From Adineta vaga (lineage: Eukaryota > Animalia > Rotifera), in NCBI GenBank assembly GCA_021613535.1, contig CP075492.1:3782001-3846000 (forward strand): DNA of 64,000 nt, in the 5' to 3' direction. Position 1 is the first letter of the stretch, and the number at the start of each line of letters is the position of its first letter. The notes below the pieces were generated by a model. It ran no database searches. It was not told the origin of the DNA and was given only the letters and a program-made list of their open reading frames with translations. A program made the translations under genes and the position numbers. Shown one piece after another: positions 1 to 64,000 of the stretch.

Positions 1-401
1 AATTTATACTTCTTTCGTTTTGGATGTCGTTTATTGTTTTACTATAATTGTTATCAGTTCAATGTATCGCAGAGTTATATTTATACTGCCAAAAACTCTG
101 TAGAATGAAATCTAACGTTTGTAAACGTAAATAAAATGATCTCGTGTCAATTTTTTAAGAATCTCATGTACATTATGTGTATATAAGGGTGGGTGTGGGT
201 GATAATCTACCCTGCACCCACCCTCAAATATCCGTCACAATTCTATAAAATAGTACTTGAAGGACAATACAATTCAGTAAATAAATGGATATACGAATCT
301 CCCGAAGTCAACTGAAAAGCATTCACATGACAGTCTCTTGAACAAACTTTTAGATTAACTTTTCGTCGTTTAATTAATTAATAAATAAATTTAGACAAAA
401 T

Positions 402-1711
402 TTATTTATAGAAAAGAATATTATCAGTACATAAACAGTGATCATCATGATCATCATAAGAAAGATAATTACAATCACATTTCGCACTATCACGAAGCTT
501 GAAATAATTGAAATACTTTTCAGTATTGTAAAGTCGACGATCATTTGAATTCCAATTTCGATGATTCCGAACCCACTGCCAACTTTCCGAATCTGTGTAA
601 TACCAATCACGGCATTTTCCACATCTGGCACAAGAACGGCCTTCACACCAAAGTTCTTTGTAGATACCAGGTGTTGCAAATTCTTCATGTTCTACAGAAA
701 AAAAGTAAGTATTCAATACTGATGATGATCGTTCTCAAAATTAAGAATCATACCACTTCTTGTCGCTTTACTATTTGCTACTTTGTAGCTTTAATAAAAA
801 AGAAACGAATTATAGTTTATCAGCTACTTACACACCAAAGCTCATTACTACTGCATCTTTTGAGACATTACCTCTTTGTTGAAGTAGCGTTTGTAGCAGA
901 ACTAAATGATCTGGGAACATCCTGTAATAAAGACGGTTCGTTATTTTATTTATCAAAGAACCAATTTTACTTTTGATACGGTTTCTAAAAGTAAAGATTG
1001 TGGTTCGATTTCTTTCAGTTGTACCATACAGAGACCACCTGGTTGATCGAGCGATGCGATTACTTTGAATTGTCGGGCAGGTGGAAGAAGAATTTCATCT
1101 TCACTTTTGTATTGCGAATGTTGATGGATGTCTTTTCCACTTGTACATTCAATGCTGAAAAATGTTCTTTTTCCGTTCGAACCAAAAAACTGATCATTTT
1201 TTAAAACGTCCATTGTTGTTGTACAAGAAGTAAAACCCCACCAAATAATTACTTCCCCTTTTCGGTAATAACTTCCCCAATTACCCTTCACTCCACGATA
1301 AACTGTACTTTTAATCGAGAGAAGGTTTGAAAATGCTGTTAGAATCAATTTCAAATAAAGATACTATGGAATTAGTCTTCTTCGATCTTGTGTACGGAGA
1401 ACTGCATTTAAAACGAAATAAAGACATTCTTCTCTAGGTTTCCATTCCATTGAATACAATAGAATTGCAGCGGATTCATCTTTAGTCAAATGTTCAGCTG
1501 GACGTTTCGCACATTTCAGTTTAGCTTCCGATGCCTTTCTTCTGATATCAGGTACATATGAAACCAGCGGTTCGATAGCTTCTTCCAATGACACCAATGG
1601 CTCTTTCGCATAACCTTGTATTGGTGGTAACATTCGACAAGATTCACCAGTAGCATTTGAAAGACGAAGGTAATGTTGAAGTTCATCACTATCGGTACAC
1701 CTACTAATCAT
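402..1711 (-). CDS. R-S-E (ARTC-like) ADP-ribosyltransferase with C-terminal Cys/His-rich domain; in-frame TAG at 1364-1366
   Basis: Motifs VYRG, FTSCTT, SEDEILL. Exons 1711-971, 921-872, 788-754 and 691-402 join in frame via GT-AG introns of 49, 83 and 62 nt. The frame reads LIP*YLYLKL, with TAG where Trp is expected. Confidence 0.8.
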
Positions 1712-3554
1712 TTTTGCTGATCGAAACGAATGTTGTGTCGCATCTTAATATTTTCTCAGACGATTTGTGATGAAATAAAAAAATCATGTTTTTTTCTCGT
1801 TCTTTCTTCGACAGTATAACTATAACCTTGAAAGAGCACTTCAAGCTAGCTAATGCTCAGTTAAAAAAATATGAATATTTGTTTTCATCACTGCGGACAA
1901 TGAATTTGTATTTGTTTGAATAACATTAATGTAAAAAATTCGCGGAATAAACGAAAGAAAACACAATGTGACTCAGTTGATTACCTTTCCTTGATTTTTA
2001 ACATTATTCCAGATTTAGATTTATTGATTACAGAAGATTCCTTCGATAGAATAGTCTTGTATGTCTACAGTACATTTGAATTTCTACTGGAAAACATCTA
2101 TGACAAAGCTTTTGATGTATAAAAGTCTCCATTTATTTAAAAGAAAACAAGTTACAAATAGTTTCCGCGATCGTTTTCTACATTTTTTTTTCTTTTACGC
2201 TTATAAATAATATCAACATCATAATAGTATGACAAGAAAACAGATCGATCGAATGACATCAATACTATCGTCACAGAACTTTGTCCAAATGTTTATCTTA
2301 TAATATTCATAGCAAAATAAATCAATTGTGAAATAAATACGAAAAGAAAACTTTTGATTCTTTTAGTTTGACGTGAGGTTTTTGGATTGAATTGTTCATA
2401 ATAATCAAATCGATTTACTTTCAAGATAGTATATGTGCGATAGAAATCTAGACAATTTTGTTTTGGAAATATATTTCGATTGTCCCATATACTAAAGAAT
2501 TTTCTAATGAATCTTATTTACATGCAATTAATGTCAATAATGAAACGTATCTTGTTTATAACATACCTTATTACACATATATATATATACCTGTATAGAA
2601 GTGAATAACCACTCTGAGTACTCAGTAGCCGTTAAATATAGTGGGACCTATTCTCGAAATAATAATATTATGATTTATATCAATAACAATTCGTTTAACT
2701 TATGAAAATAGAATATCCATGAATGTGATAAAAAAATTCAAGGACTTGGATTTCACTCTGCCACCGATAGCTAGTGAGTTTCGGTTTTATTCTACTTAAT
2801 GTCAACAACATTTTCTTAGTTTTCCAATGTTTTTGTATGTACGTCATTTTATTTTTGTTTGTCTCTTAAGACGAAATTGTTTTCTCGTGTTAACATACGT
2901 TATTCATATCTATAAAGATCTCATTTATTTTCTTATTGAATTTATAGTTGACTTGTTTTGAAACTGTTATTATCATTTCATTAACATATCAAATTGGTAA
3001 GAACATCATTGACGAGAATTTAGGGATGAAGAATCTATCAGGATTTGCACAAAGATTACCGAGACGAAACAAAAAACAACAAAGATCAAGTGATCGAATC
3101 TATGTGACAGTATTCATAACGACTCTTCGGTGTATTTTTTCTTTGTATGATAAGACAAAGTTCAAAAGATAAGCTTTGTATAAAACAAATGAACATAATT
3201 ATCGATATCGATCAGTAAAGAATAAGTTTATTGATATATGTGGGAGAATAATTGCAACGTATTTAATATGTAAGATAAAAGAACAAAAATATTGATTGAG
3301 AGTAATTCAATGATATGCAAACTTGTTAAGTGAATAAGACGTATTATTCATGTCATCGAACTAATTTGAATAGTTATAACAACATCGAATTTCAAAATAA
3401 ATATTTTTGATAGAACAGATTAAATTTCAATTTCTTTGTTAGATCAAAAAACGAAGTCAAACCTACTCGATCACTCTGCATTAAACTTTGCTATTTATGA
3501 TCATAGTTTTTCTTTAGAGATTGACCTACAATTTGAATTTAATCTTCGAGTATA

Positions 3555-5219
3555 ATGTCCAAGTAATCAATTGTTCAGAAGTGAAACGGAACATTTACAT
3601 GTTTTCTCTTTAGTTGTATCTGGTTATTCTGGTTGGCAATCTACTGTTGGTGCGTTATTGTACTTCAAATTGATGGCAAAAAATGGGTTTTAATCGATTC
3701 TCCATCTTCGAAAGAAGATTCATCGGAATATAAAGGTAGTTCTGACGAAATTGATTTTATTTTTCAGACAAAAGACTTATCTTTATGTTTAGTTGGTCAT
3801 TGTCGAGATCATAAAAAGAATGGAGATGAAACTGATGTCGATTGTGGTGGTTCAAAATGTGCTAAATGTAATGATACAATGCATTGTAAAAATCATTATG
3901 ATTGTCTTAGTAATTATTGTAAAAATAAGAAATGTTCTCGTAAATATTTATGATATTTGTGAATACGATATATGAATGAAGGATTATAAATATTTTAGCA
4001 TTGGAATCGTGTGATGATAATATAAAAAATCAAGATGAAATTGATGTTGATTGTGGTGGTCGTGTTTGTCCAAAATGTGAAGATGCAAAATATTGTAGAG
4101 AAAACTGTGATTGTCTCAGTAACGCTTGTCATAATAGTACATGTGTTTGTAAGAAAATAAATTTCTTTTGAAATTGATAGTGAATAGTTTTGATTTTAGC
4201 GGCAGAAACATGCAAAGATGAAATCAAAAATCAAGATGAAACTGATGTGGATTGTGGTGGGAGTATATGTCCAAAATGTGAAGATTCAAAGAAATGTAAC
4301 AGCGATTGTGATTGTACCAGAAGTTTTACTTGTGTAAACAATACATGTGTTCGTGAGTATTATAGATAATAATATTAACACAAATGATTTTTCTCCTGAT
4401 CATATCATAGCTAAATGTACTCCAGAATGTAAAAATAATGGTGTATGTATTGCTCATAATCTTTGCAACTGTACAGCTGGATTTAGTGGTCCAACGTGTG
4501 ATGTTCGTATGTATTCTATACTATATGTTAAGATATTTTTCTAGTTCGTTTTCTTTTTCTTCTAAGAATCGGTTGGTTTATGTCATGATAATGATACAAT
4601 GGGTACAGTTCCTATTCTCTTAGTAACATTCGACAAGGGTTCACCTCAATTTTCTACATCAACACCGACTCAATTCAATTTCACTACAACATATAAACAA
4701 CGATTTAAACCTACAGTAGAAGATGGCCATTTCAGTTTCATTAATTCAGTCTATAAACATTATCAACATGCATGGCATACGAATGCTGTTGATCACACAG
4801 GTGATAATGGTGGATATATGCTCTTAGTCAATGCAGATTTTCAACCAGGTGAATTTTATAAAGGTACTGTTGATAATCTATGTATTGGTTTACGCTATGA
4901 ATTTTCTGTTTATTTGGCAAATGTATTACGACGAACGGATCAAATTAAGCCAAATGTGCGATTTGAAGTTCGAAGTCCTTCAACCGGAAATCGATTATTG
5001 GCTCAATTACGTTCGGGACCAATTCCTGTAGATAAATCATTACAATGGAGAAAGTATGGTTTGTCATTTACAGCACCGAGCAGTTCAGTTGTGCTATTAA
5101 TGATTTCTGATGCTCGTGGTGGTGCTGGAAATGATATTGTTATTGATGATATTGCATTACGTGTTTGTTCACATGAAGGTACTGGTTTTTGTCCAGCAAT
5201 TGACCAGGAGAACGATTGA
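3555..5219 (+). CDS. Secreted protein: three (E)TDVDCGG Cys-rich repeats, an EGF-like domain and a C-terminal MAM/CBM-like domain
   Basis: Spliced signal peptide MSNCIWLFWLAIYCWCVIVLQIDG. One repeat per phase-1 exon; EGF CKNNGVC..CNCTAGFSGPTC; last exon DHTGDNGGYMLLVNA...GNDIVIDDIALRVC. Confidence 0.85.
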
Positions 5220-5571
5220 TTAGACTGAATATTTTAACTTCAAAAATTTTTCTTATTGCATAATAATAAATGGGTTTGCTTTTTCAATACATTTTTATAA
5301 TATATACATATAATGTAAAAAGGACATCAGTACGATTGCAGATTGATTACACTTATACGCGCAAAAGTAGTTCATATAATGAGATTGCTCGAAAAAAAAA
5401 AATATATAGCTTATATAAGTATTAAATAATCATTCTGTTATGATTGATAATAAGTTTTCTTTTCATATATTTGTGAATGAAAAGAAAAGAAAACTTTCAA
5501 CTGTATGTAATATTACTTATTCAACATAAAAAAATTAAATCAAATACATCATTTCAGTTTTCTTCTATAAT

Positions 5572-6946
5572 CTATACAAGACGTTGAAATCTTTGTATTC
5601 GATGATTACTTGTATCGGAAACATACAAATTCATTGATGAATCTAGTGCAATTCCTGCTGGAAAGGTCAATGTATTTGCTGTTGAACCTTTCGCACCTGT
5701 TCCAGCAATCGTACGAGCCGTCATATTCACTGTTGGATATCGGCAAAACAATTGTATACGATGATTATTATTATCGACAACAAACATATTCGTATAAGCA
5801 TCAAGTTTAATCGAAACGGGATACATTAGTAATGTTGATGAACTACCTTGTATCCCATTGGAACCTGCTACAATATTTCCTGTTGTTGTATTCGCTGTCC
5901 ATTGTACGATGGTATGTTGTTGAGAATTGACAGCATAGATTGTACCAGGCACCATTGATGTATCAACAGCGAAACCTTGTGGAAGATTGAGTTGATTATT
6001 ACCAGAACCTGCTATTTGATTTCCAGCAACAACAGATCCGTTTTTCCAAATAGCTGATTTGGTATTATCACAAGCATAGATTAAATTATTGACAACTTGA
6101 ACACCCCATAATGATCCAGGACTTGACCAACCTGAAGAAACAGTTGAGCCAGATAATATACCATATGAAAAAAACTGTATTCGATTGTTTAAAGAATCAG
6201 CAACGTATAGATTTTGTGAAGAATCGACAAAAACATCTTTTGGAGTATTGAGTAAAGTTGCCGTTGCACCTACTGAACCAGACACACCTGCAACTGTTGT
6301 ACCAGTCGGTGCTCCTAAAAGCCATTTCTGAATACGATGATTTCCTGAATCAGCAATATAAAGAGTATTATTATTTTTAACATCAATAAAAATGTTCCAC
6401 GGTGAACTCAATTGATTAGCCGCAGTACCCGCTGATCCAGTCACACCTGCTATTGTTTCTCCCGTTGAGTTCCATATCCAATCAGTACCTGAAACGATGA
6501 GTGAGACATATTTTTTTAGCTTATAAATAAATACACAAACATGTTTTCATAACTGTCGTAGTCGTAGTTATACTACTTCCCAACGATATGGAACTCCCTA
6601 TATATACAGAAAAAGTTTCTCAATATCATCGAATCAATTTTCTCTAAACCTGAATTGGATGTTGATGAATCAGTAGTTTCAGTATTTGGTGATAACCACA
6701 AGGCAAGTATTGTTGCCAAGAGTATTCCAGCAAGAAGAAAGCCCAGTAATAAACCATAAAAACAAAATGAACAACCCGAATACATTAGAGCATATTCTTT
6801 TCTACTAAGAAACCATATCCCACAACAATCTTATCGAAAAGTTGAGTATCTTACTCTTCATCTTCATTTTCATTCCTTCTGATATTGTTACTTGATATAG
6901 GTGAACGTGGTGAAGATGTACTGTTGAATAATTCCGAAAACTTCAT
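5572..6946 (-). CDS. Type II membrane NHL-repeat beta-propeller protein
   Basis: Repeated LYIADSGNHRIQ/LYVSDTSNHRIQ motifs; TM segment GLLLGFLLAGILLATILALWL; Thr/Ser linker exons; ATG at 6946. Confidence 0.85.
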
Positions 6947-7580
6947 TTGTTTCTATTTTATTATAACTGAATATACAAACTTGAATAATTCGTACTCAGA
7001 TAATAATGAAAAAGAGATTTTCATTATTTTTCTTTACATAATGATACCTTAGGAAAGATACTCATGTGATTCATTACATGAATTTCGATAACTTACAAAG
7101 TAATAAACAAAAAAAAAATGATACCTTAAAATCTCTATTACGATCAGATGCCTTCTTTACTTTATTTGAAACACACTCCCATTTTGGACAACTATATCTC
7201 CTTAAATACCTCACGAGAGAGAAAAGCATTCTTATGATTGAAAGAATATGTTCTGCCTTAACAAATTCAATTCATTCGTATTGACTCAATATTCTTGATA
7301 TCACTTCTAATTATTTTTTCACTAAGAAAGCAACTGTCATTGCATTGACAATCTTCATGTTGTATGACAGATAAATGTTTGAGAAAACTTAATTATAAAT
7401 ATGAAGATGAATTTTTTCTAATCTCTTCTGATGAACTGATGCTTCTAAATATATACGAGAACATCCGATTCGAGATTGAAGTCTATAGAAAGTGTTTTTT
7501 TCCTTGTATATATAATTTTATGTCCCTGTAGTAGTTTTCTTCATTTTTAAAACAACACAGTTAAGAAGTAAAAATAAACT

Positions 7581-8525
7581 ATGGATAGTCGAACAAAATT
7601 TATTCTAATGATTATCTTGGAAATTCCAGCAATTTTCATATCGATTCGAATTTTCATTCATTTCCTGATAACTCGTCAAGCTCGTTTAGCATTACGAAAT
7701 CATGGTTGGATTGTTCTAATTCTTACGAATTTTATCCAACTCGTTATTGATTTACCAATATCAATGAGTTATTATTATCGAGAGACAGTTTGGCCGACAA
7801 GTGATCTTTTCTGTGCATTATGGGATACATGTGAATTTTCGTTGAATAGTATTGGATTATTTTTAATGGCATGGATATCAATCGAACGACATTTAATTGT
7901 CTTTCATTCGCAGAGAATTTTTCAAAGACGTTGGAAAAGATGGCTTTTTCATTTCATACCAATTCTATTCTGTTTACTTTGGTCACCGATCTTTTTCTTT
8001 ATATTAATTGTCATTAGTCCATTATGTACAAATCAATGGGATTATAATTTTCTTAGTTGTGGTGCTCCATGCTATTATGGAGTAATGATTGTTGGTCAAT
8101 TTGATTTTTGTTTCAATATTGTTATACCAAATGTGATTATTATGTTGGCTAATGTTACATTAATAATTCGAGTCATCTATCAAAAACTTTCACGACAACA
8201 AGTTATTCATTGGCGACGTCATCGTAAGATGGTTTTACAATTATGGATTATTTCATCACTTTATATGGCATTTTGGTTACCTGTTTCAATAACAATATTA
8301 ATTCAAATTACTATTGATCCTTCATTTATGATCGATTCACTTTCAACAATGCAATTCTTTACCTATCTTATTCCACTTCTATTACCAATGATATGTCTTA
8401 GTACATTATCGGATTTAACAAAGAAGATTCTACGTAGAATAATAAATTCACGAATAAATATAGTTGGAGCAGTTGTTTATACTCGAAATGTGAAACCAAC
8501 AGTTGCTGCTGTTACTGTTCGATGA
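7581..8525 (+). CDS. Rhodopsin-like (class A) orphan GPCR, single exon
   Basis: Seven hydrophobic segments, WISIERH (DRY equivalent), ECL1 WP..FC. Confidence 0.9.
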   Translation: MDSRTKFILMIILEIPAIFISIRIFIHFLITRQARLALRNHGWIVLILTNFIQLVIDLPISMSYYYRETVWPTSDLFCALWDTCEFSLNSIGLFLMAWISIERHLIVFHSQRIFQRRWKRWLFHFIPILFCLLWSPIFFFILIVISPLCTNQWDYNFLSCGAPCYYGVMIVGQFDFCFNIVIPNVIIMLANVTLIIRVIYQKLSRQQVIHWRRHRKMVLQLWIISSLYMAFWLPVSITILIQITIDPSFMIDSLSTMQFFTYLIPLLLPMICLSTLSDLTKKILRRIINSRINIVGAVVYTRNVKPTVAAVTVR

Positions 8526-8762
8526 TGTGGATTTGTTTGTTTTTCATCCATTAACAATTTGCGGGCATAGAACGGAGAAGAAATGCATTTGTATATATTG
8601 TCTTATTGTACAAATATAGGTTGAAATGGCGAACAATTTTATTTTTTAATGTAAAAAGCAAGAAACATGCCTTTTATGCCATTATTTACGTTAGTATTAC
8701 TTCCTTTTCTTTTGTAGTATTTTAACAAGAAAAAAAACTGAATACATCATAGTTCTATCAAA

Positions 8763-9936
8763 ATGGGGAATGGTAGTTGTGTAGGAACTGGTCCTGTTGT
8801 AGCATTAGACGTTCGAACATATGAAATCTCAGATCTATACAAAGCGTGTGAAGCAGGTGATGTCGAACAAGCGAGAAAGTTGCTTGTTGACATACCATTT
8901 ATTGTGATTAATTGTTCCGAGCCGAATGGTAGTACGGCACTGCATGCTGCTTCTTCACATGGTCATAGTGACGTTGTCCATCTTCTCCTACAGAATTATG
9001 GTGTTGTTCGTCATCGAAGAAATTCGGAAGGTTTAACTGCTTATCAAGTAGCAGCAAATGATGAAATTCGTCAAATTTTTCATCGTCCAAAAAATAATGA
9101 AAAATTTGGTTTTAGTATTCAAGGTACTGTTCTCAGTATGTTTGCTATATTCTTTCCTGCATCAAAGCGTCCTCCTCCACCTTGGATTCATACTACATCT
9201 GGCTGGTTGAAGACTAGATGTTTGGAAAGTCAAATGAAATTAAATAAAACACATGATCGATATGTTCGTTAAATCAACTCACACGGAATATAACCATGCT
9301 TGTGAATGTCTGACAGAATTTGAAGGAACAGAAAAAGTTGAACCTCTCCTTCGTCTTTATTCTCTTGAAACACCTTTCTATTCAAAAGTAGGTGGACCAG
9401 ACTTCTGTAATATACTACTCGAACCATTAGTTCGTAATCTGGATGCACTTTGTGATCGTCATTATCAAGGCACTTCTTATCGTGGTTTAACAATGACAAA
9501 AGAAGATTTAGAGGATTATGAAGAAGCATTGAGACAAGAAAAAGAAGAAAATAAAGAAAGCATTATAACATTAGCAAGTTTTGCTTCAACTACACGTGAT
9601 GAATTGTTAGCTCGTGGTTTTGCTGCAGCATATAAAGTTGAAGACAAAATTACAGTCTTAATCACTTGTATTTTTCCAAAACGATGCGATACAGCAATTG
9701 CACTTTATAAAGTATCCGAATCGATATCATGTATTTCCCATTTCGAAGACGAAGAAGAAGTATTAGTCTATCCTGGAACGATGTTTCGCGTCACAGAAAT
9801 CGATACAACATCAGATCCTTCCATCACACAACTTCATCTCACAAATGTTATGCCTGAATACCATCCCGGAGCAGTTCTGTGCAAAGCTGCAAAAAAGAAG
9901 GCCATCAAAACATTCGTTCCAAAGATTCTTCAATAA
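8763..9936 (+). CDS. Ankyrin-repeat plus R-S-E ADP-ribosyltransferase; frame break near 9245-9253
   Basis: ANK motif NGSTALHAASSHGH; ART motifs LYSLETPFY, SYRG, FASTT, EDEEEVLVYPGTMF; the two ORFs overlap in different frames. Confidence 0.8.
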
Positions 9937-10326
9937 ACATGTCGTTGATTTCTAATCATTGCTGTCATTCTTGATTGACAAAAAAAATGTTTAACAGTTT
10001 TTCGAATTTCTTTCTCGAATAAAATTGTTAGAAAATTAAAATCGAATTTTCATTTAATATCGATTGAATCTTGTTATTTTACCTCTTCGAAGACATCAAC
10101 AAACATCTTATCTATACTCTTTTTAGTTATATTCTACTATAAGTAAGAGTTTCATTTTATTTGATTAAGTTTTCTTTTATTTATTATGAAAGTTTTATCT
10201 TGACACATGTAATATTCGTTCGTCAGTAAAAATAAAAACATCATTATCATTTCTTGTGTGAAAAAAGAATAGACTGATGACAGTCAAATCTATTATATAA
10301 ATTCTCTATTCTTAGATCATAAATCC

Positions 10327-10899
10327 ATGAGTAAACTATCATCATTAATTGGTACTTCTAACGAAGTAAATAATAACAATCAACACGCATCAAATATCAA
10401 CAGAAGGAACGTTCATTTCTCTTCACAAAATATATCCAACACTCATGAAAATTATTATGTACGCAATTATGAAAAAGTTTGTTTATTATTCTTTCCACGG
10501 ACTGTTTATAGGGAAATTCTACTCGACAATCCATAGATATGGTTCATGTTCCATGCGAATTTTGTAATAAACAAATTGAAAGAAATGACTACAGAAAACA
10601 TGAAGTAAATTTCAAGTTCGTTAGAAGAACTATATTTCTTTGTTTTCTATTTCAATAGAATATTTGTCGAGAACAACAAAATAGGTCGGTCTACACTTTT
10701 TATTCCGAAAAATAATTAAACTTGATTTCTAGACGAACAAATTATAGCACCTCTATTAATTATTTATGTATATTTTGTTCGGCAGTTTATAATAAAGAAT
10801 ATGATTATGACATGCATCAAGTAATTAATTTCTTCTTTTATATTACTTTCTATGCTTGTTATTTTGCAGATTTATTGTTCAAAGAACCATGGACGATAA
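10327..10899 (+). CDS. Small protein with two C2HC zinc-finger-like motifs
   Basis: Spliced PCEFCNKQIERNDYRKHENIC and CIFCSAVYNKEYDYDMHQIYC via four short GT-AG introns; stop at 10897-10899. The 5' end is uncertain. Confidence 0.6.
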
Positions 10900-11534
10900 G
10901 CATCATTCAAGAATGAAATCATATGACAAATGAATAAGTTATTATTATTTTTAATTCAACTAAACAGTGCATTAAATATCTTTTTTCCTGCATTAGACAA
11001 GATTATAATAAATTCTATTATTTTTTTCTTTATCGTGCAAAATTTTTTTTTCTAAAGAGACTAATGTAACATTCAGCTTATTAAATAAAAATTCAAAATC
11101 CATTTTTTGATCTACATAACAACGATCAGGGCATCGACGATATCGTCGTTTAGGTATAGAAGCACTATTGATCATTGAGCTTGTAGTTGAAATTATTATT
11201 GTAGGAATACGAATTACTACTATAGAATAAGCAAATCCTAAAATATCTCTATTAGCTTTTGGTAAAACAATGATGTCAGAAGAAATAATTCATTCACTTC
11301 ATGGTCTTGATTATCATGAGTTTTTCATTGAATAAATATATCAAATAGAAATTTGAGGTTTTATTTAGTAAACTAATCTGACAGATAGATTGTTATTGTC
11401 AAAATAGAATTATTTATCGGTTGAAATACGTTTTCTTTAAAATAAAAAAAAGGGATTCATATAATCAAGTAAAAGAATGTTTTATTTGGTTAAATATATA
11501 TAAGATAAAAATGATTTCATAAGAAGAATGAAGT

Positions 11535-12461
11535 TCATTGTATGGTTCTATTTAATATCGTATTTGTATAAGCTGTCATTGGTACAACTGGTGTTGTTGA
11601 TCGACAAATAACTCTACTGACAGTTTTTCGAATTTCTCGATCTAATAAAATTGAACATAATTTTTCCACAGCAACTGCAACTGATACCGAAACAATTCCA
11701 ATTGAATAAAATATATCCACACTTGATAGCATATAAAATAATGATGGTGTTGCACCACATATATAAATAGCAAATAAAATCATTATATTCCGAAGAACTT
11801 CAAGATCACGATTTGTTTTTCTTTGTGATCCTTGATTTGATGTCGTCGTTGTTGTACGTCTTATTCGAAGATAAATTGAAATATAAATTGCAACAATTAT
11901 TGAAACAGGAATGAGATAATAAGCAAAAATTGAATAACCCATATGTAGAATAAATTTTATTGGAATCCAACAGAGAGAACCCGGACGAAAATAGATATCT
12001 TTAGTTAAAACTGAAGGTAATGGTAAAATGATAACGATGATCCAATTAATAAAAATCATAATAAAATGTGTTTTAAATGATGTTAACCATCGATATTTTG
12101 TTGATAAAACAGCAAAAAAGAATCGTGAAATTGCTTGTAATAAATACGAATAAACAACAGCAACAATTGACATATAACTAAAATAAGCACGCCATTGACA
12201 TGAAATATCACTTGAATAAAATGGGAAAAATAAAAGATAAATATAATTATTACATTGAGAAAAACAATATAAGATTGATGAAATACATGTATTACAAATT
12301 AGAAGATGTGTTACTGTATGTAATTGTTTGATTGATAGAACTAAGATTAAGATAATTAATGCAATGATTACAGCTATGAAAGCAAAACTCATAGATAAAG
12401 GAGTAATAAGACGATAATCAGTATAATCCGGTGCGATTGTTGTTGTTGTTGAAACATTCAT
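11535..12461 (-). CDS. Rhodopsin-like orphan GPCR, single exon
   Basis: 7TM pattern, QAISRF (DRY equivalent); start at MNVSTTTT with an N-glycosylation site. Confidence 0.85.
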   Translation of the reverse strand: MNVSTTTTIAPDYTDYRLITPLSMSFAFIAVIIALIILILVLSIKQLHTVTHLLICNTCISSILYCFSQCNNYIYLLFFPFYSSDISCQWRAYFSYMSIVAVVYSYLLQAISRFFFAVLSTKYRWLTSFKTHFIMIFINWIIVIILPLPSVLTKDIYFRPGSLCWIPIKFILHMGYSIFAYYLIPVSIIVAIYISIYLRIRRTTTTTSNQGSQRKTNRDLEVLRNIMILFAIYICGATPSLFYMLSSVDIFYSIGIVSVSVAVAVEKLCSILLDREIRKTVSRVICRSTTPVVPMTAYTNTILNRTIQ

Positions 12462-12911
12462 TTCGAAATGAATATCAATAGATTGCTCTTTCTTACTTTT
12501 ATTTTTATATACGACAAGCAAAACTCTCCTAAATATTTTATTCATCAATGACAAGATTTCTTTTTGTCAGAAAAGTACAAATGATGTCTTAATTCTGTCA
12601 TAACTAATTATTTCATTAAGATATTCATGCATAAAATGTAGATGGTATTCATCATGGAAAAAAGTTTTTTAAGTATAAAACTCATCAGAAAGGAAATAAA
12701 TGTTGTTTGATTCTTTCAGAAATCGAAACAGAAAATAATCAATTTAGATTATAAACATATCGATTGAATTCTATGACAGGAGAAGGAGCATCAAAGGGCA
12801 ATTAGTACTCATTGCCACATTTAGAAATTTTTGATAATAGCACAAAATCAGCCAACTGTTGTTTAATTTCACTTTCTATCGTAGAGAAGAGTCTTATGTG
12901 TTTACACTTAA

Positions 12912-13063
12912 CCCTTTCTGGCCGGATGTTACCGTTAGGTATAGCTCAGTACTACTTCTTTAAACCTCATGTTGGAAATGAGTAACCTCCATACATAAAC
13001 GACAAAGAATATGTAGTATTAAAACTTTTTTAATGTTATCTTCTGGTAGTCGGCCGTAAAGGA
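12912..13063. mobile_element. piggyBac-type MITE remnant (152 bp)
   Basis: TTAA on both sides (12908-12911, 13064-13067); imperfect TIRs CCCTTTCTGGCCG / CGGCCGTAAAGGA. Confidence 0.6.
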
Positions 13064-13463
13064 TTAAATGATTATGGTCCAATAGTAAAGTGAAAATCTT
13101 TTAAAGTTTGTTTGTTAGATGAGGACAAATTATTGTTAGAGAATTTCTTTTCAATAATGAGTAAAAACGTTTCTTAATATGTTTATAATAACATTTTAAC
13201 CTTGATTTGTCGATGTTTTTCTCTTAATTGTATTAATTAATATTTCTGAATAATACTCAGACATAGTCACAACATCAGATCAATTCTAAATGTCACGAAC
13301 GAACTCATCAGCTAACTTCATATTAATTCACAATGAAGTATGAATCCGGATAATACTTTTCTTCAGAATCATGAGCTAAAGATAAAAGCAGATGTAATAA
13401 AAGAATGAGTTTTATTTCATAATTTTCTTTGATATCTCTTATAGTATTGCGATCGAACGGAAA

Positions 13464-14531
13464 ATGTCGACTGACGTAAATTTAATTTCCTCTTTAAAAT
13501 ATCTTACAATACAAATCAATCGACATGGAGCTTTAATTATGATTTTATTTGGTACTATTGGAAATCTTCTCAATCTATTCGTTTTAAATGATCGATCATT
13601 TCGTGAAAGTCCTTGTACAACTTATCTTCGATGGTCATCAATTACAAGTATTCTGTTCATTTGGTCAGGATTATTAACTCGAGTGCTCGAAGGGTTAGAT
13701 TAAATTTTATCATGGAATATTCAAGTCTTACTTTTCTTTCTTTTTTTCTTCTTAGTTATGGAATCAATTGGCCGAATCAGTATCCTCCTCTATGTAAAAT
13801 TCGTCTATTTATCTTAATGATCTGTTGGTCAGTAGCAACATGGGCTTTCGTAGGAGCTACTATGGATCGTTATTTATGTAGTAATTCATCTGTTATTCGT
13901 CGTCTGAAAAGTACAAATCGAACAGCAAAACGATTTTTATTATTGTTTTTAATTATATCAATTTTTTTATTTGTACAAATTTTCTATTGTTATAAAGCAA
14001 GTGTGCCCAATGTTCCCGTTGCGTGTTATACTGAAACATTAGCATGTCAAATGTATAATGATTGGACAAATATTTTATATAATATTCTTATTCCAAGTAT
14101 ATTCATGGCAATATTTGGTATATTAACAATTATCAATGTTCGAAAACGAATCATTCATCCGACACAAAATCGAAATACAAATGTACAACCACGTTTGAAG
14201 AAAATCGATCGAAATCTTCGAAAAATATTATTTGTTCAAGTAAATATTCAGAAAATGATTTGTTTGCTTGTCTGAAATGATAATGTATTGTTTATAGATT
14301 TTAGTTTTACTAGTATTGAATTTACCGATTGGACTTCAACGTTTTTATGCAAATGTAACATCCTATGTGGAAAAAAGTACTCTTCGAGTTGCAATTGAAA
14401 ATTTTATTTATTCAATTATTGTTCTCATTCGTTTTATTGCTTATTCAATTTCATTCTATTTATATTTTCTAACTGGTTCAATGTATCGTGAAACATTCAA
14501 ACGAAAAATTCGTCAACTAAGAATATCATAA
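13464..14531 (+). CDS. Rhodopsin-like orphan GPCR, three exons
   Basis: GTIGNLLN, TMDRY; introns at about 13693-13755 and 14239-14297. Confidence 0.85.
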
Positions 14532-14983
14532 TAAATATGAAGTATATTAATAAAAAAAAATTTCTTTTGCTTTTTTTTATATTAGTGAATAAATGAAACG
14601 TTTGAGGAGTTTCATATTGCATAGATATGTTGGAGAGCAATACTTTTGACAGACTTGAAGCAAGAGAAGTCATTTCTTCAACATACTGATACGGAAGATG
14701 TTTGAAATAGGTTTTTCTTGAGGGTTATATTTACTCTTAGCAATTGCATTTCATTTTAAGCATTAAGTTATGTCTTAAATAATTAAACCTGTCAATTATT
14801 TTCGTTATTTTCTGCGCAATTGGCTCGTATAATATGGTATACAGGAAGTTATTTTTGTTGAGATTCTTCTAGAATGAATAGAAAGTAATTAAATATATAT
14901 TTTCGTTTTCTAATTGCATCGTCAATGATAAAGAATAATTTGTTAGAAAATATGAAATTAAAAGTTAAGAATAAAATCTGTCA

Positions 14984-15299
14984 GTCTTATCGGATCAACA
15001 GCTTCATGTACAACCACCGTATATTTCGCATCAGGTCAGTAAAATAAATTGCTTGATAAAACGTTAAGTTGTTTCGAGAATCATTGTTTTGTTTAGGATG
15101 GATCACTACAGAAAACACGAGTATTATTGCACGAAGCTATCACACAGCATCTGTATTAGGAAATGGCCAAGTACTGGTTGCCGGCGGGTCTAATGGTATT
15201 ATTCGTTTCAACATTACAAAATTGTTTGATCCATCGTCAGGTATTTGGATGAATACAGAAAATATGAACAGTGCACAAGAACGACATACAGTATTATAG
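14984..15299 (+). pseudogene. Truncated partial duplicate of the kelch gene
   Basis: Intron and first 1.3 kelch repeats closely match 16311-16580, then stop; no signal-peptide exon. Confidence 0.7.
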
Positions 15300-15732
15300 T
15301 CTTAAAAGAAATTATCATTTATTCAATAAAAAGAAAACATTACATTCATACTAGGATAAAATAAATCTCAATGCTAAATCATAGCGATAATGATTAAAAT
15401 ATAAACATTGAAACGAAAATATCACAATCAATCCAAGGACTGAAAGTCAATTTCGTAGCGTAATGTAAAAAAGGTTCTTTTTCCCAATAAATATTTCTCA
15501 AAAGCTAAAGAAGAACGTTCTCTTCGTCTTTTCTTTTCATTAAATAAACATTCTATAAGCAAGCTAATTACAAAAAAAACTTAGATGATGTTCATTTTCT
15601 AAATGCGCAAAAAAGAGAAAATCATACATCTGTTTTGCATTTGCTATCGTCAGACAAGAATATTTTCAGTGATGCAAAAGAAAACTAAGGAATAAGAAAA
15701 GTCATTTCTTAAAACATATCAACACTATCGAC

Positions 15733-17387
15733 ATGTTTGCCATAGTTATTCTTTTAATCATATTTTCTTTGAGCAATTGTATTTCTCTCAATAAAATCGA
15801 AAATGCAACATTGATTGGTAATGGTTCTCTAACATTATTGAATCAAACACGAGAACAATGTATTTGTTTATTATTGAACTCTAATCAATCCATTTCAGCA
15901 GTAAATTATTTGACAAATAATCAAACATGTCAATTATTCTCGTCATATACTACTCAAATTAATATTAAACTAAATGCGAACTCATTGATAATATGTACAA
16001 ATCAATCAGTCATAGTAACTATGTTTCGTAAGTTTATCATTCAACAAAGACCTGATCCATTCAATCCATCATAAACTATATTTTGATAACGACCTAATTT
16101 TTTTCACAGCCGATCATATAATATAATATCCAAAAAATCATTTTGTTAAGAGTTTTCCACAATAAGTAAAATATAAAACTATGTATACACTTAATTAAAG
16201 GTAAGTATGTATATGTTTTCATTTTCTAATTTATTGAGAATATAAAGTTAACAACTGAAGAATAAGATGTGTGATATTTATTTAAAGTCTATTCTTTTTT
16301 TAATATACAAGTTAGTAAAATAAATTGCTTGATAAATGTGAAGTTGTTTCGAAAACAATCTTCTTTCTTACTTTGTTTTTCTTTTCTAGGATGGATAACT
16401 ACAGAAAACATGAATACTGCGCGAGGCTATCACACAGCAGCTGTATTGGGAAATGGTAAAGTATTGGTTGCTGGTGGATCTAATGGTAGTTCTCGCTTAA
16501 ACACTGCAGAATTGTTCGATCCATCGTCAGGTATTTGGATGAATACAGGAAATATGAATACTGCACGAGAACGACATACAGCATCTGTATTAACGAATGG
16601 AAAAGTATTAGTTGCTGGTGGATATAATGGTAATGCATATTGGAATAGTGCAGAATTGTATGATGCAACGACGGGTATTTGGAGAATCACCGGTAGTATG
16701 AATGTAACACGTTGTTATCATACAGCGTCGATTTTATCGAATGGAAACGTGTTGGTTGCTGGTGGATATAACGGTTATCTCACTCATAAAACTTCTGAAT
16801 TATTTAATTCGTTAACAGGTCGTTGGACTACTACAGGAAACACGAATGTTCCCCGTCGATATCATACAGCTTCCGTTTTGACAAATGGAAAAGTATTAGT
16901 TACTGGTGGACGTAATGATAGCGATTACACTAAAACTACGGAATTATACGATCCTACAACAAGTGTTTGGACAGCAACATCAGACATGTACATCACACGA
17001 GGCTTTCATACAGCATCTGTATTATCGAATGGAAACGTATTAGTTGCTGGTGGATATAATACTAATGCATATTGGAATAGTGCAGAATTGTATGATCCAT
17101 CAACAAATATTTGGACAACAACAGGAAGCATGAATATTGGACGATATTATCATACAGCAACAGTCTTGTTAAATGGAAAAGTGTTAGTTGCCGGTGGAAG
17201 CAACGGTTCGATCTATTTGAATAATGCAGAGTTATATGATCCGAAAACTGCTACATGGACAATCGTAGAAAGTATGAACTTCGTACGACAAACTCATACT
17301 ATGTCCATGTTAACAAACGGAGCTGTATTAGTTGCAGGTGGACGTGGTGATAGTACAAATTATCTTAATAGTGCTGAACTCTATTGA
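15733..17387 (+). CDS. Secreted kelch-repeat (7-blade) protein with N-terminal apple/PAN-like region
   Basis: Signal peptide MFAIVILLIIFSLSNC; seven R..HTAxVLxNGKVLVAGG...AELYDP repeats; exon 1 donor at 16028 joins the 16390 exon in frame. Confidence 0.85.
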
Positions 17388-17747
17388 TTGAAACTGAATA
17401 ATCAGTATTCATGATATTTTCATCACTGGCTTTACGATAAAAGCTTTTAACAAACTATTATTGATCAAATAAAGGACACGTCACATACATACTAAAATAA
17501 AAAATCTAAATTTAAATTCATAATACTAATGATTGAAATATCTTGTTGCGGTTTTTTTTATATTTGAAAGAAACGTGACGTTCTAGTATATAACTTACCC
17601 ATGCAGTATAATACTTGCGAGACAAAGCATAGAGTGGTTTTCTACGTGGTTTTGTTCGAGTAAGCATATTTGTCAATAAAACGTATCTAAAATTGGAATT
17701 TTCCATCGGTTGTCATTTACATGATTTTCTAACCAGTAAAACTCAAG

Positions 17748-18336
17748 ATGAGTTTATTTAAAAGTAACAGCGAAATGAATTCATCCACGTTGATAACATC
17801 AAACAATACAAATATAAATCGACGACGATATTCTGTTTTTGAATGGATTCAATTAATTGCAACAATATTCATTCCAGTTATAATAGGTGTTTATACAATT
17901 ATTGATAATAATAATAATACATCAATTACTATGAGTAATCGTATGAGAGATATTAAAATAGCCAATATATCTCGAACATCCGCGTATGAAATTGCTGAAG
18001 CTAATCGATTAATGGAAATCCATATTGCTGAACAAAGTCGACAAAAAGATCGTGATCTCTCGATTGATCAACAACATCAAATTATTCTTACCAATGCGTC
18101 ATTTTGACATACAATCCTAGATTGTGTTACATTTCATAAAGCTTATATGGATTTCGGTGATTTTATTGTTGAGAATGTGCTTTTTCAAGGTCGATTTTAT
18201 ATCGAGTTAATTTAAGTTTTTCAAGAATTCATCGTTGCGATATTCAAATTTGTTCAATTCTCATATACATATCGATCAATTAAATGAAGTTGTTGATCTT
18301 TTTGGATCGATATTACCAAATGGAACTCGTAGTTAG
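17748..18336 (+). pseudogene. Decayed TM plus pentapeptide-repeat gene
   Basis: N-terminal WIQLIATIFIPVIIGVYT TM and coiled coil, followed by frameshifted remnants ending in GSILPNGT. Confidence 0.5.
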
Positions 18337-18945
18337 ACAAAATAATATTGTGCTGCTTTTAAAAATTAATTGACTCTAACAATACGCCAAGCATTTATAC
18401 TGTGCTACTTTTGCTTTTACTGTCGTTGAATATTGAGTAGATGATGAATAAATATAAGATGGTGGTAGATTTCCATTGAAATAAAAGAAAGTTCAACAGA
18501 ACAATAAGAAATGAGATTTTCATACAATATATTTTCTGGCGTAAATAGAGAAATAATTGATTGTTTCACGATTTTTCTTGATAGTGTAATCTTCTTCAAA
18601 TAGTTGTCGTCGTTTCATTATAGATGAAAATATATCTCTCATACGACCGACTATCATCTTTTTTAAGAGAAACTTACAGTTATAGTATAACATATATGTT
18701 GACAAAAAATCAACTATTGCAGAAAAATAAAGAATGAAAGATATAATTTATCGAAATCTATTCTTCTTATATGACTAGTATATAATATTACCTGTAACAG
18801 AGAACTAGAAAAACATACAACAAAACGAAAAAATGATGCATGTCTACAAAGTATTATTACAAGTTAATAGAGATATTAAAAAGATAATTTGAACTAGCCA
18901 TGTAGATTTTCACAGTTGATAACAACCTATTTTTTTCTTCGAAAT

Positions 18946-19530
18946 TTAATAATCAGCTGATTTATTATCTATTTCAATAGTTGCTTCAATTTCGACTGTA
19001 GTAGATAACTGTTCACTATCACAGGAACTTTCTGATGAAGAATTTTCTTGAGCGACATCTGTCGTATTCTTCTGTAAACTGGATGTACACCTTTCTTCCG
19101 GTGTTCCAAGAGTGAAATTCGGTTCGACTGTTGATGCACAATCACCGAATGATTCAGTAGTCTCAAACCAATCTCCACAAGGAATCCACATTCCAAGTTC
19201 CTGTTCTCTACAGATATATAGTTTCAGAATACCTTGACTACTCATTCTTGTTATTGATGTTGCATTCCATTCTGCACCTTCAGTTGAAGAATAATCAATT
19301 TCTGGAAAATACGCAGGAAGAACTGATATTGTTTGATTAACTAGTGCTTGATTAGAAAATGGTTCGAACACACGCATTTGTATGTTAGCAGTATCATCAC
19401 CGTAAATACTGTCAACTGTTACTACAGGGTTGGCGTCGTTCATTGTAGTAGAGAACACTAGAAGTTTTGATCAGATCTGTGATTTTATCGAAAACATAGT
19501 GGTGATTTTACCATTCCTGTCTTTAAACAT
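18946..19530 (-). CDS. Hypothetical protein with acidic Ser/Thr-rich C-terminus
   Basis: 170-aa open frame with coding-like composition; possible short first exon MFKDRN joined via a GT-AG intron. Confidence 0.4.
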
Positions 19531-20869
19531 ACTATTTTAATAGTATATTTACTAATGTTGTTTTTACACATCATAGCATTGAATAGTAACAGAAACATCC
19601 AGGGATTATCTATAGCCTTAGGTTTTCCATAAATAGAACAACTAATGTTCTGAAAGTTGGAATTGATTCCCGATAACAAAAACACTTTTGTCTCAAAAAT
19701 GGGAAAACAAATCTAAGTAATGCTGATGATGTAAAACGATCGTTAAAAGAATGTGTTACAAGAAAACCTTGTTTTATATGAAGTAGAGAGCATATAGATA
19801 AAGAATGATAATCTCATTTGATCCATGAATTTATGCCATTCCAAAAAGCTTTGCAAAATAATTTTCTATTGTATAGTTTTCATTTTGAATAATATTTAAC
19901 TGTATACGAATTATAACAAGCATAACGATCGACTTTTCTTATACATCGAATCTGCTTATTATTGTAGATTTTTTTTAAATTCGAATATCTATCAAATTCT
20001 TCAATACAACATCTAATTTGACGAACATTGGTACAATTGTTGTTATAAAGATAGAAATAAAATCTAAAGATCTTGACACCATTTCTAAGTGAGAGAAAGA
20101 ATATGTCGTTCGAGTGCAAATCTTCGAATTGGTAATAGTAAATAGTGATTCGAATTCTTCGATGACGTCATGCGATATGTATATATCTTCTTGCGTTCTA
20201 GAAATGTACTTAAACATAGTGTTTTTCTCCATCTCTTTTTCGTTCTTTTCTGCCGTCAATATATTGTTTTTCTCTTATATTTGACTGAATGTAAAAGATA
20301 AATCGTTCGTGTTGATATTCTTTATATTAACAAATCTGTTTTTTTTTCTAATAATTAATAATTAATATTCGAATGTTGAACGAAAAGAAAAGAATAGCTG
20401 CAGAAATTCTTTATCAAACAATATTTTCTCAAATAGAATAGCAATATATTTGTCAAGTGTTCAGTTCAAATTAATCCATTTTAACAGTGAATTCTTTTCA
20501 TCAACTGTTACTTGTATTGATCTTGAATTGAGTGTCAATTCTCTTGTAGTATTTACAAATCAATTAACAATAGGAGACATATTCAGTAAGTTTACAAAAA
20601 AATCATCTTCTTTTAGGATTGAAATATACGAAACAAACAGATCGAAAGTTATAGTGGCTTAGAAAGAATTGAAACAGAATAAAAGATATTACGGTGAATC
20701 TATTGTTCAAAACCAGGAATAAAAGATTGATTTATTTTTTAATTATATAGAAACAACAAATGCAATATCAACTACCACAACGGTTTTATTACATGAGTAA
20801 TAAATTTGATAATCTATAATATACTAAAAAAGAAGAAATTCTTGTTCTGATGTCAATAATTTGTTTAAA

Positions 20870-21021
20870 ATGGATGACAAATGAGAAACATGAATACTGC
20901 GCGATATTTTCATACAGCATCTGTACTAACAAACGGGAAAATATTAGTTGCAGATGGATATTCCAATGGCATTCTCATCAGTAGTGTATAATTATATGAT
21001 CCATTAACAGGCATTTGGACA
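20870..21021 (+). pseudogene. Single kelch-repeat remnant
   Basis: NMNTARYFHTASVLTNGKILVADG...LYDPLTGIW, isolated with no start. Confidence 0.65.
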
Positions 21022-22437
21022 CGATCTTGATTGCAATTGCGTGTACTAGTGGATCGTAAAGCTTGTTGAGCTTCGTTTACATACAGTTGCGTTTAACGAC
21101 CTCTTTGTATTTCAATGAGACTCGAATATATCAAGAATCGTTTCCATATGACATTATTTTTTTCAATTGCGTCTCTGTGCATTTTTCCTCTAGAGAACAT
21201 TTGTAATCTATCGTGTAAACGAGCTCAGATCGTATTTTTGTATATTGAAAGATGTATAAATACAAAATATCTTATGTAGAATACGGTACTACTAGTAAAA
21301 ATCTTTGCTAAAGTATCCATTTATTTTTGCAAATGAAACACTTCGAAGTAAGCTAAAACTCGTTCGATACATATGTATAAATCATTCGAAAATCATTTAA
21401 TATTTCAATACGAAGAATTTCACAAGCATAATTCGTAATGAGGTTTTAGAAAAATATTTTTTAACATTTATTATAGAGAATAGAAGATAAGAAGACATTT
21501 TATTTGGAACTATTAAGCTTATTCGGAAAGTTAAGAAAAGATATTGAATATGTTTTGATAGTCAAACGTGAAAATCATTTTCGTTGATGTATCTAACTTC
21601 GAAAATCAATATTCAACTAGAAACCTATTTGAATAAGAATATGTTTCGAGCTATTATTTATTACTCAGTGATATAAGAAGGTAAGGTATACGTGAGAAAA
21701 TAACACTCACCCTTACCCACACCCTCAAGATATGGTCAACACTGAAAAATTCTAACCAAAATGCATTGATTTCTGTATCGAAAATATAGGACGACTACGA
21801 AGTCTAATGTAGAGTAAATAGGAAAGATACCGAGTTGTTTCGGATTTCAGGATCCATTTTTACGCCCTGGAAATACCGATCTTTCAAAAATTTTCCAATA
21901 TATTCAATGATGATAAACAACAATAAATCATTAAATAATAAAAAAGTTAAAATAAATATTTTTTTATTTATTTATTTTTTTTGTATTCTAAATAATAAAT
22001 ATGATAAGATTGTATCTATTGATTCAAATTTATTTTCTATCAAATTCAGTTTAGGCACATTGACAAAATATAATTATATTCTTTACTTTTTCATTTTTAA
22101 ATACTTTTATGCATAAAGTCGGTCGATTTTCTTTCTCATATAATAAATAAGAGATCATTCAGAACATATGAATTGTTTGATAAGAAAGATTTTTTCACAA
22201 ATGAAAGAAACACAACTTTTAAAGCATTAATCAGTACTTATTAGCACACAAGACAATTACATTGTATTCATGCAATATGTTTTACATCTATTTTATTTAT
22301 TTTATTTCGAAGAAGGACAAATATATTAAGTTATATTACCATTTAAAAAAGAAAAATAATGCTATAATAAATAAACTGTTCCTTCTTCAAGCTATAAAAT
22401 CATAATTTTCAGAAAAGATTTCACTAAATTATCCATT

Positions 22438-25400
22438 TTAACATGGTCCATTCGCCTTCGACACGTTATCATTACAACCGACACAGACATAATCAGAATA
22501 ACCATTACCAATAGCAAAACATATTCCACCATGACCGGTAGAATTGCAATCAACAGGTGCTGAACAAGGAGTCGCTATGAAAACGAAAAATATAAATTAT
22601 ATACTTTCGTATCTAAAATGTCTAACTAACCAGGACATGGAGCGTTCAACATCATCGAAATATAATTGCAACTAATACATTTGTAACTTGTGCTACCATC
22701 ACCTAATCCAACACAAGTTCCACCACCACTCATTGAATCACAGTTGACCGATCCGCACGGAGTACCTATCATAGAAATATAAAAACTCTTATTATCCCAG
22801 TACATAATCATCTATTACCTGGACAAGGTTGATTGCTGGCAACGGGACCATAGTTACATGAACTACATTGATAGTTTGCATTTCCTCCACCAAGAGCAGA
22901 ACAAGTTCCGGTTCCACCGAGACTAGTACAAACATTTGCTACCGAACATGGACTCGCTAATAAGCAGAGAAACACAAGTATATTTTTCATTGAATCATCT
23001 ATAGACATTTACCTGGACAGTTTCCATTTGTTACATCACCTCCATACAAACAACTTGTACATTTATATTGTGTACTACCTCCACCAACTGGCACGCAACT
23101 ACCACCACCACCGGCTGAATTACAGTTGATTGGAGCATTACAAGGATTTGCTACAAATCGAACAAGAACAAATCATAATGTTATTTTTTTACCTAGTAGA
23201 ATATATACCTGCACATGGACCGTTGCTCACACTCGGACCGTAACTACAACTGCTGCAGACATAATCAGAAGTTCCACCACCATTTGGAGTACATGTACCA
23301 CCACCACTATTGGTATTACAGCTAACTAGTGAGCATGGACTCACTGAAAATTCAAATTCACTCAATCATGCTAATTGAACTAGGAAAATGGTGCTTTACC
23401 TGGGCATACTGCATTTGTTCCTACACTTCCATACTTGCAACTGGAACATTGATAAGTTGTAGTTCCATCCGCCGCCGCTGTACAAACGCCAGTGCCATCA
23501 TTCGTAGCACAGTTGACAAATGCACATGGGTTCACTGAATATGAGAGTGGAATATAGGAAAGAAAGGTTGAAAGTCTAGTGAATTTGCATACTTGGACAA
23601 ATTGTGTTAATTGCTACGATTCCATAGGTACAACTGGAACACTGATAATTTGCAGTGCCGTCTGCGGCAGCAGCACAGGTACCACTCCCACCATTCACAA
23701 TACAGTTGACCGTTAAACAAGGATCAGCTGAATAGAAAAATGAAATAAATATAAGTTGGAAATCGGGTAAATAGCAAGGATTTCTCGATTGTACGGTTCT
23801 AAGAGACTGTTCTTTTTCGTTAGAGCACTTGAAAAAGCGACGGGACTATTAGGAAATCAGACGTTCCCTAGCTTCACAATCTGGCTTTTCGAGTAATGCT
23901 ACTTCTCCAATGGAATCATATTAGAGTCGCCGTTGTAGATAAAAACTTGTACAAAGTTTGAAAACAGATTTTCTTATTGGGCATGCTCCTCTATAATTAT
24001 TTCGCACTTACATGATATTTAAGTGCTCAGTGAATTCTCTAATACAAAAGCCTTTTTTGTTGCGAAGAAATACTATGCTATCGAACAGATGAGTCTACGT
24101 CTTCCTTTTCGCGCTAATCGCTGCAATCGTCGATTAAATGCACAAGACTGTGTAATATAAAGCGAACTGAATAACACCGAATAAAATTTCATATTAGATA
24201 CACCGAAATCAATGGCGTTCCTAATCCTTCGCTTTTCGAATCATATTTTGTTGCTTGTTACACAAACGTTCTTGGTCTTCAAAAAGACCAATATGAAAGA
24301 GCAAACCAGTATATACCACAGAACAGATTGACATATATCTTTCTTCATAATGCTCAGTCACATCCTGACACGAATTCTGAACGAAAGTGTCATCAAGCTC
24401 ACTCTGTCATCACGATTATACGAAACTTAAGCGGCGTCAACATACTTCTCGCGAGTTCTTGAGAATCCTTACAAATCTGAAAATCGAAGACGATCGAACA
24501 CATTTCACTGTCGCTCTTCCCTTATGAGTACAGTTTCAATTACCTGGGCACACTGTTTTTATTCCAACACTTCCATACTTGCAACTACTACACTGATAAT
24601 CGGCAGTTCCATCCGCCGCAGCTGCACAAACACCAGTAACATCATTGACACCGCAGTTAACTGATGTACATGGATTTCCTGAACACAAAACGGAAGACAG
24701 CTATATGCGGGTACAATTTAAACGAACTATATACCTGGACAAGGTTGACTGCTGGCAGCCGGACCATAGTTACATGAATTACATTGATAGTTTGCATTTC
24801 CCCCACCAGAAGCAGAACAAGTTCCGGTTCCACCGAGACTAGTACAAACATTTGCTACCGAACATGGACTCGCTGATAACAAGATAAACAGACCTATATG
24901 TCTCATAGGATTATCTATAGTTAGTTACCTGGACAGTTTCCATTTGTTACATCACCTCCATACAAACAACTTGTACATTTATATTGTGTGCTTCCACTTC
25001 CAACTGGCACACAACTACCACCACCACCAGCTGAATTACAGTTGATTGGAGCATTACAAGGATTTGCTACAAATCGAACGAGAACAAATCAAAAATTTTT
25101 TTTTTATCAAGTAGAATATATACCTGGGCATACACCGTTGCTCACACTCGGACCGTAACTACAACTGCTGCAGACATAATCAGAAGTTCCACCACCATTT
25201 GGAGTACATGTACCACCACCACTATTGGTATTACAGCTAACTAGTGAGCATGGACTCACTGGAAATTCAAATTCACTCAGTCATGCTAATTAAACTAGGA
25301 AAATGGTGCTTTACCTGGGCATACTGCATTTGTTCCTACACTTCCATACTTGCAACTGGAACATTGATAAGTTGTAGTTCCATCTGCCGCCGCTGTACAA

Positions 25401-27251
25401 ACGCCAGTGCCATCATTCGTAGCACAGTTGACAAATGTACACGGGTTCACTAAATATGAGAGTGGAATATAGGAAAGAAAGGTTGAAAGTCTAGTGAATT
25501 TCCTACTTGGACAAATTGTATTGATTGCTACGATTCCATAGGTACAACTGGAACATTGATAATTTGCAGTGCCGTCTGCAGCAGCAGTACAGGTACCACT
25601 CCCACCATTCACAATACAGTTAACCGTTGAACAAGGATTTCCTAAAGACGTAATCGATATAAATCATGTTTTCCAAAAATGAAATAAATCATTTACCTCG
25701 ACATACTGTGTTTTTTGCTACACTACCGTACTTGCAACTACTACACTGATAATCGGCAGTTCCATCCGCCGCAGCTGCACAAACACCAGTAACATCATTG
25801 ACACCGCAGTTAACTGATGTACATGGATTATTATTATTTGTAATCATACCATAATTAATACTTGCTCGATCAATACTAAGTACTCCTATATTATAACCAA
25901 GATAAGCATCAAACTAAAATAGAATTCTTGTAGAACGAAAAAGACAAGATTAAGAATAAAAACAAAATACTTGTAGACTTAATAAATTAAAATGGCTTGT
26001 ATTTAAATGATCAGTATTTTATTGTGAATGATCAGTATTTTTTTCATCAAATGATCAGTATTTTTTTCATCAAATGATCAGTATTTTTTGATCAGTAAAA
26101 ATATGTTTTTTGATCAGTATATAATTCGAAATACCAGTAAACATATCAAAATATGATCAGTATATTATTTAATTCTGATCAGTAGATATATATTTTTCGA
26201 TCGGCAATTTAATCATTTGATCAGTAATTTATTCATTTGATCAGTAATCTATTCATTTGATCAGTAAAATAATTAAGATATCAGTATAAAATCTTCTTTG
26301 TTCGGTAAATTATAGTATTTTTACCAGTATTCGTCTTTCTATAACATCCCTCGATCCTCGCATACATCTTGAGGATGTGTAGGTGTTGGTGTGGGCAAGA
26401 GTGAGATTATTGTATCAATTAATTACTGACACCCTCAACCTCGCCTTCACTGATCCACACCTACACACACATCCATCCCTCACCCTCATCCCCGCACCCT
26501 CACCCACACCCACCCTCACACCCTCACCCTCACAGATGTAATATCTGGCAAGTAGGTGAACGTATATGTAATACTCGAGGGATGCTATAGAAAGACGAAT
26601 ACTGGTAAAAATACCATTATTTACTGAACAAACCAAATTTTATACTGATATTTTAATTATTATACTGATCAAGTGAATAAAGTACTGGTCAGATGAATAA
26701 GTTACTGATCAAATGAATAAGCTACTGATCAAATTATTAAATTACTGATCAAACGAATAAGATACTGATCATTTGCATTTAATACTGATCAAATTTTACT
26801 GATCATTCATAATAAAATACTGATCATTTAATTTGTAGCCAATTAAAATCAATTAATTGAATTATTGTTGGATCATTATTTATTTTAATAGCAAATGATG
26901 TATTAAAGAAACGAACTAAAATAAAAACAAAAAATGAATTCTTTTTTTTGTAATTTAAATTCAATTAAACAATTTCATACCATTCTTATTTATTCCATTA
27001 TTAATATTATCACCTTTTGTCGGTAAATATAATGGAACTAATGATAGTGTCACAATTGAACAAATTATAAATAAAATCAGTCCACAACTACAACAACATA
27101 TAAATGGCATTCCAAACATTAATCGTCTAAATAGAAACAAAAAATACTTCAGATTGTTTTTATTTTATTCCTACCGATTCTTTTTTCTTTCAGAATTATC
27201 ATCATTGGTTTTACCACGAATATAATTGAGAAATCTCTCAATAAATGACAT
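22438..27251 (-). CDS. Type II membrane protein with 14 six-Cys repeats (one per exon), interrupted by a Foldback element in exon 3
   Basis: N-terminus MSFIERF..CCCSCGLILFIICSIVTLSLVPLYL; repeats of the form PC..C..G.C..G..Y.C..C.Y..CP on phase-1 exons. Removing the element plus one TSD restores IDFNLLSLQ in frame. Confidence 0.8.
22819..25830 (-). repeat. Tandem duplication of a six-exon block (A-F) including introns
   Basis: 24736-25830 and 22819-24679 match exon by exon with near-identical introns, except the enlarged A2-B2 intron. Confidence 0.9.
25994..26840. mobile_element. Non-autonomous Foldback/MULE-like DNA transposon (847 bp)
   Basis: 9-bp TSD AATTAAAAT (25985-25993, 26841-26849); GGC...GCC termini; long TIRs (about 25994-26354 and 26575-26840) built of TGATCAGTA subrepeats. 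Confidence 0.9.
26363..26540. repeat. Hairpin element with (CACCCT/CACCCA)n telomere-like hexamers, nested in the Foldback core
   Basis: Ends TACATCTTGAGG...CCCTCACAGATGTA; related copies at 186-230, 21701-21733 and 39245-39306. Confidence 0.65.
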
Positions 27252-29248
27252 TATGTATTTTTGAAATTTATCACCAATATAAACTAAAGAATTCTTTTTA
27301 TATTAATATTTATATTAAAAAACAAGCATTACCTTTTGCTTAATATATATATATATAAAAGATATGTATATATTTTAAACTGAAATTAAAATAAGAATAT
27401 TCATCCGGTATAAATACACGATAGAAAATACTGTCGCGTCGTTTGTTTTTCACTTAAACTTTTCGTTGTCAATTTCGTAGTTTTATAATTACAGACTCGT
27501 TCGTATAAACATATCTTCATCATTATGTACCAGTTTATTCTTTTATTTAGGTCATCATGTATCGATACCGTAAATATATGTCAATCGATAACATCAATTT
27601 TTACCTTTTTCAATTCCGAATTTTTTTCTCAAATTTTATTTGTATTTCGTAGATTTATGAATGTAAAAAAACAGCAATATTATGTATCAAAATTATTAGT
27701 ATAAGTGATCTCTATTGAACTGTAAAATCAATTTAATTCCATGCGCCATAACTCAAAGGCTTAATAAAACAAATATTTCATTTTTTAGATAATATCTATT
27801 TTAATATTTGTTAATTAAAGTTTTTTTTTTCTCAACAGAAGGATACGACTATAAATAATGAAATGGCAACTCTATATGGACCTTACCTTCGCAATTACTA
27901 TCTCGAGTAACGAGATGATAGTATCACCTATTTTTAATAACACGTATTTCATTGAAACATTAATCAAACAAGAAACATATTAAAGTTAATAAAACATTTC
28001 TCTTTGCCTACATTATCGATATTTTTCAGGTCGATTGTATCTTTTATTTATTTAAAAGTAGAGTAAACTATAAAATCGGTCAGTACATATGGATTCGATA
28101 AATGTCATTAGTGATGTAAGTTCATGTTTTTAGAGGAGACAATAAAAATTCTAAACTGATAGTAAAGATAAGTTTTCGTCTATCAAAATTTATACGTTAT
28201 CAATTTCTTTCTTTTTTCTCTTCAGTAGGAATATGATTCAAATTAATATCAATGCTTTTTACATTCAACATTCGTTAATGACGAAAAAAAGATCTATTTT
28301 CTTTCTATATCTCTGTGCGAGGATTATGGGTCAAAAAACGTCTTATATGCTAACTGTTTAAGTAATAATCAGAGGTCTTACTATATCGCGAAGTTAACAC
28401 TAGGTCCTCATATATATGTACTACAGATGAGTTAGGTTGGAAATAATGTCTCCTAGTCGAATTTTATCAAAGACACAATAGTCTAATGATCAATCTTCAT
28501 AGTTATATTTTGATTATGAAATAAATATCGCCAAACTACAAGTGAAATTCATTTAACACGATTAGAGATTCAAAGAAAGCTTGCGAAATATCTTTTCAAT
28601 TGCCTAGCAGGCCTTAGAAAAATTATGAAAGTCTAATAGTACATTTTGAGGGTAAAGATGTGGAGTGAGATAGTTTGACACAATTGAACTTCAATACCTA
28701 TATACTGCCTATTCGGTTACGATGGTGTACTGAACAGAATGAATCTACAATAAATGACATTTTTAGAAAATCAATTAATTTATTTTAATATCTTTTTTTT
28801 ATAATCCGATAAGTTAATTCCTTGTAAAACTTTTTCTTGTAGATTAAATGATGTCAATATATCTTTGAATTTTCATCCGATGGTTTTTCTTTTGTAATAA
28901 ATAACTAATTTTAAACCCAAGGCTCGAGGCAGTTTAATCCCTTTGATTGTCATAATTTTAAAATTATTTGCATTTTTCTAACCTATATTGTAAAAGACTA
29001 ATAAATGATAGATTTACGTTTGTACAATGCAAATATGGTATCATATGGTTTCTTATATATCTCGATATTGTATTTAAATCATGGACAAAGTTCGCAATTC
29101 TTCAATTAAGAATAAATATTAAAAAACGATTCAATTAAGCATTGTTAATATCGTTGATTTAACCTCAAGATGCTTTTCCGATAGATATATGACGAAGAAT
29201 GAAGAATTATTAACTTTCATTAGAAAAAGATATCAAAGTCAATATAAC

Positions 29249-30282
29249 ATGTCTTCATCGTTGATTGCAAACCTAAACTTTATTTCTCAACAAATTACTC
29301 TTTATTCGGGTTTTATCATCTTGATTCTTGGTGTTAGTGGTGGATGTTTAACTATACTCGTTTTTCTTAGCCTTCAAACATTTCGACAAAGTTCATGTGC
29401 ATGTCATTTGCTCATTATGTCTATTTTTAATATTGGTCAATTACTTGGTGGTGTTTTTATTCGAATTCTAGAATTTAGTCCTGATATTGATTGGACATCA
29501 GTTTCGCCTTTTTATTGTTCATGGCGACAATTCTTCGTTCAAACATGTATATCAATCTCATTCACAAGTTTTTGTTTTGCAACAATCGATCAATATTGGG
29601 CAACATGTTCTCGTCCTAAATGGCGACAATGGTGTAATATTAAATTAGCACTCCGATTGAATCTAATATCAATCATCATATGTTTATTACATTCTGCTCC
29701 ATACATTTTCCTTTCTGATCTTCTGCATATACCAAATACTAAGCGAATCTCATGTATTGTTATAAATAATATTTATCGACAATATCGTGATTATGTTCTA
29801 ATACCTGTAGTGAATAGAGTTATACCATTAACAATTATATTTACCTTCGGCTTATTGGCTCATTATAATCTTCAACAGATTGCATATCGAACAATTCCCA
29901 TTGTTCGAAGAGAATTGGACAAACAATTAACAACGATGGTTTTAGTACAAGCTGTTTTCACTTGTTTGACAATTACACCATATTTTATCGTCTATTCGAT
30001 CATTTCATATACTAATATCACCAACGACCCAACTAGTGCAGCAATATTAAGTGTCTTAAACGGATTAATGACAATGTTATATTTTCTCTATTTTGCCGTA
30101 AGTCAATTATAATTGCAAATCATATTTTAATTTCAAATTTTTTATAGAGCCCGTTTTACATCTACTTGTGTGTATCAGAACGATTTCGTCGACAATTTCT
30201 CCATGTCATCAATCGTATTTATAGAAATCAATGCACACGAACAAGAATAGCTGAAAATCGAGTTATGCCAGAAAATTACTGA
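29249..30282 (+). CDS. Rhodopsin-like orphan GPCR, two exons
   Basis: TIDQY, RRELDKQLTTMV, SPFYIY; intron 30098-30147. Confidence 0.85.
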
Positions 30283-30663
30283 TTTCTTTTCAATAAAATT
30301 CTCTTCTAATAGCTTGAAAAAGAAAAAGAAAATCGAATAAAAAAAGATAGGATAATCCCTGCCATAAAAAGTTGGAAGAAGAGTGATTGTCAAGATGTTG
30401 TTTAAGAAATCTACCATAGTTTCATACACGTTGATTCATTTCGTGGTTTGGCCATTATCAAGCGAAAAAAACAATTTGAGGAGGAAAATATGATTGCGCG
30501 CTATGTTCAGATAAAAGTCAGATATATTTTCCACATGTTCAAGTGTATGAAAAGATCGATTGATAAAAACCGACTCTACAAAATATTTATTTTATTCAAA
30601 AACAAAAGTGAAATGAATGTAAATCTATCTATCTATGTATTTATGCTTGAGTAATATATAAAA

Positions 30664-33600
30664 TCAAATTTTCTTCTCTATAACCATCCGTTTGTTGCAT
30701 TTTTCTAAAATATAAATCAAATAGAAGAGAATATTTGAACATCTGATAGTTACAAATCAATTCTGAATCAATTCGACATTGTTTTGGCATTTCAACATCA
30801 TCACCACCAATTTTTTTGATTCCATTCATTAAATATTCCATATATTCAAACATATTTCCTTGCTAGTAGAAAAAAAAAGGATATTATCATTTCAGAATAT
30901 AAGAATTGCTTTAAAAAAACCTGATTTTGTATTGTTTGAATTTGATTTTCGAGAACTTTGATTTTATTTAGAACGATTTCTTGTGGTGAATGTCTACAGA
31001 AAGAAATTTTTCATTCGTTTTTCCTAAATAAAGAAAATCTTTTCCTTACAATCTTTGTTCATTCAAATCATTTTGACGATCAACTGGTTTTCTTTCCGTT
31101 TTTAATGTAAGATAATAAGCTTCATTACCTAAAGCATCTTCAATGCCTTCGATTCTTTTCGTTAACATTTCATCAACAGCAATTTCTATTTAAAAAGAAA
31201 ACACAAATCCCTCATCAGCAAAGTATCTTTCATTTTTCAAATCATTCTACTAAATTTTCCTTGATTTTGATGTTGAATATATTTCTCTTGAAACCATTTA
31301 ACTTGAAACATATGTGAAAGAAAATAGATTGTCAATTGATAAATATGTGAGAAGATTACTAATGGTGGAGGAAGACACGGACGAGTTAAATAATAAGATA
31401 CTAATGAATAATGTTGAAATTTCCATATACAATCTGTATCCATATGTAAACGATCAAAAGTATTACTTAGAAGAGATTAAAAAGAAAAGCAGAATTGAAA
31501 TAAAATTAATTTCATTGAAATATGAATACCTGAACATTGCGATAAGAAGATTAATTAAAAGAACACTTGCAACAGTCATATAGGCAATTAGAAGAATAAA
31601 AACCACATAACCACCAATTTCGTAGTTTTCTAGAAGATTAAAAATAAAATGATTTTAATTTATCAAAACAATTGATTTACTTTCAATTTCATCGAGAATT
31701 TCTAATTCACCAAAGATTTGCCAATAAGCTAAGTTTATAATTGAACGTGGAATATGCCATGAAAATTTTTGTACACCATACATTAAACTATAGGTTGGAA
31801 CACCAAATGCTAAGATAAATACAGTTAACATCACCATATAAAACTTCATATCATGAACCTTGATTAGAAAATATATGATAGAAACGACGAAAATGTTCAT
31901 TTCTGAACTTACCATTTCTCCAATCATAACAAGCTTTGGTCCCAGACGTTTAATTGCTGAAAACATATCCAATGTTCGTATATACCAAATAGATAAATCA
32001 ATCGCTAGAAGAATTCTTGCCGCACAAAAACATGGACTAATTGGTAAAAATCGAAGTACAAAAGCAGCAATGAATAAAACGAGTGCTAAAACATCTAATT
32101 TATTCCAAAAAACTGCGATATATTCGGATAATTTTCCATACATTGATTGAACTTCCATTGTAAATATCTAATCAATTGAATCTCAGATTTACATAACAAA
32201 AAGAAATTATCTGACTTATTTACTTGCCGAATTTCTTCACATAATAATGTAAATACCCAAAAAACAAGAACCATTTCAGTTATTGATGGTTGTGTATGAT
32301 ATTGAAGACCATATTCTAATGAAGGATCTTTTGTTGTTGTTTCATTAGAAATTGATCGTTTTTGAACATTAGCAATTGATATTCGACTATCACTTTGTTC
32401 TTCAACACTTGGAAGACATTTACCCGTTACAAAATCGTACAATGGAAAGAAATCGCATAAGATTACATATGAAAATAACATTAAAAAGGCCATATGAAAA
32501 TACTAAAATGCATGCACTCAAAATTCGTTCATTCTATTTCGATAAACTTACGACATTGTAAATATATTTTACACATGGAGCATGAAGAAACATTAGAACA
32601 TTTTTCAAATATTGATTCACAACAGATTTCATTCTACAGTTCATCGTTACGACAATTTTATTTTTGGAAAATTCCTGTACCTTTTCCATGAAGTTTTATT
32701 ATCAATCATAACAGAAAGTTCTTCTTCTTCGAAATTATCATCCATTAATTTCAAACATGCTGGATCTATTGATCTAAAAGAAGAAATATGTTCAATTGAA
32801 CTTTCATTTCTATCTCTGACTTTTCCGACCCAGATCTTGATTGCGATGAATGTTGTTGAAAAAGACTCCATCCTTCATCATTATTCTACAAAAAAAACAA
32901 CAACTTCGCATTCCATTCAATCGAAGAACACTTACATAGTTTTTAGTAGCACTATCGCTTCCTTCAACTAATTCTTTATGATAAGGAAGAAATCCACTAT
33001 AGAATAGGAGAATACTTGTAATAACAATCGCTCGATTTCCAACTCGATGATCAATGTAACCATACCTAAATCGAGAAGTAACAAAACAAACTGATCGGAT
33101 ATGTTGATACATTCATTACCAAATATCACTAAGAACATCTTGAACTGCTTTTTCTGCAATGAATAATTTCGCTTCAGCTATAACAGCTAAATGTAACCAA
33201 GTAACATTTCCATATTGTGGAATTTGTCGAATAATTGCTTGAGTACATTCAAATGGATTACTTAAATAGAATTTTTCAAGAATTTCAACGGCTAAATTTT
33301 GAAATTCATTCGCCCATTCAATATATTTATCATCTTTTTCCTTTCGTGTTTTACTCTTATAGAGTAATGTTGCAATTAGAGCAGCACCTTCATCATACAA
33401 AACAGATTTTTTTAACATTCATTCAATTTATACTCATTTATACTTACAAACTTTATTTTTTCCTCGTGCCCAAAACAACAATGCTAATTCTTGTTTACCA
33501 GTAACAATTGACCAAAGAAAAAGTTCTTTTTCTGCATCTAAATCACTTGTAAAAGACGATGAATCATCGTAATCAAAAATTGCATCAACTTCAAAAAATT

Positions 33601-35627
33601 CTCCAATTAATGGTTGAATTATTTCATGATAAATCGATCGTAATGGATTATTAAAATCATCCGTTAATCGATAATTCTAACAGAAAACAAACCCCGAATA
33701 AAATCAACTATCAAAAATGAAAATCTTATTTTACCTACTTCACTTTTGTAAAGAGTTAATAATCGATTGTTATCTTGAAATAAATCATCCAATGAAAAGT
33801 CATGATCAAGATATAGTTGAATAAAACTCGCTTGATTTTGTAGAAGAGCTTTGAGAAATAAATTATTTAAATCGATTGTCTAAGAAAGAAAAAGAAATGA
33901 AAGAATATTCGTTAGTAAATTTCTTCTTACTTTCCAATCTCGTTCATCTTTCATAATGAAATTTTTAACAATATCAATTCGTTTCCATTCAAATGCTAAT
34001 TGTAATTGTTCGCGTTTGTATTCTTTTGTCATGTTCGATGAATGATTTTCTGATGTAACTAAAACGAGAATGAAATCGATTTAACAACAAAAAAGAAACT
34101 GAAATATTTGAAATTCTACCATTGAGAAGTGCTTGAAGAATCGCTAAATCTAAATCTGGTTCAATGTGATTATGTACTTTTAAATCAATAAAATTTAAAT
34201 AAGTTCTTTTTGTTTCGATACATTCATAAATTAATTGAAAATAATCAATTCCATCATTTCCATCGGATATTTCCGTTGTAGAACTTGTGGTTAATTTCAT
34301 ATCGATCGGATGTAATTTTTCTCGAAGTTTTGTTTTAATTTGTTCAGTTTTGACATTCGTCGCCGAAGCATCATCATCAGATGATGTTACATTCGAATGA
34401 GATTCATTATATAAATGATAACATTTGGAAAATAAATCACAACAACCACCTGTACCTTCCAAGAAAACAACAGGAATTTGATTTTTCATCACTGTTTCAT
34501 GAACTATTTTAAAGGAGAAACCGATCGAAATGTATAACATCAAGAGTGACTCGACAAACCTTTCTTAATCGTATCATATCCACCTTCAATAACAACGAGA
34601 ACGACAGGTATATTATCTAAATACAACTATGATGTTTACTCCCCGTTCTCTTCGTCGAATAGAATATGCAAACCTAATTGTTTTGATTTATTATTTGTTG
34701 TACTTTGTAATAAACATGATTCTCCTGAAATTGATTTTTCAAAAAATGTACGAAATTCAACTTCACCACCATATTGATGTTTCGTTCCATCATCAATAAA
34801 TATAAATTGTGTATGATTTCGTTCTAATGGACTTTCATTAGTTTCATCATTTTTCGGCTTATTATAAATAACATTTGTTCCATGAACATCCAATTGTTCA
34901 ACACCAGAAATACAACCCCATGGTGCAATTCCCTTTGAATTCAATGTCAATATATCATCAAGAAATATATACAACTTACAATTAAATGAATAGGTCGTGA
35001 TGGATCAGGATTTGTTCGATTGATTTCTCCAAGAAGTTTAGTTACACTTGTACTTGTACCATTAGTTAATATCCAAACATCTGAAGAAAACAAAAACCAA
35101 CAGTGTTCTCATTTGAATTGTAATAGTATAGTTTACCAGTGGTTTTTGCTATTTTAAGAAGACCTTGACGAAAGATTCGAAATAATTTCGATTTCATACT
35201 GTATTCTCTTGCACTACCAGTTACAGATATGACCAATGCTGGTCGCTATTATACATAATTATCGTTTTATGAAAATGAAAAAATAAAGTTTAGTTTACTT
35301 GATGTTCATGTCGTCGAAAAAATAATTCTTTTACTTGTGTAGGAGGTGCATTAGGTGATACTCGAATAAAATTTGCACGATTAGAATAATTTTTACGAAC
35401 TATATCAAATCCATGTTTATTTATTTACATCAAATTTCAACACTTACAAGTTATTGTTCCATGTGATTTAACTCCAAGTGTTGCAAATAACTAAATAAAC
35501 ATAAACAATTTAATTATGAAGTAACAAATGAGAACATATTTACAAAATTGCTTGATGAACGTTGGAATTCATGTGAAGGTGATGACAATGTGATGTTCAA
35601 AGATTCATCGGTCATTTGTTTCTTCAT
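30664..35627 (-). CDS. TRPM-family cation channel, paralog 1 (multi-exon, no C-terminal enzyme domain)
   Basis: SLOG/MHR motifs GIAPWG and HTQFIFIDDG; FWNKLD; LGPKLVMIGEM; YWQIFGE pore; NLLIAMF; WKFQ TRP box; PPPLVI; short coiled-coil end. Confidence 0.92.
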
Positions 35628-36807
35628 ATATGAAAAGAAAAGTTTTTTTTTCTTGTATGAAGTGGCGATGAGTACGAATAAATTAACTAGAAAATGAAAA
35701 AAAAAAACCTAATAAATACTATGTAAACATTCATCCTGTTTCTTCTATTAAAAAACGAATATGTAACGCCTGCTGCATGTGTATTAGTTTACCTTTCTTC
35801 ATCTAGATATATGTAAATGAGACGAAGCGTATCATCAAAAAGTAGATATTTTCAAATAATTTCGTGTTTTTAAACATAAGCTAATTATTTATTGATTTAA
35901 AACGTCGTATTATAGATCAGCTTATTTTCACGCACTTTCAACAACGAAACTTTCGATTCAGTTCGATCTCGTTTTCACTATTATTTCAAGATTAAAATCT
36001 GATATACTGAAGAATTTGATCAATTCTATAGCGAAATGTGAATATTGAGGAAATACATACATTCATTCTTGTTTTATCATCTAAATACAAAAATTTGACT
36101 TCAAAATTAAAATAAAATTCAGGCTTTTTCATAATATATTTTTGAACAGATGTTGTCAAATGGCATAGTTTTAATAAGGATGTACATGTGCAAATCTATT
36201 CATATATATTCGAACAAATAATTATACTAATATAATATTGTTGTACATAATTCGATGATGATCGTAGATAGCGATTTATCCGATCAGATTTTTTTCCTCT
36301 TAGAACCACTTTTTCAAGGTAAATACTGTTGTATATTCTTCTTTATTTAAATATATTTATATAATCTATGGCGATTTTAATGAAAATTTTCAAGTATAAA
36401 AGTCGTTTTTCACTATGTTATCACCGTTGAGGATCCTTTTCTAGTGATTCACGACTTTGATAGTAATAAGTAATCTAATATTGATCTTGCTTATAACTGG
36501 AAAAATGTTTATTTTATGATATATCACTATCATGATAATAGTTATAGGAAAAATGAAAAACTCGTTGATTATTACTAATTCCAATAATGATAATTATCAA
36601 GATATAATTATATGTAGTAATTATTACCAAATTCTATGCATTAATGTTTTCTTATGTCAACATGAAAGATCGAAGGTGTGTTTTCATAATTGAATTATAT
36701 TGTTTAAATAATCGAAAGATATAATTAATAAAACTACAATATATTTAGATCATACTCGCATACACATCCTCTAAAATATATTATTGAAAAGCAATCTCGG
36801 ATATAAA

Positions 36808-38960
36808 TCACATGTTTTGTATGATTGAAAATAAGAACCAAAACATGTGAAAGTACAGGACATATGTTAATGTTATTTTTTTACTGTTATTCGATGATTC
36901 CTTATTGTTATTCAATGATTGATTACCATATTTTTGTAACCATTTAAGTTCTTCCCGCACTTTTATTTTTCCATGCCAAGGATCATTATCTAATGAATGT
37001 CCTTCCTTTGGAAAAATAATTAATTTAACTGGAATGTCAAGATAATGTAAAGCTCGTTCTAATATGTAACTTTGACTTGTAGGAACTCGAATATCATTTT
37101 CACCAGTAACGATATATGTAGGTGTACGTACTTTATCTAAATGATAAATAGGTGATTCACTTTGGTAAATATGTGGTACTTCCCATGGATATCCTCCGAA
37201 TAGATAGCACAATAATACCGGTAAATCCATCACACCCCATGCTGATGTATGATCAACTGCACCAGAACCAGACAGAGCAACATTAAAACGTGTAGTCTGT
37301 GTAATTAACCAATTTGTTAAAAATCCACCATAACTATAACCACCAATAGCAAGTCTATGTCGATCAACAATTCCATCTTTGATTAATTGATCTACTCCAT
37401 AAAGAATATCTTTTCCTGGTAGAGATAAAGGTTTATAACGAATTTCATTAAGAAATTGATCACCATAACCTGTTGATCCTCGATAATTAACTTCTAATAC
37501 TAACCAACCTTCTAAAGCTGCTAATTTAGCCCATCGATACCAAGATAAATTCAAGTCATTTAAACTAGCCGAATATGGACCACCATGAATAAGAACTAAA
37601 AGAGGAAGATTTTTCGATTGAAATTTATCAGGTGGATAATGTAATATTCCTTCAATCATTCGATGATCATCTTGATTTATCCAATTATAAACTTTTATTT
37701 CAGGTAAAATTCTTTTAGTAAATAAATTATTTTCATCTGTTAATGTTTGTGCTGATTTTAATTGATTAATATTATTAATTAAATACACTTCCATAGGTTT
37801 ATCAAATGATGAATAAACAAATGCAATTAATCTATCATTATTACTTGATGTTACGATTGATTCATATGTTCCATTCCATCCATTGTGATGAATTAAATCT
37901 TCTTTTGATGATTTTTGTGTATAAATTTGTACTTCTGTTCCTAATTGTCCAAGTAGAAGAACATCAGAATCATGCATTATTGCATATCCATTGATATTGC
38001 CATGAAAATTTCCTCCTAAACGTGTAATTTGTCCATTTCTAATGTCTAATGAACAGAGACGAAATTGTGTATCATTAAATTTCCCTTTATTCGAACTAAG
38101 ACTTAAAAGTCGAAATAGAATATGATAACCATCGTTTGACACTTGTAGATCGAATTCCAATGCTTCATTATTTGTTAACCTCGATAATAAGGATGTATTC
38201 TGAAGATCAATTGAATAGAGTTCAAAATCGTCTATATGTTCTATACGTGAAGATACCGATGGAGGATGAGTTTATTTCCTAATGGAACATGTAACAATTG
38301 ATTAATAAGAAAGGAAACATTTCGAATCGTATGCTTTTCCATAGGTAATGAATAGTTGTTTGAATTCAAATCAAGACGATAAATTGTACTACCTTGATGA
38401 GCTACATCGTTTCGATATTGAGTAACATCTTTCCATTCATCTTTAGACAAATTCTTTTCAGCGATTGATCGTGAATTCATTACAGCTAAATAAAGTGATG
38501 AATCATTATTAGACCATGTAAAAGATAAAGCAATCTGTTTTCCAATTGAAATTGGTAAAAGTTCATCCGATACGAGAGAATATAAATAAATATATTGTTC
38601 TAATTTCTCTTGATTTTGAGAATTCTCAGTTATATTTTCTAATGAATGATTTTTTGGTATCAATGCAATGAAGTCACCGCTTGGCGACCATTTTGGTTTG
38701 ATTGATGTATGAAGATTTGTTGTAATTAATGTTTTCGTTTGATTTTGTATATCATAAAGCCATAGAGTATTTTCATAAGAATTCGTATTCCACGATGGAT
38801 GTTTAACTTGAATAAGTAAATGACGACCAGTTGGAGAAAATTGTAACAATGGAAATGTAGTGTAATCAAAATATTCGTCGAAGGTTAATTTGGATTTATT
38901 TTCAATTGAAAAACATGAAAATAAGTATAAAAACAAGAGTAAATATAATTGTTTTAACAT
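36808..38960 (-). CDS. S9 family (DPP5/acylaminoacyl-peptidase-like) serine peptidase with signal peptide and hydrophobic C-tail; one frameshift near 38260
   Basis: IHGGP, NYRGSTGYG, GYSYGG nucleophile, GENDIRVP, EGHSL triad; no introns evident. The frame switches from KLILH.. to SVSSRIEHIDDFEL. Confidence 0.85.
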
Positions 38961-39707
38961 TACTACTAGATCGTAAATGATTTCTATTAGATAAGCTTGA
39001 AAGTGTAATTCTATTTTGTTTTGTTGACTGAAGAAAAAAAATAACCTTTTAATCGCGAAAATGTCGAATTCTCAACGAAGTAAATGAGATAAAATTTTGA
39101 TTTCGTGTATTTCATCGACATTTATCAAACAATTTATATTTTGGCATGTTGAAAACGTGATAAATGTAAATTGATTTTCATCCTTTTTTCTAACTTGAAT
39201 ATTTCTCTCACATTCTAATTAGAACGATAGTATTAAATTTCATGACATCTTGAGGGTGTGGGTGAGTGTTAAGAGTATAGCCTCATGCCCATCAACCCAC
39301 ACATGTAGGTCGTTGTTTGTGGATATGTTAGCGAATAGTAGTAACTACAATGATCACAATAGTAATCTGTTGCAAACCACTTTATTCCAGCTGTAAGTAC
39401 TGTCTTATCAATTTGAAAAGATAAGATGAGTAAATATTCATTTATTTTACGTTTGGATACATAAAATAGGGCGACAGATTATAGTCCTTTAGGCAGGACA
39501 TTAAAAAAAGTGCCCTGTGACGGTATCTGATCCAAGAGAAAAACTATTTTCATTTATTTCTTCTTTGGATAAATAAAAGAATTGATCGTATGTAAATATT
39601 TTTATGCTAACAAAATATTTTATTAATGAAACATATATCCTTATATATAAGAAACGATATTTCGATTACGAAAGTTTGTTTTTTATAACATAATTGTTTA
39701 TTTTCGT

Positions 39708-40151
39708 TTATAAACAAATATTTCCAAATTGAGGATATGCTGTTGAACATTGCATATTAAGACAACAATCTTCTTTCTTTTTACAAGGTTGTGCATGTCC
39801 ACTACAAGGACATATGAATACACTTCCACTTGATGTCGCTGGTTGAATACAACATTCAGATGGTGATAACGCTGTTTCATTACTTAATCGACAACATGTT
39901 TTCGAATACATTCCACATATTTGTCCAGGACAACAAATATCAGTTGAGTTATTGCATGATTCAAGTGGTCGTCGACATGGTCTTTCCATACATTTTTCAT
40001 TACAACAAATTCCACTACAACATTCTGTTGAAGATTTACAAGCGGATTTATTTCGTAAACAACTAGCTTTTAACTTAAGAAGTTCATTGGGTAGACATTT
40101 GACAATAACAATAGATGATAAAACAATCAAACCAAGAATAAATAATTTCAT
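39708..40151 (-). CDS. Secreted Cys-rich protein with tandem knottin (ICK)-like modules
   Basis: Signal peptide followed by C-C-CC-C-C spacing repeated about four times. Confidence 0.75.
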   Translation of the reverse strand: MKLFILGLIVLSSIVIVKCLPNELLKLKASCLRNKSACKSSTECCSGICCNEKCMERPCRRPLESCNNSTDICCPGQICGMYSKTCCRLSNETALSPSECCIQPATSSGSVFICPCSGHAQPCKKKEDCCLNMQCSTAYPQFGNICL

Positions 40152-40368
40152 TATTTTTAAACGGTTTTAGTCTAATATATATATAAATGAAAATTACCTT
40201 TAAAGATATATGTGTGTACTGTTGTATATCGATTATTTTCATTTGTCTTATATAGTTTTATTAGAAAAAGATATGACGAATATTCTTTATTATTTTAAAG
40301 AGAATACAACAACGTATTTTTATCGTGACAATCGCATTAAGCGCACATACAAATGAGTAAACAATTAA

Positions 40369-40417
40369 TGACGTCAGTGCATATTGCGTTTTTTCTATGA
40401 TTTATAATTTGACGTCA
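40369..40417. promoter_or_regulatory. Two full CRE/ATF palindromes (TGACGTCA) upstream of the knottin-like gene
   Basis: TGACGTCA at 40369-40376 and 40410-40417; TATA-like TATATAAG on the minus strand near 40250. Confidence 0.45.
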
Positions 40418-41339
40418 ATATTTTATGATTGTGTATAATATTCAATTTTCAATTCAAAATAGTAGAACAACTCAGATGTAAATAATCATAAAAAATAATG
40501 ATTCCATAGACAAATTCAATCAAACGTTTGTTTTGATCGATAAGTTTTTATCTTCTTCTCGAAGCCATTGGAATAGTTTTATCAATATTGTTCATATCTG
40601 AATCGGTTATAGAAGCGATTCGAAGATTGGATGAATAAGACAGAATTGTTGATAGAAACATTTCGTTTGTAGTATGAAGACTTTTGCAGAGCGAAATCTA
40701 ATACATCGTTGTAGATCATCGAATGAAAATAAAATTCATTCAACACTAAATCGGCCCACACAATACGATGGAGAATTTTCACAAAAAATGTTTAGAAGAA
40801 AATAGGAAATGAAATGGTATCTCTACGCCATGTTTGTTTACTATTCATATTTTATTTGTTATATTTAATAATCTATGAAATTTGACCAATATAAAAGCAA
40901 TGCGTATTTATCATTAAGAGACGCGAATATAAACTATATTAATACGATGACTATGAGTTGTGACAAAAGTGCGAATCATTCATTCGATATTAGATTTAAA
41001 AGTTCCACTTTGAAAAAAATTCTCAAAACTATAAAAGATCATTTTATATCTTTTTATATTCTGTCTGATATTGTAAATGAAACTACAGTTTATGTTCTTA
41101 TAGTTTTCTCGTATTCATTCGTTCAATGCAAATATATATTTGATGAAAGAGAAAAAAGCAAACATACATACAACCTATCAAAACGGTCAAGATATTTCCA
41201 AACGGATAAAAGCCCAAATAATACATTCTGCATGATCAATTCAAGTATTGATATAGTCACTACTTTCTGCCCAATGAATTGATGCTAACATGTTTTGGTT
41301 ATTTGGATTTTTATCACATGTATGATTGTTCGAATTTAG

Positions 41340-41500
41340 CAATCGATTACAAGAATATGGGTTTGTTATATTCGAAAATAGGAGATGAGTCGATCGAAAG
41401 CTGATGAAAACCTCAAGAAAGCACTGAAGATTGAAGTGAAGTTCATCCAGAATATTGAACTATCACTTGCTCCCAATCGTCACATGAATATCTTTCTATG
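41340..41500 (+). pseudogene. TPR remnant
   Basis: YKNMGLLYSKIG...ENLKKALKIE with a frame break. Confidence 0.4.
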
Positions 41501-41976
41501 ACGTTGTTAGTATATAGTCCTTACACTTACATGCATTGTCTCACAAAATAGAAGCACTTCATACATCTGCTTATGGAATCTTTATCAAGATTAAACTAAA
41601 AAATACTCAAATTTCTTTGATTGGTTTACATTGCAGAGTCAATAACATTTTCAAAAGTTTCTGTCTAAATGATGACTCACTTGATTTATTGCTTCGTCCT
41701 TCTTTATTTCCATTAAACATAATTTGTACTTCGTCGAACCTCTTCCTTTTTTTAATTTCACTATACGATGAGTTTTTAAATCCAATACTATAGATTGGAT
41801 AGTTTTATAAAGGAAAACATCCGTTGATATTTAACGGATGACGACATATAATAACTAGATTCAAATTGTATCTTATTTTAATGGAATGTAGATATATACA
41901 TAAGGATTTGGCATCATACAATTATAAAAAGGCATTACAAATCGTTTGTATCATATCTGTTTTCGAACAGTATAAA

Positions 41977-42403
41977 ATGCAATTATTAAAAGTAGTTGTT
42001 TTTGTTACCTATATGATATTTTGTATGTCGGCTGATTATTCTACTATATATATTGCAAAGATGTTCTGATCAGAATGTTTATTCAGACAAGAGACAACCA
42101 TGGTTGTGATGCAATTATTCCTAGTTGTGGTCCAAAAGGTAAGTGTTGTGATCGGCATGATGAATGTTATAAAAGACATGGATGTCGTGCAAATAGTTGG
42201 GGTTGGTCATGTAGGAAAATTGAATTATATCTTTTTTTAGTTCGTATACATATATGTATTTTGTAGGGATACCCGGTGTAGCAATATTCGATTCATGTGC
42301 TCGATGTAATAAAGCTGTTTTATTTTGTATAACTAATCTATTTGTATGGCCTGGACCAAGTGAATGTTGTATAAATAGAAATTGTGGACTTCATAGGCAA
42401 TAA
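41977..42403 (+). CDS. Small secreted phospholipase A2-like protein
   Basis: CCDRHDECY (CCxxHDxCY) motif; hydrophobic N-terminus; last exon CARCN..ECC..C. The first intron boundary is uncertain. Confidence 0.65.
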
Positions 42404-42488
42404 ATGATGAAAATGTGATTAGTACAGATTTATTTAATAAGGAATGTTATTTATTCTTAGAAAAAGAAAGATTTATCACTGAATGAAC

Positions 42489-43442
42489 CTAAGTTTTATT
42501 CTTATTGACTGTTAATGTTTGAACGTATCCAACATGAATTTGTTTTTCTTCATTGTCCTTTTCGTTATCTGTTAATATTTCTTTAATAGTTTCTTCCAAA
42601 TCTTTTGGAGGTCTTTGTAATAATTTTTCTAAAATCATATCACTTTGTGAGAGATCTCCACGTTGTAGTGCTAAATAAATGCTAGCCCATATTCGTACCC
42701 ATATTTTATTTTGAGTTTTAATATGATGATTAATGTATTCTTCAAAAGAAACAATTTTTATCGGAATCGAACGATTTAATATTTTTGAAATAATCGAAGC
42801 TGTTTCTTTTAATGTATGAAGTTTTGAACCAGTTAATAAAATCGTTTTATTTTCATACATATTTGTTGGTTCTATTAATATTTTTGCCGTTACTTCAGCT
42901 AAATCATCTCTTGAAACAAACGCAATTTCACCATCAGCTGGTATAATTATTTCATTTGTTGTTTTCGCATCAAAATATCCAAGAAAAAGTGGAAAAACTT
43001 CGGAATAAAATCCTTCCCGAATAATTGTATATTTTAGAGATGATGATTTCAGAAATTCTTCTGTATTTAAATGTGCATTCATTACTTCGACATCTTTTGC
43101 ATCTGCAAGTGATGTACTTGTATAATAAATATGTTTAATACCAACATTTATCGCAGCACCAATTGCATTTCGATGTTCTACAGTTCTTTGTTTAGTATCA
43201 ATTGTAATTGATGAGATTAGAAATAAAATTTCTCCATCTTGAAATGCTTTTTCAAGAGTTTCTTTTTTCTTATAATCTCCATGACGTACATCAAAAACAA
43301 GTTTTTCTAATTGAGAATCAATACCATTGGAATCATAAACAGATATAATTAGATCTTTTGGATTAACACCAAACTTTAACAAATAGTGTAAAACTCTTGA
43401 GCCAAGTGCACCAGTTGAACCAGTTAAAACAATTTTACCCAT
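42489..43442 (-). CDS. NmrA-like atypical SDR oxidoreductase, intronless
   Basis: IVLTGSTGALG Rossmann motif; VGIKHIYYTS, YTIIREGFY, FVSRDDLA. Confidence 0.9.
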   Translation of the reverse strand: MGKIVLTGSTGALGSRVLHYLLKFGVNPKDLIISVYDSNGIDSQLEKLVFDVRHGDYKKKETLEKAFQDGEILFLISSITIDTKQRTVEHRNAIGAAINVGIKHIYYTSTSLADAKDVEVMNAHLNTEEFLKSSSLKYTIIREGFYSEVFPLFLGYFDAKTTNEIIIPADGEIAFVSRDDLAEVTAKILIEPTNMYENKTILLTGSKLHTLKETASIISKILNRSIPIKIVSFEEYINHHIKTQNKIWVRIWASIYLALQRGDLSQSDMILEKLLQRPPKDLEETIKEILTDNEKDNEEKQIHVGYVQTLTVNKNKT

Positions 43443-44115
43443 TTTCGTTCTCACGATTAATCTGATCAAATGATATTTTTAATGTCTTTTCCTGATAAGC
43501 AATCTATCCTTTTTTTCTTAATTACGTATATACATTCAAAGAGTGCACATGGTATTGCTATTTACGTCAGTGTTACATTTGTTTTCGTTTCTTTATGAAT
43601 GATAATATGCGAACAGAATAGATTAAGACACTATTCTCTTACTTTATATCCTCAGAGAGAGAGAGAAAGATACAGGCACCCACATTCTCACTCGTTTTTT
43701 CTGTAAAAGGCAAACAAACAACACGTCATGAATAATTCCGAATGAGATCAAACCTTATCAGCACATAAAGAAATTCAATGTTTTGATGAATCAAATAAAA
43801 CTGATTTAGTTAAACATACGAGAGTGAATGAAGATATGAGATAATATAAATACCTCACGCTTGCACGCTCTATTTCATAATATGATAGAAATATGATGTT
43901 TTCTCCTAACTAAACTAGAAATACAGATATATGAAATAAAATAACTGTCTATGCATATATGATTATAATGGTTATATTGAATTTTCATTGTGCATGAAAT
44001 CATTGATTAGTTTTTTTTTCTTTCTCAATACTTCACATGGTCAAAACAATACATAAAATAATGTGTTTAGACTAGAAGCGTGTGGGTGCGTAAATCATAA
44101 GATCCACATCCACCC

Positions 44116-45346
44116 TTATTTGCATAGACGTTCAGAATGCTTTCGTGCTTCATCTAATTCATTTCGTGGTACAAGTGCTTTGTAATGTGTACCAACATTG
44201 ACAAGAAAAGCAGTATGTTCCACATATTGATCACGTGGATTAACAACTGTCAATAATTCTCCAGCACGAAAGATGACTAATTGAACATGATATCGATCTG
44301 CTACAGCTATATTAGCCAATTCATCTGCATATGTATTAGGATCAGTCATAGAATTTGCCCAATCTATTAATTCTTTTTCACTGACTGTCTCTCCAGGTCG
44401 TAATACAGTTGAATAATAAGGAATGTTATACAAAACATGATCAATAACTTTCTCACGTAACTCATTATAATAAAAATCCGGTTTTTGCATGCCTATATGT
44501 TCAAATGATATCTATTTTTTAACTGTAAATATATGTAAATTACTTACCGGATATGAGAATAGCACGGAAAGCGCATGACTATAACGAAATGAATGAAATA
44601 GTAAGAGAATATAATTTTTGAAATCTTACACCATCACCAGTAACTTCAACAGAATGAAGTCCAAATTGACGTTGTATTTCTTCATCAAGATTATGTAAAT
44701 CAATATTTCGATTACTTTTAGCGGCAGTAGTGAATTCCAGAAGACGTTCTCCTTCAGAACCTTCTTGTAAACGTTGATTGCGTTCGGTTGCAGCAATGAT
44801 TTGTGTCATTTCATCGTAAACATCTGGTAGTGAATCAAGTTTCTTTGTCATAATCAATTCTCCAAGTAATTCAATTCGTTCACGTATTCCATTACAAGTT
44901 GGTTCGAGTAATCGAAATATCTAATGAATGATCAGATTAAACAAGAAGATAATTCGATATTAATATATTTACCGAAGGATGATTATCGTATTCTTGTTTT
45001 TTCTCTTCACATTTTTCAAATTCCAGTGAGCCACCATTCATATTCGTTTCTGTTTTGCTCTGTAGATAGTCATCCGGGAATGATATACTCTGTTTGATAA
45101 TAGAACGTTGTTGTTGAATTACAGCAGAATCTGACGATATTGATCTGGAGTATCGAGTGTCTGTAGATTGTAAATTATCGCACTTTGTATCATCGATTTT
45201 TAGATTGTCCATCAAACTTTCGTCATCATTATGCTCTTTATTCTTGAAAGAAAAATACATTTTAGAATATATAATTTGTTTATAGAGACTCAGAAGTATC
45301 TTCATACATTATCGTCGGTCTTGTTTGATTCTATGTTTTCTGCCAT
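44116..45346 (-). CDS. OTU-domain deubiquitinase
   Basis: Spliced VTGDG|SCAFRA (catalytic Cys), YADEL, VGTHY (catalytic His). Confidence 0.85.
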
Positions 45347-45517
45347 TAATATATCGAAATGATCGTTTAGTTCTTTTTTTCAATAAATAAATATTGCTAA
45401 TAATAATATCTAGAATATGTATACAATAATAAGGATGTGAAACATCATGTGATAACGTTTATTATGTTTAAAAAATAGTTCACACAAAAAAATGTCTGAT
45501 AAAATAAATCATGTTCA

Positions 45518-46453
45518 TTAATTTAATGAATAATACATACAACTCGATTTACAATGTCGTATGAAATGTTTTGTCTTCTTGTCAATATCAATTTTGCCTA
45601 AACAACTCCAACAAAATCGTTGTCCACAATAATTTCGACCTCCATGATCACACTCTCCTTTTGATTCTGCACATATATGTGTTCCAAACCGACAACAAGT
45701 CATAACATCACAACCTTCATGTTTCATAATGGGAGTACCACATGCTTCATTTGGACATTTTTTCGTGTTCACAAGAACAGTGACATCAGATGCTAAATCA
45801 TCATTTTGAGCTCGTTCTTTATCAAATTCATTACACTCATAGCCTTTATGCCATTCAATAGAATGACGAAAACATAACATTTGACCACAAGCATGACATA
45901 CATAATATCTACAAACAATCAATCAATGAATAAAATATTTACGAGAAAATGTTATCCTTATCTTACCCAAGTAAATCTTTGTGATTAGATACAAGTTGAC
46001 CAGCACCACATCCTTTACTTGATTTACACCATCTGAATTCTTCATCAGCTTCTAAAGCTCGGTGTAATAGCAAGTTATCAACGATTCCAATTAAACGTTT
46101 GTCTAACAGTTGATAATATTCTTCTGGTTCAAATTTAACAGTACATGTGGGCATTGCGCATCGCAATATATAAGATCCTTTTGATTCAATATCAGCAGTG
46201 ATAGATTGTGTTAGACATGCCACACAACCATTCGCTGTATGTTTACAATTCTCAGAAAGATTAACTAATCGACAATCATTTTCCGAACAAATCGAACAAT
46301 GACCTTGTTGTTCGCCGTAAAAACGAGATGTTGATGTATCTTTAGCAACGGTGGAAGATGATTTTTCAGTGTCTTTTTTCTTCGAAATATTCATCTTCGA
46401 CTAGAATATAAGATTTAATAATTATCAAAATCTTTTTACCTTTAACTTACCAT
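45518..46453 (-). CDS. RBR (RING1-IBR-RING2) E3 ubiquitin ligase
   Basis: RING1 CSIC..CKH..CVAC..CAMPTC; IBR FRWC..CGAG..CHACG..CFRH..WH; RING2 KKCP..C..EGCDVMTC..FCWSC. ATG at 46453 is followed directly by an intron. Confidence 0.9.
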
Positions 46454-47127
46454 AGTTGTCTATGTGTTCGTCGTTCTCTACAAAAATGTTTACAAGCAGG
46501 TGAGTTTTATTTCTTTTACTTTTATATACTTGTCTTGTAGACAACAGCACAAGATTGCGAAAAAAAAACTATTGTTAATTATTCTTTTGCAATGGCACAT
46601 GTGCGTTCTTTTTCTTTCTTCCGCTTCAACATAAAACGGTTTTTTCCCAGTCATCGAATCACTTGAATAAGTACATATATATGAAAAGTATTATAGTAAT
46701 ATAATATACTATTGCGCAACGTACAATTTGATTGCTTTACATCAATTAATCGTTCTACTGTACAAATGATAGATACTTATATTTTATGCAAAACAGATCA
46801 CTTTCCAGAAGAAAGATTTTGTCTTGAAATATATAATTATTGATCTATTTTTTTAACATATCAATTTTCAATTTTATTTTCAAGTAATATAATCTCCTAG
46901 GTATAGTCAATATTTATTAAAAACATGTACGGTCTGAACGAATATCAATGATTAATCTAATTACTTTGAAAATTGATATGATTGTTTTATTAATAATTCT
47001 GTTTTTATGAGTATTGAATGATCTATTTAGAGGAGTAGTATATAAAATAAATCACGCCTTTTACTCGTCACTCAATATACACCTGTTCTATTCAAGACGA
47101 AGATTTCTATTTATATGATATTTCATA

Positions 47128-48712
47128 ATGAATACACAAATCATATGTATGATGATATGCTATATTGTCGTTTCTGGTCATTTTCAACAACGTCATTCTC
47201 ATGTAAATGATTGTTTATGATCAGAAAAGTGATATTTGTTGTTTATGTATTAATATTGTTTAGATTGATTTAGTAAATGAAGCGAAACATGTGAATAAAA
47301 ATGCAGTTCAAGTATTAATCATCGGTGCTGGAATAGCTGGTCTAGAAGCTGGTCGATTGTTGCAAAAACAAGGTATTCAAACAATGATATTAGAAGCACG
47401 AAATCGATCTGGTGGTCGTGTATGGTCTTATCGTTCTCAATCCGGTCATATGCTTGATATTGGTGCAACTTGGATACATGGAATTGATGGTTCCATTCCC
47501 GATGGCATTCTAACTAATCCTCTCTGGGATCTTACACAGGAAGCGAAACTTTCAACGCGAAAAACACAGGTCTATGATATTCTACAAATCTATCCTGGAA
47601 ATGATACTAATTTTGATGTCAATCAATGGTTCCATCAATACATCGCGTATGTTCGTGAAGAAACACTAATGAATTCGATAAATCTATCACTTGGTTACTA
47701 TGCAGATCGTTTCATTACTCAAATGAAATTTACTAAAAAAGAAGAAAATATTTTTTATAATCATTTACATCATGTTATTGAATGTAATGAAGGAGCAGAA
47801 TTGAATGATATCGGTGCTAAAATTTTCCTTGATTTTACTTCTACATATTACGGTGATGAACATATCTTTCATAAAGATGGTTTTATGTCATTAACAAATT
47901 ATCTCTCGAAAGATATATCCAATATTCAATTCAATGAAATTGTTTCGAAAATAACATATCATAATCAAACTGTTGAAGTAAGAACAAAAGCCGGGCATAT
48001 TTATTATGCTGATTATGTTCTTCTCACCGTTCCATTAGGAATTTTAAAACAGAAACAGATTGAATTCAATCCCGTTTTACCTCAATGGAAATTAGATGCA
48101 ATCGATCGAATTGGATTTAATATCTTTGAAAAAGTTTTTCTTCTATGGGATCAAGCATGGTGGAATGCAAGTAATTTTTATTTCACACGTTTTTCATCGA
48201 ATCCATCTCGAATGGGATATTGGGTTAATGCAAATAAATGGAATGATAAACCAGCACTTATATGTTTTTTCGCAGGAAAAACAACACCACAATTATTATC
48301 GATACAAAATCGAAATGCATTAATAGAAGAACTTCAACATACGTTACAAGAAATGTTTCCTGGCACTACCGTTCCTCGACCAGTGGAAGTTCATGTAACA
48401 AATTGGTATGAAGATCCATTTTCTTATGGATCATATTCATATATTTCAGCAAAACAAAAATATGATGATCCTATTGCTTTAACTGAACCATTGAAAGATC
48501 GATTATTATTTGCTGGTGAAGCAACAACTCTTGGCACTTATGGTTATGCTCATGGTGCATTATTAAGTGCACGAAGAGAAGTTACTCGTCTTCTCTATGA
48601 TTATGATTTATTATCCACAAAAAATCATACAAATTCTCAATCAACAATGATTATATCCGTTCAATTATTGATCATCTTCTCGATGATATCTCTTCGATTT
48701 TGCTTATATTAA
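47128..48712 (+). CDS. Flavin amine oxidase (PAO/LSD1-like fold) with signal peptide and GPI-like C-tail
   Basis: GAGIAG..EAR.R.GGR, TVPLG, FAGEAT, HGALLSA. Exon 1 (47128-47202, MNTQIICMMICYIVVSG) splices in frame to 47264. Confidence 0.9.
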
Positions 48713-48814
48713 AAAATAAACATCTTTTTTCTTTAATTAGTTTATTATTCTAACATATTTTATCATCTAATATACGAATTAAAACAAACGTTTGATATGT
48801 CATGACAGAAATAT

Positions 48815-51800
48815 TCATCCTAAAATAAATATGAACAAATACAGTCACGAATTTTTCAATATCTCTCTGAATTAAATAGCATACCTAATAATTCCGAATC
48901 AGTTCGAGTCCGTTTCGGCATTTCAATTTCATCACCACCAATTTTCTTGATTCCATTCATTAAACATTCGAAATATTCAAACATATCATCTTGCTAAAAA
49001 AAACACGAAAAACATATTGATTGAGAATATTTTTCATTTGGCGAATATCATTTACTTGATTTTGTATTGCGCGCACGCGATTTTCGAGTGTTTTGATTTT
49101 GGTTATAACAATTTCTTGTGGAGAATATCTAAAGAGAAAGATCAAATTGATGATAAAATACAAAACATACATACATTCGTTCTTCATCGAAATCTGTTGG
49201 AAAATCCATTTGTTTTCGATCGATTTTTGAAAAAAAGTAATAAACTTCATTTCCTACTGCATCTTCAATTGCTTCTATATTTCTTGTCATTCTTGCATCG
49301 GTTACAATTCCTTAACAAAAGAATATATCGATCATATCAAAAAATTCATGTTTGTTCTTTCTTTACGAAATTTTGCTTTATTTTTATGTTGAATATATTT
49401 CTCATGAAACCAATGAATATCGAAATAATGTGAACAAAAATAAAGTATCACACGCCATATATGTGAAAATATAATCAATGGTGGTGGAAGTGTTGGACGT
49501 GTTAAATGATAACAAACTAGAGAATAATGTTGAAATTTCCATATACAATCTGTATCAGCTTGAAGTCGATCAAATGTATTACTAAAACACAAAATCATAT
49601 TGTGAAATGAGTCTGAATAGGAAAACTATACTTACCTAAACATAGCAATAAGTAAGTTAATCAAAAGAACACTACTCATAGTCATATATGCAATTAAAAG
49701 AATGAAAACTACATAACCACTAATATCATAATCTCCTTAGAAAAAAAACAATTCAGATAAGATTTTTCCTTAATTCTATGATTTTTCCCTTTTACTTTCA
49801 ATTTCATCAAGTACTGTTAATTCTCCAAAGATTTCCCAATAAGCCATATTTAATATACTTCGTGGCATATGCCAAGAAAATTTTTCAACACCATACATTA
49901 AACTATATGCTGGAACAGCAAATGCTAAGATAAATACTGTTAACATAATCATATAAAACTTCAAATCATGAACCTTATGATTAAAATACATGATAAAAAT
50001 GACGAAAATGTTCATTTCTGAACTTACCATTTCTCCAATCATGACAAGTTTTGGTCCGAGTTTTTTCACTGCTGAGAAGATATCTAATGTTCGTATATAC
50101 CAAATGGATAAATCAATTGCGAAAATAATTCTTGCCGCACAAAAACAATGATCCAATGGATAAAATCGAAGGAATAATGCAATGAAAAATAGAATGACTG
50201 ATAAAACATCTAATTTATTCCAAAAGATAGATAAATATCCGACGATTTTTCCACGAATTGTTTTCAATTCCATTCCTATAATTTGTCGGATTTCTTCGAA
50301 AAATAATGTTATCATCCAAAAGATTAAAATCAATTCCGTTGTCGATGGACGTGACCGCTTTTGAAGACTATATCGCTCAGATTCACTGGTATTTGTCCTA
50401 TTACAAAGTAAATATACTTCTTCAACTAATTCATACTTTTGTTAAAATACACGTACGAATTTGCATAACGTATATCTTCAAGTCCAATAATACATGTATT
50501 TGATTTGAAATCATATAATGGAAAAAAATCACATAAGATGACATAGGAGAATAACATTAGAAACAAAATATGCGAATACTAAAATGAAATCTTTGTTTAA
50601 TAAACGTTTTTTTTTAATGAAAAATCAATCATTCTTACCAAATTATAAAGGAAATTTACGTATGGAGCATCGATAAACTTGGATACATTGCTACAATATT
50701 GATTAAAACTAGATTTAATTCTAAAGAACGAACAATTCACAGTTATACCATCAAATATCTGAATATACTTTATTGATGTAGCAACTGAATATGTATCGGT
50801 AAATTCTTGTTCTTCATTCGGTTCATCTTCCATTAATTTGCATTGAACATTATCTTTTGATCTAAACAAATTCTCGTTCGAATACAATTTAATTTTTCAG
50901 TCAAATTCACATTACTTATCAACCATATAGGCTAATCTTGATACATCATGTCGAATAAAACTTGATGTATTCACAGAATCCTATTTAAAAACAAAACAGA
51001 TTGATATTTCATCGATATACTTCATTGGAAATCGTACTTTATTAAAACGAATCTTATCATTGATTTCCACCATTTCACTATGATAAGGAAGAAATCCGCT
51101 ATACCAAAGCATCAATGTTGAAAATATGATATTCAGATGTCCTACACGATGATCAATATAACCATACCAAATACTACTGAGAACATTCTGTACTGCTCGT
51201 TGTGCTATGAATAATTTCGCTTCTGCCATAACAGCTAAATGTAACCATGTAACATTTCCAAATTGTGGAATTTCACGTATAATAGCTTTTGTACATTCGG
51301 ATGGATGAAGACGATAGAATTTATCGAGAATTTGTACTGCTAAACTTTCGAATTGATTGGCCCATTCATTGTATCGTAGATCTTTTTCTTTTCGTGCTTT
51401 ACTTTTATAGAGTAACGTTGCAGTTAGAGCCGCGCCTTTAATACAAATATTTATTTTTAACATTCATCTAACAATTCATCTACTTACAAACTTTATTTTT
51501 TCCTCGAGCCCAAAAAAGTAACGCTAATTCTTGTTTGCCTGTTAATACTGACCAAAGAAACAGTTCTTTTTCCACATCAATTGTATTGATTTCATGTCCA
51601 TTTGATTCCCTGTTATTACTACTAGGTCGATCTATTGTTTCTGTGAATGAAATTTCATGAGGAGAAAACATCGCATCAACTTCGAAGAAATCTCCGATCA
51701 ATGGTTGAATAATATCTTTATAAATTGTTCGTAAAGGATCATCGAAATTATGTTTAAAAAGATAATTCTAAAACATTCTTACAGATTTATTTCATTCATA

Positions 51801-53775
51801 GAAGTATAATTACCTCATTTTGATAAAGACTTAAAAGTTTATTTGGATTTTGAAATGAATCATTCATAATAAAATCATGATCAAGAAATAGTTGAACAAA
51901 AGATGATTGATTTCTTGCCAATGCTTTATAAAACAATTCATTCAAATCAATTTTCTAAAACGAAATTTCAATTGATAAAATCTTATATTTTCAACTTACC
52001 ATCCAATCGCGATCTGTTTTCATAATAAAACTTTTAACAATATCAACTCGATTCCATTCTAAAGCTAAATTCAACTGTTCTAATTTTTGTTCGACATTCG
52101 CTTCGTTCGAATTTGTTGCTAAAGTTTTTTTTTCCTGATAACAATCAACATTTCAAAGAAATTATTTCTTTACCATTTAATAGCGCTTGTAAAATTGCTA
52201 AATCAACATCTCGTTCTACATGATTATGCGCTTTGAAATCAATAAAATTCAAAAATATCATTCGACTATCAATGCATTCATAAATCAATTGAAAATAATC
52301 TAATTCTTCATCCAAATCGCCCAATAAATGTAAATTATATTCATCATAAACTGTTTGTAATCGTGCACGAAGTTTTCCCTTTATTTCTTCATTTCGTTCA
52401 GATATCAATAATGGATTTAGACTAAACAAAAACACATTTTCTTTGATCTCGAAAATTTTCAAGTTCACTAACTTTGCATCATTCAATGTTCGTGGTCTTG
52501 GCCGATGTTCATTATATAAATGATAACATTTAGCAAATAAATCACAACAACCACCTGTACCTTTCAAAAGAACAACTGGAATTTTGTTTTTCATCACACT
52601 TTCATGAACTGAAAGAAGACAAGTGAGTTTACAAATGATTTGAAAATTCAAACCTTTTTTTATTGTTTCACGTCCACCATCAATTACAAGAAGAACAACC
52701 GGAACACTATCTAATTAACAAAAACAAGAATTGAAATAGAGTCTTTATAATCTAAAACCTATTTGTGAGTGAGATGATGTTGATTTCTCTTCACTTTGAC
52801 TTTTTTCGGAATTGTTTTGTTGAACATTTTGAAAATTAAATGCTTCACTGGAAATGGATTTTTCAAATTGTGTACGAAATTCTGTTTCTCCACCATATTG
52901 ATATTTCGTTCCATCATCAATAAAGATAAACTGTGTATGATTGGGTTCAAGTGGTGTTTCATTATTTTCATTACTAAGTGATTTAGCATAAATTACATTT
53001 GTTCCATGAACATCCAATTGTTCAACACCAGAAATACAACCCCATGGTGCAATTCCCTTTTATTTGCATTTCGAAGTTTTAACAAAAATATTCTAAAGAA
53101 AAAACTTACAATTAAATGAATTGGTCGTGATGGATCAGGATTTGTTCGAATTATTTCACCAATTAATTTCGTTATACTTGTATTAACACCACCTGTGATA
53201 ATCCAAACATCTTTAAGGGAAGAAAAAGCGAGAATTAAATAGAAGAATTCTTCAATAAAGTCTTTACCCGTAGTTTTTGCTACTTTGAGAAGACCTTGAC
53301 GAAAGATTCGAAATAATTTCGATTTCATATTGTACTCTCTTGCACTTCCCGTCACAGATATAACTAAGGATGGACGCTGAACGAATCAACATATTTATTC
53401 GATATAAAAAGTCGAAATCATTTACTTTATTATCACATCTTCGAACAAGTAATTGTTTTACATATCCCGGTGATGCATTTGAAGGTACTCGAATAAAATT
53501 CGCTTGATTAGATTGATTTCGGCCGACTAAAATTCAAAATTTCAATTACTAAATCTCAAATTAAATTAATTTCAACTTACAAATAATTGTTCCATATGAT
53601 TGAATACCAAGTGTATTAATCAACTAAATTATATTTCAACGAATATTTCAAGATTAAATCAATCCTATTGTCTTACATAATTACTATCTTTTCGATTATC
53701 ACGTGCGGATAATGTTGTTGAAATATCCACTAAATGATCGGTCATTAAGTTTGAATTACTTGACGTATTTTTCAT
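48815..53775 (-). CDS. TRPM-family cation channel, paralog 2
   Basis: Same motif series as paralog 1: WIITGG, GIAPWG, LEPNHTQF, FWNKLD, YWEIFGE, WKFQ, LPPPL. Confidence 0.92.
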
Positions 53776-54256
53776 TTTTGTTCATTCAATACATCGATGT
53801 TTACAATCCCTAGATAATATGAAAGATAATAAAAGAAAATGATGGCATGATACACAATCGACGTGCACTCACATACCATGTCTTATCTAATTACGTCTGT
53901 TGTTTTTTTCTTCTTCTTAATTCTAGAAAGAATTGAAGAGAAAAAAAGAAATTTATCACAATTTATTGATAGATAGTCTAAAGACATTCTTAACTTTTCG
54001 AAATGGATTTGACTCTTCTCGATCTAATCATTTTTTTTTTCATGAAATAAACTCAAGCATTCACCTTGTACTACATTCTATAAAGAGAATTCGGACTTGT
54101 ATACAAAAAAAAAGAACGATCATCGAAAACTGTACATGTGATACAATGTGTACATTCTGAGAAACATTTTTTCTCTTTTTTTACGCTTATTTATATCCGA
54201 AGATAAAGTGAGTACTATTTCAAAAGATTTTCTTCACATTGATTAACATTATCATA

Positions 54257-54903
54257 ATGCACAAACAACTTATCCTCCTTTTTCTTACATTGATCTGGCT
54301 TGTTAATGGTCGTGATCGTGAGCGATACGATGATGATCAAGATCGATCTAATCGTGGTCGTAGCCGATATAGTAATGATCCGGATCGATCTAATCGTGGT
54401 CGCCATAGATATAATAGTAATCATGATCAATTTTATAATTGTCAACGATATGAAAATAAAATTTATCAATTAAAGATTACACTTCCTGGTAAAGAACCGT
54501 TTTATGCAGGATTAAGATTGCAAAGCTATGGAACATTTGATGAATTATTTAGTATTGCTGGTGGAAATAATACCGATGAACTTGGCATAAGTTTTGCTTT
54601 AAGTAACCGTGTTGGTTATTATAAATGTTTAGCTGATGATCGCAGCAAGCAACTGGATATGGTTATCTTTATAAAACAAACGATGTTCAATTTTTAAAAG
54701 ATAATGGTGCTGTTGTTATGCATGATTATCTTTTCAAATTCTCCGATCATGGTCGACGTCTTACTGGTAAAGTCAAATTTGCTGTTTTTAAAAATGGTGA
54801 AAATCCATTTACAACAAAGGATAAACCAGAACTTGAAGGTGAATTAGGAGAAGTTGAAGGTGAAATATTAAAATTCAAACGACGTTTTTCATTAAGTCTT
54901 TAA
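54257..54903 (+). CDS. Secreted hypothetical protein with DRSNRGR repeats; frameshift near 54645
   Basis: Signal peptide; 42-nt-period repeat. The second frame ATGYGYLYKTNDVQFLKDNGAVVMHDY continues to the stop at 54903. Confidence 0.6.
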
Positions 54904-55223
54904 TAGTATTCAATTATGAATACATCACTTTATTCACCATTTTTTATACTTAATCATATTGCATGAAATTTCATTTCACATATATAAAAATAAAATTCTT
55001 GAGATTTATATACTGTGCAAATCATCAATGAGTTGCACTTTCTGTCGGACTTGAAAAGACTTGTTTTTATTGTAAAAACAAAATCCATAGCAATCATTTT
55101 TTTCCAGTTCTGTTTGATAATGTACATGTGCGTTTTTCTTCCTTGCATTAAAATCATACTGAATGCATTCTTCTGCGATGATTTTCGAAAAACAAATCAG
55201 TAGTGGACGTAATTCGATAGAAA

Positions 55224-55935
55224 ATGACATCAATTACTGAAGATTATTATGATATTCTTGGAGTTAGTCGAACAGCAACGGATGAAGAAATCAAACGTGC
55301 TTATCGAAAATTGGCATTACAGCTCCGTAAGAGAATTCTTCATAGTTTCGCTCTTCGAAAATGAAAAATATTATTTAGATCCCGATAAAAATTCCGATCC
55401 TCATGCAACGGCTCAATTTCAAGCTGTTTCAAAAGCTTATAAAGTTCTAAGTAATCCAAATTCACGAAGAACTTATGATCTTTTAGGTTCACAAGGTTAG
55501 ATAGTCTTTATCACATTGATTTTCTATTAACCATTCGTTTTTATCCATTCATATAGCTGCAGACATCGCTAATCAATATGATGGTAATATATCTTCGTAA
55601 AAGATTGATTCATTTATTTCTATCATATGAATATTTTTAGAATATCCTCAAACATTTACTAAATTATCAACATGTTCAAAAGTTACATTAGTCATAGCCT
55701 TTCTCCTTACAGGTTGTTGTTTTGGTTGCGGATGTTGTTGCTGTTGTTGTTGTTTTTGTTTTTGTAATTTTTGCTGCAAAAACTGTTGTGGAAAATATGA
55801 AAAACCTACTGTTCCTACTGAAGCTGTAAGTTTTGATTTGTATTTTAAGAAATTATTCATTCAAAAAATCTTTAGGAAACAGACTCAATTCATCAACAAC
55901 CAACAGATTCTGGTCATAATTCGGATAAATATTAG
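55224..55935 (+). CDS. DNAJC5: Cysteine-string-protein-like DnaJ co-chaperone
   Basis: [17 protein letters not shown]|HPDKN J domain followed by the cysteine string [22 protein letters not shown]; four short introns. Confidence 0.8.
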
Positions 55936-55936
55936 T

Positions 55937-56756
55937 TCATTTACTGTGTTTCATTTTATAACAATCGAATAAACTCGAACGATGTTGTGAATCATTGATC
56001 TTCTTATTAAAATGAATGAACGACGATGAAGTTTTGTACATTTCTAAATACAATAACAACTGATCCAATTGCAGCTGTATATGTAATAAATAAATAAAGA
56101 ATTGAATATAACGGCCATGGTATAGGAAATAAAGGATTAATCTGTGCAGAGATAACATACAGTAGACCACCAAGATCAAAAATACGTTAACATCCCTTCG
56201 AGTTTGTATTATATTCGCATGTTTTCAATCAATAAGACTCGTTTGTCGAATATATAAAATGATATACTCATCATTGGAAATACAAACATAATTGAAAAAG
56301 TTAAACATGACATGAGATTAATCTTCGTGTTCATAAGTGATAGGTGAAATGAATAGATAACTATAACAAGTAGTCCGCTAATTATCGAACTGAGAAGAAC
56401 TAGTAGATAATTGTGACATCAAATGTTCAGAAAGAAGCAAGAATTTTACAAGATAACGTATTTCTATATTCTCCATTAAAGAAAATCTTTGGTTGATTAA
56501 ATATTAGAAATAGAATACAAAAACTAATTCTATAAATTAGTAGACTAATAGAAGAATTATATATTAAAAGATTAATAATAGTTCGTGTTTTAAAATAAAT
56601 ATAACGTACAAGGAAAACAATACTTAATAATGAAAATATAATGGTCATCAAATATAGTAATAATACATACCTACGAGTCAATTCTGCTCATATCAGCGAA
56701 TAAAAAGGATTATGGGTCTTATTCTTATTATCTTTTGCCAGAAACAGTAATATCAT
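55937..56756 (-). pseudogene. Decayed GPCR-like 7TM gene
   Basis: TM1-3-like segment (RTIINLLIYNSS..CKI) and TM6-7-like segment (KHANIIQTRRDVNVF) with several stops and frameshifts. Confidence 0.55.
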
Positions 56757-57745
56757 GGTAGAAAAATGAACTCAATTTGCTCTGATGAAAAATGGCTGGC
56801 TCATAGAAATTAGATTAATATCTTGAAAATATTTAATTAAAAAACAGATCTTTCATAAGTCAAAACAAGATGAAAGTTTGCTCGAGTAAGATTTATTGAC
56901 AATCTTTACATAACATTTCATTTCACTTATCAAGGTAATATAGTATGAAAGTACCTTATTCAAAAATAAGAAAAGCCGTGAAATTAAATCGTAGTTGTCA
57001 TTATACTGTATTGTTTCTACGCATCATATGCACTCACTTTCAAAATAATGTAGAAGACGCGTCGATTTCCCTAAGAACCTTTATATCTATGTTAGAGTTA
57101 TACTTTCTTTTTTTTTTAAGAAAAGGCGAATGGAAAGAGAATTTTTTGAAGAAAAGCATCAAGCAGTAGTATATTTAATCTGATATATATGCTTTTCGAT
57201 TTGAATGATTTTTTAAGGCCAAAAGAATTTAGTTCTTTAATAAAAAGTTTAAAAATAAATTTCGATGTCTTAAATCTTCGGACTATTTCCTATAAAGTTA
57301 TAAAAAATACGCTTTAAGTACAAAATGTTCTATTTTCTGATAGCTTTATTGAAGATATACGCATTTGAAATTCACGTCTAATATTGCATCTTTATTTAAT
57401 TCATATCCTCTGTAGAGTAAATATTAAAGTTTTAGAATCACATCAAACTGACGTCAGTTGATGATTTTATCTTTCATTATAAATGTAAGAGAGTAAATTC
57501 AACATAACGTGACGTATTTCCGTTTTACTTGTTTAGCCGTATAAAGAAGTTCAGTTTTTAGAAAATCGGATAGTATATAAAAGGTAATGTCTCGGGCACT
57601 ATGCATATTAGATTTTCAAACGTAAGCAAACGATAAAGTTCACTGAGAAGAAAGATAATTACAATCTGAAACTGACACGGCACTCAAAAATTCTCTCTAA
57701 ACACTTCTATATAAATTATCTACATTATATTTCAGAATCAACTAT

Positions 57746-58828
57746 ATGGCAGACGAATATATCAATACACTCAATCTAGTGATTAGTAACATTACCTTAT
57801 ACGTTCCATACGTAACAATTATAGTAGGAACAGTGGGTGCTTTTTGCAATCTACTTACATTTTCGGCTAAACAATTTCGTCGAAATGCATGTGCTTTTTA
57901 TTTTCTATGTTCAGCTGGATTTGATCTCTTAACATTACTAATATGTGGTTGCTGAGATTAATGGTCGATCATTATTCATATGTATTACCAAATAAATCGG
58001 AAATCTTTTGTAAAATACGTGTTTATTTAACTGCTGTTTTTCCATTAATATCAACAGCATGCATAGTTCTTGCATCAATTGATCGTTGTTTATTAACATC
58101 AACTTCGATGAAATGGCGTCGTTGGACTACAATTAAAATGGCTTATATTCTGGTTATCATCTCGATTATTATTGGAATTATTTCACCTTCTCATATGCTT
58201 GTTTTCTATGGCTTTTATGTAGTTAGTGGATCTTCACCTTCATGCTCATCTCAACCAGGTGTTTATGGAGCATTTATCAGCATTTTCTTAGTGGTATGGT
58301 TCACATGTATACCTTACATTATCATGTTTATTTCAAGTTGTACTACGTTTGTACATATACGAGCATCAAGAAATCGTGTTATGCCAGTACAACAACAAAA
58401 TCATCGAAGAACTGATCGTTCATTAATAACGCTAGTGTTTATACAAGTTATTCTTAGTATGATTTTATTAGCAATGCGTACTGTTTTTATAGCTCATTTA
58501 TATCTGACGAGAGATGTAGTAAAAGATAGAACAACGCGTTCTGTTGAATCATTTATGTCACAATTGGGTACAGTTTTTTATTATATTAATTATGCGAAAT
58601 CATTTTATTTATGTACACTTACAAGTAAACTTTTCCGTGATGCATTTTGGAAACAATGTGAAATATTTTGGAAATCCATAGCTCACCCACAAAGAGGTAA
58701 ACTTTCGATGCTTCATATTAACATAAACTAATTTATTCTCTCTATTCTTAGAAACAACCGTAGTTCCATTGTCCGCTACTGCTCTTACAAAAAAACGTTC
58801 AATTCAACCTATCCTATCTCGTCAATAA
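57746..58828 (+). CDS. Rhodopsin-like orphan GPCR; 1-nt frameshift near 57950
   Basis: GAFCNLL, SIDRC, NYAKSFY. ICG-LLRL requires one extra T. Terminal intron 58697-58751. Confidence 0.8.
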
Positions 58829-59801
58829 AATCTTCAAAATCACTTTTGATCGATTGAAATCAAAATAACTATTCTTGTATCTATTTCTATATGTTCTGTT
58901 TTTCAAAACCAATCTGTATCATTCATATTGTGTTCTCTTGATGTTGTTTGTTCTTTATTCTGATTTGATCTATAAAAGGATATTTTAAATATACACTTTA
59001 AGTATTCGTACATTTCATTTAATAGTTTCATAACAAAAAACGGTGCACGACGTGTAGCTGTATGTGAATTTCGACAGTGTAGTTCTATTAGTACAGATGG
59101 CTTTGTAGGAACAGCTGTTGCATGTGGTGTTGTTGGTTTCTTCAATCCAGCTTTAGGTGTCATCGCTTTTGTAGCAAAAGTAGCAGCTGATTATGCAATA
59201 TCGAAACAAGATATGTCCATCATTGTGGCTATTAAAGAGCTTGTACGTGCTGGCTTTTTACGACTGAATGAGACAACTATGCAAATTCAACTAGCCTAAC
59301 ACTTTATTTTTCTATGATTTTAACGATAACATTTCAAATTTTTAAGTGCAACAATTATCATATTTTGTGTTCATACTTTTTTAAATAAGAAAATAGAAAA
59401 ATTTTCATTTTTCTAAAAATTTACTAGCAAATAAACTACATTTTTATAAAGTTAACATGTTAATATCTTCAACTTTAGAGAAAATATTTCTCGATAGGAT
59501 ATATAGAAAAATATCGACTTGAAAATTTTATCAAAAACAAAAATCATAAATAATGAAAAGGTAGCACAAAACAGTGCACTAAATAACATCCCTAACGCGA
59601 TTAACTTTCGAATTAATTCTTTTTCTGTACGATAATGACGAAACATACCAGAATGATTCTGAAACTCAAGAATACTAATGAAGTTATATTCATTTGTTTT
59701 GTTATATCTATACGAATTATATAGAAATATTTATCAAAACAGAACATCTTGAGAGTGTGAGTTTTATGAGTACATGAGAAATTTTTACTGTCAAATTCAA
59801 A

Positions 59802-62062
59802 CTAAGCAGAAAATTCTTTATTAATTGTCATAAACTTAATAAAATCTCTCAATTCATCTACTTTAGTCGCAACAAAAACAAGTTGCTGTTCTGTTGAACT
59901 CAATTCTGATTGAACAATGGTTTCAGCTCGTTTTTTATCACTAGTAAATACCAAACAATAATTCGAAAAACCTAATTGTCTTATTGATTTAATTAAACGA
60001 ACACCCGCATTATGAACTGGATATTCATTTTTTCGATACATACAAGTGATTAAACGAAATGTAGTTTCATTTTTTAAACGTTGCCCAAATGGTGATCGAA
60101 GAAATGCCAGAGCATCGTCGGTTGATGTTCGAGGAATGAAATGTACATCTAAATTCATTCCGTCACGTACAGCATTTTCCATATAATTTTTAATTTCACT
60201 ATTTTTTCCGAAGATTTTGTCATCAACCCAGAGAATCGAATATATACTCAAACCTAATTCAACTTGTCTCATATAGATCGTATGTTGTTTTTGATCACGA
60301 GATAAGTGATGTTTGTAAACGAAAAATGTCGATTGAGGTAAAAATATCACTTCTTTTTTATCGGGATTTTGTGAAAATTGTTTGATTGAACGAGCACTGA
60401 ATGAATCAATCTTAAATTGTGTATTTTTCTTGTCCGATGTTACTTCATCATCTATATTACCTTGACCAAATTGAATCCATTTTACTAAATTACCCGGTTC
60501 ATATAATTCAAGTTCATCACCAGTCAACTCATAAGTACATGTAACCATTTCCCAACAGTAGGGAATATGTAAGAGTGCTTTAAAGAAATAAAACACCATT
60601 GGAATTATTTCATTTTGTACGTTTTTTTCAATACGTTCATTGGCGGAATGACGAGCGATGAGTCTTGCTCCTCGATTAATCATATCAAAGTTTCCGCCAG
60701 TATAAAATGAAAGAACCAAAGCAGCAGCTTGATTGCTATCAGCAGGAAAGTCTTTTCGAGTAAAATACGGTGCAGATTTTTGAACTAATTCTTCATGTTT
60801 CTTCATAATTTCATCGACATTCACACTTCTCTCTGATTCATAGTGACGACAAATTTGCTTGAGTGTTTCAAATGATCGATCTCGGCCAATTAAATCAAAT
60901 AATGTTGTATTAAAACGATCTTCGCGGTCTTCAGTAATTGTTAAATATTCTAATAAATTCTCCAATTTTATCATATCTTGCGTATTACCTTCAATAATGT
61001 TTTTCAATTCATCTAAATGTTCACGCTTTGTTAAACGACCAATTAATATCATAAAACTATTATCATTTGCATGAGAATTAGGTAGACTGTCTAATGAACT
61101 CGACAGAGATGAACTGTTCAATAGTTCTCGACTTTCTATAAACAACAAAAAACATTTTCAATTCTATAGATTCGACTCATATTCGTTCGTACTTTGACTT
61201 GGAATAGTAGTGATTACAGATGAAATTTTTTCATTATTACTATTGACTAAAACTGATTTCGTATCGATATATTCATTTAAATACACATGACCTTTTTTTA
61301 TGAATCCATTGATACTCAATGGTCTTTGTTTTCCTTTACTTTCAGTATAAACATCACCAGCAATACCTTGAAAGATTTGTACAATATCTTCTTTTGGACT
61401 AGCAATATGTTTTAGTAAATGTTTAGTAAATAAACCATTTCGATCCGTTTCTTCACCATCACTTGCTGTTCGATGAGCACCACAAGCAAATTGAATAAAT
61501 GTACCAGCTGGTGCATCAACAAAACCAAGACCTTTTCCATCTGTGCCACCTAAAAAAAAAGAAATAAGCCAATTGTTTATCTTTACATATAATATATTCA
61601 TCCTATACCTTTTGTTTTTGGCATTTTGCCTGGCCAATAATTTCTACAACAATCTAAAATAAAGATCGTCACGTGTGAAGGATTTCTCATTGCTAATCGT
61701 TTTAATGTTCGTTCGACAGGTACTGCACTATCTTCCACATCATCCTCAGTATAAACATCTTCATCATCAATAGGCATAAGATAATTGGAGCCTTTCACTT
61801 CATAACCATGTCCAGAGAAATAAAATAAGACTAAATCACCATTATTTATTCGTCCAGAGAAATTTGTAATAGCCTTAACCATTTGTTTATTTGTTAAATT
61901 GATTTTAGTATCAACAATAAAACCCATACCGATTAATTTATCACTTAAATCATTTGCATCATTGATACAATGACGAAGTTTACTTTCGGTTCGATTATAA
62001 TCGTTGTTACCGATGACTAAAGCTAGTTTTTGACGTGATGTATTAAGATTTGAAGCTGTCAT
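59802..62062 (-). CDS. Paracaspase-like C14 protease fused to a degenerate ART domain and a receiver-like domain (714 aa)
   Basis: KLALVIGN, YFSGHG (His), ILDCCRN (Cys), NGLFTKHLL. Exons 62062-61609, 61549-61193 and 61135-59802 join in frame. C-terminal ILWVDD...NAGVRLIK REC-like region. Confidence 0.88.
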
Positions 62063-62153
62063 TTATCTAAAATGTCCAAGATGATCAGAAACATCTTATC
62101 GAAAGATCAATATAAAATTTTGAAAGTTATTTCGTTGAAAAAAATTTTCTTCT

Positions 62154-62757
62154 CTATTCTTTATCGTCTTCATCATCATTCACATAATATTCTTCATCTT
62201 GTTCTTCCTCTTCATCAAAAATCGATTCATCTACTGCTGCTGGTATGCTTGTACCACCTCGAGTGTAAGAAGCCTAGAACAATCCAATAAAAAATCATGT
62301 ACGATAGAAATACGGTTACTTACGTTCTGTTTCACATGAAATACTAAATTTAACATACCAATCACAACTGGTATTTCTTTTTGTAACTTTTGTAATTCGT
62401 TTTTAATAGGTGTTGCTGATAAATAATGTCGAATACGGATCATTTTCTTTCCACTTGTACATCTAATCGAAAGAAGATATTCGAATATTCTTAGATTATG
62501 AATCTATCAATATACTTATCAAATAAAATATTTGAACGAGTTGTAATTCTGTAAAGTTTATTCATTACACATGAATACTTATATTTATCGGCGGCTAATT
62601 TGTCTCTCTCATTAAGACCAGTTAAAATTTCATAAATTATAGATAAATCATCGGCAAGAGTTGCACACGTTTCTTTGTTTGATGTAACTGTTGCAACTAT
62701 ATCCATACCATATTTGATCAACTTGATCACTGTTACAATACCTACTGGACTTGACAT
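62154..62757 (-). CDS. Stand-alone MLKL N-terminal (4HB/HeLo-like plus brace) protein with acidic tail (166 aa)
   Basis: Exons 62757-62516, 62462-62324 and 62273-62154. VTSNKETCATLADDL..MNKLYR..RHYLSATPIKNEL..LNLVFHVKQN aligns by eye with the MLKL 4HB/brace. Tail ASYTRGGTS..DEEEEQDEEYYVNDDEDDKE. Confidence 0.7.
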
Positions 62758-63526
62758 ATCGTGATGGAGCAGAAAAACTCTTACAGTTTAATAGTTGTAA
62801 CTCTTTTTGATATCAACAATATGATGTGAAATAATGGACTTTGTTTTGTTATCAGAAAACAAACGTTTACTACCTACCTGTCACATGATAAGACAATCTT
62901 TCCTTTCTACGAATCATATGCACATAAACTTATTGTTGAAAGTTTCGAAAACCTTATCTCATTATTCACATATAATTAAATATGAATTGCACATTATGTT
63001 TGAAACAATTATAGAAGACTTCTTGAAGTACGAACAAAGTATATTATACTTTTAAGAATATTTTGATTCATGTCCAATTTTCTAAAGATGAAACTAGATT
63101 AATTAGCAGAAGATAAAAGTTACATCCTGTCATTAGTACTTACGATTGGCATCAACCCAAGTTTTCTATCTTGTCTTGTACAGTTTAGAAAAGCTTATAA
63201 TTTAGCTGATAGTTCGATGTTATGTCACCATTTATCAAATTGATATTTTCTCTAAAAATGTGTCCTATTAGTATTATTTTTCTTATTGTAATAGTCATCT
63301 TGAATTGTAGAGTGATAAGAAGGAAAATGTTGACAAAGCATAATAGATCAAATTCTTTCAAAAGATTCTAAGTAATGTGTCGATGAATCTCAACGTTGTA
63401 TTTACACGAAAAAGTTAAATTCAAAAGAAATAGATTCATCTATTTCATACATTTGTCTGACTTGAACAGCTTTTCAATTGAATTATATACACTATCGTAC
63501 TGAATTCCTGCTGTTAAAACTCATGA

Positions 63527-64000
63527 CTAAAGACCTTCGAGTTTCGAAATCGTATTTCTATTAATTTTCTGCGCTGTCTTATAGCATTCGTGAGCTCTTG
63601 TGGATAATCCCATCTTTTCATATACTGAGCCAATGTTGTTGTAAGTTGTAGCGAGGGTGGAATGTTCCGAGGGAAGAGATTTTTGTTGAATGCTGAGTGC
63701 TTTATTGAACTTTTCGAGAGCTACGTCGTTCTTTTCCAACTGAAAGTACACTTTACCGATGTTAATCAAAGTAGAGGCTAAGTCTGAATGATCGGGAGGA
63801 AGAGATTTCTCTTGAATTCCGAGTGCCTTTGTGTAGGTTTCATTCGATGTTGAATAGTTTTGCATTTCGAAATATATTAATCCAATGTTGTTGTAAGTAG
63901 TGGCTAAATTTGGATGGTTTGTATAAAGGATTTGTTTTTGAATAGCAAGTGCTTTGTTATAGTATTCAAGTGCTTTTGAATAATTTTTTATCGTTGAATA
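63527..64000 (-). CDS. 3' end of a TPR-repeat protein (42-aa KLC-like TPRs); 5' part outside the window
   Basis: Repeats such as HPNLATTYNNIG, HSDLASTLINIG, HSTLATTYNNIG, KALSIQQKSLP. Confidence 0.9.
   Translation of the reverse strand, partial: YSTIKNYSKALEYYNKALAIQKQILYTNHPNLATTYNNIGLIYFEMQNYSTSNETYTKALGIQEKSLPPDHSDLASTLINIGKVYFQLEKNDVALEKFNKALSIQQKSLPSEHSTLATTYNNIGSVYEKMGLSTRAHECYKTAQKINRNTISKLEGL

Follow-up and report, generated by a model that had tools for sequence, protein, structure and literature searches.

A tightly packed pair of genes was found on chromosome 3 of Adineta vaga, the first encoding a stand-alone MLKL_N-type four-helix bundle with an acidic tail and the second a MALT1-like C14 peptidase fused to an ART-like part. 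The window (the whole stretch of DNA analysed, 64,000 nucleotides) carries both genes on its minus strand. Together they may constitute a death or immune effector module, and the probability of some functional coupling between them was put at roughly 0.4.

Each gene has three exons. Gene 1 (UJR07497.1; P0138; I4U23_011786) is encoded at 62757-62516, 62462-62324 and 62273-62154 and gives a protein of 166 aa, and gene 2 (UJR07496.1; P0001), at 62062-61609, 61549-61193 and 61135-59802, gives a protein of 714 aa, both being identical to the database records, which also supplied the whole proteins analysed. The stop codon of gene 1 (62156-62154) is separated from the ATG of the co-oriented gene 2 (62062) by a spacer of 91 nt (62063-62153). 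The 166-aa three-exon gene described by the earlier note as lying 91 nt upstream of a co-oriented gene was thus recovered, with coordinates, database records and spliced contigs in agreement. RNA contigs from four public runs skip precisely the four introns, which measure 57, 59, 50, and 53 nt and run GT..AG when read on the minus strand; transcription of both genes and the modelled splicing are thereby confirmed. The two mRNAs are real, are separately assembled and come from a tightly packed pair.

RNA contigs extend the 3′ UTR of gene 1 at least to 62077. The stop codon of gene 2 and its short 3′ UTR occupy 59773-59804, the start of the poly(A) being placed at ~59773 by the loose end of a T-run at the end of one RNA contig (run X5). 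A pyrimidine tract plus AG (62072-62067) is located 4 nt ahead of the gene 2 ATG and is a candidate trans-splice acceptor for this gene; such a tract and AG also precede the ATG of the C14 gene in A. ricciae and A. steineri. No contig from the public runs bridged the 91-nt spacer. An operon or co-transcription of the two genes was accordingly set aside, although the contigs are unable to exclude it.

Residues 8–128 of gene 1 were identified by profile methods and a structure model as an MLKL_N-type four-helix bundle (4HB), and this identity is very probably correct. Exon 1 (62516-62757) encodes aa 1–80 plus 2 nt, comprising bundle helices 1–3 and a SNKExC turn found to be conserved in the family profile search, and exon 2 (62324-62462) encodes aa 81–127, with a short linker helix followed by bundle helix 4. 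The MLKL_N homology of gene 1 is visible only via relatives and profiles; P0138 itself gave no Pfam hit at E ≤ 1, whole or exon by exon. The gathering score of Pfam MLKL_N (PF22215; 27 bits) was exceeded by the relatives P0129 (36.7 bits), P0139 (30.0), P0140 (29.2), and P0131 (28.6), with the close relatives P0136 (21.3 bits) and P0123 (17.1) falling below it. The family profile matched human MLKL N-terminal structures over positions 7–129 (E 0.004–0.007), and when the family was compared by hhalign with nine A. vaga MLKL_N domains verified by Pfam, the result was 94.9% with an E of 4.7e-8 over 115 columns. The gene 1 protein is a stand-alone bundle, and its family a bdelloid-specific branch of MLKL_N.

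A second AF2 model of P0138, built from a 25-sequence alignment (pLDDT 74, pTM 0.62), has four helices at residues 7–21, 28–46, 50–83, and 90–130. When this model was subjected to the comparison with the MLKL N-terminal domain that the earlier note had proposed, the MLKL executioner domain came out on top in Foldseek (probability 0.90–0.93, TM 0.57–0.60; best row 6zvo, with 6d74 at TM 0.57/0.60 and rmsd 3.2) and 6ux8 was the best row in VIA (Z 11.7, rmsd 2.8, 116 residues aligned), the margin over other bundles being small (Cbl 4H Z about 10.4 in VIA). A first model, from a shallower alignment of 15 sequences (pLDDT 68.6), was dropped in favour of the second; helices 1 and 2 were fused in it, and it had given generic helical matches only in Foldseek, VIA-wide and Atlas, MLKL ranking 34th at Z 7.4. 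The first ~127 aa had been read in the earlier note as the MLKL bundle plus brace. The bundle was borne out by the family profiles, hhalign and the second model; the brace was not, no brace helices being present in residues 131–166, which are predicted to be disordered. The reported absence of a pseudokinase stands, the protein ending at residue 166 with the acidic tail.

The bundle of gene 1 is basic, with a net charge of +8 (pI 9.1–9.7 among family bundles). Exon 3 (62154-62273; aa 128–166 plus stop) encodes the junction and the tail, and the junction, between SYTR and GG (R132), marks the very point at which the basic bundle gives way to the acidic tail. An arginine is found at the junction in 11 of the 12 family sequences, the next residue being G, S or C. 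The 39-residue tail is predicted to be disordered and has a net charge of -14 (-10 to -14 among family tails), with conserved IP..DExxFD and EEYYxxDD motifs; the tail's F and Y do not vary among the family sequences. Motifs of the LIR/ATG8 type were sought in the tail by eye and rejected, as no [WFY]xx[LIV] core fits. Two sister members of the 4HB family, P0131 and P0139, possess two PBZ poly-ADP-ribose-binding zinc fingers (Pfam) instead of the acidic tail.

The claim that the neighbouring gene encodes a paracaspase-like C14 protease with an intact His/Cys dyad was upheld. The C14 domain of gene 2 (about 260 aa) starts at residue 9 and is split between exon 1 (61609-62062), which encodes the N-terminal half of Peptidase_C14 (Pfam E 6.4e-27) with D35, H85, D137, and C139, and exon 2 (61193-61549), which encodes the C-terminal part and a linker (Pfam E 4.9e-6). 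It is nearest to MALT1 (E 7.5e-14, compared with 0.0077 for CED-3 and 0.0091 for metacaspase-9). All four Adineta orthologues retain the dyad, which in A. vaga consists of H85 in FYFSGHGY and C139 in FILDCCR. In MALT1 the P1 Arg is anchored by D365, D462, and E500 (PMC4626109). D35 and D137 of gene 2 align with D365 and D462, the E500 region lying outside the alignment, which covers the p20-like half only; with two of the three anchors kept, the S1 pocket of gene 2 is predicted to be of the Arg type. Neither the N-terminal death domain and flanking Ig domains of the type 1 paracaspase architecture nor a death-fold recruitment domain was detected in gene 2, in which the ART is the only other Pfam domain. 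A complex prediction with C14 residues 1–262 and P0138 scored 0.00 and, being without controls, is evidence neither way.

The ART domain (PF01129) is encoded in exon 3 at 60264-60761. Its Pfam score of 28.7 bits exceeds the cut-off (22.3), and it has hundreds of bdelloid homologues. When gene 2 was aligned with seven of these and with the A. ricciae orthologue, the triad was found to be degenerate. The R is kept in A. vaga, the SSS of the family is changed to GQG and the EDE to KKE; in A. ricciae the triad Arg is replaced by Gln. The domain is probably inactive, to judge from the alignment, because S-x-S is gone and a further triad residue with it, in A. vaga the first Glu of ExE and in A. ricciae the Arg. 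It is followed at 59805-60239 by a C-terminal domain which is conserved in the bdelloid ART family according to the homologue alignment and which matched no family in the Pfam search; a CheY/flavodoxin-like fold for it is only a lead. In each of the three Adineta species the C14 domain is followed by an ART, whether as a gene or as a domain.

A 4HB gene followed by a co-oriented C14 gene is present in A. vaga, in A. ricciae as two copies in tandem, and in A. steineri, with gaps of 91 nt, of 74 and 64 nt, and of about 300 nt, respectively. Both flanks of the A. steineri pair are changed relative to A. vaga, and in A. ricciae the pair has been duplicated as a unit. The next downstream gene, which is small and unrelated, is common to A. 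vaga and A. ricciae (three-gene synteny), so local synteny has simply been retained there. Recurrence of the arrangement across bdelloids, as had been proposed, therefore holds for A. ricciae (twice) and A. steineri but not beyond, since among the relatives examined the pairing occurs at a single orthologous locus of one genus. On chromosome 4, A. vaga carries a paralogue of gene 1 that shares its exon structure, Arg-Gly junction and tail but has no C14 gene within 10 kb; as flanking synteny to the window is also lacking, interpretation of this paralogue as an ohnologue was rejected. Rotaria and ‘Didymodactylos’ relatives carry the same tail as gene 1, and no C14 gene was found downstream of Rotaria socialis P0146, ‘Didymodactylos’ P0136 or the metagenomic P0140. 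Four further short MLKL_N genes in A. vaga lie beside unrelated genes, none of which encodes a protease. The two closest C14 paralogues (66–67% identical; chromosomes 2 and 1) were considered as further pairs and rejected, with neither a 4HB gene upstream nor a matching ART downstream. The families concerned are large in A. vaga (C14, at least 48 exons/loci; MLKL_N-like, at least 13 loci; ART, at least 146 loci), and one chance 4HB-C14 adjacency under random gene order is estimated to be not very unlikely, at roughly 0.04, or more if immune genes cluster. Upstream of the pair lie DED-TM-TPR and Ank-ART genes.

If the two genes are coupled, the acidic tail would hold the basic, membrane-binding bundle of gene 1 inactive. 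The gene 2 peptidase would first be activated via its own C-terminal ART-like/CTD part and would then cut gene 1 after the junction R132, and the freed bundle would permeabilise membranes, as do the N-terminal domains of published A. vaga MLKLs when these are expressed on their own. In HEK293T cells, A. vaga MLKLs are lethal as N-terminal domains but not as full-length proteins, and membrane permeabilisation or cytotoxicity of a freed bundle is known only from AvMLKL-1 and further MLKL N-terminal domains (PMC11476962). Cleavage at R132 as the exact mechanism, a proposal drawn from sequence, is plausible but tentative and rather unlikely. Somewhat more doubtful still is an extended version in which an MLKL-type executioner is gated by proteolysis, with a pseudo-ART/C-terminal sensor (perhaps of an NAD-derived ligand) and with PBZ sisters reading poly-ADP-ribose. 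Coupling is favoured by the retention of the pair in A. steineri and by the match between the conserved Arg and the predicted Arg specificity. Counting against it are the restriction to one locus in one genus, the unpaired paralogue, relatives and other short MLKL_N genes, the odds of a chance adjacency, the synteny retained with A. ricciae, the small margin of the fold matches, the E500 region outside the alignment, the small breakpoint target offered by a spacer of 64–91 nt, the lack of a spacer-bridging contig, the lack of a Pfam hit for P0138 and the lack of a death-fold recruitment domain in gene 2.

It is quite possible that the genes are neighbours with no enzyme-substrate relation, their adjacency reflecting inherited microsynteny and tight packing, maybe in a shared trans-spliced unit. 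Both would then come from lineage-expanded immune or stress families in a neighbourhood rich in death-fold and ART genes, and the trigger of the bundle, if any, would lie elsewhere. The paralogue and distant relatives, which keep the Arg junction and tail with no C14 neighbour, agree with this, as do the unrelated neighbours of the other short 4HB genes, the size of the C14, MLKL_N-like and ART families and the inclusion of an unrelated small gene in the A. ricciae synteny. The DED-TM-TPR and Ank-ART genes upstream point to general clustering, the splice-acceptor-like site ahead of the gene 2 ATG hints at packaging and not at functional logic, and packed or trans-spliced bdelloid genes would be this tight even if functionally unlinked. 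However, simple neighbourhood fits less well with the survival of the A. steineri pair between changed flanks, with the duplication of the pair as a unit in A. ricciae, or with a predicted Arg specificity that suits a conserved Arg at the sole point separating bundle from tail.

The replacement of the acidic tail by PBZ fingers in P0131 and P0139 raises the alternative that control is by ADP-ribose signalling and not proteolysis. The junction Arg or the tail would be modified or read, the ART-like part of gene 2 or another, active ART would control the bundle, and the C14 peptidase would have other substrates. PF01129 enzymes are arginine-specific ARTs, and an ART follows C14 in each of the three Adineta species. 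This alternative is nonetheless improbable: the gene 2 ART has probably lost its activity with its triad, ART genes are so numerous that their adjacency means little, and PBZ binds poly-ADP-ribose made by PARPs and not ARTC products. A bundle that is no killer, acting instead as a non-lytic adaptor, scaffold or trafficking factor with the acidic tail as a docking motif and not an inhibitor, is likewise improbable, given the significant homology specific to MLKL_N, the cytotoxicity of A. vaga MLKL N-terminal domains (PMC11476962) and the strongly basic charge shared with lipid-binding 4HBs. On its side are the commonness of four-helix bundles (the fold match exceeds those to the Cbl, IncA, and Rx bundles by a small margin), the resemblance of the invariant F and Y to short linear docking motifs and the constitutive representation of gene 1 in RNA contigs from several runs.

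The earlier note had regarded the pairing as new, and in the literature searched, whose coverage is incomplete and so gives no proof of absence, no description was found of the gene 1 protein, of a protease-gated 4HB or of the gene pairing. To our knowledge, the described MLKL, HeLo and CC-R bundles are all released by pseudokinase phosphorylation, NLR oligomerisation or amyloid templating. Should coupling of the two genes hold, an acidic-tail bundle freed by a protease would add a fourth mode of control, and MLKL and gasdermins would be seen to have converged in how lysis is regulated. A three-tier sensor-protease-pore design, so far known for gasdermins and bacterial defence systems, would then exist on the MLKL/HeLo fold in a small system (166 aa for gene 1 and about 260 aa for the C14 domain). 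No RIPK homologue was found in Rotifera by Wang et al. (2024; PMC11476962). With large C14, ART and 4HB families in A. vaga, the pair also bears on the organisation of cell death and immunity in bdelloids. Even if coupling fails, there remains an undescribed bdelloid-specific MLKL_N branch with two alternative tails, acidic or PBZ.

Compared with MLKL_N proteins, including the published AvMLKLs, the gene 1 bundle is homologous over residues 8–128 and shares the N-K-x-x-C-x-x-L turn motif. As in MLKL, a basic N-terminal bundle is followed by a regulatory C-terminal part, the latter being a proposal in the case of gene 1. In contrast to MLKL, gene 1 has neither brace nor pseudokinase and ends in a 39-residue acidic tail after an Arg-small junction; with no pseudokinase, RIPK-type phosphorylation control is impossible. 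Four A. vaga MLKLs have been published, and UJR07497.1 is not among them (Wang et al., 2024; PMC11476962).

The bundle of gene 1 as modelled is also of the same fold class as the plant CC-R/RPW8-like and fungal HeLo/HeLo-like bundles (NRG1.1 CC-R 7l7v, Z 11.4, TM up to 0.68 by target), which are N-terminal membrane-targeting death effectors. Unlike these, which depend on NLR oligomerisation or on amyloid templating by a C-terminal prion motif, gene 1 has no NLR fusion or amyloid motif and has the acidic tail. Gene 2 resembles MALT1, its best solved relative, in its GHG and D-x-C-R dyad motifs and in the equivalents of D365 and D462, and differs from it in having no death domain or Ig domains and in aligning only over the p20-like half. 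We know of no described paracaspase with such a fusion to a degenerate ART and a further C-terminal domain. The description of the pair as arranged like a microbial defence locus is an analogy. The gasdermin-protease pairs (bGSDM with a caspase-like protease; HET-Q1/HET-Q2) differ in that gene 1 is a helical bundle, the host is an animal and the adjacency occurs in one genus; they may be likened to it in that a candidate membrane-attacking effector with a short, putatively inhibitory C-terminal piece is encoded directly beside a protease.

Both genes lie on the minus strand of an AT-rich stretch (~30% G+C) of Adineta vaga chromosome 3 (3,782,001-3,846,000; assembly of 100.8 Mb in six contigs). 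Gene 1 has the exons 62757-62516, 62462-62324, and 62273-62154 (166 aa) and gene 2 the exons 62062-61609, 61549-61193, and 61135-59802 (714 aa), with GT..AG introns of 50-59 nt. Searches preceding annotation were run per exon, and whole-protein steps on the records UJR07497.1 (P0138; I4U23_011786, 166 aa) and UJR07496.1 (P0001; I4U23_011785, 714 aa), which match the two models in length and sequence. Contigs from four public runs, compared with 59700-62900, skip all four introns exactly (57, 59, 50, and 53 nt; CT..AC on the plus strand), which shows that these runs contain spliced RNA and confirms the expression of both genes in their modelled form. The arrangement read earlier from the sequence, a three-exon gene 91 nt upstream of a co-oriented neighbour, is thus confirmed.

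Contigs of gene 1 end at 62077-62138 and those of gene 2 start at or below 62060, and no contig of the four runs crosses the 91-nt spacer. The gene 1 3' UTR comes to 15 nt or less from the gene 2 ATG, and a loose T-run end places the gene 2 poly(A) site at ~59773. A pyrimidine tract with AG, a candidate spliced-leader acceptor, is located 4-12 nt before the ATG of the C14 gene in four of four Adineta pairs (62067-62072 here; 1709-1714 and 9993-9998 in the A. ricciae locus; 9019-9024 in the A. steineri locus). Such a site would be consistent with trans-splicing and co-transcription, or with a promoter within gene 1.

No Pfam match was obtained for P0138, whole or per exon. A protein-language-model look-up, serving as a lead only, placed exon 1 near MLKL_N clusters (0.87-0.90) and HeLo (0.82). 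A profile built from exon 1 together with the A. vaga paralogue retrieved only 15 clusters among 1.84 billion representatives; those carrying organism names were all bdelloid (A. vaga, A. steineri, Rotaria socialis, R. magnacalcarata, and assemblies labelled Didymodactylos), the remainder being metagenome contigs. Four members of this four-helix-bundle (4HB) family exceed the Pfam MLKL_N gathering score (P0129, P0139, P0140, and P0131 at 36.7, 30.0, 29.2, and 28.6 bits, respectively), the closest relatives of P0138 scoring slightly under it, and at least 11 other A. vaga loci pass the same cut-off. One source names P0129 (143 aa, MLKL_N-type, rotifer-like) "plasmid maintenance system antidote protein VapI," almost certainly a mis-annotation. 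Searched against the PDB, the family profile found five human MLKL N-terminal-domain sequences first (E 0.004-0.007), profile positions 7-129 aligning end to end with ~5-127 of human MLKL, followed by ZAR1 and NRG1-type coiled coils. Comparing the P0138 family with a profile of nine of these other A. vaga loci, hhalign gave 94.9% probability (E 4.7e-8, 115 columns, query 8-128), and the motif N-K-x-x-C-x-x-L at the turn of helices 1 and 2 is common to both families.

In a first AF2 model of P0138 (15 sequences, pLDDT 68.6) helices 1 and 2 ran together, and no specific structural match was obtained. The second, built on a 25-sequence alignment (pLDDT 74.0, pTM 0.62, 64 residues at 90 or above), has helices at 7-21, 28-46, 50-83, and 90-130 and a disordered tail. 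Foldseek listed 6zvo, an MLKL executioner domain, first (prob 0.90); 6d74 gave TM 0.57/0.60 at 3.2 Å rmsd, and NRG1.1 CC-R a TM of at most 0.68 by target, all with non-significant E-values. VIA-align likewise ranked human MLKL 6ux8 first (Z 11.7, rmsd 2.8 Å, 116 residues, model 4-127 against chain 1-121), followed by mouse MLKL (Z 11.5) and NRG1.1 CC-R (Z 11.4). As Cbl and IncA bundles reach ~10-11, the fold evidence by itself is not decisive. Taking profile and structure results together, the assignment of P0138 as an MLKL_N-type four-helix bundle is highly probable and is regarded as settled. The earlier note had proposed an MLKL bundle and brace without pseudokinase; bundle and missing pseudokinase hold, while the brace does not, since no such helices are present and the tail is predicted to be disordered.

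In acidic-tail members helix 4 is followed by [Y/F]-x-R and then G, S or C (Arg in 11 of 12 sequences, the exception looking like a mis-spliced model), by I-P-x-x-D-E-x-[IV]-F-D with an invariant F, and by E-E-Y-Y-x-x-D-D, in which one Y is invariant. The bundle carries a net charge of +5 to +10 (pI 9.1-9.7) and the tail one of -10 to -14. On chromosome 4, the A. vaga paralogue shares the three-exon structure of gene 1 as well as its tail and its junction (here AFSRGP). In the sister-clade members P0131 and P0139 (bdelloid-type contigs outside the window), two PBZ zinc fingers (PF10283, E ~1e-10) stand where the acidic tail would be. PBZ is a poly-ADP-ribose-binding zinc finger, and these proteins would couple a membrane-attack bundle to ADP-ribose signalling.

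Exons 1-2 of gene 2 match Peptidase_C14 (E 6.4e-27 and 4.9e-6) and exon 3 matches ART (PF01129) with 28.7 bits, the cut-off being 22.3. Among solved structures, residues 1-270 are closest to MALT1 paracaspase chains (E 7.5e-14), with CED-3 (0.0077) and metacaspase-9 (0.0091) far weaker, and GHG (H85) and D-C-C-R (C139) align to MALT1 GHG and D-M-C-R, bearing out the paracaspase-like character and intact His/Cys dyad reported previously. In MALT1, D365, D462, and E500 jointly anchor the P1 arginine (PMC4626109). D35 and D137 of gene 2 align to D365 and D462, the E500 region falling outside the alignment, and Arg/Lys-type specificity is therefore predicted as likely, short of proof. The ART is degenerate compared with seven homologues, with G-Q-G in place of S-S-S; in A. 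vaga E-D-E is replaced by K-K-E, and in the A. ricciae orthologue Arg by Gln. The last ~150 residues form a domain kept across the bdelloid ART family and without a Pfam family, for which the language-model look-up suggested CheY/flavodoxin-like folds (0.87; lead only). Other bdelloid proteins (P0038, P0064, and P0074) fuse the ART and C-terminal domain to ubiquitin, PDZ or cytidylyltransferase. Since this chassis seems to accept exchangeable heads, the variable N-terminal domain appears to be the output and the chassis a common part for regulation or targeting.

The pairing recurs in A. ricciae (CAJNOJ010000238.1), where two tandem units each comprise a 4HB gene (169 and 185 aa) and a 741-aa C14-ART gene (gaps of 74 and 64 nt), and in A. 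steineri, where a 168-aa 4HB gene and a ~300 nt gap precede a stand-alone C14 orthologue of 300 aa (57% identity, with an intact dyad) and then an unrelated Ank-ART gene. The A. steineri flanks (ABC transporter, peroxidase) are unrelated to those of A. vaga. The last exon of a small conserved gene with the hydrophobic stretch GVVGFFNPALGVIAFVAKVAADY (59000-59299, plus strand) converges on the C14-ART gene 3' end, and a 60%-identical copy follows each A. ricciae pair (6742-7050 and 15016-15311); between these two species synteny was simply retained, and the tandem duplication took a three-gene unit. The adjacency, whose recurrence the earlier note had made a test, is therefore not unique to A. 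vaga, but all instances go back to a single orthologous locus within one genus, whose spacer is so short that a breakpoint there is unlikely. No C14 gene was found within 10 kb of the chromosome 4 paralogue, in the 7 kb downstream of Rotaria socialis P0146, or beside four other short A. vaga MLKL_N genes (neighbours NHL, CHORD-CS, and F-box genes), and the pairing is absent at metagenomic P0140, at the two closest C14 paralogues of gene 2, and at "Didymodactylos" P0136. The latter is followed downstream by an ORF bearing a GIY-YIG-like motif (5951-6382 of that locus, plus strand), probably a retroelement insertion, which may have displaced an earlier neighbour.

Across the A. vaga genome (13 MLKL_N-like loci, at least 48 C14 exons) genes 1 and 2 are the only directly adjacent pair; under random gene order the estimated chance of one anywhere is ~0.04, higher if such genes cluster. 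The next-nearest pairs, 9 and 19 kb apart, fall in a region of chromosome 4 rich in both families, where C4:9,586,898-9,673,053 (~90 kb) holds two MLKL_N loci and at least five C14 loci. One of these MLKL_N loci belongs to an open frame of 511 aa that probably includes a kinase-like part. Many death-fold and ART genes surround the chromosome 3 pair. Upstream on the same strand (63527-64000 and positions 1-4346 of chromosome 3 beyond the window end), a TPR-repeat gene that also encodes a transmembrane stretch and a death-effector-like domain is followed by an ankyrin-ART gene with an intact R/STS/EEE triad. The genome has at least 146 ART loci (418 candidates); its best Pfam ART match (68.2 bits) falls within the window (1004-1507, minus strand), contains one in-frame TAG and may be a pseudogene or an intron-split gene.

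A functional coupling of some kind between genes 1 and 2 is given a probability of about 0.4. In its exact form, the acidic tail would mask the basic bundle, a cut after R132 by the neighbouring Arg-type peptidase would free it, and the ART-like/C-terminal part of gene 2 would act as the switch; this full mechanism is unlikely. The main rival, conceivable if somewhat doubtful, is that the genes are plain neighbours with no enzyme-substrate link. An ADP-ribose-based link, suggested by the PBZ-tailed sister clade, is improbable, and so is a non-lytic role of the bundle. Protease gating of the bundle is an attractive idea and would be cheap to test, its present support being limited to position and motif logic.

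No paper on a stand-alone acidic-tail 4HB, a protease-gated 4HB or this gene pair was found in an incomplete coverage of the literature. Four A. vaga MLKLs (UJR15617, UJR17341, UJR20247, and UJR32738) have been reported, with no RIPK homologue found in Rotifera; the N-terminal domain of AvMLKL-1 killed HEK293T cells, and none of the four was cytotoxic at full length (Wang et al., 2024; PMC11476962). UJR07497.1 stands outside these four. Its family forms a genuine bdelloid branch of MLKL_N, so far undescribed, whose C-terminal appendage is of a new kind, and in Adineta this branch is paired with a MALT1-like protease fusion.
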